Part shown: positions 1 through 64,000 of the stretch, in pieces
Numbering within the stretch: position 1 is the first letter of the stretch
Layout of the letters: each line of letters opens with the position of its first letter
NCBI GenBank assembly: GCA_031266345.1
Contig: JAISBD010000004.1
Coordinates: 10,103 to 74,102 of the forward strand
Reading direction: 5' to 3'
DNA from: Puniceicoccales bacterium
GTDB lineage: Bacteria > Verrucomicrobiota > Verrucomicrobiia > Opitutales > JAIRKQ01
Length of the DNA stretch: 64,000 bases
The notes under the pieces: model-generated
Databases searched by the model: none
What the model saw: only the letters and a program-made list of their open reading frames with translations
Told to the model about the DNA's origin: nothing
Position numbers and translations under genes: made by a program

Positions 1-2
1 CC

Positions 3-569
3 ATTTGCCGGCAACACGTCCGACTCGGGAAAAAAATAGTTGTGGGTGTTGGAAATTTGGACGCCGAAATATTTTTTTGCGGCGAAGCACCGGGAGCCGA
101 TGAAGAGATTGCGGGGGAACCCTTCGTTGGTCGAGCGGGGCAACTATTGACGAAAATTATCGCCGCCATGGGGCTATCCCGCAGTGACGTCTACATTGGC
201 AACATCATGAATTGGCGGCCGGAAATGGAGAGCGCCGTTGGCAATCGACCACCCACCCGGGAGGAGATGCACTTTTGCCTGCCCTACCTCGAAGCACAGA
301 TCGAAGTCGTTCAGCCAAAAGTAATTGTCGCCCTCGGTGCAACGGCGGTCAATGGGCTACTCGGCTACGATTCATCCCGTCTGATGAAAAATATCCGCGG
401 CAAATGGTTTCAGTTCCACGGCCTACCCCTCATGGTAACCTTCCACCCCTCCTACCTGCTGCGCAATAGCACAATTGCCGCCAAGCGTACCGTCTGGGAG
501 GACATGCTAGCCGTGATGGAAAAGGTCTCCATGCCCATCTCGGAAAAGCAGCGAAATTTTTTCCTCTGA
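3..569 (+). CDS. udg: Uracil-DNA glycosylase, family 4 (5'-truncated by window edge)
   Basis: Motifs GEAPGADE, PFVGRAG, NRPPT, TFHPSYLLR; frame is open back to position 3. Confidence 0.92.
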   Translation: MCRQHVRLGKKIVVGVGNLDAEIFFCGEAPGADEEIAGEPFVGRAGQLLTKIIAAMGLSRSDVYIGNIMNWRPEMESAVGNRPPTREEMHFCLPYLEAQIEVVQPKVIVALGATAVNGLLGYDSSRLMKNIRGKWFQFHGLPLMVTFHPSYLLRNSTIAAKRTVWEDMLAVMEKVSMPISEKQRNFFL

Positions 570-779
570 CCCATTTTTGCCCCCGCTCCGCCCAGCCCAA
601 CGCGATTTTCCCCTATGTTTTGCTCCAAATGTGCGCAGCTGAGCTATTGGGGAATGGAAATTAGCCGGTTGGAGCTGGACAATTAGCGGGAAGATCGGTG
701 GACGGGCACATTGGTGCCTATTTTCTTTACAAGGAATGGGCAAAATATTGAATGCTAGTATTCAAAAAATTGGTATTCA

Positions 780-1502
780 ATGTTGCGGTGTTTTTGCAGT
801 GAAATAGGGGGGGCAAAAAGTGTTACGCTGAGCAGGGAGGAGAGCCATCACCTGGTAGCCGTGCTGCGTGCCAGTGGGGGAGCGGAAGTGGAATTGATCG
901 ACGGGTTGGGGACCGTTGCTAGGGGTTTCGTAAAAAAACCCGACAAAGCCGCAGCTCAAGTTGCCATCTCAAGCTCACGCGTGGAAAATAGGCGCTTCCA
1001 TTTATCCCTAATTCAAGCGGCGTTGACAAACGGTAATACGGAGTTCGTCCTGAAAGAAGCCTGTGCCATTGGGGTCTCCGAGATATGCATCCTGCAGGCG
1101 GAACGCTCGGAAGCGAAAATAAAAAATAAGCTCGAAGCAAAGCTTGCCCATTGGGCTAAATTGCTGATCGAGGCCTGCAAGCAATCCGGAAACCCATTCC
1201 TGCCTAAATTATCGTTTGCACAGAACATCGAATACTTGACCATCGCCGGGGGTGGGGCAAAATTTTTTGGCCACATTGGTGCGCCAGTGAAATACCTGAT
1301 TCAGGAATTGGGGGCGCTCGACAAACCCTGCAATATCGCAGTGGCGATAGGAGCCGAGGGGGATTTTTCCGAGAGGGAAAAAGAACTTCTCCTCGGGAAA
1401 AATTTTATCGGCTGTAAGCTTTCCAACAACGTTTTGCGCTCCGAAACCGCGGCGATCTATGCGCTGAGCGTGATAAATAGCCACATGAATTCCCTATGCT
1501 AG
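780..1502 (+). CDS. rsmE: 16S rRNA m3U1498 methyltransferase RsmE
   Basis: EESHHLVAVLR, EACKQSG, IGAEGDFS, LRSETAA SPOUT motifs. Confidence 0.9.
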   Translation: MLRCFCSEIGGAKSVTLSREESHHLVAVLRASGGAEVELIDGLGTVARGFVKKPDKAAAQVAISSSRVENRRFHLSLIQAALTNGNTEFVLKEACAIGVSEICILQAERSEAKIKNKLEAKLAHWAKLLIEACKQSGNPFLPKLSFAQNIEYLTIAGGGAKFFGHIGAPVKYLIQELGALDKPCNIAVAIGAEGDFSEREKELLLGKNFIGCKLSNNVLRSETAAIYALSVINSHMNSLC

Positions 1503-3634
1503 CTGACCAAAACAAGCGCGATGAGTTCACAAAAAATTTATCTCAAAATTTTTCCGTGATAGCATCCCCGGGGACGGGCAAAACAATGGCAATAACCGAG
1601 CGCATCGCCAACTTAGTCCGCTCAAGCCTGCCGGTCAAAAATTTTATCGCCGTCACCTACACCGATAGGGCGGCGAAGGAAATCCGGGAAAGGGTTTGGG
1701 CAAGAATTTTTGCCAGCGAAGGGAGCTCGGAAGCGGCGCTGAAAAATTTCAATGGGATTTTTTTTGGAACGATACATGGGTTTTGTGCAAAATTTTTGCG
1801 TGAACATTGCGCCAGAATAAACCTGAACCGGGACTTCGAAATAATCGACGATGACCGGGAACTTTGGCTAAAATTTACCGCTCGCTTGGATGGGGTCATC
1901 AATAAAATCGTCCCCCCTGAGTTGCGCAGTTGCTTGGCAAGCCACTTCAAATTCAATGAAATTTTGCGCCGGGTGCGGGAGATGGCGACACCCGCTGCCT
2001 GCGGCGGACAATTTGAGCCCGTGCCGATGCGCAGCATCTCCGAACTTTTAGCTTACAAAGCGGCGGCAAAGGAGGATAGAATTCGGAATTTTCAAGAAGA
2101 TTTAAAGGTTTGGATGGGTTCAAGGGATACCTGCTCATTCCCAGAGCTGGGAAAAATTGGCGAAAAAAAGTGCGGCAACAATTTTCACGGAAAAATGGGG
2201 GAATATTTACGCTGGAAAGCGGAAATGGAACAGCTCCTTGCGGCCAAAATCTTCGAAGAATATACCGCATTCAAAATCTTCAATAATCGCTTATGTTACA
2301 ATGACTTAACGAATTTAACTTTAAAAATTTTACTGGATAGGGGGTACGGAGAAAAGCATGTCCCGAACCACAACGTTATCCTGGATGAGGCACAGGACAG
2401 CGATGAAATTCAGTTTAAAATCCTACTGAACTTGGTTTCGCCGAATTTCTATGAAAAAATTTTTAGCGGCGGGGAGTGGAGCGCTCCCCAATTGGGTTCA
2501 TTTTCCATGGTCGGCGACCCCAAACAGTCCATTTACGCGGATAGGGCGGACGTAAAGTTCTACATTTCGGTGCACAATGGGCTCGCCAGCAGGAAATTTT
2601 TAAAGCAGCTGGACTTCAACGTTACCATGCGCTGCGCAAGTGAGATCGTCGAATTTGCCAATGCAAAATTTGAGCACGCATTCGCCGATAGCGCCGTGGA
2701 ATTCGTTCCCATGCGCGCCAAACCAGGAGCGCAGCGGGGATATGTGGAAATGCTGCGAGGCGAATCGGTGGAAACATTGGCCAAAATTTTATCCGGCAAA
2801 GCGTGCGGTGACCTGGGTGTGGCACACTTTAGCGACCTATGCGTCCTTGCACCGCGAAAATCGTGGCTAAGTGAAATAGCAACGCTCTGCAGAAGCAGCA
2901 AAACTTTGCCAAAGATGCAGCTCAGCTTCTCCGAATCCCTGGAAAACTCCCCATCGCTCCCAAAATGGACGGCTTCCATATTGCATTTTTTGAACAATAT
3001 CTGCGACCGGCGCGAACTCGCCGGAATGCTGCGAGAAATTTTTGGGATAAGCACGGCGGAGGTCATAAAATTTTTTAATCACAGCGACAGCGTTGTTTGC
3101 GAATCAATATTCGATGAACTTATCACCCTAAAACATGAGCAAAATCACCTTTCGCTGCCAAATTTTGTCAGAAGAATAATGGATAAATTTCACCTGGTAG
3201 CGAGGCTCAAATTGCTGGACATTTTCCTAGATGGGGAAATAGATGAGCACTATGAGTCCATCATGGATGCAACTTACCAACCAAGCTTGGGCTGCGACGA
3301 ATTGGAAAAAAAGCTGGTCGAAATGTACAAAAACCCGCAGACTTCTCCCCTGCTAGACCGGGATGCCATCCAATTGCTCTCATTCCACAAAAGCAAGGGC
3401 TTGGAATGGCCGGTGGTGATTTTACCATTCATGCATCGGGAGCGAAAATTGATGAATTCCAAGTCTGGATCAGGCTCAGATGCGTTGGAAAATGAGAGAC
3501 GGCTGCTCTTTGTCGCCTGCACGCGCGCAAAGGAAAAACTTATCCTGGTGGATGATTGCGATTTTCATAGGCCAAGCCACAGGTCAAATATGGTTTCTTC
3601 GGCTTCCCTGATGGACAGTTTTACTCAAAAATGA
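1496..3634 (+). CDS. UvrD/AddA-family SF1 DNA helicase (no C-terminal nuclease domain visible)
   Basis: ASPGTGKT, GTIHGFC, DEAQD, VGDPKQSIY, FHKSKGLEWPVV, ERRLLFVACTRAK. Confidence 0.88.
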   Translation: MLADQNKRDEFTKNLSQNFSVIASPGTGKTMAITERIANLVRSSLPVKNFIAVTYTDRAAKEIRERVWARIFASEGSSEAALKNFNGIFFGTIHGFCAKFLREHCARINLNRDFEIIDDDRELWLKFTARLDGVINKIVPPELRSCLASHFKFNEILRRVREMATPAACGGQFEPVPMRSISELLAYKAAAKEDRIRNFQEDLKVWMGSRDTCSFPELGKIGEKKCGNNFHGKMGEYLRWKAEMEQLLAAKIFEEYTAFKIFNNRLCYNDLTNLTLKILLDRGYGEKHVPNHNVILDEAQDSDEIQFKILLNLVSPNFYEKIFSGGEWSAPQLGSFSMVGDPKQSIYADRADVKFYISVHNGLASRKFLKQLDFNVTMRCASEIVEFANAKFEHAFADSAVEFVPMRAKPGAQRGYVEMLRGESVETLAKILSGKACGDLGVAHFSDLCVLAPRKSWLSEIATLCRSSKTLPKMQLSFSESLENSPSLPKWTASILHFLNNICDRRELAGMLREIFGISTAEVIKFFNHSDSVVCESIFDELITLKHEQNHLSLPNFVRRIMDKFHLVARLKLLDIFLDGEIDEHYESIMDATYQPSLGCDELEKKLVEMYKNPQTSPLLDRDAIQLLSFHKSKGLEWPVVILPFMHRERKLMNSKSGSGSDALENERRLLFVACTRAKEKLILVDDCDFHRPSHRSNMVSSASLMDSFTQK

Positions 3635-4808
3635 TGCGGTGGGCAGCATTCAGGAGCGCCTTGGGGTCAGCGGCTTTTAGGAGAAAAGACAGGTCGCCTT
3701 TGCCGTATTCTGCCCTGAAAATTTCCTGCTCCCCCATGAGGGATAGCAAATCTCCGAGCCAGGGACTGTATTCCAACCTGACCCCCACCACATTTATGCG
3801 GGTAAGCCCATTGATGACAGAAACTTCCGCGGGTAAAAGTGCACTAAAATTTGAGGTGTTTAGCTGGGAATATTCCAATAGGGAAACGGCGACTTCTGCG
3901 AGAAATTTCCCGGAAGTGTGCAATTTAGTGTGCTTCATGAAGTTGGCACTGACCCTGTTTTGCGCGAAAATTTTTAGAAAATCATCGAAAATATTTTTTT
4001 CAGAAAGCATGGAAATGAGCACCAAGTCCATCCTGTGGGTCAGGGCAATGGCGCAGTCCTCGCCGCATGGAGAGCCCTCCATAACCTGCGTCCTATCCCC
4101 GGGATTTTTACCAAACAGCGAAGCAATGGAAAAATTTATCCCCATTTTCTCGGCGAATGCCATGGAGCGGTCTTGCATGAGTTCATTGTCATAGAGCGCT
4201 TGCTTAAACAGGTCTCCGTGGGAAATTGTTTTCACCGCTATCGGTTTGTCGATGACGCGGGGGTCCCCGCTGAAAGCTCCATCGACGTCGGTGTAAATTT
4301 CGCACAAATCAGCCTTAAATCGGTGAGCTAGTGCTATGGCGGTCAGGTCCGATCCCCCCCTCCCCAGGGTCGTGGGACATAGATTTTCGTCGATGCCCTG
4401 AAAACCGGCAACTATGACCACTTGCCCCGCTCCTAAGCACTCCTCCACATCGCCACCAAAAATATTCCTTATCCTGGCATTGCCAAATGTGGAACAGGTA
4501 ACGATGCCGATTTGGTAGGCATTGCGGGAAACGGCTGGCACACCCATGCCATTGAGTGCGATTGCCAGCAACGCTGCGGTCTCATACTCTCCGATGCACA
4601 GCAAAGCATCCACCGCCGCCGCCGGTGGTTTGCTGGAGATTTCTTGCGCACGGCGTAGGAGGGAGTTGGTCACGCCGGCACGCGCGGAAACAACGATTAT
4701 CAGCTCATCGCCGAGCTCCGCACGCTCCCTAATGTGGGCAGCAACTACCCCGATCCGCTCGGCATCTCGCATCGATGTCCCACCATACTTCTGCACAACG
4801 CGGACCAT
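3621..4808 (-). CDS. lysC: Aspartate kinase
   Basis: VQKYGGTS, VVSA, TTLGRGGSDLTA, IYTDVDG. Confidence 0.92.
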   Translation of the reverse strand: MVRVVQKYGGTSMRDAERIGVVAAHIRERAELGDELIIVVSARAGVTNSLLRRAQEISSKPPAAAVDALLCIGEYETAALLAIALNGMGVPAVSRNAYQIGIVTCSTFGNARIRNIFGGDVEECLGAGQVVIVAGFQGIDENLCPTTLGRGGSDLTAIALAHRFKADLCEIYTDVDGAFSGDPRVIDKPIAVKTISHGDLFKQALYDNELMQDRSMAFAEKMGINFSIASLFGKNPGDRTQVMEGSPCGEDCAIALTHRMDLVLISMLSEKNIFDDFLKIFAQNRVSANFMKHTKLHTSGKFLAEVAVSLLEYSQLNTSNFSALLPAEVSVINGLTRINVVGVRLEYSPWLGDLLSLMGEQEIFRAEYGKGDLSFLLKAADPKALLNAAHRIIFE

Positions 4809-4814
4809 AAAATC

Positions 4815-5423
4815 CTACTGCTTCCCAAAGCGGTATTCGGAGCCGGCCCATAGTCGCCTAATGTTCCCCCTGTGGCACCAAAAAATTATTACGGCCATGG
4901 CAATGGCTAGGACGACGCTGTGCATATTGTAGCCAAATGCGAAGGATGTTATGGGTAAACTCAGGGCGAAGAACAGCGACGCCGCCGATACAAACCCCGT
5001 TGCGTGGAAGATGACGCACCACAGTAGTATGCCGATTATCGCCGTCCCCGGCATCAAAGCCGCAATCCCGCCCATTGTTACGGCAACACCCTTCCCCCCT
5101 TTGAACTTGAAAAATATGGGAAAATGGTGGCCTAGGACGACGCCCAATAGTGCGGCGATACCCAGATCGGCATCGGAGATAGTGTCCAGCGGCCGCATCC
5201 TCAAAATTAACATCACCAATACAAACGACTTGGAGAAATCCCCAATGAATGCCAAAATTCCGGCACACTTCCCAATCGTGCGCACAACATTTGTAGCCCC
5301 CGGATTCCCGCTTCCAAGCTTACTTATATCAACTTTGTAAAAATAGGACACCACCCGTGCAAACAATATGGACCCGACTAGGTATCCCAGGAACGCAAAA
5401 GAAAACACTGCACACAAATTCAT
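4815..5423 (-). CDS. plsY: Glycerol-3-phosphate acyltransferase PlsY
   Basis: GSGNPGATN, GHHFPIF.KFKGGKGVA, HRGNI.RL..GSE. Confidence 0.95.
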   Translation of the reverse strand: MNLCAVFSFAFLGYLVGSILFARVVSYFYKVDISKLGSGNPGATNVVRTIGKCAGILAFIGDFSKSFVLVMLILRMRPLDTISDADLGIAALLGVVLGHHFPIFFKFKGGKGVAVTMGGIAALMPGTAIIGILLWCVIFHATGFVSAASLFFALSLPITSFAFGYNMHSVVLAIAMAVIIFWCHRGNIRRLWAGSEYRFGKQ

Positions 5424-5475
5424 CTAACCGTCAAACCCATAGGCCCATGCACCGCGATTGCAACCATAAAATAAA

Positions 5476-6201
5476 CTAAAATTTAAAATCGCAACCGAGG
5501 TAAAGTTTTCGGCTCGCCTCATCATTTAATAGGGCATCGCGGTCGCCGTGGCACAGGACTCTGCCGCCGTAAATCAGGTAGGCGCGGTCAACGATGCTCA
5601 GCGTCTCCCGCACATTATGGTCCGTTATGAGCACGCCGATGCCGCGATTTTTTAGCGAAATAATAATTTTCTGCAGGTCGCTGACACTGATTGGGTCCAC
5701 GCCGCTAAAGGGCTCATCCAGCAGTAAAAATTTTGGGGCCAGCAGCAGAGTTCGGGCGATTTCGAGGCGCCGCTTTTCGCCGCCGGAGAGGGTGTAAGCC
5801 TTCTGCCTAGCGACGTGCGAGATGCGCAACTCCTCCAAAATTTTTTCGACCTGCCCGCGCCTCCTGTCCCTGTCCGCCTCCAAATATTCCGCAACCCCCA
5901 TCAAATTATCATAGGCGGTCAGCTTCCTAAAAACGGAGTCCTCCTGCGGCAGATAGCCGATGCCGAGTTGCGCCCGCTTGTACAAGGGGCGAGCGGTGAT
6001 GTCCACATCGCCGATAAAAATTTTCCCGGCACTGGCTTCAACGAGGCCGATAATCATGTAAAAAGTCGTTGTTTTCCCGGCTCCATTCGGGCCAAGCAGG
6101 CCCACTATTTCGCCGCTGCAAACCTCCACATCAACGCCATTTACAACAACTTTGTCGCCGTAAATTTTTACCAAATCCCTAGCTCGCAGCACTTCACTCA
6201 T
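5476..6201 (-). CDS. lptB: LPS export ABC ATPase LptB
   Basis: GPNGAGKTT, YLPQE.SVFRKL, LSGGEKRR, LITDHNVRETL; ATG at 6201 chosen. Confidence 0.95.
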   Translation of the reverse strand: MSEVLRARDLVKIYGDKVVVNGVDVEVCSGEIVGLLGPNGAGKTTTFYMIIGLVEASAGKIFIGDVDITARPLYKRAQLGIGYLPQEDSVFRKLTAYDNLMGVAEYLEADRDRRRGQVEKILEELRISHVARQKAYTLSGGEKRRLEIARTLLLAPKFLLLDEPFSGVDPISVSDLQKIIISLKNRGIGVLITDHNVRETLSIVDRAYLIYGGRVLCHGDRDALLNDEASRKLYLGCDFKF

Positions 6202-6745
6202 GGGGAGTATAATCCGTAAAATTTTCGGCGCCATCGCAAGGCTCTAATTTTTTATCGCGTGGCTGTTTCCCATCGATGCTATTTACTGAGATTGTGGACC
6301 GTCCGCTGGATTCAATTTCTATCGAATTTGAGTCTCGGCTCAGGAGTAATTTATCGCCGTGGGCGGTGCCGTCGGGGCTGGTTACGGTGGCGTTTCCGAG
6401 CAATGCCACCGTGCCTCGCGCCGGATCCACGACCATCTCATCCGCCGTCCCGCAGCGGCAATCCTGCGTAAATTTAACGCTGCCAAATGCGTGCAATTCC
6501 TTGATGGAAGTGGCACACTCACCGGTCCGCAAAAGATTATCTTCCTTTGGGAAAATCACTTCCAATCGCTCGCTGTGCAGCTCAAATTTATCGCCCGCCG
6601 CGGCCACATGCCCGGAGAACGAAAAAAGCATGCAATCGCTGCAATCCGTAACGGCGACGGAATCGCTCCTAACTTCAGTTTGCCCATGGGCGAAGCAAAG
6701 GGTGCCGAGGGCAAAAAACAGTACGCCGGCAAGATGCGCATTCAC
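6194..6745 (-). CDS. lptA: LptA/OstA-like LPS transport protein
   Basis: Signal peptide, beta-rich F.G.V and A.G.V pattern, directly upstream of lptB. Confidence 0.7.
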   Translation of the reverse strand: MNAHLAGVLFFALGTLCFAHGQTEVRSDSVAVTDCSDCMLFSFSGHVAAAGDKFELHSERLEVIFPKEDNLLRTGECATSIKELHAFGSVKFTQDCRCGTADEMVVDPARGTVALLGNATVTSPDGTAHGDKLLLSRDSNSIEIESSGRSTISVNSIDGKQPRDKKLEPCDGAENFTDYTPHE

Positions 6746-7248
6746 GGTGCTACAAACTCCGCTCCATCCCCATCAAACACAACCCTGACATCGCCGTCAG
6801 CCACAAACCTTCTCTCTCCGCCAAAAAATTTCCACCCCTTAGCCAGGGCCGTGAAATTTTTCCCGCTCACCGCAACCACGCCATCCCCCATGGCAAGATT
6901 TTCCGCCGGAATTAAATTGGCATATGCACTTTCAATGGTGAAAATTGCATCGCTGCTTTCCCCGCAACGGGTTATCAGCATGTTCAGCACGGCGATGGAG
7001 CCGTCTTCCTGGATTTCGCCGCTAAGCCCTGCAATTTCCCATACCTTTCTGCCATCAACATCAAATATCGGCAAATATAACCCCCGCGCAGGGGCAATGG
7101 GAACAATTTCCGACCTCGCATGGAGTAAGCTTGATATCAAAAAACTTATGAGTACCAGCTTCGATATGCGGTTCCAAAATGACTTCACACGAGCATTCAA
7201 TTTCACAAGGTGATTGCTATTAATGGGCAACATGGGCAGCTTTGGCAA
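6742..7248 (-). CDS. lptC: LptC-like protein (start uncertain)
   Basis: N-terminal hydrophobic segment, beta-rich body, lptC-lptA-lptB gene order. Confidence 0.55.
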   Translation of the reverse strand: MPKLPMLPINSNHLVKLNARVKSFWNRISKLVLISFLISSLLHARSEIVPIAPARGLYLPIFDVDGRKVWEIAGLSGEIQEDGSIAVLNMLITRCGESSDAIFTIESAYANLIPAENLAMGDGVVAVSGKNFTALAKGWKFFGGERRFVADGDVRVVFDGDGAEFVAP

Positions 7249-7603
7249 TAAAAAAAGGCTCCATTTCTTTTTTTTGCGAACGCTACCCTAGGATCAAGGC
7301 GCATGGATCAAGGGAGGGAAAAAAATAAACCCTCTGCGGGGATAAATGGCAAGACTGTTCGGAGTGGAAAATTTTCGAATAGCTGGCTTTCCCAACCGCA
7401 CTAGAGGGCCCCTTTATTCTCCCCGCTTTTTTTAAAGTACTTCGCTAACTCAAATTAGCTGGAAAACGCTCCCAGCTTTCCTTTGCTTTAACTTTTTTCG
7501 TGGATGCACTTCTGGTAAACCAAAGGTGAATTGAAAATTTTTTAGCATCCATTTCTCGCTTCCCCGATCCACTGCGAGTCTTGCGTTTGAGCGGACTAGG
7601 AAT

Positions 7604-7680
7604 TGGTCGGGGTGACTGGATTCGAACCAGCGACCTCTTGCTCCCAAAGCAAGCGCTCTACCAGGCTAAGCTACACCCCG
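7604..7680 (-). tRNA. tRNA-Pro(TGG), CCA encoded
   Basis: CGGGGTGTAGCTTAGCCTGGTAGAGC ... CTTGC-TTTGGGA-GCAAG ... GGTTCGAATCC ... CCCCGACCA. Confidence 0.97.
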
Positions 7681-7918
7681 CCAATAGGCCATAGGGTAGT
7701 ATGAGTAGCAAAATCTTTGTCAAGATTTAAAATTTAGCCCCGAATTGTCTCTGCTGTCTCTGAAAAAGAGGTGGGGTAAATTACCTGGAGCTTCATGGCA
7801 TGCGAGATTTGAGGTGAAATGCTGATAACCAAGTCAATCTGAGAAGCGGAGAATTGGTGCGATCTGACACAGTGCTTTATTGTCTTGCTCGCCCTGTGAG
7901 TTTCATTTTCCTTTTTTC

Positions 7919-8656
7919 ATGGAAATTCCTTTGAATTTGAACGTTGGCGAGCTGATTCGCCGGCCAAATCGTTTTATTTTCGAGGGTATTGCGGATGGTC
8001 GGGTGCAACGCTGGCACTGCCCGGTAACGGGAAGCATCGGACTAGTGGAAGACTTTCGGGGGGTACCCTGTCTGCTTACTCCAGCGAATGACATTGGAAA
8101 GCGCACAACGGAGGGCACTGTGGAAGCAATTTCGCTGAATCGGGGCAGGGATTGGATTGGCATAAATCAGAATCGCATCAATGGTTGGATGGAGTATTTT
8201 TTGAAGGAAAATGCTTTGCCGAGTATGATTAACAGTGCAGGATGTTCCGTGCGCCATGAGGTCAAAATCGATGATTCCCGCATAGATTTGGTGGTGGAAA
8301 GGGGAGAAAGATGTACATTTTTGGAGCTTAAAACCCCGATGCGAGACCTGCTCCTATCACCCAATGCCCACTTCACGCGGCCGCCATCCCCTTCCTACTT
8401 TGACCGCGGATTGCGCCACTTTGAAACCTTAGCCAGATTGGTTGAAGCTGGACATCGGGCCATTGTGGCTCTCTGTTTTATGTACGATGCGCCGCTGTTT
8501 GCCTCACCTGCGCGCGATAAATGGAATGCGAAAATCATCGATACCATTAGGGCTGCCAATCTCCGCGGTGTCGAAAACTGGCAAATTAATCTAAAAATCT
8601 CGCCGACTTCACTGAAAATTACGCTGTGCCAGGCGCGACCTTTTTGCCCAGATTAG
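7919..8656 (+). CDS. sfsA: SfsA-family DNA/RNA nuclease
   Basis: RRPNRF, HCPVTGS, SRIDL...FLELK (PD-(D/E)xK), RGLRH. Confidence 0.85.
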   Translation: MEIPLNLNVGELIRRPNRFIFEGIADGRVQRWHCPVTGSIGLVEDFRGVPCLLTPANDIGKRTTEGTVEAISLNRGRDWIGINQNRINGWMEYFLKENALPSMINSAGCSVRHEVKIDDSRIDLVVERGERCTFLELKTPMRDLLLSPNAHFTRPPSPSYFDRGLRHFETLARLVEAGHRAIVALCFMYDAPLFASPARDKWNAKIIDTIRAANLRGVENWQINLKISPTSLKITLCQARPFCPD

Positions 8657-8760
8657 AAATTTTTGAACAAAATATTCCACCGTTCAACGAATTAGCCCAA
8701 GCTTCGAGACTTCTTCTTTGAGCAAAGTAAGTTGTCTAGTGGCGAGTCGCGGCAGGGTTT

Positions 8761-10788
8761 CTAGGAAAGCAAATTGCCCTTGGAAAGGAAAGCCTCTTCA
8801 TCCCAAATTTCTATCCCCAATTCTTCCGCCTGGCTAAGTTTGGAGCCGGAGTTTGCTCCGCAGAGGAGGATATCAATTTTTTTGGAAATGGAGTTGGCAA
8901 CATTACCCCCCCTTGCCTCGATAATTTCCTTTGCCTGGGTCCGCGTAAATTTTTTCAACGTCCCGGTCAGGGCGAATGTTTTGCCATCAAAAATTTTTTC
9001 ACCCCCCTGGCGAAAAGTGGGTTTTAGCGATAAACAAACCCCGCATTGCTCCAAGTTTTTGAGGATGTTTTGGTTGCCTTCATTTGAAAAAAATTCGATG
9101 ATTGACCGCGCAATTTTTTCCCCGATTCCTTCAATGCAGGCCAGCTCCTCCACCGATGCAAGTGAAATTTCCCAAATCGATGAAAACTTTTTGCACAAAT
9201 CCTTGGCTGTTTGTTCCCCGATACCGAAAATACCCAGGCCATTGAGGAGCCGCCAGAGGGGGCGAGTCTTGCTCAGGTCAATATTTTTCAGGAGGTTAAG
9301 CGCTGATTTTTGCCCGAATTTTGGCAGCGCAATTAAATCGCCGTAGGTCAAATTGTATATGTCCGCCACTGTTTTTAAGCGGCCGCTGTGGACTAATTTT
9401 TCAATCACCGCTTCCCCAAGATTGTCGATGTCCATGGCGGATTTTGAAGCGAAATAGGAAATCTTGCACCTCAGCTGAGCCTTACAGGCCGGATTTGCGC
9501 ATCGCCACGCCACTTCATTTTCCCGCTTGATTAGGTTGTAACCGCATGCCGGGCAATGCGTTGGAAATGAAAATGGCTTGCAAATTTCGCTGCGCTTTGG
9601 CATGTCTACGGACACTATCGCCGGGATTATTTCGCCGGCTTTTTCGAGAAAAACATAGTCATTTATGCGAATATCCTTTTTTTCAATCTCGTCGGAATTA
9701 TGCAGGGTCGCACGGGAAACAATGCTCCCGGAAATTTCAATGGGTTCCAAGTCGGCCACCGGCGTCACGACACCGGTCCGCCCCACCTGCAAAATTATGT
9801 CTTTCAACTTCGTGGACACGCGCACCGGTGCAAACTTATAGGCGATTGCCCAGCGCGGTGCCTTGGCGGTGCTGCCCAAAATTTCATGCAAGCCTAGCTC
9901 ATTTATTTTCAAGACCGCCCCGTCGGTCCAATATTTGAAATGTTTCCGCTCCAAATCGAGCTCCTGGATGCATTCCCAGGCAGTTTCTACGTCCGCCGCC
10001 ACCCAATATTTTTCCTGCGTCGGGAATCCCCAGGCTAGGAGTTGCTTTAGGACATCGCCCTGCGTCCCCAAACTACCATCCGAAACACAGCCGACGGCGT
10101 AGGTTATGATTTTTAAGTGGCGAATTTGCACGTCCTGCGGATCCAAAGATTTTACCGTGCCAGCCGCCAAGTTGCGCGGGTTTGCGTATTCCTCCAAACC
10201 CTGGGACCGCCTCTGCTCATTGGCAGCCTCAAAAGTTTTTTCATCGATGAAAACTTCGCCCCGTATCTCAAGTCTCGCCGCACATTGATTTAGCACCCTG
10301 GGCAGGGATTGCACCGTTAGAATATTCCACGTCACATCGTCGCCAAACGTCCCATCGCCGCGCGTCAAAGCACGGATCAACTCGCCATTTTCGTAAATCA
10401 GGTTTATTGCGATGCCGTCTATCTTCGGCTCAACAATGTAGCTATAATCTTGCTCCGCCAGCTGCTTCTTCACCCGCCCATCGAATGCGACCAATTCGTC
10501 ACGGGAATAAGTATTCGACAAGCTTTGCATGGGAGTCAAGTGGGGATGTTTTTGAAACCCATTCGCCGAATCATTGCCCACGGAATCCTCCCCCGATTCC
10601 ATGCCGAAATTTGCTGCAATTTGTTCCAATCTAATGAGTTCAGCTTTTAAGCAATCGTACTCAAAATCGGAGATTTGCGGCTTATTTTCTCGGTAATACA
10701 GCCTGTCATGCAAGGCGATATCGTCGCGCAAATGCTGAAGTTTTTTTTCAATTCTTGCAGGGCTTTGACCGTTAAATTTCGTATTCAC
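8761..10788 (-). CDS. ligA: NAD-dependent DNA ligase
   Basis: EPKIDG, TRGDG, NPRNLAAG, PRWAIAYKF, Zn finger, BRCT. Confidence 0.98.
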   Translation of the reverse strand: MNTKFNGQSPARIEKKLQHLRDDIALHDRLYYRENKPQISDFEYDCLKAELIRLEQIAANFGMESGEDSVGNDSANGFQKHPHLTPMQSLSNTYSRDELVAFDGRVKKQLAEQDYSYIVEPKIDGIAINLIYENGELIRALTRGDGTFGDDVTWNILTVQSLPRVLNQCAARLEIRGEVFIDEKTFEAANEQRRSQGLEEYANPRNLAAGTVKSLDPQDVQIRHLKIITYAVGCVSDGSLGTQGDVLKQLLAWGFPTQEKYWVAADVETAWECIQELDLERKHFKYWTDGAVLKINELGLHEILGSTAKAPRWAIAYKFAPVRVSTKLKDIILQVGRTGVVTPVADLEPIEISGSIVSRATLHNSDEIEKKDIRINDYVFLEKAGEIIPAIVSVDMPKRSEICKPFSFPTHCPACGYNLIKRENEVAWRCANPACKAQLRCKISYFASKSAMDIDNLGEAVIEKLVHSGRLKTVADIYNLTYGDLIALPKFGQKSALNLLKNIDLSKTRPLWRLLNGLGIFGIGEQTAKDLCKKFSSIWEISLASVEELACIEGIGEKIARSIIEFFSNEGNQNILKNLEQCGVCLSLKPTFRQGGEKIFDGKTFALTGTLKKFTRTQAKEIIEARGGNVANSISKKIDILLCGANSGSKLSQAEELGIEIWDEEAFLSKGNLLS

Positions 10789-10865
10789 CTCTTTTTTTCA
10801 CTAAATCAAATTGTCGCCTTGTTTTTTCCAAGATTAAAGTTAGTTTTTCGACCATAATTTAAGCT

Positions 10866-11987
10866 ATGAAATTTTCCATCGATAGAACTGCGTTTGTTAA
10901 CGGTCTGCAGCAGGGCGTGAATGTTGTTTCCACCAGGTTAGTTATGCCGATTTTAAGTAATGTTTTGATAGAGGCGATCGGCGGTGAGGTCTTCTTTACC
11001 ACTACAAACCTTGACCTGGGCATCCGCTGCGGAGTGAAAGCAGACGTCGATTCGGAGGGAGCCATAACCCTGCCGGCGAAAAAATTGGCCACAATTGTGC
11101 GGGCTTTGCCATCGGAGGTGGTGCGTTTCGAGCTCAATGGCCCCCGGGTTCACATCTCCTCCGCTAGCTCCCACTTCGAGATTATGGGCTTGCCGGCCAA
11201 CGATTTTCCCGCATTGCCGGACCGCTTGGAAGAAAATAGGCACAGCGCTCCCCAGGGGGAATTTTTGAGGCTATTGAAAAATGTCTCCTACGCCCAATCG
11301 CGGGATGAAAATCGCTACATTTTGAACGGTGTGTATTTCAGCCTGGAAAATGGCAGCCTCACCGTTGTTGCAACGGATGGCAGGAGGCTGAGCATGATGG
11401 CGAAAGTATTTGGCGAGGACAGCTCTTCCGCGGGAATAATCGTTCCGTCGAAAACAATCGCCGAGATCGAGCGCCTACTTGGCCAGGGCGAAGACATGTG
11501 GTTTGCCTTCAATGAAAGGCAGGTAGTTTTTTCGATTGCGGTCAAGGATGATGGGAAAAGCGGCTTAGTTGGGGACATTGCCGTGGTTTCTAAGGTCATA
11601 GACGGCAATTACCCCAACTTTAAGCAGGTCATTCCCCAAGTCACCGAAAATCGTGTTAAGCTGGACAGGCAGCTGACCTTGGATTGCATTCAGCGCGTGG
11701 CATTGGTTACGAGTGAGAATAAAAATTCCATAAAAATGCGCTTTGCGGATAATTCTTTGGAGCTATCGGCGGCGAGTGTGGAGTACGGCGAGGCCCACGA
11801 AAAAATTGCCATACAATACGGAGGGAATCCGGTGGAGATCGCTTTTAATCCTGTGTTTTTAAGCGATCCATTGCGGGCGCTGGTGCAGGACGAGGTATTT
11901 TTTGAGTTCAAGGATGAAATGAATCCGGGGGTATTTCGCACGCTAGACAGTTTTCTATGCGTTGTTATGCCGCTGCGCGTTGGTTGA
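10866..11987 (+). CDS. dnaN: DNA polymerase III beta clamp
   Basis: PILSNVLI, ATDGRRL, GNYPNFKQVIP, VVMPLR. Confidence 0.97.
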   Translation: MKFSIDRTAFVNGLQQGVNVVSTRLVMPILSNVLIEAIGGEVFFTTTNLDLGIRCGVKADVDSEGAITLPAKKLATIVRALPSEVVRFELNGPRVHISSASSHFEIMGLPANDFPALPDRLEENRHSAPQGEFLRLLKNVSYAQSRDENRYILNGVYFSLENGSLTVVATDGRRLSMMAKVFGEDSSSAGIIVPSKTIAEIERLLGQGEDMWFAFNERQVVFSIAVKDDGKSGLVGDIAVVSKVIDGNYPNFKQVIPQVTENRVKLDRQLTLDCIQRVALVTSENKNSIKMRFADNSLELSAASVEYGEAHEKIAIQYGGNPVEIAFNPVFLSDPLRALVQDEVFFEFKDEMNPGVFRTLDSFLCVVMPLRVG

Positions 11988-11988
11988 C

Positions 11989-13278
11989 ATGTTTACGCTG
12001 ATTTACAGGCTGCTATTTCTGCCGCTGTTTTTGCTCATGTTGCCCTACTATGGCATAAAGATGTGGAGGCGTGGGGGCTATGCAAAGGATCTCACCTATC
12101 GGCTGGGTTTTTATCCGACGCTGAAAAAATCTGGAAAAAAAAGGATTTGGCTGCAGGCTGTCAGTGTCGGTGAAGTGAAAGCGGTGGGAGGCTTAGTTGA
12201 CCTCCTCATCGCCGACGGCAGGTTCGAGATAATTTTGACCACGACTTCGAGCACGGGATACACTCTAGCGGGGGAGTTATACGGCGGAAAAATTTTGTTT
12301 GTGGGGCTATTTCCCTGGGATTTTTACGCATTTAGCGCGCTGGCGTGGGAAAAAATTCGCCCAGACATCGCTCTCCTCATGGAAAGCGAGCTTTGGCCGG
12401 AACACATGCACCAAGCACGGGTGCGTTCCTCACCGATCTACCTCGTTAACGCACGCCTCTCGGACAAAACCTTTGCCAGGTATGCAAAATTTCCAGCCCT
12501 ATGCCGGGCAATTTTTTCGCCGGTTACGAAAATTTTAGCACAATCGAAGGATGTTTATGACCGCTTCGTCGCGTTGGGGATTGATGGGAATAAGCTATCA
12601 GTATCGGGCAACTTGAAATTTGACTGCACTTTTCCGCCCATTGGTGCTTCGGATAGGAAGGCACTTAAAACTGAGCTGGGTTTTGGGGAGGAATCCCTAA
12701 TTTTGCTTGGTTCGTCGACGTGGCCCGGGGAGGAAGAATGGCTAATTGAGTGCTTCGCCATGATTCGCAAAAGGGCGAAAGGAGATTGGCGTCTCCTGTT
12801 TGTTCCAAGGCATGCGGAGAGGCGTGCGGAAATAATGCTTTCCCTAAAAAGGGGTGAATTTTGCTGGCATCAACGCTCGCGGGGGCCCGCCGAAGCGCAG
12901 GTCGATATTTGCCTCGCGGATACGACTGGTGAGCTGGCACGGCTGACCAGCGTCGCCGATTTAGTTTTTATCGGGAAAAGTTTGCTGGGGAACAGCGGCG
13001 GGCAGTCGCCCCTGGATGCTGCAGCGTATGGGATCCCAATGGTTTACGGTGATAATATGACAAACTTCCGCGCGATTTGCCAATCCCTGGAATTATCCGG
13101 TGGAGCGGTGAAAGCCGGTGACGCGGCGGCGGCCCAAAGTGCCCTAGTCGAGCTCGCCTTTGATGGGCAGAGGCGGGGGCAATTGTCAAAAATTTTGGCC
13201 GACTGGTATGTGCAAAATCGCGGGGCAGCGGAGTACACTTACCGCGCAATTGTCGAGGATTTTTTCCATGCTAAGTGA
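11989..13278 (+). CDS. waaA: Kdo transferase
   Basis: IWLQAVSVGEV, ESELWP, NARLSD, VPRHAER, DTTGEL. Confidence 0.93.
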   Translation: MFTLIYRLLFLPLFLLMLPYYGIKMWRRGGYAKDLTYRLGFYPTLKKSGKKRIWLQAVSVGEVKAVGGLVDLLIADGRFEIILTTTSSTGYTLAGELYGGKILFVGLFPWDFYAFSALAWEKIRPDIALLMESELWPEHMHQARVRSSPIYLVNARLSDKTFARYAKFPALCRAIFSPVTKILAQSKDVYDRFVALGIDGNKLSVSGNLKFDCTFPPIGASDRKALKTELGFGEESLILLGSSTWPGEEEWLIECFAMIRKRAKGDWRLLFVPRHAERRAEIMLSLKRGEFCWHQRSRGPAEAQVDICLADTTGELARLTSVADLVFIGKSLLGNSGGQSPLDAAAYGIPMVYGDNMTNFRAICQSLELSGGAVKAGDAAAAQSALVELAFDGQRRGQLSKILADWYVQNRGAAEYTYRAIVEDFFHAK

Positions 13279-14086
13279 GCAAAAAATTACTAGCAAACAA
13301 AACCCGAAGATAAAATTTGTGGCGAAATTGCGCGACCGCGGGAAAAGAAATCGGCTGGGATTATTCATCGTCGAGGGATTTCGGGAATGTTGGCGAGCCT
13401 TTGAGAGTGGGGTCACTTTCGAATCTCTGTTCTTCTGCGCAAAATTTTTTCGGAACGGGAACTTTGACGAGTTTGTGCGCAGCGTCGCCCGGGCGAATGT
13501 GGATATTTTTGAGCTGAGCGGCGATGTCTTTGAAAAAATAAGCGTGCGCAGTGGCTGCGATGGTATTTTGGCGATTTGCAGGACGTGGCAGTCGAGTCTT
13601 CAGGGGTTAAAATTTCGCGAAAATTCTCTATTTCTTGTGGTTGATGGGATCGAGAAATCTGGAAATTTGGGGGCCCTCATGCGCTCGGCGGAATCGGCAA
13701 ATGTCGACGCCATGTTTATCTGCAATCCCGTGGCGGACATTTTTAACCACAACGCTGTTCGAACGTCTCAGGGGGCGCTATTTTCACTGGCGATCTTTCA
13801 GACCACTCGAGAGGAAGTCTGTGAAATTTTGCTCAAAAACGGTGTGGCAATTTTTGCGACAACTCCCTCCGCGCAAAGGCGCTATTGGGAAGCGGACATG
13901 GTGCCATCCACGGCGATCGTGGTCGGGGCGGAACACGATGGCTTGCCGGAATTTTGGTTGCACGGCGACCGAACCACCGCGGTTTCAATGCCGCAGCTCG
14001 GCCGCGCGGATTCTTTAAATGTCAACGATGCGGCTGCCATTGTGCTCTACGACGCCATTCGGCAGCGCCTATCACGGAGAAGCTGA
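13268..14086 (+). CDS. TrmH/SpoU-family RNA methyltransferase
   Basis: ITSKQNPKIK, GNLGALMRSA, VGAEHDGL, DSLNV. Confidence 0.9.
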   Translation: MLSEQKITSKQNPKIKFVAKLRDRGKRNRLGLFIVEGFRECWRAFESGVTFESLFFCAKFFRNGNFDEFVRSVARANVDIFELSGDVFEKISVRSGCDGILAICRTWQSSLQGLKFRENSLFLVVDGIEKSGNLGALMRSAESANVDAMFICNPVADIFNHNAVRTSQGALFSLAIFQTTREEVCEILLKNGVAIFATTPSAQRRYWEADMVPSTAIVVGAEHDGLPEFWLHGDRTTAVSMPQLGRADSLNVNDAAAIVLYDAIRQRLSRRS

Positions 14087-14088
14087 CC

Positions 14089-14565
14089 ATGGATAATGAT
14101 TTTTTTTTGACGGCCAGAGTTGCCGATGTGGTGGCAAATCTCGGAGAATACCGCCCCTGCTGGGATGATTATTTCATGGCGACGGCACTGCTGATCTCGG
14201 CGCGGTCGGATTGCGGGAGGCTACACGTGGGCTGCGTGTTGGTTTCGTCCGGCCAGTGCCAGCACCGGGTCATCGCCGCCGGATACAATGGCTTCGTTGC
14301 CGGTGCGCCCCACAAATCGCGCATGCGCGACAATCACGAACAAGCAACCATCCACGCGGAACAAAATGCCATCGCCGATGCGGCGAAACGGGGGGTAAGT
14401 GTCTTGGGATCAACTAGTTACATCTCCCACTATCCCTGCTTGCAATGTGCAAAATTACTTGTCTCCGCCGGCATTGGGCGGATTAAGTACCACTTCGATT
14501 ACAACAACGATCCCCTAGTTGGCGAGCTCTTGGCTGAGTGGGGCCTCCCCATCGAGCAGTTGTAA
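14089..14565 (+). CDS. dCMP deaminase (ComEB-like)
   Basis: RPCWDDYFM, GYNG, HAEQNAI, PCLQC. Confidence 0.92.
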   Translation: MDNDFFLTARVADVVANLGEYRPCWDDYFMATALLISARSDCGRLHVGCVLVSSGQCQHRVIAAGYNGFVAGAPHKSRMRDNHEQATIHAEQNAIADAAKRGVSVLGSTSYISHYPCLQCAKLLVSAGIGRIKYHFDYNNDPLVGELLAEWGLPIEQL

Positions 14566-15444
14566 TCCTTTGCATCCTATCAGGTTACAAAACTCTCCCC
14601 CGGGGTGAGACAGGATTAGGAACCTGCTTCGCAGGGATTGGTCTTTCAACGATTCGGAGAATTGGAACCTTTCCTTCGCAAATTCAAATGTGGCCTGGTG
14701 GTGAGCCTCTCCGGTTTCCAGGGCCAGTACGCCATTGGGCTTCAAAAATTTCGGGGCTTGGTCGATAATTTTCAATAAATCTGCTTTGCCGCCATCCGCC
14801 GCACACAGGGCCGCCTTCGGCTCGAAAAATTTTATCTCCGGCTGGGTTTGCGCCCATTCTTCCTCGGATAAATAGGGTGGATTGGAAACAATCAGGTCAA
14901 ATGCACCGGCAATGCTGGAAAACCAGTCCGATTCCACGAAAACTACGTTGCGGGTCATATTGCGTGCCCCATTTTCCCGGGCTAGGGAGAGGGCGGCGCG
15001 GCTGCAATCGGAGGCGCACACCCGCGAGCGCAGGAAATATTTGGCCAACGTGAGCGCCAGAGCTCCGCTGCCCGTCCCAAGTTCAAGGATGTCCAAGGCT
15101 GCATTTTTGTGCGTTGAAAATTTTTTTATCAAGATCTCAGCCAATTCCTCCGTTTCCGGACGCGGGATGAGCGCCCGCTTATCCACATTGATCGTCAACT
15201 CGTGAAAGGGCCATTCGCCCATTATGTACTGCAGCGGCTCGCGCTTCGCACGGCACGTCAGAAGAACCCTGATGGCGTCGAGTTGCCTATCATTCAATTT
15301 CGCCATGTACCGCAAATATAGGTCGATGCGCCGGCACCTAAGTGCCTTTGTCAAAAGACATTCTGCTTCAAATCGTGCGTTACAAATGTCCTTTCTGCGC
15401 AAAAATTCTTCGGATTTTTTCAATATGTCAATTAGTGTCGACAT
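14515..15444 (-). CDS. prmC: Release factor glutamine methyltransferase
   Basis: EPLQYI.G, LIPRPETE, LGTGSG, SNPPY; ATG at 15444 chosen. Confidence 0.94.
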   Translation of the reverse strand: MSTLIDILKKSEEFLRRKDICNARFEAECLLTKALRCRRIDLYLRYMAKLNDRQLDAIRVLLTCRAKREPLQYIMGEWPFHELTINVDKRALIPRPETEELAEILIKKFSTHKNAALDILELGTGSGALALTLAKYFLRSRVCASDCSRAALSLARENGARNMTRNVVFVESDWFSSIAGAFDLIVSNPPYLSEEEWAQTQPEIKFFEPKAALCAADGGKADLLKIIDQAPKFLKPNGVLALETGEAHHQATFEFAKERFQFSESLKDQSLRSRFLILSHPGGEFCNLIGCKGLQLLDGEAPLSQELAN

Positions 15445-16250
15445 CTCAACAATTTCGCCCTGCGATTGCGCAAAATGTGCCTGCCCATCCCCCAAAATAT
15501 GTAGCTCAAAAATATTACCGCCATGGCCAGCTCCTGCACGAGTGTAAACAGTAAAATAATCGCAATTCCGATGATGAACGACCCCCACTTTGCCTGCGTA
15601 TTCCAGTCAACTTTCTTAAAACTTGGGTACTTAATGTTGCTCACCATGAGCCAGGCTATCAGCAACATCAGCGGCGGTAGGATGAGGGACAGCGCCTTTA
15701 AGTCGTAGCTATTTAGGAGCAAAACGAGGGAAACTATCACCCCGGCGGCGGCTGGCACCGGTAATCCGTGAAAATCGTGGCTATTTTTATCCTGTTCGAA
15801 TTTGGGCAGCAGGGGGTTAGTTATCACGTTGAACCTCGCCAGACGCACACCGGCGCACAGCAGGTAGATAAACCCGAAAATCCACCCGACTTGGCGAAAA
15901 AATGGGAATTGCTCCGTGGGCGATAGGATCATGAAAAATACCATCAAAGCGGGCGCAACTCCAAATGAAACCGCATCGGCAATGGAGTCGAATTCCTTGC
16001 CAAACATGGATTCTTTCCCGCCTAAGCGCGCCACTCGGCCATCTAATAGGTCGCATATGCCGGCCATGACGACTAGCCAAACGGCCTGCGCATAGAAATA
16101 TGCCGCCATTTCCTCGGAAAACGTGCAATATTTGGCCTGTATGCAGCGAATTATTGCCAAAAACCCAAAAAACAGATTGAGCGCCGTGAAAAAGCTTGGC
16201 AGGAGGTAAATTTTACTGGCATCTTCCACCGATTTATTTGTCTTTTCCAT
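15432..16250 (-). CDS. pssA: CDP-diacylglycerol--serine O-phosphatidyltransferase
   Basis: DLLDGRVAR...FG.EFDSIAD.VSFGVAP, RLARFN, GLPVPAAA. Confidence 0.92.
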   Translation of the reverse strand: MEKTNKSVEDASKIYLLPSFFTALNLFFGFLAIIRCIQAKYCTFSEEMAAYFYAQAVWLVVMAGICDLLDGRVARLGGKESMFGKEFDSIADAVSFGVAPALMVFFMILSPTEQFPFFRQVGWIFGFIYLLCAGVRLARFNVITNPLLPKFEQDKNSHDFHGLPVPAAAGVIVSLVLLLNSYDLKALSLILPPLMLLIAWLMVSNIKYPSFKKVDWNTQAKWGSFIIGIAIILLFTLVQELAMAVIFLSYIFWGMGRHILRNRRAKLLRCRH

Positions 16251-16300
16251 GGGGATTATTGAGCAGAAAAAGTGCACCGAAGCAACAACGTTTTAAATTT

Positions 16301-17218
16301 TTATTCCGCCCCGAAGAGTGCGTCCACGTAGCCATTCACTGAAAATCGCGAAAAATCTTCCATGCGTTCGCCGGTACCCAGGAACAGGATTGGGATTTGA
16401 AGTTCGCGGTGTATGCCGACAATCGCACCGCCGCGACTGCTCCCGTCCATCTTTGTAACAATTAGTCCCCCTAGGCCGACCTCGCCGTGAAAAATTTTGG
16501 CGGACTCCAGCGAATTCGTTCCCAAGCTACCGTCAACCACGAGCCAGTTGTGCAGCTGCACATCGCCGTCCAATTTCTTCAAAATTTTTGAAATTTTTTG
16601 CAATTCAGCCATCAAGTTCGCTTTGACGTGCAGTCGGCCGGCCGTATCGGCTATGAGCACATCGTATTTTCTTGCGAGTGCGGACTGGTAGGCATCATAG
16701 GCGACAGCGGCGGCATCTCCGCCGGACTGCCCACTGACGATATCCAGGGCTAATTTATTCGCCAAAGTCTTGATTTGTTCACCTGCGGCGGCGCGGAAAG
16801 TGTCGCAACCGGCCAGCAGAACCGATTTTCCATTTGCTCTGAAAAACTGTGCCAATTTGGCGGCCGTCGTCGTTTTCCCCGCCCCATTAACCCCAATCAA
16901 GCAGACCACCAGTGGCTTGCCGGTCACCGTCGGCAACTCAGCTTCGGCGCAGCTCAAAGATCTTCTAATCACGGCGGCGGCGATTTCCAGGGCATTTTGC
17001 TTGCGCATGGACGGCTCTTTTTTGTGAGCTAATTTTATTTCACCTATGATTTCCTGCGTGGTTTTTGTCCCGAAGTCTGCCGCCAGCAATGCCCGCTCGA
17101 TTTCGTCCAGGGCATCGCCGTCAATTTTTTCAAACTTGAACAGCGAGCGGAGCGATTGAAATAATCTCTTCCCCGGCTTGGCTATTTTGGCTGGCAATTT
17201 TTGAAAAAATTTAAACAT
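16301..17218 (-). CDS. ftsY: SRP receptor FtsY
   Basis: GVNGAGKTTT, DTFRAAA, DTAGR, TKMDG..RGG. Confidence 0.96.
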   Translation of the reverse strand: MFKFFQKLPAKIAKPGKRLFQSLRSLFKFEKIDGDALDEIERALLAADFGTKTTQEIIGEIKLAHKKEPSMRKQNALEIAAAVIRRSLSCAEAELPTVTGKPLVVCLIGVNGAGKTTTAAKLAQFFRANGKSVLLAGCDTFRAAAGEQIKTLANKLALDIVSGQSGGDAAAVAYDAYQSALARKYDVLIADTAGRLHVKANLMAELQKISKILKKLDGDVQLHNWLVVDGSLGTNSLESAKIFHGEVGLGGLIVTKMDGSSRGGAIVGIHRELQIPILFLGTGERMEDFSRFSVNGYVDALFGAE

Positions 17219-17271
17219 GTCGAAAGGTGCATGCTTACACACTTTTTTTCTTTAAACAATGAAAATTTGCA

Positions 17272-17751
17272 TCAAATTTCCACCAGTAACACGCCAGCAA
17301 AGGCGGCTATGGCTTTTTTTCGGCCGATGTGCCCCAGTCCTTCATTTGTCGTTGCCTTGATGCCGATTTGGGATGTTTGAATGGGGAAAATTTTGCCGAT
17401 GGCTGCTTTCATCCTATCCGTGTAAGGGGCTAATTTGGGGGCTTCGGCGATGATCGTGATGTCCACATTTGCAATTTTAAATTTTTGCTCCCGCAGCTTA
17501 TTTTTGGCAAAAAGCAATATTTTTTTCGAATCGAGGTTTTTGTTTTTCGGGTCGGTGTTCGGAAAATGTACCCCGATATCCGGCAGGGCAAGTGCACCGA
17601 AAATTGCGTCCGCGAGTGCGTGTAGAACCACATCGGCATCCGAATGCCCGAGCAAGCCGAGCTCGGATTCGATGCGCACCCCGCCCAGGATGAGCTCCCT
17701 GCCCGGCACTAGGCGGTGGATATCGTACCCGTGGCCAATTCTGATATTCAT
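17272..17751 (-). CDS. ispF: MEcPP synthase IspF
   Basis: RIGHGYDIH, GHSDADV.LHA, KATTNEGLG. Confidence 0.97.
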   Translation of the reverse strand: MNIRIGHGYDIHRLVPGRELILGGVRIESELGLLGHSDADVVLHALADAIFGALALPDIGVHFPNTDPKNKNLDSKKILLFAKNKLREQKFKIANVDITIIAEAPKLAPYTDRMKAAIGKIFPIQTSQIGIKATTNEGLGHIGRKKAIAAFAGVLLVEI

Positions 17752-18443
17752 CGTCCCGAGCCTTTGTTTAGCAGTGCTTCGACCGCGGCGATGTCGCCGG
17801 GATAGGTAATTTTTATATTTGGGTGAAAATTTTCGATGATTTTCACCTTTGCACTCCCTGGGAGCGCACTGGAATCATCGGAGAGCGGCCGTTTCGCTTC
17901 GAGGTATGCGTTCAAAATTGCTCCATATTTGAACATTTGCGGCGTCTCAACGTGCCACACCCCGTCGCGTCGGAGATATTTTCGCCCCCGAGGTGACACG
18001 TGGAGGAGCGTGTCCGTTGCCCTATGGGCGAGGATGGCCCCGTCGTGATCCACCAGCGCGGATAGCAGCAGCGGTAAACTATTGGCGGGGAGGAGTGGGC
18101 GGGCAGCATCGTGAATCAGCACAAAATCAGGCCCGCTTGATTGCATGTGCAGCAGGGCGTTCAGCGCGGATTTTTGCCGCGAGTCTCCCCCGCGAATGCA
18201 GCTTATATTGGCCCGCAGGGTTAACCCGTCGAGGAGTTGCAAAACTTTTCCCCGCTGCCAATCATCCCGCGTTACGACTACAATTTCGGAGAAAATTTTA
18301 GAACCATCAATGGCGAGCAATGGGTACATAAATACCGGTTTGCCCGCAATTGGCGCCAATGTTTTATCCGGATAGGAACCACCCATGCGCGCGCCTGCCC
18401 CCCCCATGAGCAATATCGCCGCACTCCTTGCCAATTGTTCCAT
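17748..18443 (-). CDS. ispD: MEP cytidylyltransferase IspD
   Basis: GG.G.RMG, GG.SRQ.S, IHDAARP, ETPQ.F, N.KITYP.D. Confidence 0.92.
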   Translation of the reverse strand: MEQLARSAAILLMGGAGARMGGSYPDKTLAPIAGKPVFMYPLLAIDGSKIFSEIVVVTRDDWQRGKVLQLLDGLTLRANISCIRGGDSRQKSALNALLHMQSSGPDFVLIHDAARPLLPANSLPLLLSALVDHDGAILAHRATDTLLHVSPRGRKYLRRDGVWHVETPQMFKYGAILNAYLEAKRPLSDDSSALPGSAKVKIIENFHPNIKITYPGDIAAVEALLNKGSGR

Positions 18444-18505
18444 GGGCTGAACACTATTCTAAAATATCCTCCAGGCAACTTTGAAAAATTTCCCGTCCCT
18501 TTTTG

Positions 18506-19378
18506 CTAATTTGAAAACAACGCCCTATTTATGGCTACGCCGTGGCGCACGCTGGCATCGGAAATTAGGACCTCCCCACGCTTTACACAGGATAATGTCG
18601 CTATCACGATGGCGAGTGCTATGTCAAAAATATCGACCTTTCCCCTTGGAATTCCGAATGCAAGCCTTTCCCCAGTGCCCATCGGTGAAATTCTATGGAA
18701 GAGAGATTCCACGGCAGCGGCGGAAACATTTTTAGCATCGGCCATGGCTAGGAATCGCTTCCCTATGGCTAGGCATCCTCCGGTGCAGATGATTTTATCA
18801 TCCTTCGTTGGCAGGGGAATATTTTCCATACTTTTCCGCACAATATTGGTAATATTTTCTATGGATGGTTTCAAGTGGTTACAGCATAGGATATTGGCCA
18901 GATTGATTGCGCCAATATCTCTGCTTGCTGAAAAAATATGCGCACCGTTGAAAAGATTGAATTCCACACTGCCGCCGCCCACATCCAGTGAAAAAAATTT
19001 CTCAATTTTCTCCATATTTTTCACCGAATTGCCCACCAGGCGCGCCTCCTCAAGTCCGCTTAGGACGTGCACATCAAGCCCCGTTTCGGCCCTAATTTTT
19101 AGTAAAAATTCCCGTGCATTTTTCGCAGAGCGGAGCGCATAGGTGGCGACGCAAATGGCACTTTCAGCACCGTTTTTTTGCCCAAATGAGAGTAAATTTT
19201 CCACCACTTCCACGGCTGCATCTCGCCGATCCTCGCCGATTTTTGCTGAAATTTCACCCCCAATGCGCACATCCACGCTCTTAAACGCAACTTGCTCGCA
19301 AGTTGTTTCGCCGCACTCAAATAGGGAGGCCTTGGTGGAGCCAGTCCCAATGTCGATCACATTAATTAACCCGCGCAT
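18506..19378 (-). CDS. ppx: Ppx/GppA-family phosphatase
   Basis: IDIGTGS, AT.ALR.A.N, LSG.EEA, DVGGGSVE. Confidence 0.88.
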   Translation of the reverse strand: MRGLINVIDIGTGSTKASLFECGETTCEQVAFKSVDVRIGGEISAKIGEDRRDAAVEVVENLLSFGQKNGAESAICVATYALRSAKNAREFLLKIRAETGLDVHVLSGLEEARLVGNSVKNMEKIEKFFSLDVGGGSVEFNLFNGAHIFSASRDIGAINLANILCCNHLKPSIENITNIVRKSMENIPLPTKDDKIICTGGCLAIGKRFLAMADAKNVSAAAVESLFHRISPMGTGERLAFGIPRGKVDIFDIALAIVIATLSCVKRGEVLISDASVRHGVAINRALFSN

Positions 19379-19674
19379 TTGAAATGTTGTCCATGCGTTT
19401 TCCCTTTTCCCTTAGAATAAAGGAAGGAACCATTGCACTAGCCGTTGCCATATTAAATGTGTAGCATAAATTCCCTAAAAAGCAAGTAAGTAGATTTTTA
19501 GGGGCAGAACTCATAAAAAAATCAACAGGCACGCCCACTAATTTTTAAGGCAAGTACACCCTGGTACAAAATCAGAAAAATAGCGCTGAGCAACCCGAAA
19601 GTGAATTATTTTACTTGCAAAGCGTGGCATAAATTTTACAAAATTGTAGCATAAATTTTACAATTTTGAACGCC

Positions 19675-30132: not shown

Positions 30133-30162
30133 TTGACACCCCATCTATTGACACCCCATCTA
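30133..30162 (+). repeat. Perfect 15-bp tandem duplication TTGACACCCCATCTA x2
   Basis: Read directly from the sequence. Confidence 0.9.
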
Positions 30163-30333
30163 TTTCTTCATCTCCTCTACAATTATTCGCCCTTCAGGCT
30201 GATTTGGCTCAGGTTGATTTAGCATAGAATTTCCCCTATCCTAGCTAGGACTATCTTTTCCCACGCACAATCCCCTGACCTTGACAAAATTTCTGCTTTT
30301 TTTATTTTGAGATCTTCCCTGCGAAGAAAAAGT

Positions 30334-30879
30334 ATGCCCGTGCTCGATGTAAGTTTTTATTCCCGCGATACATTGGTTGTTGCACGGGAATTGTTGGGGC
30401 AGGTTCTTTGCCGGTCGACGGGTACCGCTACGCTCAGGGGGCGCGTCGTTGAAACTGAGGGCTATACCCCCGATGACCCTGCTTCCCATTCATTCCGTGG
30501 ACGCACAGGGCGAACGGAGGCGATGTTCCAACGGCCGGGAACCGCTTACATTTATTTCATTTATGGGATGTACCACTGCCTAAATATCGTTACTGAAAGG
30601 GAAAATTTCGGTAGCGCCGTTCTAATTCGTGCTTTGGAGGGGTTAGGCGGCCTTAGCGAGGCGAATGGGCCGGGGAAGCTGTGCCGCGCGATGGGCATAG
30701 GCATGGAGCACAATGGCTGCGATGTGACTTGCGAAAGTGGAAAAATTTGGGTGGAACGGGATGCGCCAATTTCCGCTGAAGATGTAGTTCAAACTACCCG
30801 CATTGGCATTAGGCGGGCGGCAAATTATCCCCGGCGTTTTTATATACGTGGAAATAAGTCCGTTTCCAAGTTTAATTGA
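30334..30879 (+). CDS. mpg: 3-methyladenine DNA glycosylase (MPG/AAG family)
   Basis: VARELLG, VETEGY, DPASH, YFIYGMYHCLN, GPGKLC, RIGI. Confidence 0.95.
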   Translation: MPVLDVSFYSRDTLVVARELLGQVLCRSTGTATLRGRVVETEGYTPDDPASHSFRGRTGRTEAMFQRPGTAYIYFIYGMYHCLNIVTERENFGSAVLIRALEGLGGLSEANGPGKLCRAMGIGMEHNGCDVTCESGKIWVERDAPISAEDVVQTTRIGIRRAANYPRRFYIRGNKSVSKFN

Positions 30880-31111
30880 GCAAGAAAAGTTTGATAATTC
30901 GGGAGCATCGCCAATGCCCCACCGCTGGGCCTTCTGCGGAGGCGAAAAAGGGCTGGAAGAGTATAAGAGGAAGATCAGCGTATTTTTCCCTGCAAAAAAA
31001 CACGTTGAGCTTCGCCAAATTAGGCCTTTTCACGGGCAAAGTTTTTCCAAAAAAGTTTCCTTTTCTCCATACCTTTGCCCATTTTTTTACTTTCCCAAAA
31101 GGCTTATATTT

Positions 31112-32575
31112 TCACATCCCAGATTCCATGTGGGTAATGAATTCGTTGGCTAGCCGATTCGGCCAATCGCCAATGGGGCGCAATCTTCCCAGGAAAAAGC
31201 GAAGGGTATCCGGTTCTTCATCGAATTCTAGCCCGCCGATTAGGTCCCTATTCCCATGCAACCACCCAATTCTATCGGCTACGAATTTCATGTGCGAAAG
31301 TGTGAAGACCCTCTTCGGGACCGCCAGACGCACCAATTCCATGGCAGAGAGATGTTCGGACCCATCCTGGTTTCGCTGCTCGGAAAGTGTGCCCCTTTCC
31401 ATGCCGCGTATGCCGCCAATTAGGTAGATTGCCGCTGCCAAGGCACCGGCTGGATATTGTTCCTGGGGGATATGGCTCACGAAACGGGACGCATCAATGT
31501 GGCATCCGAGACCGCCAAATGGTCGCACAAGGGGTATGGATTTTTCCGAAAGTAGTTCTCCGAGCGCGTTGACGAACAGCGGAGTTTGACTTATGACATG
31601 CATATCCAGGGTTTCCCCTATGCCAACCGCCATGGCTTCCATTTCACGCACTGACATCCCCCCGTACGTTAGAAATCCCTCGTAGAGCGGAATAAGCGGC
31701 CGCATCCTATTAAAATATTCATCGCTCGACGTCACTATGCCGCCTCCGCGTGCACACCCAAGTTTCCTGCCCGAGAAATAAATTATGTCCATGAGCGATG
31801 CCATTTTTCTCACAATGTCGACCAGCGGCCAATTGGCATAGTCCGCTTCCCGAGTCTTTATAAAGAACAGATTATCGGCGAGCAGGCTGGCGTCAAAGAT
31901 CAGTGGAATTCCACGTTCTCTGCAAAAATTCGAGACCTCGACCATGTTCGACAGTGACACCGGCTGTCCACCTATTAGGTTTGTTCCTGCTTCGATGCGT
32001 ACAAATGCGACGTTGCCAATGCCAACTTCCTTCACCGCAGCTTCCAGCTTATCCATGTCAAAATTTCCCTTGAAAAGGCAATTGCTTTCGACCCTAAGAG
32101 CTTCATCGCACGCCACTTCAATGACAGATCCCCCAAGTCGCACGATGTGAGCCTTTGTGGTCGTGAAATGGTAATTCATGATGGTAAAGCTTCCCGGCCG
32201 CACAAAGGTGTTTGCTATTATATTTTCGCAGGCACGACCCTGATGCGCCGGAAGAAAGTATTTAGTTCCAAAGACCTCACCGAGTACCGCGCTGAGGCGA
32301 AAAAATGTTTCCGATCCGGCGTAGCTATCATCCGCCATCATCATGGCTGCATACTGCATTTCGCTCATGGCATTCACTCCGCTATCGGTCAACATGTCTA
32401 GGAAAACTTCCCTATTTGCCAGTAAAAATGTATTATAACCGGCCCCATTGATGGCCTTCAACCGCTCACCAATTGGCAACAGATTGATGCGTTGGACCAT
32501 GCGAGCCCTGTGCATTTCCAGCGGAACTTCCTCCCCTGAGAAAAATTTTATTTTTGTATGTCTATTATCGTCCAT
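31112..32575 (-). CDS. tnaA: Tryptophanase/tyrosine phenol-lyase family PLP beta-eliminating lyase
   Basis: DMLTDSG, D.SYAGS, HQGRACE, GGQPVS, YFSGRK (PLP Lys), YEGF.TYGG, LRFF; GGAGG SD 5 nt upstream of ATG 32575. Substrate not certain. Confidence 0.85.
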   Translation of the reverse strand: MDDNRHTKIKFFSGEEVPLEMHRARMVQRINLLPIGERLKAINGAGYNTFLLANREVFLDMLTDSGVNAMSEMQYAAMMMADDSYAGSETFFRLSAVLGEVFGTKYFLPAHQGRACENIIANTFVRPGSFTIMNYHFTTTKAHIVRLGGSVIEVACDEALRVESNCLFKGNFDMDKLEAAVKEVGIGNVAFVRIEAGTNLIGGQPVSLSNMVEVSNFCRERGIPLIFDASLLADNLFFIKTREADYANWPLVDIVRKMASLMDIIYFSGRKLGCARGGGIVTSSDEYFNRMRPLIPLYEGFLTYGGMSVREMEAMAVGIGETLDMHVISQTPLFVNALGELLSEKSIPLVRPFGGLGCHIDASRFVSHIPQEQYPAGALAAAIYLIGGIRGMERGTLSEQRNQDGSEHLSAMELVRLAVPKRVFTLSHMKFVADRIGWLHGNRDLIGGLEFDEEPDTLRFFLGRLRPIGDWPNRLANEFITHMESGM

Positions 32576-33058
32576 AATAACCTCCATTCGTTTTTATTAG
32601 TTCATAGAACTGTGCGAATTCATCGCACAATCGGACGGATTCGTGGTAGCAGAGATTTTCACTCCAAGTGCATAAAACATCGACATTCGGTGCTAGTAGC
32701 GGTGACTCATCGCAGCCTAACAGCCATGGGGCATGGAAGCGGTGAATCTTCAAGCTAATCGCAGCGAAAGGTGTGAACCGCAGAGGTGGAATCCCAAAGA
32801 AACCAAAAAAATCTGCAGCTTTCGGTGCCAACAGCTTCAGTATCGGTTCCCATAATGGGGAACTGATCCGAGATTGGCCCACTGTGACGCATACACCGGT
32901 ACGCAATCTTTTTCCTCGGCATTTGAGGACAATCTAATTATCCAATCGAACAGGTGCATGGAGGTACAATGCACAGAGTAGTGACTTTGTCAAGCTTTTA
33001 TGTATTTTTATGCAAAAAATATGTTGATCCAACTTTTTACCTTCACGGGAGGCTATAA

Positions 33059-33856
33059 CTAGTCCAAATGAACAAACCGGGAAATTTTTATGGCACGCTT
33101 TGTGGCACGGTCAAAATCGACGATGCAGCCCTTCAGGCGCAAATCTTCGTCGGCAATGACCAGCTTGCAGCGGGCTCCGTTGACGAAACTTTCCAAAACG
33201 GCGGATATGTCGCGACCAATCACGGACCTATGTGCACCACACATGCCCAAATCCGTGATATAAGCCGTTCCGTGGGGCAAAATGCACTCATCTGCAGTTT
33301 GCACGTGGGTATGGGTGCCAACGATCAACCCAGCTTTCCCATCCCCATACCATCCGCAGGCAATTTTTTCGGAAGTCGCCTCCGCGTGAACTTCGAGGAT
33401 GAAAATATCAACCGAAGGGCCATATTTAGCTAGCATTTCGTCAAATTTTTTAAAGGGACAGGAAGCCCGCAGTTTCATGAAATGCTTACCCAAAACAACG
33501 CATACCCCAACTTTGATGCCGCTGCTTTCGCAAATAACAAAATCTGGACATCTTGGCCCATTTTCCAGGTTGCAAGGCGCGCACACATTGCCGAGGTCAC
33601 GGTTTTCATCGGCACCGGTGCAAAAATCACGGTCCAGGGCATGGTCGCCAAGGGTGAGCACGTCGATTTGCGCGGAGCGCAGTTCGCGCAGTGATTTCAA
33701 ATTTATGCCAGCCCCGGAAGTAGCATTTTCGGCATTCGCAATCACCAAATCGATGCCATTGGTTTCGCGGATGTGGGGCAGCCTCTCAAGCAAAAATTTC
33801 CTCGCAGGTCTCCCCACGATGTCACCGAGATATAAAATTTTGAAGCTTCCACGCAT
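33059..33856 (-). CDS. ymdB: YmdB/TIGR00282 metallophosphoesterase
   Basis: GDIVG, NAEN, HAEATSEK, GTHTHVQTAD, TDLGMCG. Confidence 0.93.
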   Translation of the reverse strand: MRGSFKILYLGDIVGRPARKFLLERLPHIRETNGIDLVIANAENATSGAGINLKSLRELRSAQIDVLTLGDHALDRDFCTGADENRDLGNVCAPCNLENGPRCPDFVICESSGIKVGVCVVLGKHFMKLRASCPFKKFDEMLAKYGPSVDIFILEVHAEATSEKIACGWYGDGKAGLIVGTHTHVQTADECILPHGTAYITDLGMCGAHRSVIGRDISAVLESFVNGARCKLVIADEDLRLKGCIVDFDRATKRAIKISRFVHLD

Positions 33857-33966
33857 TTCGCTAGGAAAATAAAGGTGTGAATTTTTTAATTTGTCAAGGA
33901 ATGATGCTATGTGTCGCGAAAAAAGCTTGAGTTTTTATGTAAAAATGACTAGCGAAGTATTGTTTT

Positions 33967-35016
33967 ATGAAATTTTTTTTAAAATTGATAGTGCCTTGCC
34001 TATGGGTACTGCTGGCGGTATGCCTAAGTGCCGATGTGGAACCGGATAGCGATAGCCAAGTTGCGACTAGGGATAATTCTCAGCCTCTTCATCACTTTGA
34101 AGCGCCTGCTTACACCAATGAAATAGCCGCCATTGTTAATAATCAAGTCATAACAATGGAACGGGTGCGGCTGGATGTTGCCCCAATTTTGCAGCAAATC
34201 CAATTGATATCGACCAGCGAAGAAGATTTTCACAGACGATTGCGCGCCGCAGAGTTGGAAATCTTGAATGGCATAATCAATAGGAAACTAATAGTGGAGG
34301 CATTTTTTGAGCGCGGAGGAAAATTTTCGGAGGCATATGAGAAGAAAGAGTACGAAAATTATTTGAAAAACGTGTTCGCAGGCAACAGATTGGAGCTGTC
34401 GAAATTCCTAAGAGAATATGGGAAATCAGTCCGGGAATTCAAAAGGGATGTCAAGGAGCGCGCCATCGTAAGCTTCATGGCCCACGAACTCCGAGCATCG
34501 CAGATGGAAGTCAGTCCCGCAAAAATTAAGGAGTACTACGACTCCCACGTATCGGAATTTTTCCATGATAGCGAAATTGACCTGAAGCAGATAGTGATAG
34601 GCGGCGGCGGTGAGCAGCGGAACAAACTGCAGGCAATTCAAAGGGAATTGGCCGAAGGGGGAGATTTTCGTAAAATTGCGGAAAAATACAGCGGCAATGT
34701 GGGCGCCTACGACATAGGATATGTGGCTCGCAGGGACCTTAAAGCGGAGATAATTCAAGCAATTGAAACCCTTGGCGTCGGGGAACACAGCGGCGAGGTT
34801 GCGCTCGACGATAAAATTTGCATTTTTTTCATAGGGGCAGAAAAGCCTGCCAAACAGCTTAGTTTAGAGGAAGCCAGCCAAAGTATTGAGAATAAGTTGA
34901 TGCGGCAATATGAGGAGGAGGCGCGCATTCGCTGGTTGCAAAAGCTCCGGGAAAATGCCTACATAAAAATTTACATCGACGGTCAGGGGTCGGAGGCCAG
35001 CCGAAGCATTGATTAG
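33967..35016 (+). CDS. SurA/PrsA-type peptidyl-prolyl isomerase chaperone
   Basis: Signal peptide, IAAIVN..VIT, F..IA.KYS, W...LR..AYI. Confidence 0.8.
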   Translation: MKFFLKLIVPCLWVLLAVCLSADVEPDSDSQVATRDNSQPLHHFEAPAYTNEIAAIVNNQVITMERVRLDVAPILQQIQLISTSEEDFHRRLRAAELEILNGIINRKLIVEAFFERGGKFSEAYEKKEYENYLKNVFAGNRLELSKFLREYGKSVREFKRDVKERAIVSFMAHELRASQMEVSPAKIKEYYDSHVSEFFHDSEIDLKQIVIGGGGEQRNKLQAIQRELAEGGDFRKIAEKYSGNVGAYDIGYVARRDLKAEIIQAIETLGVGEHSGEVALDDKICIFFIGAEKPAKQLSLEEASQSIENKLMRQYEEEARIRWLQKLRENAYIKIYIDGQGSEASRSID

Positions 35017-35813
35017 CGGCTTCGCTTGATTTTATTGCGGCGCGGTGCGATGCCTCTTTGGGTAGGTTCAATGAAGAATTCTAAAAATTTTTTTGCCGCG
35101 GGGGAATTGAATTTACCGGACAGCAGCATGGCTTGGGCCCGTTTCCGGTACTCTCCAAGGCTGCCGTACATCGCCGCAAAGCACTCCTTTAGTTCGGCTA
35201 CGGTAGCACCATTGAAACCGGCACGGCGCAGCCCAACTAGGTTTAGGCCGATCACCCGTGAGCGGTCGGCGGCCATCGTGTAGGGGGGCAAGTCCAGCGA
35301 TGAAGCGGAATAACCCCCTAGAATGGCATATTCGCCAACGCGCACGCGCTGATGCAGGGATGCTCCGCCGCCGATGAAGCAATGGTCACCGATGTTGACA
35401 AATCCGCCAAGCAAAGCGCAATTGGCAAGGACAGCGGCGGAACCCAGGACACAATCGTGGCCAACATGTGAGCCGGCCATTAGGAGGCAGTGTGGTCCAA
35501 CGGCCGTGTTACTGCCTTCAATGGTTGCCCTGTGAACCGTAACATGTTCGCGAATAACGCTATCATGACCAATTATGACACCGGATTTCCGCGCGCAATC
35601 GAAGGATAAATCCTGCGGATCGCCCCCTATTACGGCAAAGCTGTCAACGGTGCCCCTGTCTTGAATGACGCTCCCGGAGCGCAGCACAACGTGGCTCCCG
35701 ATTTTCACACCATCGCCGACCCCTACGCCGTCTTCCAGCACCGAATATGCACCGATGGAAACATTCCCGCCGAGCCGCACGCCCTGTCCAATTATCGCAG
35801 TTTCATGTATCAT
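35013..35813 (-). CDS. lpxA: UDP-GlcNAc O-acyltransferase LpxA
   Basis: IHETAII, hexapeptide repeats, PQDL, HVGHDC, GLNLVGLRR. Confidence 0.95.
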   Translation of the reverse strand: MIHETAIIGQGVRLGGNVSIGAYSVLEDGVGVGDGVKIGSHVVLRSGSVIQDRGTVDSFAVIGGDPQDLSFDCARKSGVIIGHDSVIREHVTVHRATIEGSNTAVGPHCLLMAGSHVGHDCVLGSAAVLANCALLGGFVNIGDHCFIGGGASLHQRVRVGEYAILGGYSASSLDLPPYTMAADRSRVIGLNLVGLRRAGFNGATVAELKECFAAMYGSLGEYRKRAQAMLLSGKFNSPAAKKFLEFFIEPTQRGIAPRRNKIKRSR

Positions 35814-35841
35814 TCTGCCGCACAAGATGTAATAAAAGTGG

Positions 35842-37548
35842 TCACAGATCAAGATATTGGTAAATTTTTTCTGCCAGGGACTTGAATGCCGGCCACGCGG
35901 CGACCCGCCCCCACGCAATGCCGGACTTAACGTGGGCACCGTCGACGACAATCGTTATCACAATTCTTGGATTATTTGCCGGAAAAAATCCGCTGAAGGA
36001 TGACACGTGCTTCTCGTGCGAATACTTCCCGCCGATAATTTTTTGAGTTGTTCCGGTTTTTCCACAGTAGGTGATGCCGTGCTTCAATTTACCATGATTG
36101 GGATTATTTAGGATATTTCTGAGGTGGTCGGCCGTGGTTTTTGATAGTACGCGGCGCCTTATTTTTGGTTCAAATTTTAGCAAAATTTCCCGGCCATCGC
36201 TGACATCCCTGAACAGCTGCGGCGCTAGCAATAACCCTCCATTTGCGAGAACGGTCATCGCATAATTGGTTTGAATGGGCGTCGCGGCGATGCAATGTCC
36301 CATGGGCAAGCGCGTAATCGTCATGGCATCCCACTTGCTCGGCGGATAGAGGATTCCGGGGGATTCGCTGTCGAAATCGTAGCCGGTTTTAGCGCCGTAG
36401 CCAAACAATTTTACGCCCTCGTACATGCGCTGCTCGCCGAGCATAAGTCCCATGTGAGCAACCCCGCGATTGCTCGATTTTTGAATCACATCAACGTAGG
36501 ACAAAGTGCCGAAGGGGGTATGATCCTTGGGCAGCTTCACCGCGGTTCCGCGATTTATCACCGTTTCCTTGGAACAATCGAAGGTCGTATCGTCGCCCGC
36601 CAAACCATCCTCAAAAACCAAGCTTGAGGCAACAATTTTAAACACGGAACCGGGCTCGCAAGTATCGCTGACCGCCCGATTTCGCATGTCATCGAAGGAA
36701 TACTTTCCATAATCATTGGGATCGTAGGTGGGATAGTTACCGAGGGCCAAGAGCTCGCCCGTTAGCGCATCACTGACGATGATGGAAGCGTGTGCCGGGT
36801 GAAAAATTTCGGCGATATTTTTCAGCTCATCGGCAACCATTTGCTGAATTTTCACGTCTACCGTCAAAGTGACATCGAGGCCATCATTGGCGGGGATATT
36901 TTGCATGCGGCATTGCGCGAGTTCACGCCTCCGGCCATCCCTCTCGGATACAATGAAGCCATCCTGCCCGCGCAGGTAAAAATCCATGTACCGCTCAACG
37001 CCGCAAACCGCTTCCTCGTCCTGATTTACAAAGCCAGTAATATGGGCACAGGTGCTAGCAAAGGGATACATTCGCACCTGTTTGTGTAAGCCGTAAACAC
37101 CTTTCACCTGCAGCCGTTCAATGGCATGCAGCAGCTCAACCTCATCCACGGAGCAGATTGGTACCCACCTGCATCGCAAAATTTTCTCGCCGGAGATTAA
37201 TTTTTTTCTGGAAAACTTATCGAGCACCTCCCCTAGGGGCATATTTAAAACGTCTGCCAAAATCAAAATTTTACCCCTATCTCTCTCAATATCAGCAGCA
37301 TAAGGATCCACTCCTATTAGAATTTTCACCGTTGATGTTGCCAAAATTTCCCCGTTGCGGTCCACTATGCTACCCCGCATTGCCCGCACCTCTCCGATAA
37401 CATGTCTCGCTTTTTCGATTGCGGCCAAGTAGTGTGCCCTGCTAAAATAGGACAAATCAAGGATGCGGTAGATAAGTGCGGCAAAACATAGCGCAATGGT
37501 GAGAATCACAGCGCAAAATCTGGCAACTTTTTCAATATTCCCGTTCAA
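35842..37548 (-). CDS. ftsI: Class B penicillin-binding protein (FtsI-like)
   Basis: RG.IVDRNG, R.YP, EPGSVFK, SSN, KTGT. Confidence 0.88.
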   Translation of the reverse strand: MNGNIEKVARFCAVILTIALCFAALIYRILDLSYFSRAHYLAAIEKARHVIGEVRAMRGSIVDRNGEILATSTVKILIGVDPYAADIERDRGKILILADVLNMPLGEVLDKFSRKKLISGEKILRCRWVPICSVDEVELLHAIERLQVKGVYGLHKQVRMYPFASTCAHITGFVNQDEEAVCGVERYMDFYLRGQDGFIVSERDGRRRELAQCRMQNIPANDGLDVTLTVDVKIQQMVADELKNIAEIFHPAHASIIVSDALTGELLALGNYPTYDPNDYGKYSFDDMRNRAVSDTCEPGSVFKIVASSLVFEDGLAGDDTTFDCSKETVINRGTAVKLPKDHTPFGTLSYVDVIQKSSNRGVAHMGLMLGEQRMYEGVKLFGYGAKTGYDFDSESPGILYPPSKWDAMTITRLPMGHCIAATPIQTNYAMTVLANGGLLLAPQLFRDVSDGREILLKFEPKIRRRVLSKTTADHLRNILNNPNHGKLKHGITYCGKTGTTQKIIGGKYSHEKHVSSFSGFFPANNPRIVITIVVDGAHVKSGIAWGRVAAWPAFKSLAEKIYQYLDL

Positions 37549-37623
37549 AGCTCAAGCTACGCACATGAACTAGCTATGCCACAATGCCTTGTCAACATTT
37601 TCGCTCACTGTAAAACCTTTCAG

Positions 37624-37998
37624 AGTGAGGTAAGTGTTTGGGAATAAGCCGGATTCTGTTCAAACAAAAGTTTGCGCGCTCATTTATCTAATTCAACATT
37701 CTTCCAAGCGGAAGTGCGACGAACCCGATGCCATTGAGCTGGCTACTCGACACCCTATTACGTCTTGCACCGAATTGGGCTTGCCCTGCACGGGGCATTA
37801 CTGCCACGCCGGTGTGCTCTTACCACACCATTTCACCGTGACCTATTTCTAGGCTGAATACTTTCTGTTGCGCTATCCGTCATGCACGATATGGCATGCA
37901 TGCCCGCATTTTCATGCGGAATTCTGCCATGTGGTGTCCGGACTTTCCTCTCGCCATCTTCCATGCGAGCGAGCACGTACCCACGCACATACCTCACC
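37624..37998 (-). ncRNA. rnpB: RNase P RNA
   Basis: Minus strand carries GAGGAAAGTCCGG near the 5' end and ACAGAATCCGGCTTA near the 3' end; termini GGTGAGGTA / TACCTCACT pair as P1. Confidence 0.93.
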
Positions 37999-38004
37999 GA
38001 AATG

Positions 38005-39174
38005 CTATACTATTTTAAAGAACAAACGCTTGCCAGCTTGCACTACAATGCCATCGCTTTTTTTGTCAAGTTTTTTTTCCGCGTCGATCAATTTTTCCCC
38101 TTCCCATTTAATCCCGCCCTGGTCGATTAGGCGATGGAGCTCCCTCTTGCTGGCAAATTTTTCGGTAGAAAACAGCGCGTCGAAGATGCTTCGGCAGGAC
38201 TCTGGAACGAAAATTTCCTCCATGTCATCCGGCAGGTCATTTTTGGAAAAAACGTTTTCAAATTGCTCCAATTCGTGGGCGGCGACCTCTTCGCCAAAAA
38301 ATTTCGCTGTCAATATGCGGGCCAATTGCTTCTTACATTCCATCGGGTGTAGCAATTTGAGCTCCGCAATTTCGCTGTCCATTTTAAGCAGCAAGAACTT
38401 GTAGTATAAGTACATAGTGTCGTCTCCTATGGACATAATTTTCCCGAACATGTTTTTTGGCGAGTCGTTGAATGAGATGTAATTATTGTAACTTTTCGAC
38501 ATTTTTCGCTTACCATCCAGGCCGATCAGCAGAGGCATTGTTATCACGCATTGCTCACACTGCCCAGCTTCTTTTTGCAAGGTGCGCCCCACTAACAAGT
38601 TAAACAATTGATCACTGCCCCCTAGCTCCACATCAGCTCCCAGTTCGACGGAATCATGCCCCTGCAGTAGGGGGTAGAGGAACTCGACTATGGAAATTGG
38701 CACACCATCGGCGTAGCGCTTGCTAAAATCGTCGCGCTCGAGCATGCGAGCCACCGTCATTCTGCGCGCCAAATGCAAAGAATCCTCAAAACTCATTTTC
38801 GTGAACCATTCACTATTCCTGCGGATGGTCGTTTTGCTCGGGTCCAGTATCTTAAATGCCTGGTCGAGGTAGGTGCGCGCGTTGTGTTCTATTTGCTCCT
38901 TGGAAAGCACGGGCCTTGTTTCCGAACGGCCGCTCGGATCGCCAATAATGGTTGTGTAATCGCCAATCAGCAGGATCGCTTCGTGGCCAAGGTCCTGAAA
39001 TTGCCTGAGTTTATTGAAAACAACCATGTGGCCAAAGGTGAGGTCGGGACGGGTGGGATCAACGCCCAATTTGACTTTTAGCCGCTTCCCCGCCCGTAAT
39101 TTTTCTCCCAACTCATCGCCGCCGATTATGCTTTCAACGCCGCTGCAAATCTTTTCAAAACTCTCACTATCCAT
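38005..39174 (-). CDS. tyrS: Tyrosine--tRNA ligase
   Basis: KLGVDPT..DL..GH, YPLLQG.DS, GGSDQ, KMSKS, S4-like tail. Confidence 0.97.
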   Translation of the reverse strand: MDSESFEKICSGVESIIGGDELGEKLRAGKRLKVKLGVDPTRPDLTFGHMVVFNKLRQFQDLGHEAILLIGDYTTIIGDPSGRSETRPVLSKEQIEHNARTYLDQAFKILDPSKTTIRRNSEWFTKMSFEDSLHLARRMTVARMLERDDFSKRYADGVPISIVEFLYPLLQGHDSVELGADVELGGSDQLFNLLVGRTLQKEAGQCEQCVITMPLLIGLDGKRKMSKSYNNYISFNDSPKNMFGKIMSIGDDTMYLYYKFLLLKMDSEIAELKLLHPMECKKQLARILTAKFFGEEVAAHELEQFENVFSKNDLPDDMEEIFVPESCRSIFDALFSTEKFASKRELHRLIDQGGIKWEGEKLIDAEKKLDKKSDGIVVQAGKRLFFKIV

Positions 39175-39247
39175 CTGATTTCAACAGCTATGGGAACAAA
39201 TGCAGATTGCAAGCCTAAAAAATAATGGGCACAAATCGCTGCTACCC

Positions 39248-39619
39248 TCATATTTCCCGCGAGTCCGATTTGTCTTTTACAGCATAGCCAGAGTCTTGCC
39301 TCTTATGGTTGATACCGTTTTTTTTCTGATATGCTTGAAAAAAATCTTCCGCTGTCATCCCAAGTACTTGAGCGATAGATACTAAAAAGTGCAAAATATC
39401 AATCACTTCCACGCGGGCATTTTGCTCATCAAAATTTTGGTAGTTCGCCCACCACTTCCAAGGCACGGAATCGACGAGTTCGGAAATTTCCTGCTGCAAA
39501 GCTCGGGAGTACTTCAAAACCCATTCGACTTTTTCCCCTTCGCTTAAATTATCCAAATTTACCCCCAACCTGGCGGTTAATTTAGCCTGCATTTCAAAAA
39601 TTTTGTCCAGTTTGTCCAT
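39248..39619 (-). CDS. Dimeric (all-alpha) dUTPase family protein
   Basis: QEISEL...PWKWW, EVIDILHF, Y..KN..N..RQ..GY. Confidence 0.85.
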   Translation of the reverse strand: MDKLDKIFEMQAKLTARLGVNLDNLSEGEKVEWVLKYSRALQQEISELVDSVPWKWWANYQNFDEQNARVEVIDILHFLVSIAQVLGMTAEDFFQAYQKKNGINHKRQDSGYAVKDKSDSREI

Positions 39620-39632
39620 TTCTCAGCAAACC

Positions 39633-39860
39633 TTACCTGCGACTGTCAAACCACCCATCGCGCATCGAATTTTTTAAGCCAACGATACTTATGATCAGGT
39701 AAGCCCCAAATAGAAAGGCTTGGGAATATTCCCGAATGCGAATGTTGTGTGCCAATAAGAAAATGTTACTCCCTAGCCACAGTGCGTAACTTAACTTTAT
39801 GTACATCATGGCGTTGTACACAGAACCTATGAGTGAAACGACTACGAATATCCAGGCCAT
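39633..39860 (-). CDS. Small 3-TM membrane protein, half-PnuC-like
   Basis: Three hydrophobic segments with W...N and Q...F..Y.....G pattern. Confidence 0.55.
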
Positions 39861-39879
39861 TGGGGAATAAAAATAGAAT

Positions 39880-40137
39880 TCACGCGCCTATTTCTCTGGC
39901 CACAACGGATACTTTTCTATGGGCGCCGTCCCAATTAACAACCCCATCGATGAGGGCAAACAGGGTGAAATCGCGGCCACAACCAACGTTCAAACCGGGG
40001 TGCACTTTTGTGCCGCGCTGGCGCATCAATATGCCGCCTGCCCGCACAAACTCTCCCCCAAACTTCTTTACACCGAGACGCTTCCCGCAACTATCCCGCC
40101 CATTTTTTGCAGCTCCCTGCCCTTTTTTATGTGCCAT
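39880..40137 (-). CDS. rpmA: 50S ribosomal protein L27
   Basis: MAHKKG.G...NGRDS..KRLGVK. Confidence 0.98.
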
Positions 40138-40152
40138 AATACCCCTCCCTGA

Positions 40153-40467
40153 CTAAGCGGCTATCGCCTCTATTCTAATTACCGATATCTCTTGGCGATG
40201 GCCGCGCTTCCGCTGATATCCCTTCCGCCGCTTTTTCTTAAAAATCATAACTTTTTTTGCCCGCTTATTTTCGAGGATTCTTGCCTTCACACTGGCCCCC
40301 GCCACAAGTGGTGTGCCGACCACAGCGGAAACTCCCTCGCCGATGACTAGAATGTCACCTATCTCTATAATATCTCCCGCATTCGAGCCGACATAGCGAT
40401 CAACGAACAAAACATCACCCTCTGTCACAGCAAACTGTTTACCCTGCGTAGCAATAACCGCCTTCAT
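40153..40467 (-). CDS. rplU: 50S ribosomal protein L21
   Basis: [19 protein letters not shown]. Confidence 0.97.
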
Positions 40468-40587
40468 TGGAGGGCAATAAACTCAGAGGATAGGAAAGTG
40501 CAAGTCTTTTTTAAGACTTTATAAAAAAATTTTTCCACCAAACAATAAAGCTTGATAGGAGCATGAATTATCGTCTAGGATTGAGAA

Positions 40588-41325
40588 ATGTCAAATTTTA
40601 CCGGCGAAACCCTTGGGATCATTGGGGGTTGTGGCGTGGCCGCCGCCATTGAATTGTTGCACAGGATTGAAAAAAAGCTTGTCACGGACTACGGCTGCGT
40701 CGACGATTCCGAGCAGCCGGAAATGATTTTATACCAGGCAACCCAAGCTCCGAATAGGATCGCCTACGCTGCCGGCCAGAGCCAGCGGTCATTCGCACCG
40801 TACTTCATAGGAGCGGCGAAATTTTTGAAACAGGCGGGAGCGAGCCTCGGTTGCATCCCCTGCAACACCGCCCACTGCGTCATGGACGAGATTGAGCGCG
40901 AATCGGGGCTGCCCTTCATAAACCTGATCGATGAAACACTTAGGTACATAGTAAGTAATTGCGGGGCGGTGAAAAACGTGGGAATTTTGGGCAGTGGGGG
41001 GACTGTCAAATCAAGGCTGCATGACCTTTCTGCACAAAAATTGAACCTGCAGCTGAGCTTTACCTATCCTTCCGAGGAACTGCAGAGGGAAGTGGGGCGG
41101 GGGATTTGCGCCGTGAAGGCCGGAGTTGCATATGGGGACACGGCGGCGGCGCGGAGATTTTTCACACCGGCCATGGAGGCATTGATTGCCGATGGTGCCG
41201 AATTGATTGTGCTTGGATGTACGGAAATCCCGCTGGCAATCACGGCGAAAATGCACGGCAAAATTCCGCTCGCCGACACCATTTCCATCCTAGCGGATGT
41301 CTGCATAGCCCGCTGCCGCGCCTAA
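40588..41325 (+). CDS. Aspartate/glutamate racemase family protein
   Basis: LGIIGG.G, PCNTAH, LGCTEIPL. Confidence 0.9.
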   Translation: MSNFTGETLGIIGGCGVAAAIELLHRIEKKLVTDYGCVDDSEQPEMILYQATQAPNRIAYAAGQSQRSFAPYFIGAAKFLKQAGASLGCIPCNTAHCVMDEIERESGLPFINLIDETLRYIVSNCGAVKNVGILGSGGTVKSRLHDLSAQKLNLQLSFTYPSEELQREVGRGICAVKAGVAYGDTAAARRFFTPAMEALIADGAELIVLGCTEIPLAITAKMHGKIPLADTISILADVCIARCRA

Positions 41326-44300
41326 TCGCTAGCTTTGGCAAGATTTTTGTACATCGCCAATCTTTCCTCCACGTATTCTTTTTCAGCCTTGGCTAGCTCC
41401 CGTGCACGTTCGGGGTCCCTATCCATGAGCATCTTAAACCGCGTTTCGCCGCTCATATAATCCACCAAATCGATGCTTGGATCGCTTGAATCCAGGGAAA
41501 ATGGAGCCACACCGGCAGCTTTTTTACGCGGATCGAAGCGGTATAATGGCCAATAGCCGCTAGCGACAGCTTTCTTTTGTTGCTCGAGGCCGTTTTTCAA
41601 ATTGTATCCGTGGGCCACGCACGGCGAATAGGCTAGGATCAGTGACGGGCCATCGTAGGATTCGGCTTCGCGGAACGCCTGCACGACCTGGCTATCCTTG
41701 GCCCCAAAGGCGACCTTGGCGACATAAATATTCCCGTAGCTGATGGCCAGCATGGCGAGGTCTTTTTTCGGCTGAGCCTTTCCCTGCGCTGCAAACTTGG
41801 CGACCGCACCGATGGGGGTCGACTTCGATTGCTGCCCCCCGGTATTTGAGTAGACTTCCGTGTCGAGCACGAGCACGTTCACGTTGTGGCCGCTCGCTAA
41901 AACATGGTCCAGGCCGCCATAGCCGATGTCGTAGGCCCAACCGTCGCCGCCGATGATCCACAGGCTTTTACTAACGAGGAAATCGGCCAAGCCACTGAGG
42001 ATCGCTGCCTCTCCGCTTTCAATTTTGGCGAGCCTGTCTCTCAAGTCGGCGACCCTTTTTCGCTGCAATTTTATTTCACCGTCGGAATCACACTTGGACG
42101 CCAAAATTTCACCGACCAAATCGTCACCTAGGGCGTGGGCTTGCTTGCGCAGCAAATCAGCGGCGATTTCCCTTCGCTTATCTATGGACAAGCGGAGGCC
42201 GAGCCCAAATTCGGCGTTGTCCTCGAAGAGGGAGTTGGCCCAGGCAGGCCCGCGGCCGTCGGGATTTTTGCAATAGGGCGTTGTGGGTAGATTTCCGCCG
42301 TATATGGAGGAGCAACCCGTTGCATTGGCGATGATTGCGCGGTCGCCGAACAGCTGCGTCAATAGCTTCACGTAGGGGGTTTCCCCGCACCCGGCGCATG
42401 AGCCGGAAAACTCAAACAATGGCTGCCTAAATTGCGTAGACTTCAGATCCATGCCAAGCTCGCACACATCCGGGTAGGGAATGGTTTGAAAAATTTCGTA
42501 ATTTTCCTTTTCCCGTTCCCCTGCTTCACCTATTGGCTTTAAATTCAAGGCCTTACAACTGGGATCTTCCCTATTTTTGGCTGGACAAATTTCCGTGCAC
42601 AGGCCGCAACCCGTGCAATCTTCGGGCGATACTTGCACGGTGAACTTTGCGCCGGAAATATCCCGGGAACGAAAATCTGTGGCCCTGAAGTTTTCGCCAA
42701 TTTCACCCAGCTTGCCCTGGTCGTAATATTTTGAACGAATGGCGGCGTGGGGGCATATGGACACGCATTTGTTGCACTGGATGCACACATCCGGCGACCA
42801 AACGGGAATATCCTGGGCAATGTTGCGTTTTTCATAGTGGGAAGTGGCGGATGGCCAAGTACCGTCGACGGGAAATGCGCTCACCGGCAGCTCGTCGCTA
42901 TCATTGGCCAGCATTTTTGCGATCACATCTTGAACAAATTTGGGTGCTCCCTGGCTTAGAAGGGGCAACTTTGGGGAACCGGTCAAATCGCGCCTAGCAG
43001 CGACTTCAGCGAGGTGCGCTAAAGCGGAATCAATGGCGGCAAAGTTTTGATCCACAATCTGTTGGCCTTTTTTACCATAGGTCTTTTGAACGGCATTTTT
43101 TATGCTGGCTATGGCCTCATCCTGGGGCAGGATGCCGGAAATTGCGAAAAAACAGGTTTGCATGATGGTATTTATGCGCCCGCCCATGCCACACTTGCGA
43201 GCGACATCGTAGGCATCAATGTTGTAGAACTTGATATTTTTTTCCACGATGGCCCTCTGCACTTCCAGGGGCAAATGTTCCCAGACGGCATCGGCTTCAA
43301 ACACGGAATTTAGCAGGAAAACAGCCCCCTTTTTGGCGTATTTCAAGATGTCAAAGCGCGCCAAAAAAGCGAATTGGTGGCAGGCTACGAAGTCGGCATG
43401 CTCGATTAGGTAGGGCGCACGGATTGGATTTTTCCCGAAGCGCAGATGGGAAACCGTCATCGCACCGGATTTTTTGGAATCGTAAACGAAGTAGGCTTGC
43501 GCATGGTTATCGGTGTCGGTACCGATAATTTTTACCGTATTTTTATTGGCGCCCACGGTACCGTCCGACCCCAACCCAAAAAACACGGCTTCGAATAGCC
43601 CCTCCCCCTTGAGCTCAAAATCGCGCTCATACTCCAGCGACAAATTGGTGACATCATCCCTTATCCCGATGGTGAAATGCTTCATTGGAGTGGACTTGGC
43701 CAGCTCGTCGAAAACAGCCTTTGCCATCGGCGGAGAAAATTCCTTTGAACCGAGCCCGTAGCGCCCACCGATGACCTTGATCCCCGCCCGCGAACCCTGC
43801 TCAAGGGCGGAAATAACGTCCAAAAATAGGGGCTCACCTAGGGCCCCCGGCTCCTTTGTTCGGTCTAAAACGGCGATGGCACGCACGGATTGGGGCAACA
43901 TTTTTAGGAAGTGCTGCGCGGAAAATGGCCGGTACAAGCGCACCTTTAGCAGGCCAACCTTTTCCCCGCGGCTATTTAGGTGTTCCACGATTCCTTCCAA
44001 TGTTTCGCAGGAAGATCCGATAGCCACGGCGACGCGGTCGGCATCCGCGGCACCGATGTAATCGAATAATTTGTAGCCTCGACCAGTCAAAAGCTCGAAC
44101 TGTGCCATGCAATCTTCGGTGATGGCGGCTACGCTTTCGTAAAAAATATTCGCCCTCTCCCGGCATTGGAAAAACACATCGGGATTTTGCGCTGTCCCAC
44201 GTACGCACGGATTATCGGGGGACAGGCCCCTGCTGCGGTATTCCGCAATGGCTCGCATGTCCACCATGGCCCGCAAAGCGTCGTCGCTAATTTTTGCCAA

Positions 44301-44849
44301 CGTGTTGATTTCGTGGGAGGTGCGAAAGCCATCGAAAAAATGTACGAATGGAACCCTGGATTTAAGGGTGGCGGCGTGGGAAATGCAAGCGAGGTCGTGG
44401 GCTTCCTGCACAGAATTTGACGCCAACATCGCAAAGCCGGTCTGTCTGCAAGCCATGACGTCCGAGTGGTCCCCAAAAATCGACAGCGCGTGCGTGGCCA
44501 GGCTTCTGGCGGTCACGTGCATGACAAAGGGGAACAATTCTCCCGCAATTTTGTACATGTTTGGAATCATCAGCAGGAGTCCCTGCGACGCGGTAAAAGT
44601 TGTGGCCAATGTTCCGCCCATCAGTGCGCCGTGTATCGCACCGGCGGCACCACCTTCGGACTGCATTTCCTCGATTGTGGGCACTATCCCAAATAAATTT
44701 ACGCGCTTCTTTGAAGCCCACTCATCGCAGTGCTCGGCCATGGGTGAAGATGGCGTAATTGGGTAAATTGCAATAACTTCGCTCAAGCGATATGCCACAT
44801 CAGCGGCGGCCTCGTTGGCATCCAATATTTCAAAATTTTTTTCTATCAT
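41322..44849 (-). CDS. nifJ: Pyruvate:ferredoxin/flavodoxin oxidoreductase
   Basis: YPITPSS, QSEGGAAG, two 4Fe-4S motifs, GSCAGCGE, GGDGWAYDIG. Confidence 0.97.
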   Translation of the reverse strand: MIEKNFEILDANEAAADVAYRLSEVIAIYPITPSSPMAEHCDEWASKKRVNLFGIVPTIEEMQSEGGAAGAIHGALMGGTLATTFTASQGLLLMIPNMYKIAGELFPFVMHVTARSLATHALSIFGDHSDVMACRQTGFAMLASNSVQEAHDLACISHAATLKSRVPFVHFFDGFRTSHEINTLAKISDDALRAMVDMRAIAEYRSRGLSPDNPCVRGTAQNPDVFFQCRERANIFYESVAAITEDCMAQFELLTGRGYKLFDYIGAADADRVAVAIGSSCETLEGIVEHLNSRGEKVGLLKVRLYRPFSAQHFLKMLPQSVRAIAVLDRTKEPGALGEPLFLDVISALEQGSRAGIKVIGGRYGLGSKEFSPPMAKAVFDELAKSTPMKHFTIGIRDDVTNLSLEYERDFELKGEGLFEAVFFGLGSDGTVGANKNTVKIIGTDTDNHAQAYFVYDSKKSGAMTVSHLRFGKNPIRAPYLIEHADFVACHQFAFLARFDILKYAKKGAVFLLNSVFEADAVWEHLPLEVQRAIVEKNIKFYNIDAYDVARKCGMGGRINTIMQTCFFAISGILPQDEAIASIKNAVQKTYGKKGQQIVDQNFAAIDSALAHLAEVAARRDLTGSPKLPLLSQGAPKFVQDVIAKMLANDSDELPVSAFPVDGTWPSATSHYEKRNIAQDIPVWSPDVCIQCNKCVSICPHAAIRSKYYDQGKLGEIGENFRATDFRSRDISGAKFTVQVSPEDCTGCGLCTEICPAKNREDPSCKALNLKPIGEAGEREKENYEIFQTIPYPDVCELGMDLKSTQFRQPLFEFSGSCAGCGETPYVKLLTQLFGDRAIIANATGCSSIYGGNLPTTPYCKNPDGRGPAWANSLFEDNAEFGLGLRLSIDKRREIAADLLRKQAHALGDDLVGEILASKCDSDGEIKLQRKRVADLRDRLAKIESGEAAILSGLADFLVSKSLWIIGGDGWAYDIGYGGLDHVLASGHNVNVLVLDTEVYSNTGGQQSKSTPIGAVAKFAAQGKAQPKKDLAMLAISYGNIYVAKVAFGAKDSQVVQAFREAESYDGPSLILAYSPCVAHGYNLKNGLEQQKKAVASGYWPLYRFDPRKKAAGVAPFSLDSSDPSIDLVDYMSGETRFKMLMDRDPERARELAKAEKEYVEERLAMYKNLAKASD

Positions 44850-44877
44850 CTTTTCTTTGTGAAGGATTAAAAAGATT

Positions 44878-44911
44878 AATAAAATCGCAGTCAACAGATA
44901 AAACTGCGATT
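44878..44911 (-). terminator. Candidate intrinsic terminator ending the dnaE-ABC transcript
   Basis: 9-bp stem AATCGCAGT/ACTGCGATT followed by TTATT on the minus strand; overlaps a TTGACT upstream of nifJ. Confidence 0.45.
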
Positions 44912-44933
44912 CGCTTTTTCCGCGAAATTTATT

Positions 44934-46193
44934 TCAGGGGGCGCCGTCGAGTAGGGAATACAAAATATTGATAAATTCTTTATTTACGGCAAAGGCCAGG
45001 GACGATTCCACGCTAAGGAAGACGAATTCTTCCAAATTTTGGAAGATATCGAAGTTAAGCTCGCCGATGTTGGATTGCAGGCTAAGTTTGCCGACATAGG
45101 GCGGATGCGAGTTTACTTCGAAGGGGAGTGGGCGACTAAAGCTGGCAATTTTATCCTCAATCAGGCGAATTTTCTCACCGGCGACAGCGGTGAAAACTGT
45201 GCCATCGTCGGACTTGTAAGACTTCTGCCAGATTGTGCTATTTTCCAGCTTTTGCAAGGAAATTTGGCGATTATCGGGGAAGCTAAAGAGATTGATTGAA
45301 TTGCACTCCATGGCGGAAAAAAAGTGAAAATTTATAAATTTTTCATGGAGTGCACCTATGGCATTCGCCGCCTCGCCATCAAATTTATAAATCACAGCGG
45401 TTTTTCGGGCGCAAAACTTCGAATTCTCTTCGAAAAATTCCACCAGTTCGCTCCCCTTGCTGCTGACAAATTCCAGCGCAAACAGGGGTGTGCAAAGGTC
45501 CGTCGCTTTGGCAAAACTTCCGCAGCACAGGGAAGAGATGTCGCCAAGGATAGCATCGACCAGCTCACCGCTCACCGGCCTGTCGAGGGGAGCAATCATT
45601 TTAAAATTATTTCCCACCCGCATAAAATCGATGGTAAAAAGTTTTGTAAAAAATTTGAAGCGGGATATCTTCTCGACGCCATTGAGTAAATTTTTGCAGA
45701 GAAGTTCGGGATAAATTTTCCCCAAGCGCTTGCTAATATCCTTGTTTTCAAGGAAAAATACGACATTTTCGCCCCCAAGAAAAACGTTAGCCCCCGCCAT
45801 TTTTATCATTGAAAAATTCCCACAGCTGTCGGTCAAAATTAGGTCCCAAGAGGCATTTATGTCGCCAAAATTGCGATACTCTTTGGAGGAAAATTTTAAT
45901 GCCTTGAGCAGGGATAGCAATTCCGCGACGGCATGCTGATTGGCCGGTATTTTTACGCCATTAAAGTCGCATATCCATTTGTCACTTAGCGAATTGTGCA
46001 GAAAAATGCTTTCTCCGGTTTTGGGATGGGAAACGGCAATGCTTTTCAAATTTTGCACGCCTATTTCCACAAATTCGCCGCCATTGGAGCATGGCTTCGG
46101 AAATAGTTCCGCCCTGAAAATTAGCAGCAAAGAGGCGAAGAGAACACTGGCCGCCAGCGAAAAAAATAGCTTCCCTTTGACGGATAGATGCAC
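44934..46193 (-). CDS. DUF4340-like membrane-anchored protein
   Basis: N-terminal TM, repeated W...P.....V..LL..L pattern, position after GldG-like gene. Confidence 0.55.
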   Translation of the reverse strand: MHLSVKGKLFFSLAASVLFASLLLIFRAELFPKPCSNGGEFVEIGVQNLKSIAVSHPKTGESIFLHNSLSDKWICDFNGVKIPANQHAVAELLSLLKALKFSSKEYRNFGDINASWDLILTDSCGNFSMIKMAGANVFLGGENVVFFLENKDISKRLGKIYPELLCKNLLNGVEKISRFKFFTKLFTIDFMRVGNNFKMIAPLDRPVSGELVDAILGDISSLCCGSFAKATDLCTPLFALEFVSSKGSELVEFFEENSKFCARKTAVIYKFDGEAANAIGALHEKFINFHFFSAMECNSINLFSFPDNRQISLQKLENSTIWQKSYKSDDGTVFTAVAGEKIRLIEDKIASFSRPLPFEVNSHPPYVGKLSLQSNIGELNFDIFQNLEEFVFLSVESSLAFAVNKEFINILYSLLDGAP

Positions 46194-46196
46194 GGC

Positions 46197-47594
46197 TCAC
46201 TTCCTCCGAAAAAAATAAACAATTACCCCTAGAACAATGAATCCGCAGCAAATAACGGCACTCAGAGCCGCGATTAAATAGTATTGCTTCTCCGCTAGGG
46301 TTAGGCGGTACTTTGCTATCGGGTAGCAACCCATGTCCATATTTTTGTCCACGGTGCACATGTAGTCCACGGCACCGCAGAATAGCATCCTATTGCCCAA
46401 AACATTTATGCGCGAATTGACCGCGAAATCGGAGCACCCAAAAACAAGCAGCTTGCCCGCCAAAATGTCCACCGCGATTGGTGCCCGCTTTTCAGACAGG
46501 GCAGCGATAATAAACTTATCGCAATTTTCGACGCCCTCCGCAATGCCGTCCACCTGGAGTAGGTTTGTGACCGCAAATTGGTCGCCATCGGCTGTCCAAT
46601 CAGCCTCCCGCACTTCGTAGGCCTCACCGAAAATGGCGGACATCTTAAAATTGATCAGCTCCCGCGTAATCCCATGGGGTGCGTACTGATTTACGACCAA
46701 ATCATGCCAGATTTTTCCATGGTCGGCCAGCGGGGAGATTTTAGCACGGATATTCGCCCATAGGCCGTGCTCTGCCAAAAATTCAGCCAGCGCCCCGTCG
46801 CTCACCCCGCTTAGGCCAATCATTATTTTCCCGCCCCGCTCATCCAAAAAATTACCCAGAGCCGCCACTTCCGTGGGCAGCAGTGCCACTTTTGGCCCCC
46901 AAAGTAGTACCAGATCCGCCTCCTCCGGAATGGAATATTCCGAGCGAAAATCAAAAATTTTTACCTCATAATTCTTGCTGCGCAGGATGCTTGCCAGGGT
47001 CGACAGCCCGTGGCTAGCGGAAACATCACCCACATCGTACTCGCCGTGGCCGGATAAAAAATAAGCTGTCTTTTTCCTGCCCAGGGCAAGCTCTCCGATG
47101 GCGCCGCTCAAAACACGCTCGCCGCAAAAACCAACAATTTCTCCGTTGCGCACGGCGTACAATTCTTCAATGGCGATAACTTTTCTTCTCTGCGCACACT
47201 TTAAAAGAATCGATTTTGCGGGTAAAAAGACGGTGGGTTCAATGAGGTTCCTAGCGCCGATGTCGGCCGGTTCGACAAATTCTATGGTCACAGCGCTCCC
47301 ATGGGCGCAGTCGGCATATCCGTCCAGCAACCTGCCAATGTCCCTTCTCACCAAATTGTCAGCATCCGCCCCTTCGCTTTCCATTAGCACGTATATTTCG
47401 AGGGGAGATTTCAGGGTTGCCATTAACTCTAACGTGTTGGCAGATAACTTACTATCCCCATTGCTGCCCGCGTATGTTCGATAAAAATAGTGGCCGGAGA
47501 GGAAAATGATAAGCAGTGCGAGCAGGGAGGAGGACAGCGTGAAAAATAGGCGGCATAGGCGCCTGATTTTGTTGGAATGTTCGAAATTTAACAT
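46197..47594 (-). CDS. GldG-like ABC auxiliary protein
   Basis: LS..T..L...L..P, YFLSGHGE, GSDF.VN-like, C-terminal TM + RRK. Confidence 0.8.
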   Translation of the reverse strand: MLNFEHSNKIRRLCRLFFTLSSSLLALLIIFLSGHYFYRTYAGSNGDSKLSANTLELMATLKSPLEIYVLMESEGADADNLVRRDIGRLLDGYADCAHGSAVTIEFVEPADIGARNLIEPTVFLPAKSILLKCAQRRKVIAIEELYAVRNGEIVGFCGERVLSGAIGELALGRKKTAYFLSGHGEYDVGDVSASHGLSTLASILRSKNYEVKIFDFRSEYSIPEEADLVLLWGPKVALLPTEVAALGNFLDERGGKIMIGLSGVSDGALAEFLAEHGLWANIRAKISPLADHGKIWHDLVVNQYAPHGITRELINFKMSAIFGEAYEVREADWTADGDQFAVTNLLQVDGIAEGVENCDKFIIAALSEKRAPIAVDILAGKLLVFGCSDFAVNSRINVLGNRMLFCGAVDYMCTVDKNMDMGCYPIAKYRLTLAEKQYYLIAALSAVICCGFIVLGVIVYFFRRK

Positions 47595-47600
47595 GGGAAC

Positions 47601-48362
47601 TCAGTTGAATTTTTTCTCCAATGAAACCTTGGTAAATGCCAGGAATAGTACGCTTAGAGTGGTGTACAAAATAATAATTCGCGTATCAAATACCCCCCAA
47701 CAAGCATTGTCCATTTGGTGAAATATGTTTAGCGGACGGATGAATGCGCGGTCCAGAAAGGTATCGGAGGAGAGCGTATGCGAGGAAAATATCGGCCCAC
47801 TTAGGAACGTGGCAAAAATTGCAACGAAAGACAGTATCCCCGATAGTATCTGATTCTCCGTCAGGGAGCTGAAAAATATTCCCATTGCCGTGAAAAATAA
47901 TCCCGCGAGGAGGATGTAGGAGTAGCCGCCAATTAGGTTGCAAATCGCCAAAAATGAGCCGTCCCGCAGAATGGTGGGAATGGGCAAAACTGGTAAAAAT
48001 ACGAGCAGCAACGAACTTGCCCATAGGGCCGCGTAGAACAGGTATGTCGCCAAAAATTTTGCCCCAACTATGGAGAAATCTCCCGCCGCCGTGGTTTTTA
48101 TGGACTGCATCAGCCCCATTTTATAGTCTTCGGAGAAGGTGCGCATGGTTAATAGTGGGATGGCAAGCAGTGGCGATACCCAGCTCTGCCGGAGAAATGC
48201 GTGCATAAACGTGAAACTTTGGTCACTCAAAACAAACTCGCGCAAGGTGAACAGGTAGGCGAATGCCAGCGTCGCTAGGAAAATCGCGGCGATAAAATAG
48301 GTGGATGGCGAAACTAATAATTTGTGAACTTCGTACTTAAGTAGTGTGCAAAATTTTCGCAT
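47601..48362 (-). CDS. GldF-like ABC-2 permease
   Basis: PLLTMR.FSED.K.G, SSLTENQI, multi-TM. Confidence 0.85.
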   Translation of the reverse strand: MRKFCTLLKYEVHKLLVSPSTYFIAAIFLATLAFAYLFTLREFVLSDQSFTFMHAFLRQSWVSPLLAIPLLTMRTFSEDYKMGLMQSIKTTAAGDFSIVGAKFLATYLFYAALWASSLLLVFLPVLPIPTILRDGSFLAICNLIGGYSYILLAGLFFTAMGIFFSSLTENQILSGILSFVAIFATFLSGPIFSSHTLSSDTFLDRAFIRPLNIFHQMDNACWGVFDTRIIILYTTLSVLFLAFTKVSLEKKFN

Positions 48363-48376
48363 AAATTCCCTCAAAT

Positions 48377-49348
48377 TTAGTCGCTATAGCGCCTGGTGGC
48401 TGATAAAAATACCTCTTCCAGGGAAGATGGTTCGCGCCCTACGCCCAGCAAATATTCGCCAAAATTGTCCGCGGCCGATTTTATTATTTTATCCATGCAG
48501 CGGCCATCACCCTTGAATTCAATGCGCAAATTGCCGTGATTTTGGCTAGAAATTGCATCCAGCCGCGTCAACTGATTCTCCAGCAAAAACTTGGAAATAT
48601 CCGCATCGGATAGGCAATTTGGAACGAGGTCGACGTGCATGGTATCAGAGTTTATTTTTGATTTATAAATATCTGCCAATGAACCAGTTACGATGATTTC
48701 GCCGCAATTTATTATGACAAAGTAATCGCAAATTGTTTCCAATTCCGCCAAGATGTGGCTTGAAATCAGAAGGGTGCGTGTCCCGCGCAGCTCCAGCAAT
48801 GTTTGCCTGATGGAAATAATCTGCTTGGGGTCAAGGCCGATCGTCGGTTCGTCCAAAATCACCAATGCGCTGTCTCCAAGCAGAGCATCGGCGATGCCAA
48901 TCCGCTGCCCATATCCCTTTGACAAATTTTTTATCATTTTGTAGCGAGTGCCGTGGTAAATGTCGCACTTGCGCATGACTTTCTCCACACTTAGGCGCAC
49001 ATCCCTGATTCCCTTCAGTGCCGCCCGAAAGCGCAAATATTCGCCAACACGCATGTGGTCGGGCAGTGGATTATCTTCCGCCATGAAAGAAATTTTCTCC
49101 CTAGCCAGCATCGGATTTTCCGCCAGATTAGCGCCGCATATCGAAACCTCCCCACCGCTAGCCGGTATCAAGCCGGATAAAATTTTCAAGAGGGAAGTTT
49201 TTCCGGCGCCATTTGGCCCAATCAGGCCAATGATCTTGCCATGGGGCAGTGAAAAGGAAACGTCACTCAGGGCAACAAATTTACCGTATCTTTTCGAAAG
49301 TTTCTCAACTTTGACAATGTCAGTCACGGCTCGAATTATTGAAATCAA
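48377..49348 (-). CDS. GldA-like ABC ATP-binding protein (start uncertain)
   Basis: GPNGAGKT, LSKGY.QRIG, DEPTIGLDP.Q, SSHIL. Confidence 0.9.
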   Translation of the reverse strand: MISIIRAVTDIVKVEKLSKRYGKFVALSDVSFSLPHGKIIGLIGPNGAGKTSLLKILSGLIPASGGEVSICGANLAENPMLAREKISFMAEDNPLPDHMRVGEYLRFRAALKGIRDVRLSVEKVMRKCDIYHGTRYKMIKNLSKGYGQRIGIADALLGDSALVILDEPTIGLDPKQIISIRQTLLELRGTRTLLISSHILAELETICDYFVIINCGEIIVTGSLADIYKSKINSDTMHVDLVPNCLSDADISKFLLENQLTRLDAISSQNHGNLRIEFKGDGRCMDKIIKSAADNFGEYLLGVGREPSSLEEVFLSATRRYSD

Positions 49349-52300
49349 AATGGGGTTTTGAAATACTTTTTTTCTCCGTTTTGGGATAATTTTTGCGCCT
49401 TGAAAGATACGCCCTTTACCGCCGGCGATGATTTCAATTTTCCTATGGCTTCCAAATCGAATTTACTTTTCAATACCGCCGACATTTTGGCGAGTTCGCA
49501 GCGGCCATCGCTGAACTCAAAGCGCAGCACATTTTCACTATTTCCCTCGTTGCTTTGTATGAAGACATTGATCGCCCCAATAAATTCGTCGAGCTGGTTC
49601 GATTCGGCGTCCAATATCCAGTCTATGCCGCTTATCAAGTGGGTTAGAGCCTGCCCAATGGACTCGATGCCATCGATACTGTAGCTGCTCTCATCGCCCT
49701 GAATTCGCGCTGTTCCGGTCAGGACGACAAGCTCATTTTCCTTGATTTTGGATCCGAATTTTTCGAAATTGTCGGGGAAACAATTCATTTGCACGACCGA
49801 TTTACCGGTATCGCATTGAAAAAATGCCCACGGGCGGCTATCTTTTTTTGTGAATTTTTTAGCGATTCCCCCGATGATTCCACATACGCGGAAGCTTACA
49901 CGGTCTCCTAAGCTACTTAAATCACCGCTAGCCGGAGAGTTAATAACGGGCGTTATGTCCCCATATTCCGCCATTGGGTGCCCGGAAACGTAGAACCCGA
50001 GCGTCGCTTTTTCACTTTTCAATTTGTCGAACTTGGACATCCCCTTTCCGCTGCTGTCTATGGCCACGACGGCATTGCCGCCGCCAAACATGTCGAAGAG
50101 GGAGGTTTGCCCACTATTTTTTTCCCGCTGCACATTGGCGGCTTCCCGTAAAATATTTGCCAAGGAATTGATCAGGTGTTGCCTGTCATGGCCGAAGGAA
50201 TCGAAAGCACCGCTCAAGGTTAATGCCTCGAAAACTCTCTTATTAACTACCCTGGTGTCAACGAGTTGGGAAAATTCAATGAAACTTTTAAACCCGCCAC
50301 ACTTGCCGCGCTCGCCTATGATATTCGCCGCAGCGACGTCCCCAACACCCTTTATTGCCGACAAACCGAAGCGGATATGTTGCTCATTTTCCGAAACATA
50401 GGGAGTAAAGTCGTTCAGCGATTGGTTAATATCGGGGCCCAGCACGGGGATGTTCATCCTGGTTGCTTCGGCTATGAGTAGCTCAATTTTTTCCGCATTG
50501 CCCAGGTCGCAGGACATCAGTGCCGCCATGAATTCCACGGGAAAATGGGCTTTCAAGTAGGCCGTGCGGTAGCCGATGACGGCATAGGCGTCGGCGTGGG
50601 ACTTGTTAAATCCATATCCGGCAAACTTTTCGAGCACGGAAAAAAGTTCCGCAGCTTTGGCCGGTGAAATATTATTGTGCTTCGCGGCACCCTGAATGAA
50701 CGACTCCCGCTGGGCATTCATAACATCCACCTTCTTTTTTCCCATGGCGCGGCGTAGGATGTCGGCTTGGCCGAGCGAATAGCCGGCGATCACCCGCGCC
50801 GCTTGCATAACCTGTTCCTGGTAAACAATTATCCCGAAGGTGGACTTGCAGATGTCCCGCAGAAGTGGATGGGAATATTTGATCTTTGCCGGATCTTTCT
50901 TTCCGGCGACGTAGTCCGGTAGCCACTCCATCGGGCCGGGTCGGTACAGCGCACTCAGGGCACTGATCTCGTCCACGCTGGAAAATCCAAACTGCCGACA
51001 CCAGCGCTGAATGCCGGCGGATTCAAACTGAAACACACCTATGGTTTCGCCGCTGTTCATCAAATCGAAGGTTGCCCTGTCTTCCAGAGGTACGTCGGAG
51101 ACGCTAAAATTTTTGAATCCATCGCGGCGCCGAATATTTCGTTCGGCTATGTCGATCACAGTCAAGGTCTTAAGCCCGAGAAAATCCATCTTGAGCAGAC
51201 CCAGCTCCTCCACGGCCTCCTTGGCATACTGCGTCGTTAGAGAGCCTTCCTGCAGTGTCACGGGCACGAGGTCATCGGTGGGGCGGTCGGAGATGATGAT
51301 GCCGCAGGCGTGGGTGCCAACGTTGCGCACCATGCCTTCCAAAACCTGGCACTCCCTCAAAATTTTGGCAATTTGCGGACTTTTTCGCTGCTCCTCCCGC
51401 AACTCGGTCGACTTAGCCAGCGCCTCATCGAGGGTAACGTGCAGATCATCGGGGATCATCTTGGCCAGGCGATTTGCCTCTTCATAGGGGATATCGTAGA
51501 CCCTGCAGACGTCGCGCACGACCATCTTGGCCCCCAGCGTGCCGAAGGTGATTATGTTGGCAACGTGATCTTTTCCATACTTACTGCGGACGTAGTCGAT
51601 AACTTCGCCGCGGCGATTCATGCAAAAATCTATGTCAAAGTCGGGGGGCGACACGCGCTCAGGGTTCAAAAATCTTTCGAATAGCAAGCCAAATCGTATG
51701 GGGTCTATGTCCGTTATTTTCAGCAAGTAGGCCAGCAAACATCCCGCTCCCGAGCCACGCCCAGGTCCCACCACTACCCCATTTTGCCTCGCCCAGTTAA
51801 CAAAGTCCCAAACAATTAGAAAATAGTCGACAAAGCCGGTGCGCTCGATGGTGGATAGTTCGTAGTCGAAGCGTTTGCAGAGATTGGCCGGGTTATAAGC
51901 ATCATTTGCATCGACTTGTACTTCCCCATTGACGGCGCCGTAATCCAGGTTATATCGCTCTTTTAACCCATTTATGCACAGCTTCTTAAGATAGTCGACA
52001 TGCCTATCAGCAGCGATTTCCGCACTGTACGGAAAAACGGGGTAGTGATTTTCGCCGTAGGGCATGGCAATGTCGCACATATCCGCAATAATCAGGGAAT
52101 TATCGAGCGCTTCCCGGTGGTCTTGAAACATCAACTCCATCTCCTCCCGCGATTTTACGTACATCTGGTGCCGGGACATTTTCATGCGGTTTTCATCGGC
52201 AACTTTAGCACCGGTCTGTATGCACAGCATAACGTCGTGGGCTTCCCAATCGGACTGTTTCACATAGTGAACGTCATTTGTTGCCACGGTGCGCAAATTG

Positions 52301-52890
52301 TTCCTCTCGGCGATGGCGAACAATTTCGGCAAAATTTGCTGCTGATCGGGTATGCCGTGGTCCTGCACCTCAACGAATAAATTTTCACTCCCAAAGATAT
52401 CGATTAGCTCCTCCAGTCCCCGCTGCGCCGCTGCTTCGTCGCCCATAAGCAGCATTTGCGAAACAAATCCTTGCATGCATCCCGTCAGACAAATTAGCCC
52501 ATCTCCATACTTTTTTAGGAGCTCGAAGTTTATCCGCGGCCTGTAGTAAAATCCCTGCGTGTGAGCAATCGAAACTAACTTGCACAGATTCCTGTATCCG
52601 GAAATATTTTTGGCCAGCAGCGTGCTGTGGTAAAGGGGGAATTTTTTATGTTCGCTGATGTCCTCGTGGAATAGGGTGTAGCACTCGCAACCGATGATGG
52701 GCTTGATTCCACATTTTTGTGCACTGTGAACAAAATCTGGTATGCCGAAAACATTGCCATGGTCAGTGATCGCGACGGCCGGCATCTCCAGCTCCTTTGC
52801 GCGTCCAAATAGGCGATCCATCCTGCAAGCGCCATCGAGGATACTGTAGTCGGAGTGCAGGTGTAGGTGTACAAAATTCTTAGCGCCCAT
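49345..52890 (-). CDS. dnaE: DNA polymerase III alpha subunit
   Basis: FVHLHLHSDYSILDG, GPGRGSG, PDFDIDF, KMDFLGL, YGFNKSH. Confidence 0.98.
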   Translation of the reverse strand: MGAKNFVHLHLHSDYSILDGACRMDRLFGRAKELEMPAVAITDHGNVFGIPDFVHSAQKCGIKPIIGCECYTLFHEDISEHKKFPLYHSTLLAKNISGYRNLCKLVSIAHTQGFYYRPRINFELLKKYGDGLICLTGCMQGFVSQMLLMGDEAAAQRGLEELIDIFGSENLFVEVQDHGIPDQQQILPKLFAIAERNNLRTVATNDVHYVKQSDWEAHDVMLCIQTGAKVADENRMKMSRHQMYVKSREEMELMFQDHREALDNSLIIADMCDIAMPYGENHYPVFPYSAEIAADRHVDYLKKLCINGLKERYNLDYGAVNGEVQVDANDAYNPANLCKRFDYELSTIERTGFVDYFLIVWDFVNWARQNGVVVGPGRGSGAGCLLAYLLKITDIDPIRFGLLFERFLNPERVSPPDFDIDFCMNRRGEVIDYVRSKYGKDHVANIITFGTLGAKMVVRDVCRVYDIPYEEANRLAKMIPDDLHVTLDEALAKSTELREEQRKSPQIAKILRECQVLEGMVRNVGTHACGIIISDRPTDDLVPVTLQEGSLTTQYAKEAVEELGLLKMDFLGLKTLTVIDIAERNIRRRDGFKNFSVSDVPLEDRATFDLMNSGETIGVFQFESAGIQRWCRQFGFSSVDEISALSALYRPGPMEWLPDYVAGKKDPAKIKYSHPLLRDICKSTFGIIVYQEQVMQAARVIAGYSLGQADILRRAMGKKKVDVMNAQRESFIQGAAKHNNISPAKAAELFSVLEKFAGYGFNKSHADAYAVIGYRTAYLKAHFPVEFMAALMSCDLGNAEKIELLIAEATRMNIPVLGPDINQSLNDFTPYVSENEQHIRFGLSAIKGVGDVAAANIIGERGKCGGFKSFIEFSQLVDTRVVNKRVFEALTLSGAFDSFGHDRQHLINSLANILREAANVQREKNSGQTSLFDMFGGGNAVVAIDSSGKGMSKFDKLKSEKATLGFYVSGHPMAEYGDITPVINSPASGDLSSLGDRVSFRVCGIIGGIAKKFTKKDSRPWAFFQCDTGKSVVQMNCFPDNFEKFGSKIKENELVVLTGTARIQGDESSYSIDGIESIGQALTHLISGIDWILDAESNQLDEFIGAINVFIQSNEGNSENVLRFEFSDGRCELAKMSAVLKSKFDLEAIGKLKSSPAVKGVSFKAQKLSQNGEKKYFKTPF

Positions 52891-53386
52891 GGTTGGTGAA
52901 AGATGAGCAGCAAAAATAAAAATACGCAAGCTTTTTATGATGGCTCAGCTAAGCGGCTTTTTTCGTCAAATTTTTGCAAAAGTTTCTTCCCCATGTTTTT
53001 ACATGCCTCCAAGTTTTTCCCACGACCCATGGGGCCAACCTCCCAGCCATCTCAGTATCAGGGATATAAACCAAGGTGTTGCAAATTTGCTCGCAAGAAT
53101 GGACAGTGAACAAGCATCTCAATATCAGAGATATAAGTCGGGATGCTATAAATTTAATGCCCCCACGCGGGGCACCATGTGCGAGCACGGGATGTGGACT
53201 GTAGGCACTGAATGTTGAAATATTGCCTGGCAAACGACGTGAAGATGGTGTTTTTGGGCAATTTTTCCTGCCTATACCCTTACTCGCAGCCCGCTTAAAT
53301 GAATGCTTACAGGGCGATTTATGAAAATAAAAAAATCACTAAACTCTTCTTTGTAGTCAGCTGAATATTTTTTTAAAATAGAAAAC

Positions 53387-53653
53387 TTAGTGATCATCGT
53401 AGTGCCCTTCGCAGCGTTCAAAATATACAGTGTCATCCTCAATGGTGTATACCAATCGATTTTTCCTATCGATGTGCCGAGACCATGTCTCATTATCCTT
53501 ATGTCTCAATCGCTCTGGGTGGGCTAAGCCACCCCGCGGCTCCGCCAATATAATTTCCATAAGCCTATCTATTTTGTCAGCTATTTGAGAATTTAGTTCA
53601 CAAAATCTATTATACTCTTTGTCAAATTGTTTGGAATATTTACGCTTGAACAT
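53387..53653 (-). CDS. yoeB: Txe/YoeB-family toxin
   Basis: KI..L...I...P..G...PERL.H.....WSR.ID..NRLVY...CEGHY. Confidence 0.9.
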   Translation of the reverse strand: MFKRKYSKQFDKEYNRFCELNSQIADKIDRLMEIILAEPRGGLAHPERLRHKDNETWSRHIDRKNRLVYTIEDDTVYFERCEGHYDDH

Positions 53654-53993
53654 TAGAGAGACCCCTCCTATCATTAACTGCTTTTCTAATTTTCCTTAAA
53701 TGCTCCAAAGCCTCCTCATCGGAGAAAAAAGTTTCAAGCTCTCCCCTTGCATCTTCCGCCATAGTTTCCTCATGTATTTTTTCGAGGACATCCACGTTAT
53801 AGGTTTGGCCGCTGCCGTCCTGGTAGAAGTGGATCTTGGATAGGTCGTGACCCTTCAAGGCGTGGCGGAGCATGCCCGCCAAATATTGAGCAATGGTGAC
53901 GTTCTCTTCCTTCGCTTTAACCCTGATTTTCCGAAACACCCCCCTATCGAGGTCAGCCTCGCTCAAAATAAAACTCTTCGCTGCGCTAGTCAT
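53640..53993 (-). CDS. Putative antitoxin (RHH-like N-terminus, acidic RelB-like C-terminus)
   Basis: Directly upstream of and overlapping the toxin by 14 nt; DLDRGVFRKIRVKAKEENVTIAQY and ARGELETFFSDEEALEHL. Confidence 0.7.
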   Translation of the reverse strand: MTSAAKSFILSEADLDRGVFRKIRVKAKEENVTIAQYLAGMLRHALKGHDLSKIHFYQDGSGQTYNVDVLEKIHEETMAEDARGELETFFSDEEALEHLRKIRKAVNDRRGLSNVQA

Positions 53994-54535
53994 AGTGGTG
54001 ACATATGATAGCAAGCTGGGAGGGAAGTCAATGAAAAAATAATCATAGCTTTGAAAGCTTTCAGAAAAGCACCTGAAACTAACACCGAAAAGAGGTAGAA
54101 GGAGCCTCGCACAAAATTTGCCCCATCGCCCACCCTGGCATGTGTCACAGGCCATTTGAATGTCATTTGGGAAAAAGGCAAATCGCAATCTGCCATTTGA
54201 GAATCGCAATAGGCAATATTTGTCGGGCGGCAGTGGAGTCTGATGTGCATGGCTAGGAATGGGTTATTAGTTATTTTCGTTTAGCTCAGGGGTTTAATTC
54301 AGGGTGGGCCTTTTCCGCTGCTTCTCGCACTCTTTTTGCTCTAAAACAGGGTTCATCCAACTCAAATTTCCCCAATTTCCTTTCCTGCCTTTCCAATGAA
54401 TGCTCCGATATTTCCTCCCTAAATTCCTTGTAATGGCGATTTATTGCGCTGCGGCGCTTGTGTATTTTGAATTTGGCAAAGCGGGATAATAGTCTTGACA
54501 AATTTTTTAGCTGGATTGGTATGTGTGGCGTAGGC

Positions 54536-54607
<72 letters not shown>

Positions 54608-54662
54608 TCATTTATTTTTTTAGAATGCCGTCTTGCACATTGCCGGCTTCGAAGGGGTTTAT

Positions 54663-56009
54663 ATGTTGGATGTTTTTTTACGCTATTTAGTCATATTTGT
54701 AATTTTACCGGCCCTACTCGCCGCTTCTGTTTATTTTTCTGTGCATTTGCACTGGCCCCAGCTGCACCGCCTCGGTGAGGGGTGGCGACACATACTAGTT
54801 GACAGGGTCAAAGATGGTAAGATGAGTAATTTTGCCGCCGTCGCGACCATAATCGGGGGGAATCTTGGCGCTGGTACGATTGCGGGAACGGCGCTAGCCA
54901 TCGCCATTGGGGGGCCCGGGGCCATTTTTTGGATGATTGTGGTGGCCATTTTGGGGAGTGTGGTCAAACTTGCCGGTGCGTCGCTGGGGGTGTTTTACCA
55001 GGAAAAGCAGCACCATGGGCGCTGCGTCGGCGGCCCGATGTTCTACATGCTGAAGGGCATCGGTTCCCCCGCGCTGAGCATTTGCTACTGCGTTTTCCTA
55101 GTGGGGGCATCGTTCTCCGTGGGCAACTTGGTACAGGTGCACGCCTTTACTTCCTCATTACCATCCTGTGGAATTTTTACTAAGGTCGCGTGCATTTTGT
55201 CCTTCATTATTCCCGTAACGATCATTTTGTCCGGAGGATTGCGGCGCTTCGCGGCATTCATGTCCTGCAGCATCCCCCTCATGGGTATCGCCTACATAAT
55301 CGCCTGCTTCATCGGCATAGTCATGCTGCGCAATCGGATACTTCCCGTCATTTGGCAGATTTTTTGCGAAGCTTTTTCTCCCGCCGCTGCCGGTGGCGGT
55401 TCCCTGGGAATCCTCCTTGCACAGACATTGCAAGCCGGCATATCCCGCGGTCTTTTTGCCACCGATATCGGCCTAGGTCTCGCTGCCATCGCCCATGGAA
55501 ACGTTGATAGCAGCAACATGCCCCTGCCCCAACATGCCCGCGAGCAAGGGATAATTGCTCTGCTAGCTCCAATTTTAGTTGCTGCGCTCTGCGCAACTAC
55601 CGGTGTTCTCATCCTGTGTGCGGGGCCAAACTTAAACCAAGGTGCCAGCCAAATATGCGTGGACACATTCAAGATTGCATTCAGATCCCCCCATGCGGGC
55701 TGGCTCATTCCACTAATTATCTACTGCTTCGCCCTGACAACCATCCTAGGGTGGGCTTGGTTCGCTGAGCACACGTTCTTTTTTCTCCGGAAAAATCGCT
55801 GGCGATACTACTACCGCATAGCATTCATCACCGTGATTTCCGTGGGCGCCTTTATGCAGACTTCTCTGCCTTGGACCATCGCCGATGTGTGCATAAATGG
55901 CCTGCTTCTTTCCAACTTGTTCGCAATTTTCCATCTCCGCCGCCAGGTTATTTCCATTCACAGTGACGAAATGGAAGGAGTGGTAGGCCGACAGGGGCTC
56001 GAACCCTGA
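54663..56009 (+). CDS. Alanine/glycine:cation symporter (AGCS) family
   Basis: G.G.IAG.A.AI..GGPGAIFWM, GGPMFY, GISRGLF....GLG. Confidence 0.9.
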   Translation: MLDVFLRYLVIFVILPALLAASVYFSVHLHWPQLHRLGEGWRHILVDRVKDGKMSNFAAVATIIGGNLGAGTIAGTALAIAIGGPGAIFWMIVVAILGSVVKLAGASLGVFYQEKQHHGRCVGGPMFYMLKGIGSPALSICYCVFLVGASFSVGNLVQVHAFTSSLPSCGIFTKVACILSFIIPVTIILSGGLRRFAAFMSCSIPLMGIAYIIACFIGIVMLRNRILPVIWQIFCEAFSPAAAGGGSLGILLAQTLQAGISRGLFATDIGLGLAAIAHGNVDSSNMPLPQHAREQGIIALLAPILVAALCATTGVLILCAGPNLNQGASQICVDTFKIAFRSPHAGWLIPLIIYCFALTTILGWAWFAEHTFFFLRKNRWRYYYRIAFITVISVGAFMQTSLPWTIADVCINGLLLSNLFAIFHLRRQVISIHSDEMEGVVGRQGLEP

Positions 56010-56055
56010 ACCAATGGCTTAAAAGGCCACTGCTCTACCATTGAGCTACCGACCC
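55981..56055 (-). tRNA. tRNA-Lys(TTT), CCA encoded
   Basis: GGGTCGGTAGCTCAATGGTAGAGC...GTGGC-CTTTTAA-GCCAT...GGTTCGAGCCC...CGGCCTACCA. Confidence 0.96.
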
Positions 56056-56157
56056 ACTGCCCCTGGAACCTAGGCGTGGATAATTTTGTGTCAATAAAGT
56101 TTTAAAAATTTTTATTGCCTTTATTCTGTAAATTGGTGAACTTTTGGTTTCAATAAA

Positions 56158-57951
56158 ATGTTTGATTTTTTTTACCAATTAGAAAGAGAGATGGCGCGGC
56201 TAAAAAAGCAACGCAGAGACAACAACATTGTGGTAGCAAGCAGATTACTGCGGATTGTATTGGGAGAATTTTTCAAGGCGCTATCCGAGCAGCTTCTCTG
56301 TTTGTTTTACAAATTAGTACACCCTTTCACTTGGAGGAGGAAAAGTAGCGGTGAAGTAACCGCCAAGGATAGCAATGATAAACTCAAGATGGCGGTGCTG
56401 ATTGCGGGTGGAATGGGTGACGCCTTAATGTATAGCTCAGTAATAAAAGCGCTGTCAAAGCGCATAGGATGCGACCACATAATAGGCGTGGTAAGTAATC
56501 GCAAAGATCAAGTTGACGTTTTACGGTTTATTTTTAGCGGTTTTCCCTTTGTAAATGTCTTGGAAAAAAGTAAGTTTTTACTTCAACGTTTCGCCAATAG
56601 AAAAATATTCTACGATGTGGAAATTGGGCTCAACAAAGTTACCACAATAATGAATTGCAATCACGAACTTGTTAAGCTCAAATCCCCGTGGCTAAGTAAC
56701 TTTTGTGAAAAAAATGAAAAATTTAAACTAAACAATAAGAAATTTTTTGAGGGACCTTCGGTTCACGCTCTTGTAAATCAATGGGCTATTTTGCGCGAAA
56801 TGACGAGGCTGCAGGTAGCGGATCAGTGTAAATTGCTGGGCATTGACTACGCTACTCACACATTCCTAAATTTAGATCCCGAGGGATTCAGCTTCTTGGA
56901 GAGCGCTGGATTGCGGGGAGTGAAATACATAACCCTTCAGCGGGGTGTTGGGGTTTGGGACAAGGATAAAGTTGAACTTTGGGATGGAGATGAAAAGTGC
57001 TCCACCGGTGCGGTCGCCACTAGTACAAGGATATGGCCGGAGAGGCATTATGAAAAATTTATAAAATTGTTTCACGAAGCTTATCCCGACGTAAAAATAA
57101 TACAAGTCGGCGCCGACCAAGATCTTGGAATACCATTTTCCGGGATAGACTTGAACTTGGTGGACCAAACTTCCCTGCAAGAATCGGCGGCGTTACTAAA
57201 GTATGCAATATTTCACCTAGACGGTGATGGTGGCCTGGTTCACATGAAGAGGCTTTTAAATGGCCGTTCCATTGTGCTCCTGGGAACAACTCCCGCCAAC
57301 CTGATCGGATATCCTGAAAATATTAATATTGCCGGCCCAGGGTGTAAAAGTTGGTGCGAATGGACAACCAGTGAGTGGCATAGAAAATGCTTGCGCGGCT
57401 TCAAAGAGGCACCTTGCATGGCTTCGATCACACCGGAAATGGTGATGGATGGCGCTCGTAAAATAATTGATAATTTGAAGGAACACTCCTACGAATCCGT
57501 GGATTGCGACCTCCAGGAAGATGAAATTGGGGATTTCGTCGGGAAACAGTTTCAAAATAGGGACATCGTCATCGCAGACATATTCAACAAGAGCGGCTGG
57601 GATTTGGCCCTCAAATTACGGAAAAATTTTAGCAACATTACGATGTTCAGGCTCGATTTTCACTATGATTCTTTTTCAAAAGCGGAGGAACTTGGCCTTA
57701 AACTGGAGTACGGGTGTCTCTACAACATCTCCATGGCAGATGATTCCTGCGATGCCGTAATTTGGCAAAATGGAGACCAGTCCGAGATGCGATTGGAATA
57801 CATTTTAGGGGAATTATTCCGCATAGTGAAGCCCGGCGGACTGCTGATCATTTCCGGCATTACCATTGAAAGCGCAACTTTATCCGGCTTTGGTTTGCCC
57901 AGCACTCCGAAAAAAGTCCATGTGCTAAAAAAGCAACTCGCCAAAATTTAG
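56158..57951 (+). CDS. GT9 (heptosyltransferase-like) glycosyltransferase fused to a class I methyltransferase-like C-terminus
   Basis: GGMGDAL, R.WP..Y, TSLQE, D.DGGLVH, PCM.SI.PE.V; then DDSCDAV and E.FRIVKPGG. Confidence 0.75.
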   Translation: MFDFFYQLEREMARLKKQRRDNNIVVASRLLRIVLGEFFKALSEQLLCLFYKLVHPFTWRRKSSGEVTAKDSNDKLKMAVLIAGGMGDALMYSSVIKALSKRIGCDHIIGVVSNRKDQVDVLRFIFSGFPFVNVLEKSKFLLQRFANRKIFYDVEIGLNKVTTIMNCNHELVKLKSPWLSNFCEKNEKFKLNNKKFFEGPSVHALVNQWAILREMTRLQVADQCKLLGIDYATHTFLNLDPEGFSFLESAGLRGVKYITLQRGVGVWDKDKVELWDGDEKCSTGAVATSTRIWPERHYEKFIKLFHEAYPDVKIIQVGADQDLGIPFSGIDLNLVDQTSLQESAALLKYAIFHLDGDGGLVHMKRLLNGRSIVLLGTTPANLIGYPENINIAGPGCKSWCEWTTSEWHRKCLRGFKEAPCMASITPEMVMDGARKIIDNLKEHSYESVDCDLQEDEIGDFVGKQFQNRDIVIADIFNKSGWDLALKLRKNFSNITMFRLDFHYDSFSKAEELGLKLEYGCLYNISMADDSCDAVIWQNGDQSEMRLEYILGELFRIVKPGGLLIISGITIESATLSGFGLPSTPKKVHVLKKQLAKI

Positions 57952-58098
57952 ATCCATCCACGGGCCCGGCATTTTGCTTTTCGATTCCCCATGGGAGAGT
58001 CTATGCGGGAGGCGAAAAAGGGTAAAAGTTTTAGGGAAATGCATGAAATACAATGGGCGAAGGGTAACCACATCAAAGTAAAAAAATTTATAGAATTC

Positions 58099-58126
58099 TT
58101 GCTAAAAGTTTTGGCTTTGCTATAAT
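58099..58126 (+). promoter_or_regulatory. Sigma70-type promoter for the 899-aa gene
   Basis: TTGCTA-16 nt-TATAAT with extended -10 TG. Confidence 0.6.
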
Positions 58127-58157
58127 TCAAGCTCCAAAACATCAGTGTGGAGAAAAT

Positions 58158-60857
58158 ATGAAGGCAATTAATAATCCTCAGGAGCAAGTTAGTGGCAATG
58201 CGCAATTGGAGCCAAAGAGCTCCCCCAATCGCCCAATCTTAGATAGAACTCTCTCGGCTAATTACTTCCAAGATACAACGCAACAAACCTCATCGGTGGA
58301 GATTAACGATCGAAATGTTGCAAAGCAATGGGCAGTTGATGCGGTGCATTCCCTTGCAAGTGGGTGGCGGAAAAATGTTTTAAAATTTTGCCACCACTTT
58401 GGCCACAGGGCGGTGCTGTGGGTTTTAAACAGACTAGCCCCAGTAACCTTGGAGAGTTGTACCCCTGAGAATATTGAAAAATTAGCAAACAAAGATAAGA
58501 AAACACTGCTGCAGTGTGCCTCTGGGGAGGCCATAGGTCAATTGCTTTCCAGGGGAGAAAGGGGCAAGCAAGTTTTTTCAAGCCTATTTAGCACCGTGGA
58601 ACCAGCGGATGTTGCATTGGCAAATAAGTGTCGCCCCTATCTCGATAATTTTCCTAATTTGAAGCTCGAATTTTCAAACAAAATAGGCACCTATCTCTGC
58701 GATTTGCCCCTTGAACAACTTAGGCAATCGCCGAATTCGGACAGGAAGTTTTGGCTGGAAAATGTCTCCGAAGAGAGTTTGCAGAGGCTCATCGGAGGAA
58801 CACACAAGGATAGGCAAGTTTTTTCAAGCCTATTTAATGCGGTAAATTCAGAAGATGTGATTTTAGCGGATAAGTGCCTAAATTGCTGCACCGCTGCCAA
58901 CGTTGAAAATTTATCGAATGACGATAAAAGGGCATTGCTGAGAAACGCTTCCGAAGAGAGCTTGCAAAGGCTTCTCAACGGAGGACAAGAGGGTAGGGTA
59001 GTTTTTCAGAGCTTGCTCAGAGCTACGGGACCGGGAGATGCGGCTTTGAGGGCTAAGTATTTGGAATATTATCTGCCGAGCAGCCTTGAAAATTTATCGA
59101 ATGACGATAAAAGGGCACTGCTGAGAAATGCTTCCGAAGAGAGCTTGCAAAGGCTTCTCAGCGGAGGACAAGAGGGTAGGGTAGTTTTTCAAAGCCTATT
59201 CCAGGCCTTGAACCCGGAAGATGCAGCTTTGGCAGATAGGTGCTTTTCTTGCCTTGACCGTTTTCCCGGTTTGAAGCACTTGAAGTCTGAATTTTTAAGC
59301 GAAACAAACGCCTATCTTGGAAACTTGACCGCCGAGAAGGCTAGGTTACTCCCGGGCGCGGACAGGAGGGCCATATTGAAAAATGCTTCCGAAGAAGTTT
59401 TGCAAGATCTTGCTGATAAAGTTCCCGTGGGCAGGGAAATTTTTCAAACTTTACTCAATGCTTTGAGGCCCACGGATCAAGATTTGCAGCAGAAATGCTT
59501 ACCCCATGTGCAAAGGGTCACGTCGCAGTCCATGCAAGCGGCAGCTTCCACGGCCCTGGAAAATTGGCGCAAAACAAATCCAAGCAAAAGGGCGAATGGT
59601 GAAAAAACATTCCTCGATAGTCGTAAAATGTGGCAGGGTATTGCAACCGCGATGGCGAGTAGCTGCTTCGATGAATCGGGAAAAATAGATCTCCTTAGGG
59701 CCAGAGCACTGAAATTAGCTGTGGAAGATGCCACTTTTTTCCAAGGCAAACCTTTTTCTGCGATCCCAGCCATGCCCTACATGTGCAAACAGATGTCCTG
59801 CACATTGGGGCATCTCATAAATGGTGCCGAAAGAAAGGATAGCTTGGCGGAGGTTTTGAACGAAGCAAATCAGCTCCAAGATGGTCAGCTTGGGACAAAT
59901 GGGCGGAAAATTTTAGCTACTATGGCCGAAAATCAAGGATTTTCCCTGGGGCCGGGGGTGGCCATTCTGACCTCCTTTTTTTCACCGCACAGGCAGCGAG
60001 TCCTCCCCTCATGCACAATGAATTCCACAATTAATGCCGAAATGCGCAATAACCCCGACCGCCTAGCGAGGATGTATAGGCAAATATTGACCGGCGATAC
60101 ATTTAATTTGCCAAGCGGATACCTCGTCCATCAGCAATCGATAGGTGATAGGCACATTGCCATCGACCTAAGCAATGGGTATGAAGTAAAAAAAGACCAA
60201 ATCCTCGACCCTAAATCCCAAAATATTCAGGCAACGGCGGGCATATTTCGGGACAGTAAGAATGCGAATGGGCTGCAAATTTTGATACACGACCTCAATG
60301 ATGTATTTTTCGCCAACTTTTTCCAATCTTCTAAGTTTGGGAACAGGGGCCTGCAAGGCTATGGCGACAATAATTATGGCACAACGTTTATATATTTTGG
60401 CGTGAGGGGGTATGATAAAACATATTCTCCGAAAATTGATATTGCTGAGGAGGCCATTGAGTCCAACATAAGGACGCTGCAGGATTATGCGGCGAAGCAA
60501 AAAGCTGCCGGCATGCACTACATGCGCGTGTGTACGCGGCAGGAAAGTTCCGCCCACGATGAAAATATAGACATTGATGCGCTGCTAAATTTGAAGCTCC
60601 ATGGGATGAAACCCGGCGAGCTGCACGTCATCGGTGATAGGAACTGGGGAAGTGGTGATGGGAGGTCCATGCACTTGGCCGTTAAAAAACATGAAACGCC
60701 TCCCCCCGCGTATTCCTTTCAAACCGTATATTCCGACGGCAAAATCAGCGCCTTAAACAGGCCTGACATTAAATCTTTCGAAGTTTACGACACCTCCGCT
60801 AGTAAAACCTACGGCCAATGGAAAATTGAACAAGATGGCAAAATAATTAGTGCTTGA
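58158..60857 (+). CDS. 899-aa protein with five ~60-aa helical repeats and a C-terminal papain-like domain; candidate effector
   Basis: Repeats containing NASEE.LQ.L and VF.SL; RQRVLPSC, SAHDENI, IGDRNWG. Confidence 0.7.
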   Translation: MKAINNPQEQVSGNAQLEPKSSPNRPILDRTLSANYFQDTTQQTSSVEINDRNVAKQWAVDAVHSLASGWRKNVLKFCHHFGHRAVLWVLNRLAPVTLESCTPENIEKLANKDKKTLLQCASGEAIGQLLSRGERGKQVFSSLFSTVEPADVALANKCRPYLDNFPNLKLEFSNKIGTYLCDLPLEQLRQSPNSDRKFWLENVSEESLQRLIGGTHKDRQVFSSLFNAVNSEDVILADKCLNCCTAANVENLSNDDKRALLRNASEESLQRLLNGGQEGRVVFQSLLRATGPGDAALRAKYLEYYLPSSLENLSNDDKRALLRNASEESLQRLLSGGQEGRVVFQSLFQALNPEDAALADRCFSCLDRFPGLKHLKSEFLSETNAYLGNLTAEKARLLPGADRRAILKNASEEVLQDLADKVPVGREIFQTLLNALRPTDQDLQQKCLPHVQRVTSQSMQAAASTALENWRKTNPSKRANGEKTFLDSRKMWQGIATAMASSCFDESGKIDLLRARALKLAVEDATFFQGKPFSAIPAMPYMCKQMSCTLGHLINGAERKDSLAEVLNEANQLQDGQLGTNGRKILATMAENQGFSLGPGVAILTSFFSPHRQRVLPSCTMNSTINAEMRNNPDRLARMYRQILTGDTFNLPSGYLVHQQSIGDRHIAIDLSNGYEVKKDQILDPKSQNIQATAGIFRDSKNANGLQILIHDLNDVFFANFFQSSKFGNRGLQGYGDNNYGTTFIYFGVRGYDKTYSPKIDIAEEAIESNIRTLQDYAAKQKAAGMHYMRVCTRQESSAHDENIDIDALLNLKLHGMKPGELHVIGDRNWGSGDGRSMHLAVKKHETPPPAYSFQTVYSDGKISALNRPDIKSFEVYDTSASKTYGQWKIEQDGKIISA
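58903..59191 (+). repeat. Near-identical ~106-bp intragenic direct repeat, period 183 bp
   Basis: 58903-59008 versus 59086-59191 (TTGAAAATTTATCGAATGACGATAAAAGGGCA...GTAGTTTTTCA). Confidence 0.92.
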
Positions 60858-60941
60858 TGAGGGGTGAAAATTTAATTTTAGAAACAAAAATTTTACTTTT
60901 TTTTACTGTGGATATTTTTTTGGTAAAAAAATGCTAATTCC

Positions 60942-61271
60942 CTAGCGCCTCCTGGGTGCCCCTATCAGCTTTTTTATGAACTCCGCAGGAAGCTTATTTC
61001 TAATTAAAGCACCTCCTATGTGCCTCTCTCTTGCATTGGGATCCAATCCGAAATTATAGTACAATGTCCTGCCCTGGGCTTATATCCTCCGAACTTCCAC
61101 AGTTTGCGCACAGTCTCCAGTAACAAAGTGTGCTAAAGCATGGAAGCCGCATTGTCCGTCATCTGGAACATGAAAAATGCGAAAGGTAGTATCGCCCACA
61201 GCTAGGGGATCATCGATTAAACCAACAATGCGGCATACCAGGTGGCAGCGATCCAGGAGCGGCTTCTTACT
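60942..61271 (-). pseudogene. Decayed OTU-type deubiquitinase domain
   Basis: Manual translation FRIFHVPDDGQCGFHALAHFVTGD...VEVRRI*; no ATG in the frame, in-frame TAA at 61080-61082. Confidence 0.7.
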
Positions 61272-62037
61272 CTAAATCTAGCATTTCCTTAAGTGCATTT
61301 ATCGTTTCCCCTACTCCAGCAGCACTACGACTTATTCTATCTGCGCTGTGAGGATGTATCCATATCGAAACTGAAACTTTATCCCCCTCACGATTAACAT
61401 AATGCATTGTACCATGCGCACTATCCCCCGCCTTTATTTCTATTTTTAATTTTGCTTGATTGTCAAAAAGGTACTCTGCAAGGCCTTTGAAATCTTCTGA
61501 TTTTATCATTCCTGCTGTTCCAATCTTATTTAACCAATTTTCTATCTTTTCATCTGCAATGCGAGTTGGAGGTAACATTTCCTCTGGAGGCGGCGGTGGC
61601 GGTCTGTCAACGCCTTTCGCTTTGCCTTTTTTTCGGAAAAGTGGTCCTTCAGCTGGAAGTACCGGAGGCGGCGGCGGCGGCAAATCTGGGCAGCGTATCC
61701 CACTAACTTCAATATTTCCTTCACTATTCCTGGTAGTTTCAATAGTATAACTCCTATGATCTCTCTCAAAGGTAATTGAGAAATCTCCTTGCGCATCACT
61801 TGTAAGTTTTTTCCGAATCGCACTTTCAATTGCAGCATCGGTAAAACCAGCGCTATTTGCACTTTTTCTAATACTAGCGGTTTTAAAGTAAATAACCGGC
61901 CCCTCTGTACCTTCGCCAATTAGTACACCTCTTCGAGGTATACTTTGCGCTACACTTCTAGTGCCAAAAGTAGCTTCTGCTTGCTGCCCTTGAACCGGTG
62001 TTTGATTTCCTACTGGCTCTATATTTTGTGAACTCAT
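61267..62037 (-). CDS. Hypothetical polyproline-containing protein, candidate effector
   Basis: 256-aa ORF, S/Q/N-rich N-terminus, LPPPPPP and RPPPPPP, promoter TTGAAA-16-TATACT. Confidence 0.7.
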   Translation of the reverse strand: MSSQNIEPVGNQTPVQGQQAEATFGTRSVAQSIPRRGVLIGEGTEGPVIYFKTASIRKSANSAGFTDAAIESAIRKKLTSDAQGDFSITFERDHRSYTIETTRNSEGNIEVSGIRCPDLPPPPPPVLPAEGPLFRKKGKAKGVDRPPPPPPEEMLPPTRIADEKIENWLNKIGTAGMIKSEDFKGLAEYLFDNQAKLKIEIKAGDSAHGTMHYVNREGDKVSVSIWIHPHSADRISRSAAGVGETINALKEMLDLE

Positions 62038-62197
62038 AATGGACAGAGTATATGAAAAAGGTACGCTGTTTCAAGCTTTTTTATAAAAAAATTCATAGTT
62101 GAAGAACTCTATTTAAAGTTAGCTCGGGAAGTGTAGGCATGCCTATTTAATCCGACTACATGTCACTCTCTGTTTTTTCCTTTTCCAAAGAAAAAAA

Positions 62198-62497
62198 TTA
62201 ATTTTCAATGTTTTCGCCTTCAATCTCAAGCTCGATAATTCTGCATAGAATTGAATTGCCTGTTATTCTATCCTCTGCGCTATAAGAATACCTTACATCT
62301 ACTAGTCTGTCTTCTTCACAAAAAAAATACCGCCAATTACCATTGAATATAATACCCTGATCTTCCACAAACCTATTACTTATCCTTAGCCGTTCAGCTT
62401 TTGTAAGCTTGCTATGGAATTTATCTGCAACGTCCCGCGGGGCGGCACATGAAATTATTCCCGTTGAAAAAACTTCAACCATACCGCTGCTATCCAT
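62198..62497 (-). CDS. Hypothetical protein (99 aa)
   Basis: ATG preceded by AAGGAAG; TTGACA upstream at 62587-62592. Confidence 0.5.
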   Translation of the reverse strand: MDSSGMVEVFSTGIISCAAPRDVADKFHSKLTKAERLRISNRFVEDQGIIFNGNWRYFFCEEDRLVDVRYSYSAEDRITGNSILCRIIELEIEGENIEN

Positions 62498-62523
62498 AGT
62501 GCTTCCTTGTTTAAATTAGGGAA

Positions 62524-62554
62524 TTAGGGAAATAATCACATGATTTTTCCCTAA
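62524..62554. promoter_or_regulatory. Inverted repeat (operator or 5' UTR hairpin) upstream of the 99-aa ORF
   Basis: TTAGGGAAA(T)AATCA-CA-TGATT-TTTCCCTAA. Confidence 0.45.
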
Positions 62555-62764
62555 CTATGGATTGCATAGCTTAATTATTTTGATATTGTCAATAAAAAAC
62601 CAATCTTTTCTTACACAGGAGATATCTTTTCTTGCTCCATGCAAAAATTTTGCTCGACTTAAACTCCTTGTCATCGGTTTGGATAAATTTTCTAGCGCCT
62701 CATGGGTGTCTTTGCTAACTCTTCTATGAGTTTCTCCCCTGGTGCGTAAACATTTCCTAGAATT

Positions 62765-64000
62765 TTATCTCCCAGTGGCGTGGCGAGCGGCATAGGAATT
62801 ATCAACATTAAGGCCGGGACTGTAGCTTGCCCACGCATCTGGCTCTATGATCATCTTCGTCGGGCTTTGCTCAAGCGCTTCCACTCTAGCTTTAAGCCCC
62901 CTTGCCCGTGACATCGCCGCAGAGAGCTGTGGCCTCGTAAGCCCGCATTCCCCGTACATTGCCTCCAATTCTTTCAAATCAAGGGCCCTGATTACATTTC
63001 GCATTTCACTATCTATGAAGGGGGGCATGCCATAATTCCTTAGAGAAACTCCGTCAATGGCATATTCTCTTTGTCCATCGAATTTGACTAGTTGATCGGG
63101 GATGGAATCAGCAAAATTCCGCGGCGGTTTCGTTGGAAACGATAGGTCGTGGTCGATGCCAACTGGAAGATTTCCCACATACATTACGTTATCCCCATGT
63201 CTGTCCATCTGCCCAGTCAATATGTCCATGAGCTGCAACCATGTTTCGCGGCGAATGAATTCATTGTCGTAAATCAATATGTCTCTACCAGTACGCTCTT
63301 CCTCATCAATCACACTGCCAATAGTCTGTCCTTCTAAATATTCCATGGCAATGCAAGCTTTTCCATTTGCTTCTGCCGCTGATACCTCGGCTATCACGTG
63401 GGGTACTTCTACGCCTATAGATCTCCCCACTTCTGTAACCATACCCTGCAACTTTGAGGTGGCCAGATTACACCTGTAATTCCCACTTGCTACTCCGGTA
63501 ATTCCTTGAGACAGAGCTGCATTTGCGATGCCTCCTTCATCTCCCGAATTGAATATCTTCACCACTATCGGTTCTTGTCCATTTTGATCCCTATGTATAA
63601 GGCACGCGGTACCGCAGTTCCCTGAGCCCAAAACTATTGCCGGAAGGAAGGACATTTTTTCCAGGCCTGATTGACCATTTATTTTGGCATCTAGCCATAC
63701 TTGCGACTTTTCGATTTGCTGAGCTACGGTGCGACAAGCGGGAATATTGTCGCATTCATTTATTGAACGCGGGGGGAAGGGTGTTCGTTGTATCATTTTC
63801 GTGTTGCCACCCAATTGGGTTAATACCGCTTTTAGCGCCAATATTTCATCCTGTGACAGGTCATTTTGCCGCATAAATTTCTCCACATCACCCAACGCAG
63901 AGCTTATTTCACCCATGCGTGAATTTATTTCCCTACGACTTACTGTTCGATGGGTAAAATTAACAATGGGTGTGACGATGGCGGCAACCCTCGATCTTCT
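62765..64000 (-). CDS. PI3/PI4-kinase-superfamily (atypical kinase) protein, 5'-truncated by window edge; candidate effector
   Basis: LGSGNCG, VVKIF, MEYLEG, DILTGQMDRHGDN, GIDHDLSF; frame open from 63916 to 64000. Confidence 0.78.
   Translation of the reverse strand, partial: RRSRVAAIVTPIVNFTHRTVSRREINSRMGEISSALGDVEKFMRQNDLSQDEILALKAVLTQLGGNTKMIQRTPFPPRSINECDNIPACRTVAQQIEKSQVWLDAKINGQSGLEKMSFLPAIVLGSGNCGTACLIHRDQNGQEPIVVKIFNSGDEGGIANAALSQGITGVASGNYRCNLATSKLQGMVTEVGRSIGVEVPHVIAEVSAAEANGKACIAMEYLEGQTIGSVIDEEERTGRDILIYDNEFIRRETWLQLMDILTGQMDRHGDNVMYVGNLPVGIDHDLSFPTKPPRNFADSIPDQLVKFDGQREYAIDGVSLRNYGMPPFIDSEMRNVIRALDLKELEAMYGECGLTRPQLSAAMSRARGLKARVEALEQSPTKMIIEPDAWASYSPGLNVDNSYAARHATGR

Follow-up and report, generated by a model that had tools for sequence, protein, structure and literature searches.

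The genes at the end of the analysed window, a stretch of 64,000 nucleotides from a Puniceicoccales (Verrucomicrobiota) bacterium, probably form one locus of a repertoire of type III effectors that is specific to this lineage and directed at a eukaryotic host. A preliminary description had listed a papain-like repeat protein, a polyproline protein, an OTU remnant and a PI-kinase-like protein in this region, and all four are present. Its interpretation of these genes as host-directed is supported as well, with translocation and the host targets as its predicted parts. Since an injection machine is encoded in a very small genome, the genes most likely encode host-injected proteins. The region is not the single island that had been proposed; the genome has at least seven such loci, which lie apart from one another.

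Gene A (58158-60857, + strand, 899 aa in the list of open reading frames) is followed on the − strand by gene B (61267-62037, 256 aa in the list), gene C (62198-62497, 99 aa in the list) and gene D (62765-64000), which is represented in the window by a 383-aa ORF (62765-63916) open at the window's end. The genes are separated by spacers of 409, 160 and 267 bp, and the GC content of the region is 44.8% versus 48.1% for the genome. The DNA is thus only mildly AT-rich, and the longest of the supposedly long spacers (409 bp) houses a pseudogene, the OTU-like remnant (60945-61271, − strand), which lies beyond the stop codon of gene B in a frame other than that of B.

The product of gene A begins with a polar leader, which is followed by about five helical repeats of 61-85 aa each (roughly residues 96-490) and by a C-terminal papain-fold cysteine-peptidase-like domain, referred to as domain X (residues 495-899, 405 aa; 59640-60857, + strand). 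Domain X carries a papain-type signature, encoded on the + strand, of Q613 (59994-59996), C619 (60012-60014), H800 (60555-60557) and N829-W830 (60642-60647), in which the Gln stands six residues ahead of the Cys; the term papain-like repeat protein is therefore apt. Among 58 sequences of the domain, the Gln is conserved in 58, the Cys in 52, the His and the Asn in 54 each and the Trp in 46. In the AF2 model (pLDDT 93.2, pTM 0.93), the Cys starts a helix (125-137, domain numbering) and the His and Asn lie on consecutive strands (305-311 and 328-337), which is the arrangement of the papain fold, with its Cys at a helix N-terminus, its His and Asn on later strands and its upstream oxyanion Gln. 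Both the order Gln-x5-Cys, His, Asn-Trp and the placement of the Cys at a helix start and of the His and Asn on neighbouring strands are shared with clan CA peptidases (calpain, papain-like).

The best matches listed by the structure aligner VIA were the calpain-1 core (Z 6.4, 216 residues aligned, rmsd 5.0), calpain-9 (Z 6.3) and SpeB (Z 6.1), the best Z of 6.4 falling under the 7-8 that, according to the tool, unmatched models typically reach. About 36 of the 50 matches listed are papain-fold peptidases, as judged from their titles, and the papain-fold effectors SpvD, AvrPphB, Lpg2622 and OspI are among the structures listed. Domain X differs from clan CA peptidases in this low Z and in the absence of a sequence-family match: gene A had no significant match in Pfam, where no peptidase family appeared at E <= 1, and nothing relevant in NCBIfam, so that neither Calpain Peptidase_C2 nor another curated peptidase family reached its sequence threshold. 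Pfam had no family at E <= 0.001 for any of the 58 domain X members, a profile search of the PDB gave no match for the domain and Foldseek returned nothing at E <= 0.001. The domain also differs in its length of about 400 aa, with an extra helical N-terminal part of about 110 residues, and in its fusion to lineage-specific repeats. Because the fold matches are weak, the assignment to the papain fold draws on the arrangement of the motif and on how consistently papain-fold peptidases recur among the matches listed. Domain X is read as a putative new papain-fold cysteine (iso)peptidase head.

Inspection of the sequence beyond position 64000 revealed that the frame of gene D continues to a total of 607 aa on the contig, and an alignment of paralogs suggests that translation starts at the Met in position 12. 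The window covers a helical module and the kinase domain; the beta-rich leader modules of the N-terminus are encoded beyond its end. The motifs characteristic of PI3/PI4-kinases are all intact (residue numbers of the 383-aa ORF), namely the ATP-binding Lys (K120), the DRHxxN-type catalytic loop (D238-R239-H240-G241-D242-N243) and the metal-binding Asp loop (D255-H256-D257, in IDHD). Across 28 kinase sequences no variation is seen at K, R, N or D-H-D, and the loop-opening Asp (D237/D238) and P250 are conserved in at least 90%. The kinase domain was modelled by AF2 with a pLDDT of 89.2, and human PI4KII-alpha was its best match by fold with both aligners (top listed in VIA with 4hnd, Z 16.1, 249 residues aligned, rmsd 5.1, and with 4pla, Z 14.0; top match in Foldseek, E 4e-6), in agreement with the expected PI-kinase-like protein. 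Other lipid kinases, Vps34, PI4KIII-beta and PI3K-alpha, followed at Z of about 10. The fold, the ATP-binding Lys, the catalytic loop and the metal-binding Asp are shared with PI4KII-alpha; the identity is 14-16%, the loops read DRHGDN and IDHD, and the bacterial protein bears leader and repeat modules in front.

On the basis of these motifs and of the modelled fold, the kinase domain of gene D probably phosphorylates host phosphoinositides. Phosphoinositide kinases are known among bacterial effectors, including LepB, MavQ and LegA5 of Legionella, OpiA of Francisella and Risk1 of Rickettsia, and the role proposed here, the making of host phosphoinositides to shape the niche of a symbiont, would be alike. 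None of these five was among the 50 matches listed for gene D by VIA or by Foldseek, and they are delivered by type IV or type VI systems and are not known to use type III.

Gene B encodes a polar leader, a small N-terminal domain, two proline runs (residues 120-125, 61663-61680, and residues 146-151, 61585-61602, − strand), which account for the polyproline protein of the preliminary description, and a C-terminal domain. It has no Pfam match and no paralog within its own genome. An alignment between the C-terminal part of B and residues 105-198 of the OTU-type protein of the relative G022 (E 4e-6) continues across the stop codon of B, and gene B is interpreted as the truncated front of an OTU-type gene. 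The remnant behind it consists of two pieces on the − strand, one with the Cys loop HVPDDGQCGF (61083-61271) and one with a possible end of the His loop (60945-61079). Both are bounded by in-frame stops, and about 100 codons are absent compared with the intact 421-aa homolog of G022, of which residues 232-298 match 61089-61259 (tblastn, E 1e-4) and residues 397-421 match 60996-61067 (E 1.1). Neither piece matches Pfam. With a frame other than that of B, stops and about 100 codons gone, an intact OTU domain with both its Cys and His loops is not found here, and its sequence marks the domain as a dead remnant.

Intact relatives of the remnant have no Pfam match at E <= 1 and thus stay under the threshold of the OTU family (PF02338), and PDB profiles gave sub-threshold matches to OTUD3 (E 0.1) and to a viral OTU (E 0.75), at E values of 0.1-1.1 overall. 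In the Atlas, 22 of the 30 feature hits of the intact G022 homolog fall in the OTU set and seven of its nine structure matches are OTU clusters (TM 0.51-0.63). The motif DGNCLF is invariant among seven sequences. OTU deubiquitinases occur in intracellular bacteria, as ChlaOTU in chlamydiae and the Lot proteins in Legionella; the DGxC Cys loop is common to these, to the remnant and to its intact relatives, and the proline-rich linkers are alike. The domain at this locus differs in being dead, and even its intact relatives differ in their low Pfam scores.

The remnant is not located in ORF C. Gene C is instead a conserved small gene with an acidic product (pI 4.7) and no Pfam match, and 9 of the 22 sister genomes have homologs of it in open frames of 84-148 aa (105-148 save one partial match). 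Its homologs lie just upstream of OTU-type genes, which they adjoin in G022, G013 and G020, and gene C is a candidate dedicated partner or chaperone.

Domain X is present in five copies in the genome (gene A and four paralogs) and the kinase domain in about five (gene D and about four paralogs). Twelve related genes occupy 23,388 bp, or 2.4% of the genome. A helical module of about 80 aa is repeated ahead of both protease-like and kinase-like heads, and the N-terminal module MNA.NDI... precedes two kinase heads (C19 and C18:4782) and a protease head (C18:1706). Of the 22 sister genomes in the family (f1), 17 contain domain X and 15 the kinase domain. Relatives with larger genomes do not share this conservation: across the other families of the order, 18 in all, domain X was found in none and the kinase domain in one, as a weak match of 37 residues. 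Distant relatives of the kinase domain (26-33% identity over the core) do occur in free-living bacteria, for example Brevifollis. The named homologs belong to Puniceicoccales MAGs and to one contig binned as Holosporaceae. In relatives, some protease-like and kinase-like copies carry internal stops; together with the multiple copies and the OTU remnant, they back the earlier suggestion of ongoing gene birth and decay.

The genome measures 959,105 bp (91.8% complete, 0.07% contamination) and all 22 sister genomes range from 0.7 to 0.9 Mb. Size, completeness and the names of the homologs point to a genome-reduced Puniceicoccales bacterium as the source. The preliminary description saw no secretion apparatus in the window and called for a search of the genome, where genes for a non-flagellar type III secretion system were found. 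On C16, an ORF of 448 aa at the place of the gatekeeper gene is followed in a row by TyeA, a SycN-like match that is weak (E 0.001, below the cut-off), YscX, a protein with TPRs and SctV. Further components are SctJ, K, L, N and O with a weak HpaP-like match in the SctP position (C4), SctS, T and U (C24), a secretin adjoining a CesT-type chaperone (C9) and two SctF needle matches (C26). The row on C16 is that of Ysc/chlamydia-type systems, with a gene in the yopN position, tyeA, a weak sycN-like match, yscX, a yscY-like TPR gene and sctV, and the placement of the other core genes in separate clusters is likewise shared. The system differs from these in that no translocon genes were identified and that it is found in the genomes of about 0.9 Mb of a whole family. 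No match to flagellin was found in the genome. FHIPEP is present in 22 of 23 genomes of the family and YscX also in 4 of the 18 families outside f1, while VirB4 and TssC were each found in none of the 23 genomes and VirD4 was not found in the one genome covered. Non-flagellar type III systems are described for Verrucomicrobia (PMC3459982).

The leaders of A, B and D have no Sec-type hydrophobic segment, in line with what had been noticed at the outset. The check is a crude one of hydropathy and composition. Over the first 60 aa, the highest hydropathy of any 12-residue stretch was 0.07 in A, 0.89 in B and 1.03 in D, versus 1.8-2.5 in four exported proteins of the same genome, and in both A and B 52% of the first 25 residues are Ser, Thr, Asn, Gln or Pro.

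The proteins could be host-directed and yet leave the cell by TolC-dependent type I secretion, type II secretion, vesicles or lysis, the type III system serving other substrates. A TolC-like OEP protein (C15) and GspD and GspE (C24) are encoded in the genome, no direct tie between these genes and the type III system was found, and genus g3 retains the system without the protease-like and kinase-like families, which implies that the machine can do without these genes. Export by another route is nevertheless unlikely, because type II secretion needs a Sec-type leader, which the crude leader check does not show, the Pfam search gives none of the repeats or signals by which type I substrates are usually recognised, and N-terminal modules common to different catalytic heads are typical of N-terminally targeted type III substrates. 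It has to be considered as well that gene D and its paralogs may be secreted protein kinases. CtkA of H. pylori is the next non-family match of gene D in VIA (Z 12.6), followed by Fam20 (Z 11.8) and HipA-type kinases (Z 9.2-9.8), so that a protein substrate is possible; moreover, the PI3K-like fold also covers protein kinases and gene D stays below the gathering cut-off of Pfam PI3_PI4_kinase (PF00454; 17.0 bits, E 0.0058, against 27.1 bits). A protein kinase is somewhat doubtful, however, given that PI4KII-alpha scores 3.5 Z above CtkA, gives the longest alignment and ranks first in both aligners, that the catalytic loop is of the DRHxxN type and that 4 of 29 homologs carry a precomputed PF00454 annotation.

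Swapped C-terminal heads behind common N-terminal parts are also reminiscent of polymorphic-toxin-like antibacterial cassettes, in which small conserved neighbours, such as C beside OTU-type genes or a gene of 204-230 aa downstream of the C15 and L049 kinases, would be immunity proteins. This is very improbable, as OTU and PI-kinase heads target ubiquitin and phosphoinositides, which bacteria are not known to have, gene C lies upstream and not downstream of its partner, the type VI marker TssC was found in none of the 23 genomes and a genome of 0.9 Mb suggests a protected existence inside cells. There is equally little reason to regard the genes as ordinary cytoplasmic enzymes or as mostly dead and heading for loss. 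Stops in some copies and the dead OTU domain would fit such a fate, but the catalytic residues of domain X (kept in 52-58 of 58 sequences) and the kinase motifs are conserved, long frames remain open and multiple copies survive across two genera whose genomes shed most other genes.

A lineage-specific effector set thus remains the preferred explanation, and the locus would be one part of the host-directed repertoire of a genome-reduced Puniceicoccales symbiont, delivered most likely by its non-flagellar type III secretion system. In this modular design, a signal-peptide-free leader and repeated modules would bear one of several catalytic heads, a papain-fold cysteine (iso)peptidase, a PI4KII-like kinase or an OTU deubiquitinase, the last intact in relatives and decayed behind gene B. 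Ubiquitin and phosphoinositides are eukaryotic targets, and in a host cell the papain-fold head would cut or deconjugate host proteins, the kinase head would rewrite membrane lipid identity and the OTU head would strip ubiquitin.

The preliminary description had noticed papain-like, proline-run, OTU-remnant and PI-kinase-like features in 58158-64000, and all of them are confirmed there. The window corresponds to positions 10103-74102 of contig C19, and this part of it contains four open reading frames, A to D. A (58158-60857, + strand) encodes 899 aa, B (61267-62037, - strand) 256 aa and C (62198-62497, - strand) 99 aa. D, also on the - strand, runs from 62765 to the window's end in a frame of 607 aa on the contig, which stops 65 bases short of the contig end and whose start is probably the twelfth codon according to paralog alignment. 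The frames are separated by spacers of 409, 160 and 267 bp, and the GC content of the region is 44.8%, compared with 48.1% for the genome. Directly 5′ of A, a 597-aa protein (56158-57951, + strand, 43.8% GC) gave weak heptosyltransferase (GT9) and methyltransferase matches in Pfam and NCBIfam, all below cut-off; it may be another enzyme of the envelope or of host interaction. A YoeB-type toxin gene (53387-53674, - strand, Pfam E 6e-17) is overlapped on its upstream side by a 189-aa ORF (53640-54209, - strand), which could be an antitoxin candidate.

Gene A begins with a polar leader, continues with about five repeats (61-85 aa each, a pair of them nearly identical) and ends in a 405-aa domain, here called X. 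A has no significant match in Pfam or NCBIfam, where its repeat region gave sub-threshold matches only (E 0.003-0.24), none of them informative. The genome under study (G000) contains five copies of X, on contigs C19 (gene A), C10, C18 (twice) and C1, with a mean column identity of 62% in their alignment and the common motifs PHRQxxLP(S/T)C, HxENIDI and GDRNW. Searching 1.84 billion cluster representatives with a profile retrieved 147 proteins at E ≤ 0.001, including 70 at E ≤ 1e-30; the named homologs come only from Puniceicoccales MAGs. Among 58 aligned members, the Gln is conserved in 58, the Cys in 52, the His and the Asn in 54 each and the Trp in 46. None of the 58 matches a Pfam family, and nothing significant was found for X by PDB sequence-profile search.

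In the AlphaFold model of X, built on the 58-sequence alignment and confident (pLDDT 93.2, pTM 0.93), the Cys lies where a helix begins and the His and Asn lie on two consecutive strands. Foldseek returned no match at E ≤ 0.001, with IdeS/Mac-1 and SERA5 among the weak rows. With an exhaustive structural aligner the best match was the calpain-1 core (Z 6.4, 216 aligned, rmsd 5.0), followed by calpain-9 (Z 6.3) and SpeB (Z 6.1), all Z scores lying below the level that the aligner gives as typical for unmatched models. Further matches listed include staphopains, interpain, ZUFSP, IdeS, SpvD, UfSP, AvrPphB, OspI and cathepsin B, among others, and judged by their titles about 36 of the best 50 structural matches listed are papain-fold enzymes. 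Because the Z scores are weak, the fold assignment leans on three agreeing lines, namely the Gln-x5-Cys...His...Asn-Trp pattern, its secondary-structure placement and the consistently papain-fold match list. We read X as a putative new, divergent family of papain-fold cysteine (iso)peptidases, which is not part of the calpain family.

The in-window part of D scored 17.0 bits against Pfam PI3_PI4_kinase (cut-off 27.1), its leader region has no Pfam or NCBIfam match, and a PDB sequence-profile search with the kinase gave nothing significant. A database search yielded 29 proteins, four of them with a precomputed PF00454 assignment, comprising the genome's own copies, unnamed metagenome proteins, proteins from Puniceicoccales bacterium MAGs and one Holosporaceae bacterium protein. 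The ATP-site Lys, the catalytic-loop Arg and Asn and the Asp-His-Asp loop are invariant in 28 aligned kinases, and the Asp opening the catalytic loop is at least 90% conserved in the same set; in D these motifs read K120, D238-RHGD-N243 and D255-H256-D257 (in-window ORF numbering). The top Foldseek match of the kinase model (pLDDT 89.2) was human PI4KII-alpha (E 4e-6), which was also found by the exhaustive aligner at Z 16.1 (249 aligned, rmsd 5.1) and Z 14.0, ahead of CtkA (12.6), Fam20 (11.8) and Vps34, PI4KIII-beta and PI3K-alpha (about 10). Because of the conserved motif residues and the PI4KII-alpha fold matches, D is predicted to be a PI4KII-like kinase whose active site is intact. LepB, MavQ and others are effector kinases, and none of these appeared among the best 50 matches of D listed by Foldseek or by the exhaustive aligner, although a relationship may exist all the same. 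The use of host PI4K by pathogens has been reviewed, and the accessible part of that review names no bacterial PI4KII-like effector (PMC13573033).

Gene B has proline runs at residues 120-125 and 146-151, no Pfam or NCBIfam match and no paralog in the genome. In the relative G022, the gene 3′ of the C homolog encodes a 421-aa protein with proline runs and a C-terminal domain bearing HVPNDGNCLF. Its residues 105-198 align to the C-terminal part of B, in an alignment that continues past the B stop codon; its residues 232-298 match 61089-61259 in another frame (E 1e-4), including HVPDDGQCGF, and its residues 397-421 match 60996-61067 weakly (E 1.1). About 100 codons are absent between the two pieces of the remnant, each of which is bounded by in-frame stops. 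The claimed OTU remnant hence exists, in the spacer after B, and appears to be the dead tail of a gene whose front part is B. The intact G022 protein itself has no Pfam or NCBIfam match. In seven homologs the Cys loop of the intact OTU-like domain is invariant, followed by a conserved FIVNHF stretch and a RHIEAL end; the PDB profile search gave OTUD3 and a viral OTU below threshold, and in the Atlas 22 of the 30 feature hits, and 7 of the 9 structure rows, were OTU clusters.

Two OTU-type proteins of relatives, P0179 and P0181, are named RelE/YoeB-like in their source, and both have a matching middle segment. The OTU-type proteins of the relatives G013 and G020 (L033:1-1343 and L034:1010-1345, both - strand) begin with a Pro/Ser-rich leader, after which come two adjacent Gly/Ala/Ile/Val-rich hydrophobic stretches. 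By eye, these stretches resemble the bilobed membrane anchor of chlamydial inclusion-membrane proteins, whereas B is devoid of them.

We reject the idea that C is the OTU remnant, since C is a conserved small protein present in 9 of 22 sister genomes and the remnant lies in the spacer after B. Its homologs have open frames of 84-148 aa (105-148 bar one partial match) and stand directly 5′ of an OTU-type gene in G022, G013 and G020. C is acidic (pI 4.7) and matches no Pfam or NCBIfam family; a reasonable guess is that it is a dedicated partner, perhaps a putative secretion chaperone. Prediction of a complex of B with C gave scores of 0.01, 0.73 and 0.00, the mark being 0.32, and speaks neither for nor against such a complex.

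Kinase heads (a head being the catalytic C-terminal domain) are encoded on C19, C18, C15 and C8, with a distant fifth also on C8. One N-terminal module stands in front of two kinase heads and one X head, with a fragment of it at the end of C11, and a helical module of about 80 aa is repeated ahead of both X and kinase heads. Altogether, the twelve related genes have a combined length of 23,388 bp (2.4% of the genome). Genes of these families are cut by four contig ends (C18 start, C1 end, C11 start and C19 end); the assembly was thus probably interrupted at the repeated modules, and there may be more copies than were counted.

The distribution was surveyed in 40 relatives, namely 22 sister genomes of the same small-genome family and 18 other families of the order. 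X occurs in 17 of the 22 sister genomes and in none of the 18 other families; the kinase profile matched 15 of the 22 and one of the 18 (37-residue match, E 3.5e-7). No match to X, the kinase profile, gene C or a piece of the giant gene described below was found in G008 and G010, two genomes of the genus g3; both do carry FHIPEP and YscX, and the genus may rely on another set of effectors. A kinase scan of species genomes gave 24 loci: 17 from Puniceicoccales MAGs, one from a Holosporaceae bin and six distant ones (26-33% over the core) from other bacteria, including the free-living Brevifollis. The Holosporaceae-binned locus (L049:2572-4796) and G000:C15:76293-78835 both pair the kinase gene with a downstream 204-230-aa gene, at identities of 36% and 40%, which may reflect gene transfer between co-resident symbionts or mis-binning.

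A giant gene also lies in the window (19666-29967, + strand, 3433 aa), its sole match being a weak one to DUF3638 (E 1.2e-5, below cut-off). Two paralogs of a 600-aa piece of it are encoded in the genome, on C10 (85% identity, 3555-codon frame) and C25 (5220-codon frame). Of the 22 sister genomes, 13 carry this piece, and so does one other small-genome family; it was not found in the larger genomes searched. The three giant genes would sum to about 3.8% of the genome.

The genome measures 959,105 bp in 26 contigs (91.8% complete, 0.07% contamination), and all 22 sister genomes are of 0.7-0.9 Mb. FHIPEP (SctV/FlhA) is encoded in 22 of the 23 genomes of the family. On C16, a 448-aa ORF in the gatekeeper position is followed by TyeA, a weak SycN-like match (E 0.001, under the cut-off), YscX, a TPR protein and SctV; C4 carries SctJ, K, L, N and O, with a weak HpaP-like match at the position of SctP, C24 SctS, T and U, C9 a secretin adjoining a CesT-type chaperone, and C26 two SctF needle matches. 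A flagellar origin of the FHIPEP gene was rejected, given its neighbours TyeA and YscX and the lack of any flagellin match in the genome. YscX is encoded by 21 of the 22 sister genomes and also occurs in 4 of the 18 other families, one of them with a genome of 4.4 Mb; its presence in other families of the order indicates that the machine is older than the small-genome family. Non-flagellar type III secretion systems have been reported in Verrucomicrobia (PMC3459982), and in chlamydiae the system is described as gained before their last common ancestor (PMC9816063).

The known targets of these types of head are eukaryotic. Four lines, small genomes that keep an injectisome, heads with eukaryotic targets, leaders lacking a Sec-type hydrophobic segment, and lineage-specific expansion, shuffling and decay, point to the proteins as candidate host-directed type III effectors; the effector interpretation first proposed for the locus is supported in its main lines. 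Among the main rivals is export by another route. None of the 23 genomes of the family gave a VirB4 or TssC match, and there was no VirD4 match in G000, which does contain a type II secretin together with its ATPase, as well as a TolC-like protein. In all, G000 has two secretins beyond that of the type III system (C24:36766-40640 and C23:7982-9988); one has a GspD N0 domain and adjoins a GspE-type ATPase, suggesting that a 0.96-Mb genome has kept a type II or type IV-pilus-like apparatus.

The other main rivals concern what the proteins do. Protein kinase activity is the alternative for D, for which a lipid substrate seems more probable than a protein one. A polymorphic-toxin role would compete with the host-directed one across the set, and the genes may also be non-secreted or dying. 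In relatives, internal stops interrupt several of the X and kinase copies, and several are arranged in tandem.

Chlamydiae, Legionella and rickettsiae are well known for their effector repertoires; to our knowledge, very little is known of how verrucomicrobial endosymbionts handle their hosts. Our search of openly accessible main texts yielded no description of these genes or of a Puniceicoccales type III secretion system. The locus supplies testable candidates, namely a papain-fold family with 147 cluster representatives and no curated family, a bacterial PI4KII-like kinase family and OTU genes caught mid-decay, in genomes so small that each retained paralog likely matters. It also shows that strong genome reduction does not prevent host-interaction genes from expanding and being reshuffled.

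Tentatively, and with rather more doubt than confidence, we picture a verrucomicrobial endosymbiont family with genomes of about 0.9 Mb and recombining cassettes, in which leader and repeat modules are shuffled onto alternative heads under constant duplication and decay. The heads would comprise a calpain-like peptidase family not classified before, OTU deubiquitinases and PI4KII-like kinases, the latter being the first of their kind put forward as type III effectors; with the three giant genes (3,400-5,200 codons), the cassette system would take up more than 6% of the genome. One report describes a verrucomicrobial cluster of nuclear and cytoplasmic protist symbionts and mentions an unpublished genome of about 1 Mb for one of them (PMC8204192). 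If the present bacteria fall within that cluster, the set could serve life inside a protist cell or nucleus.
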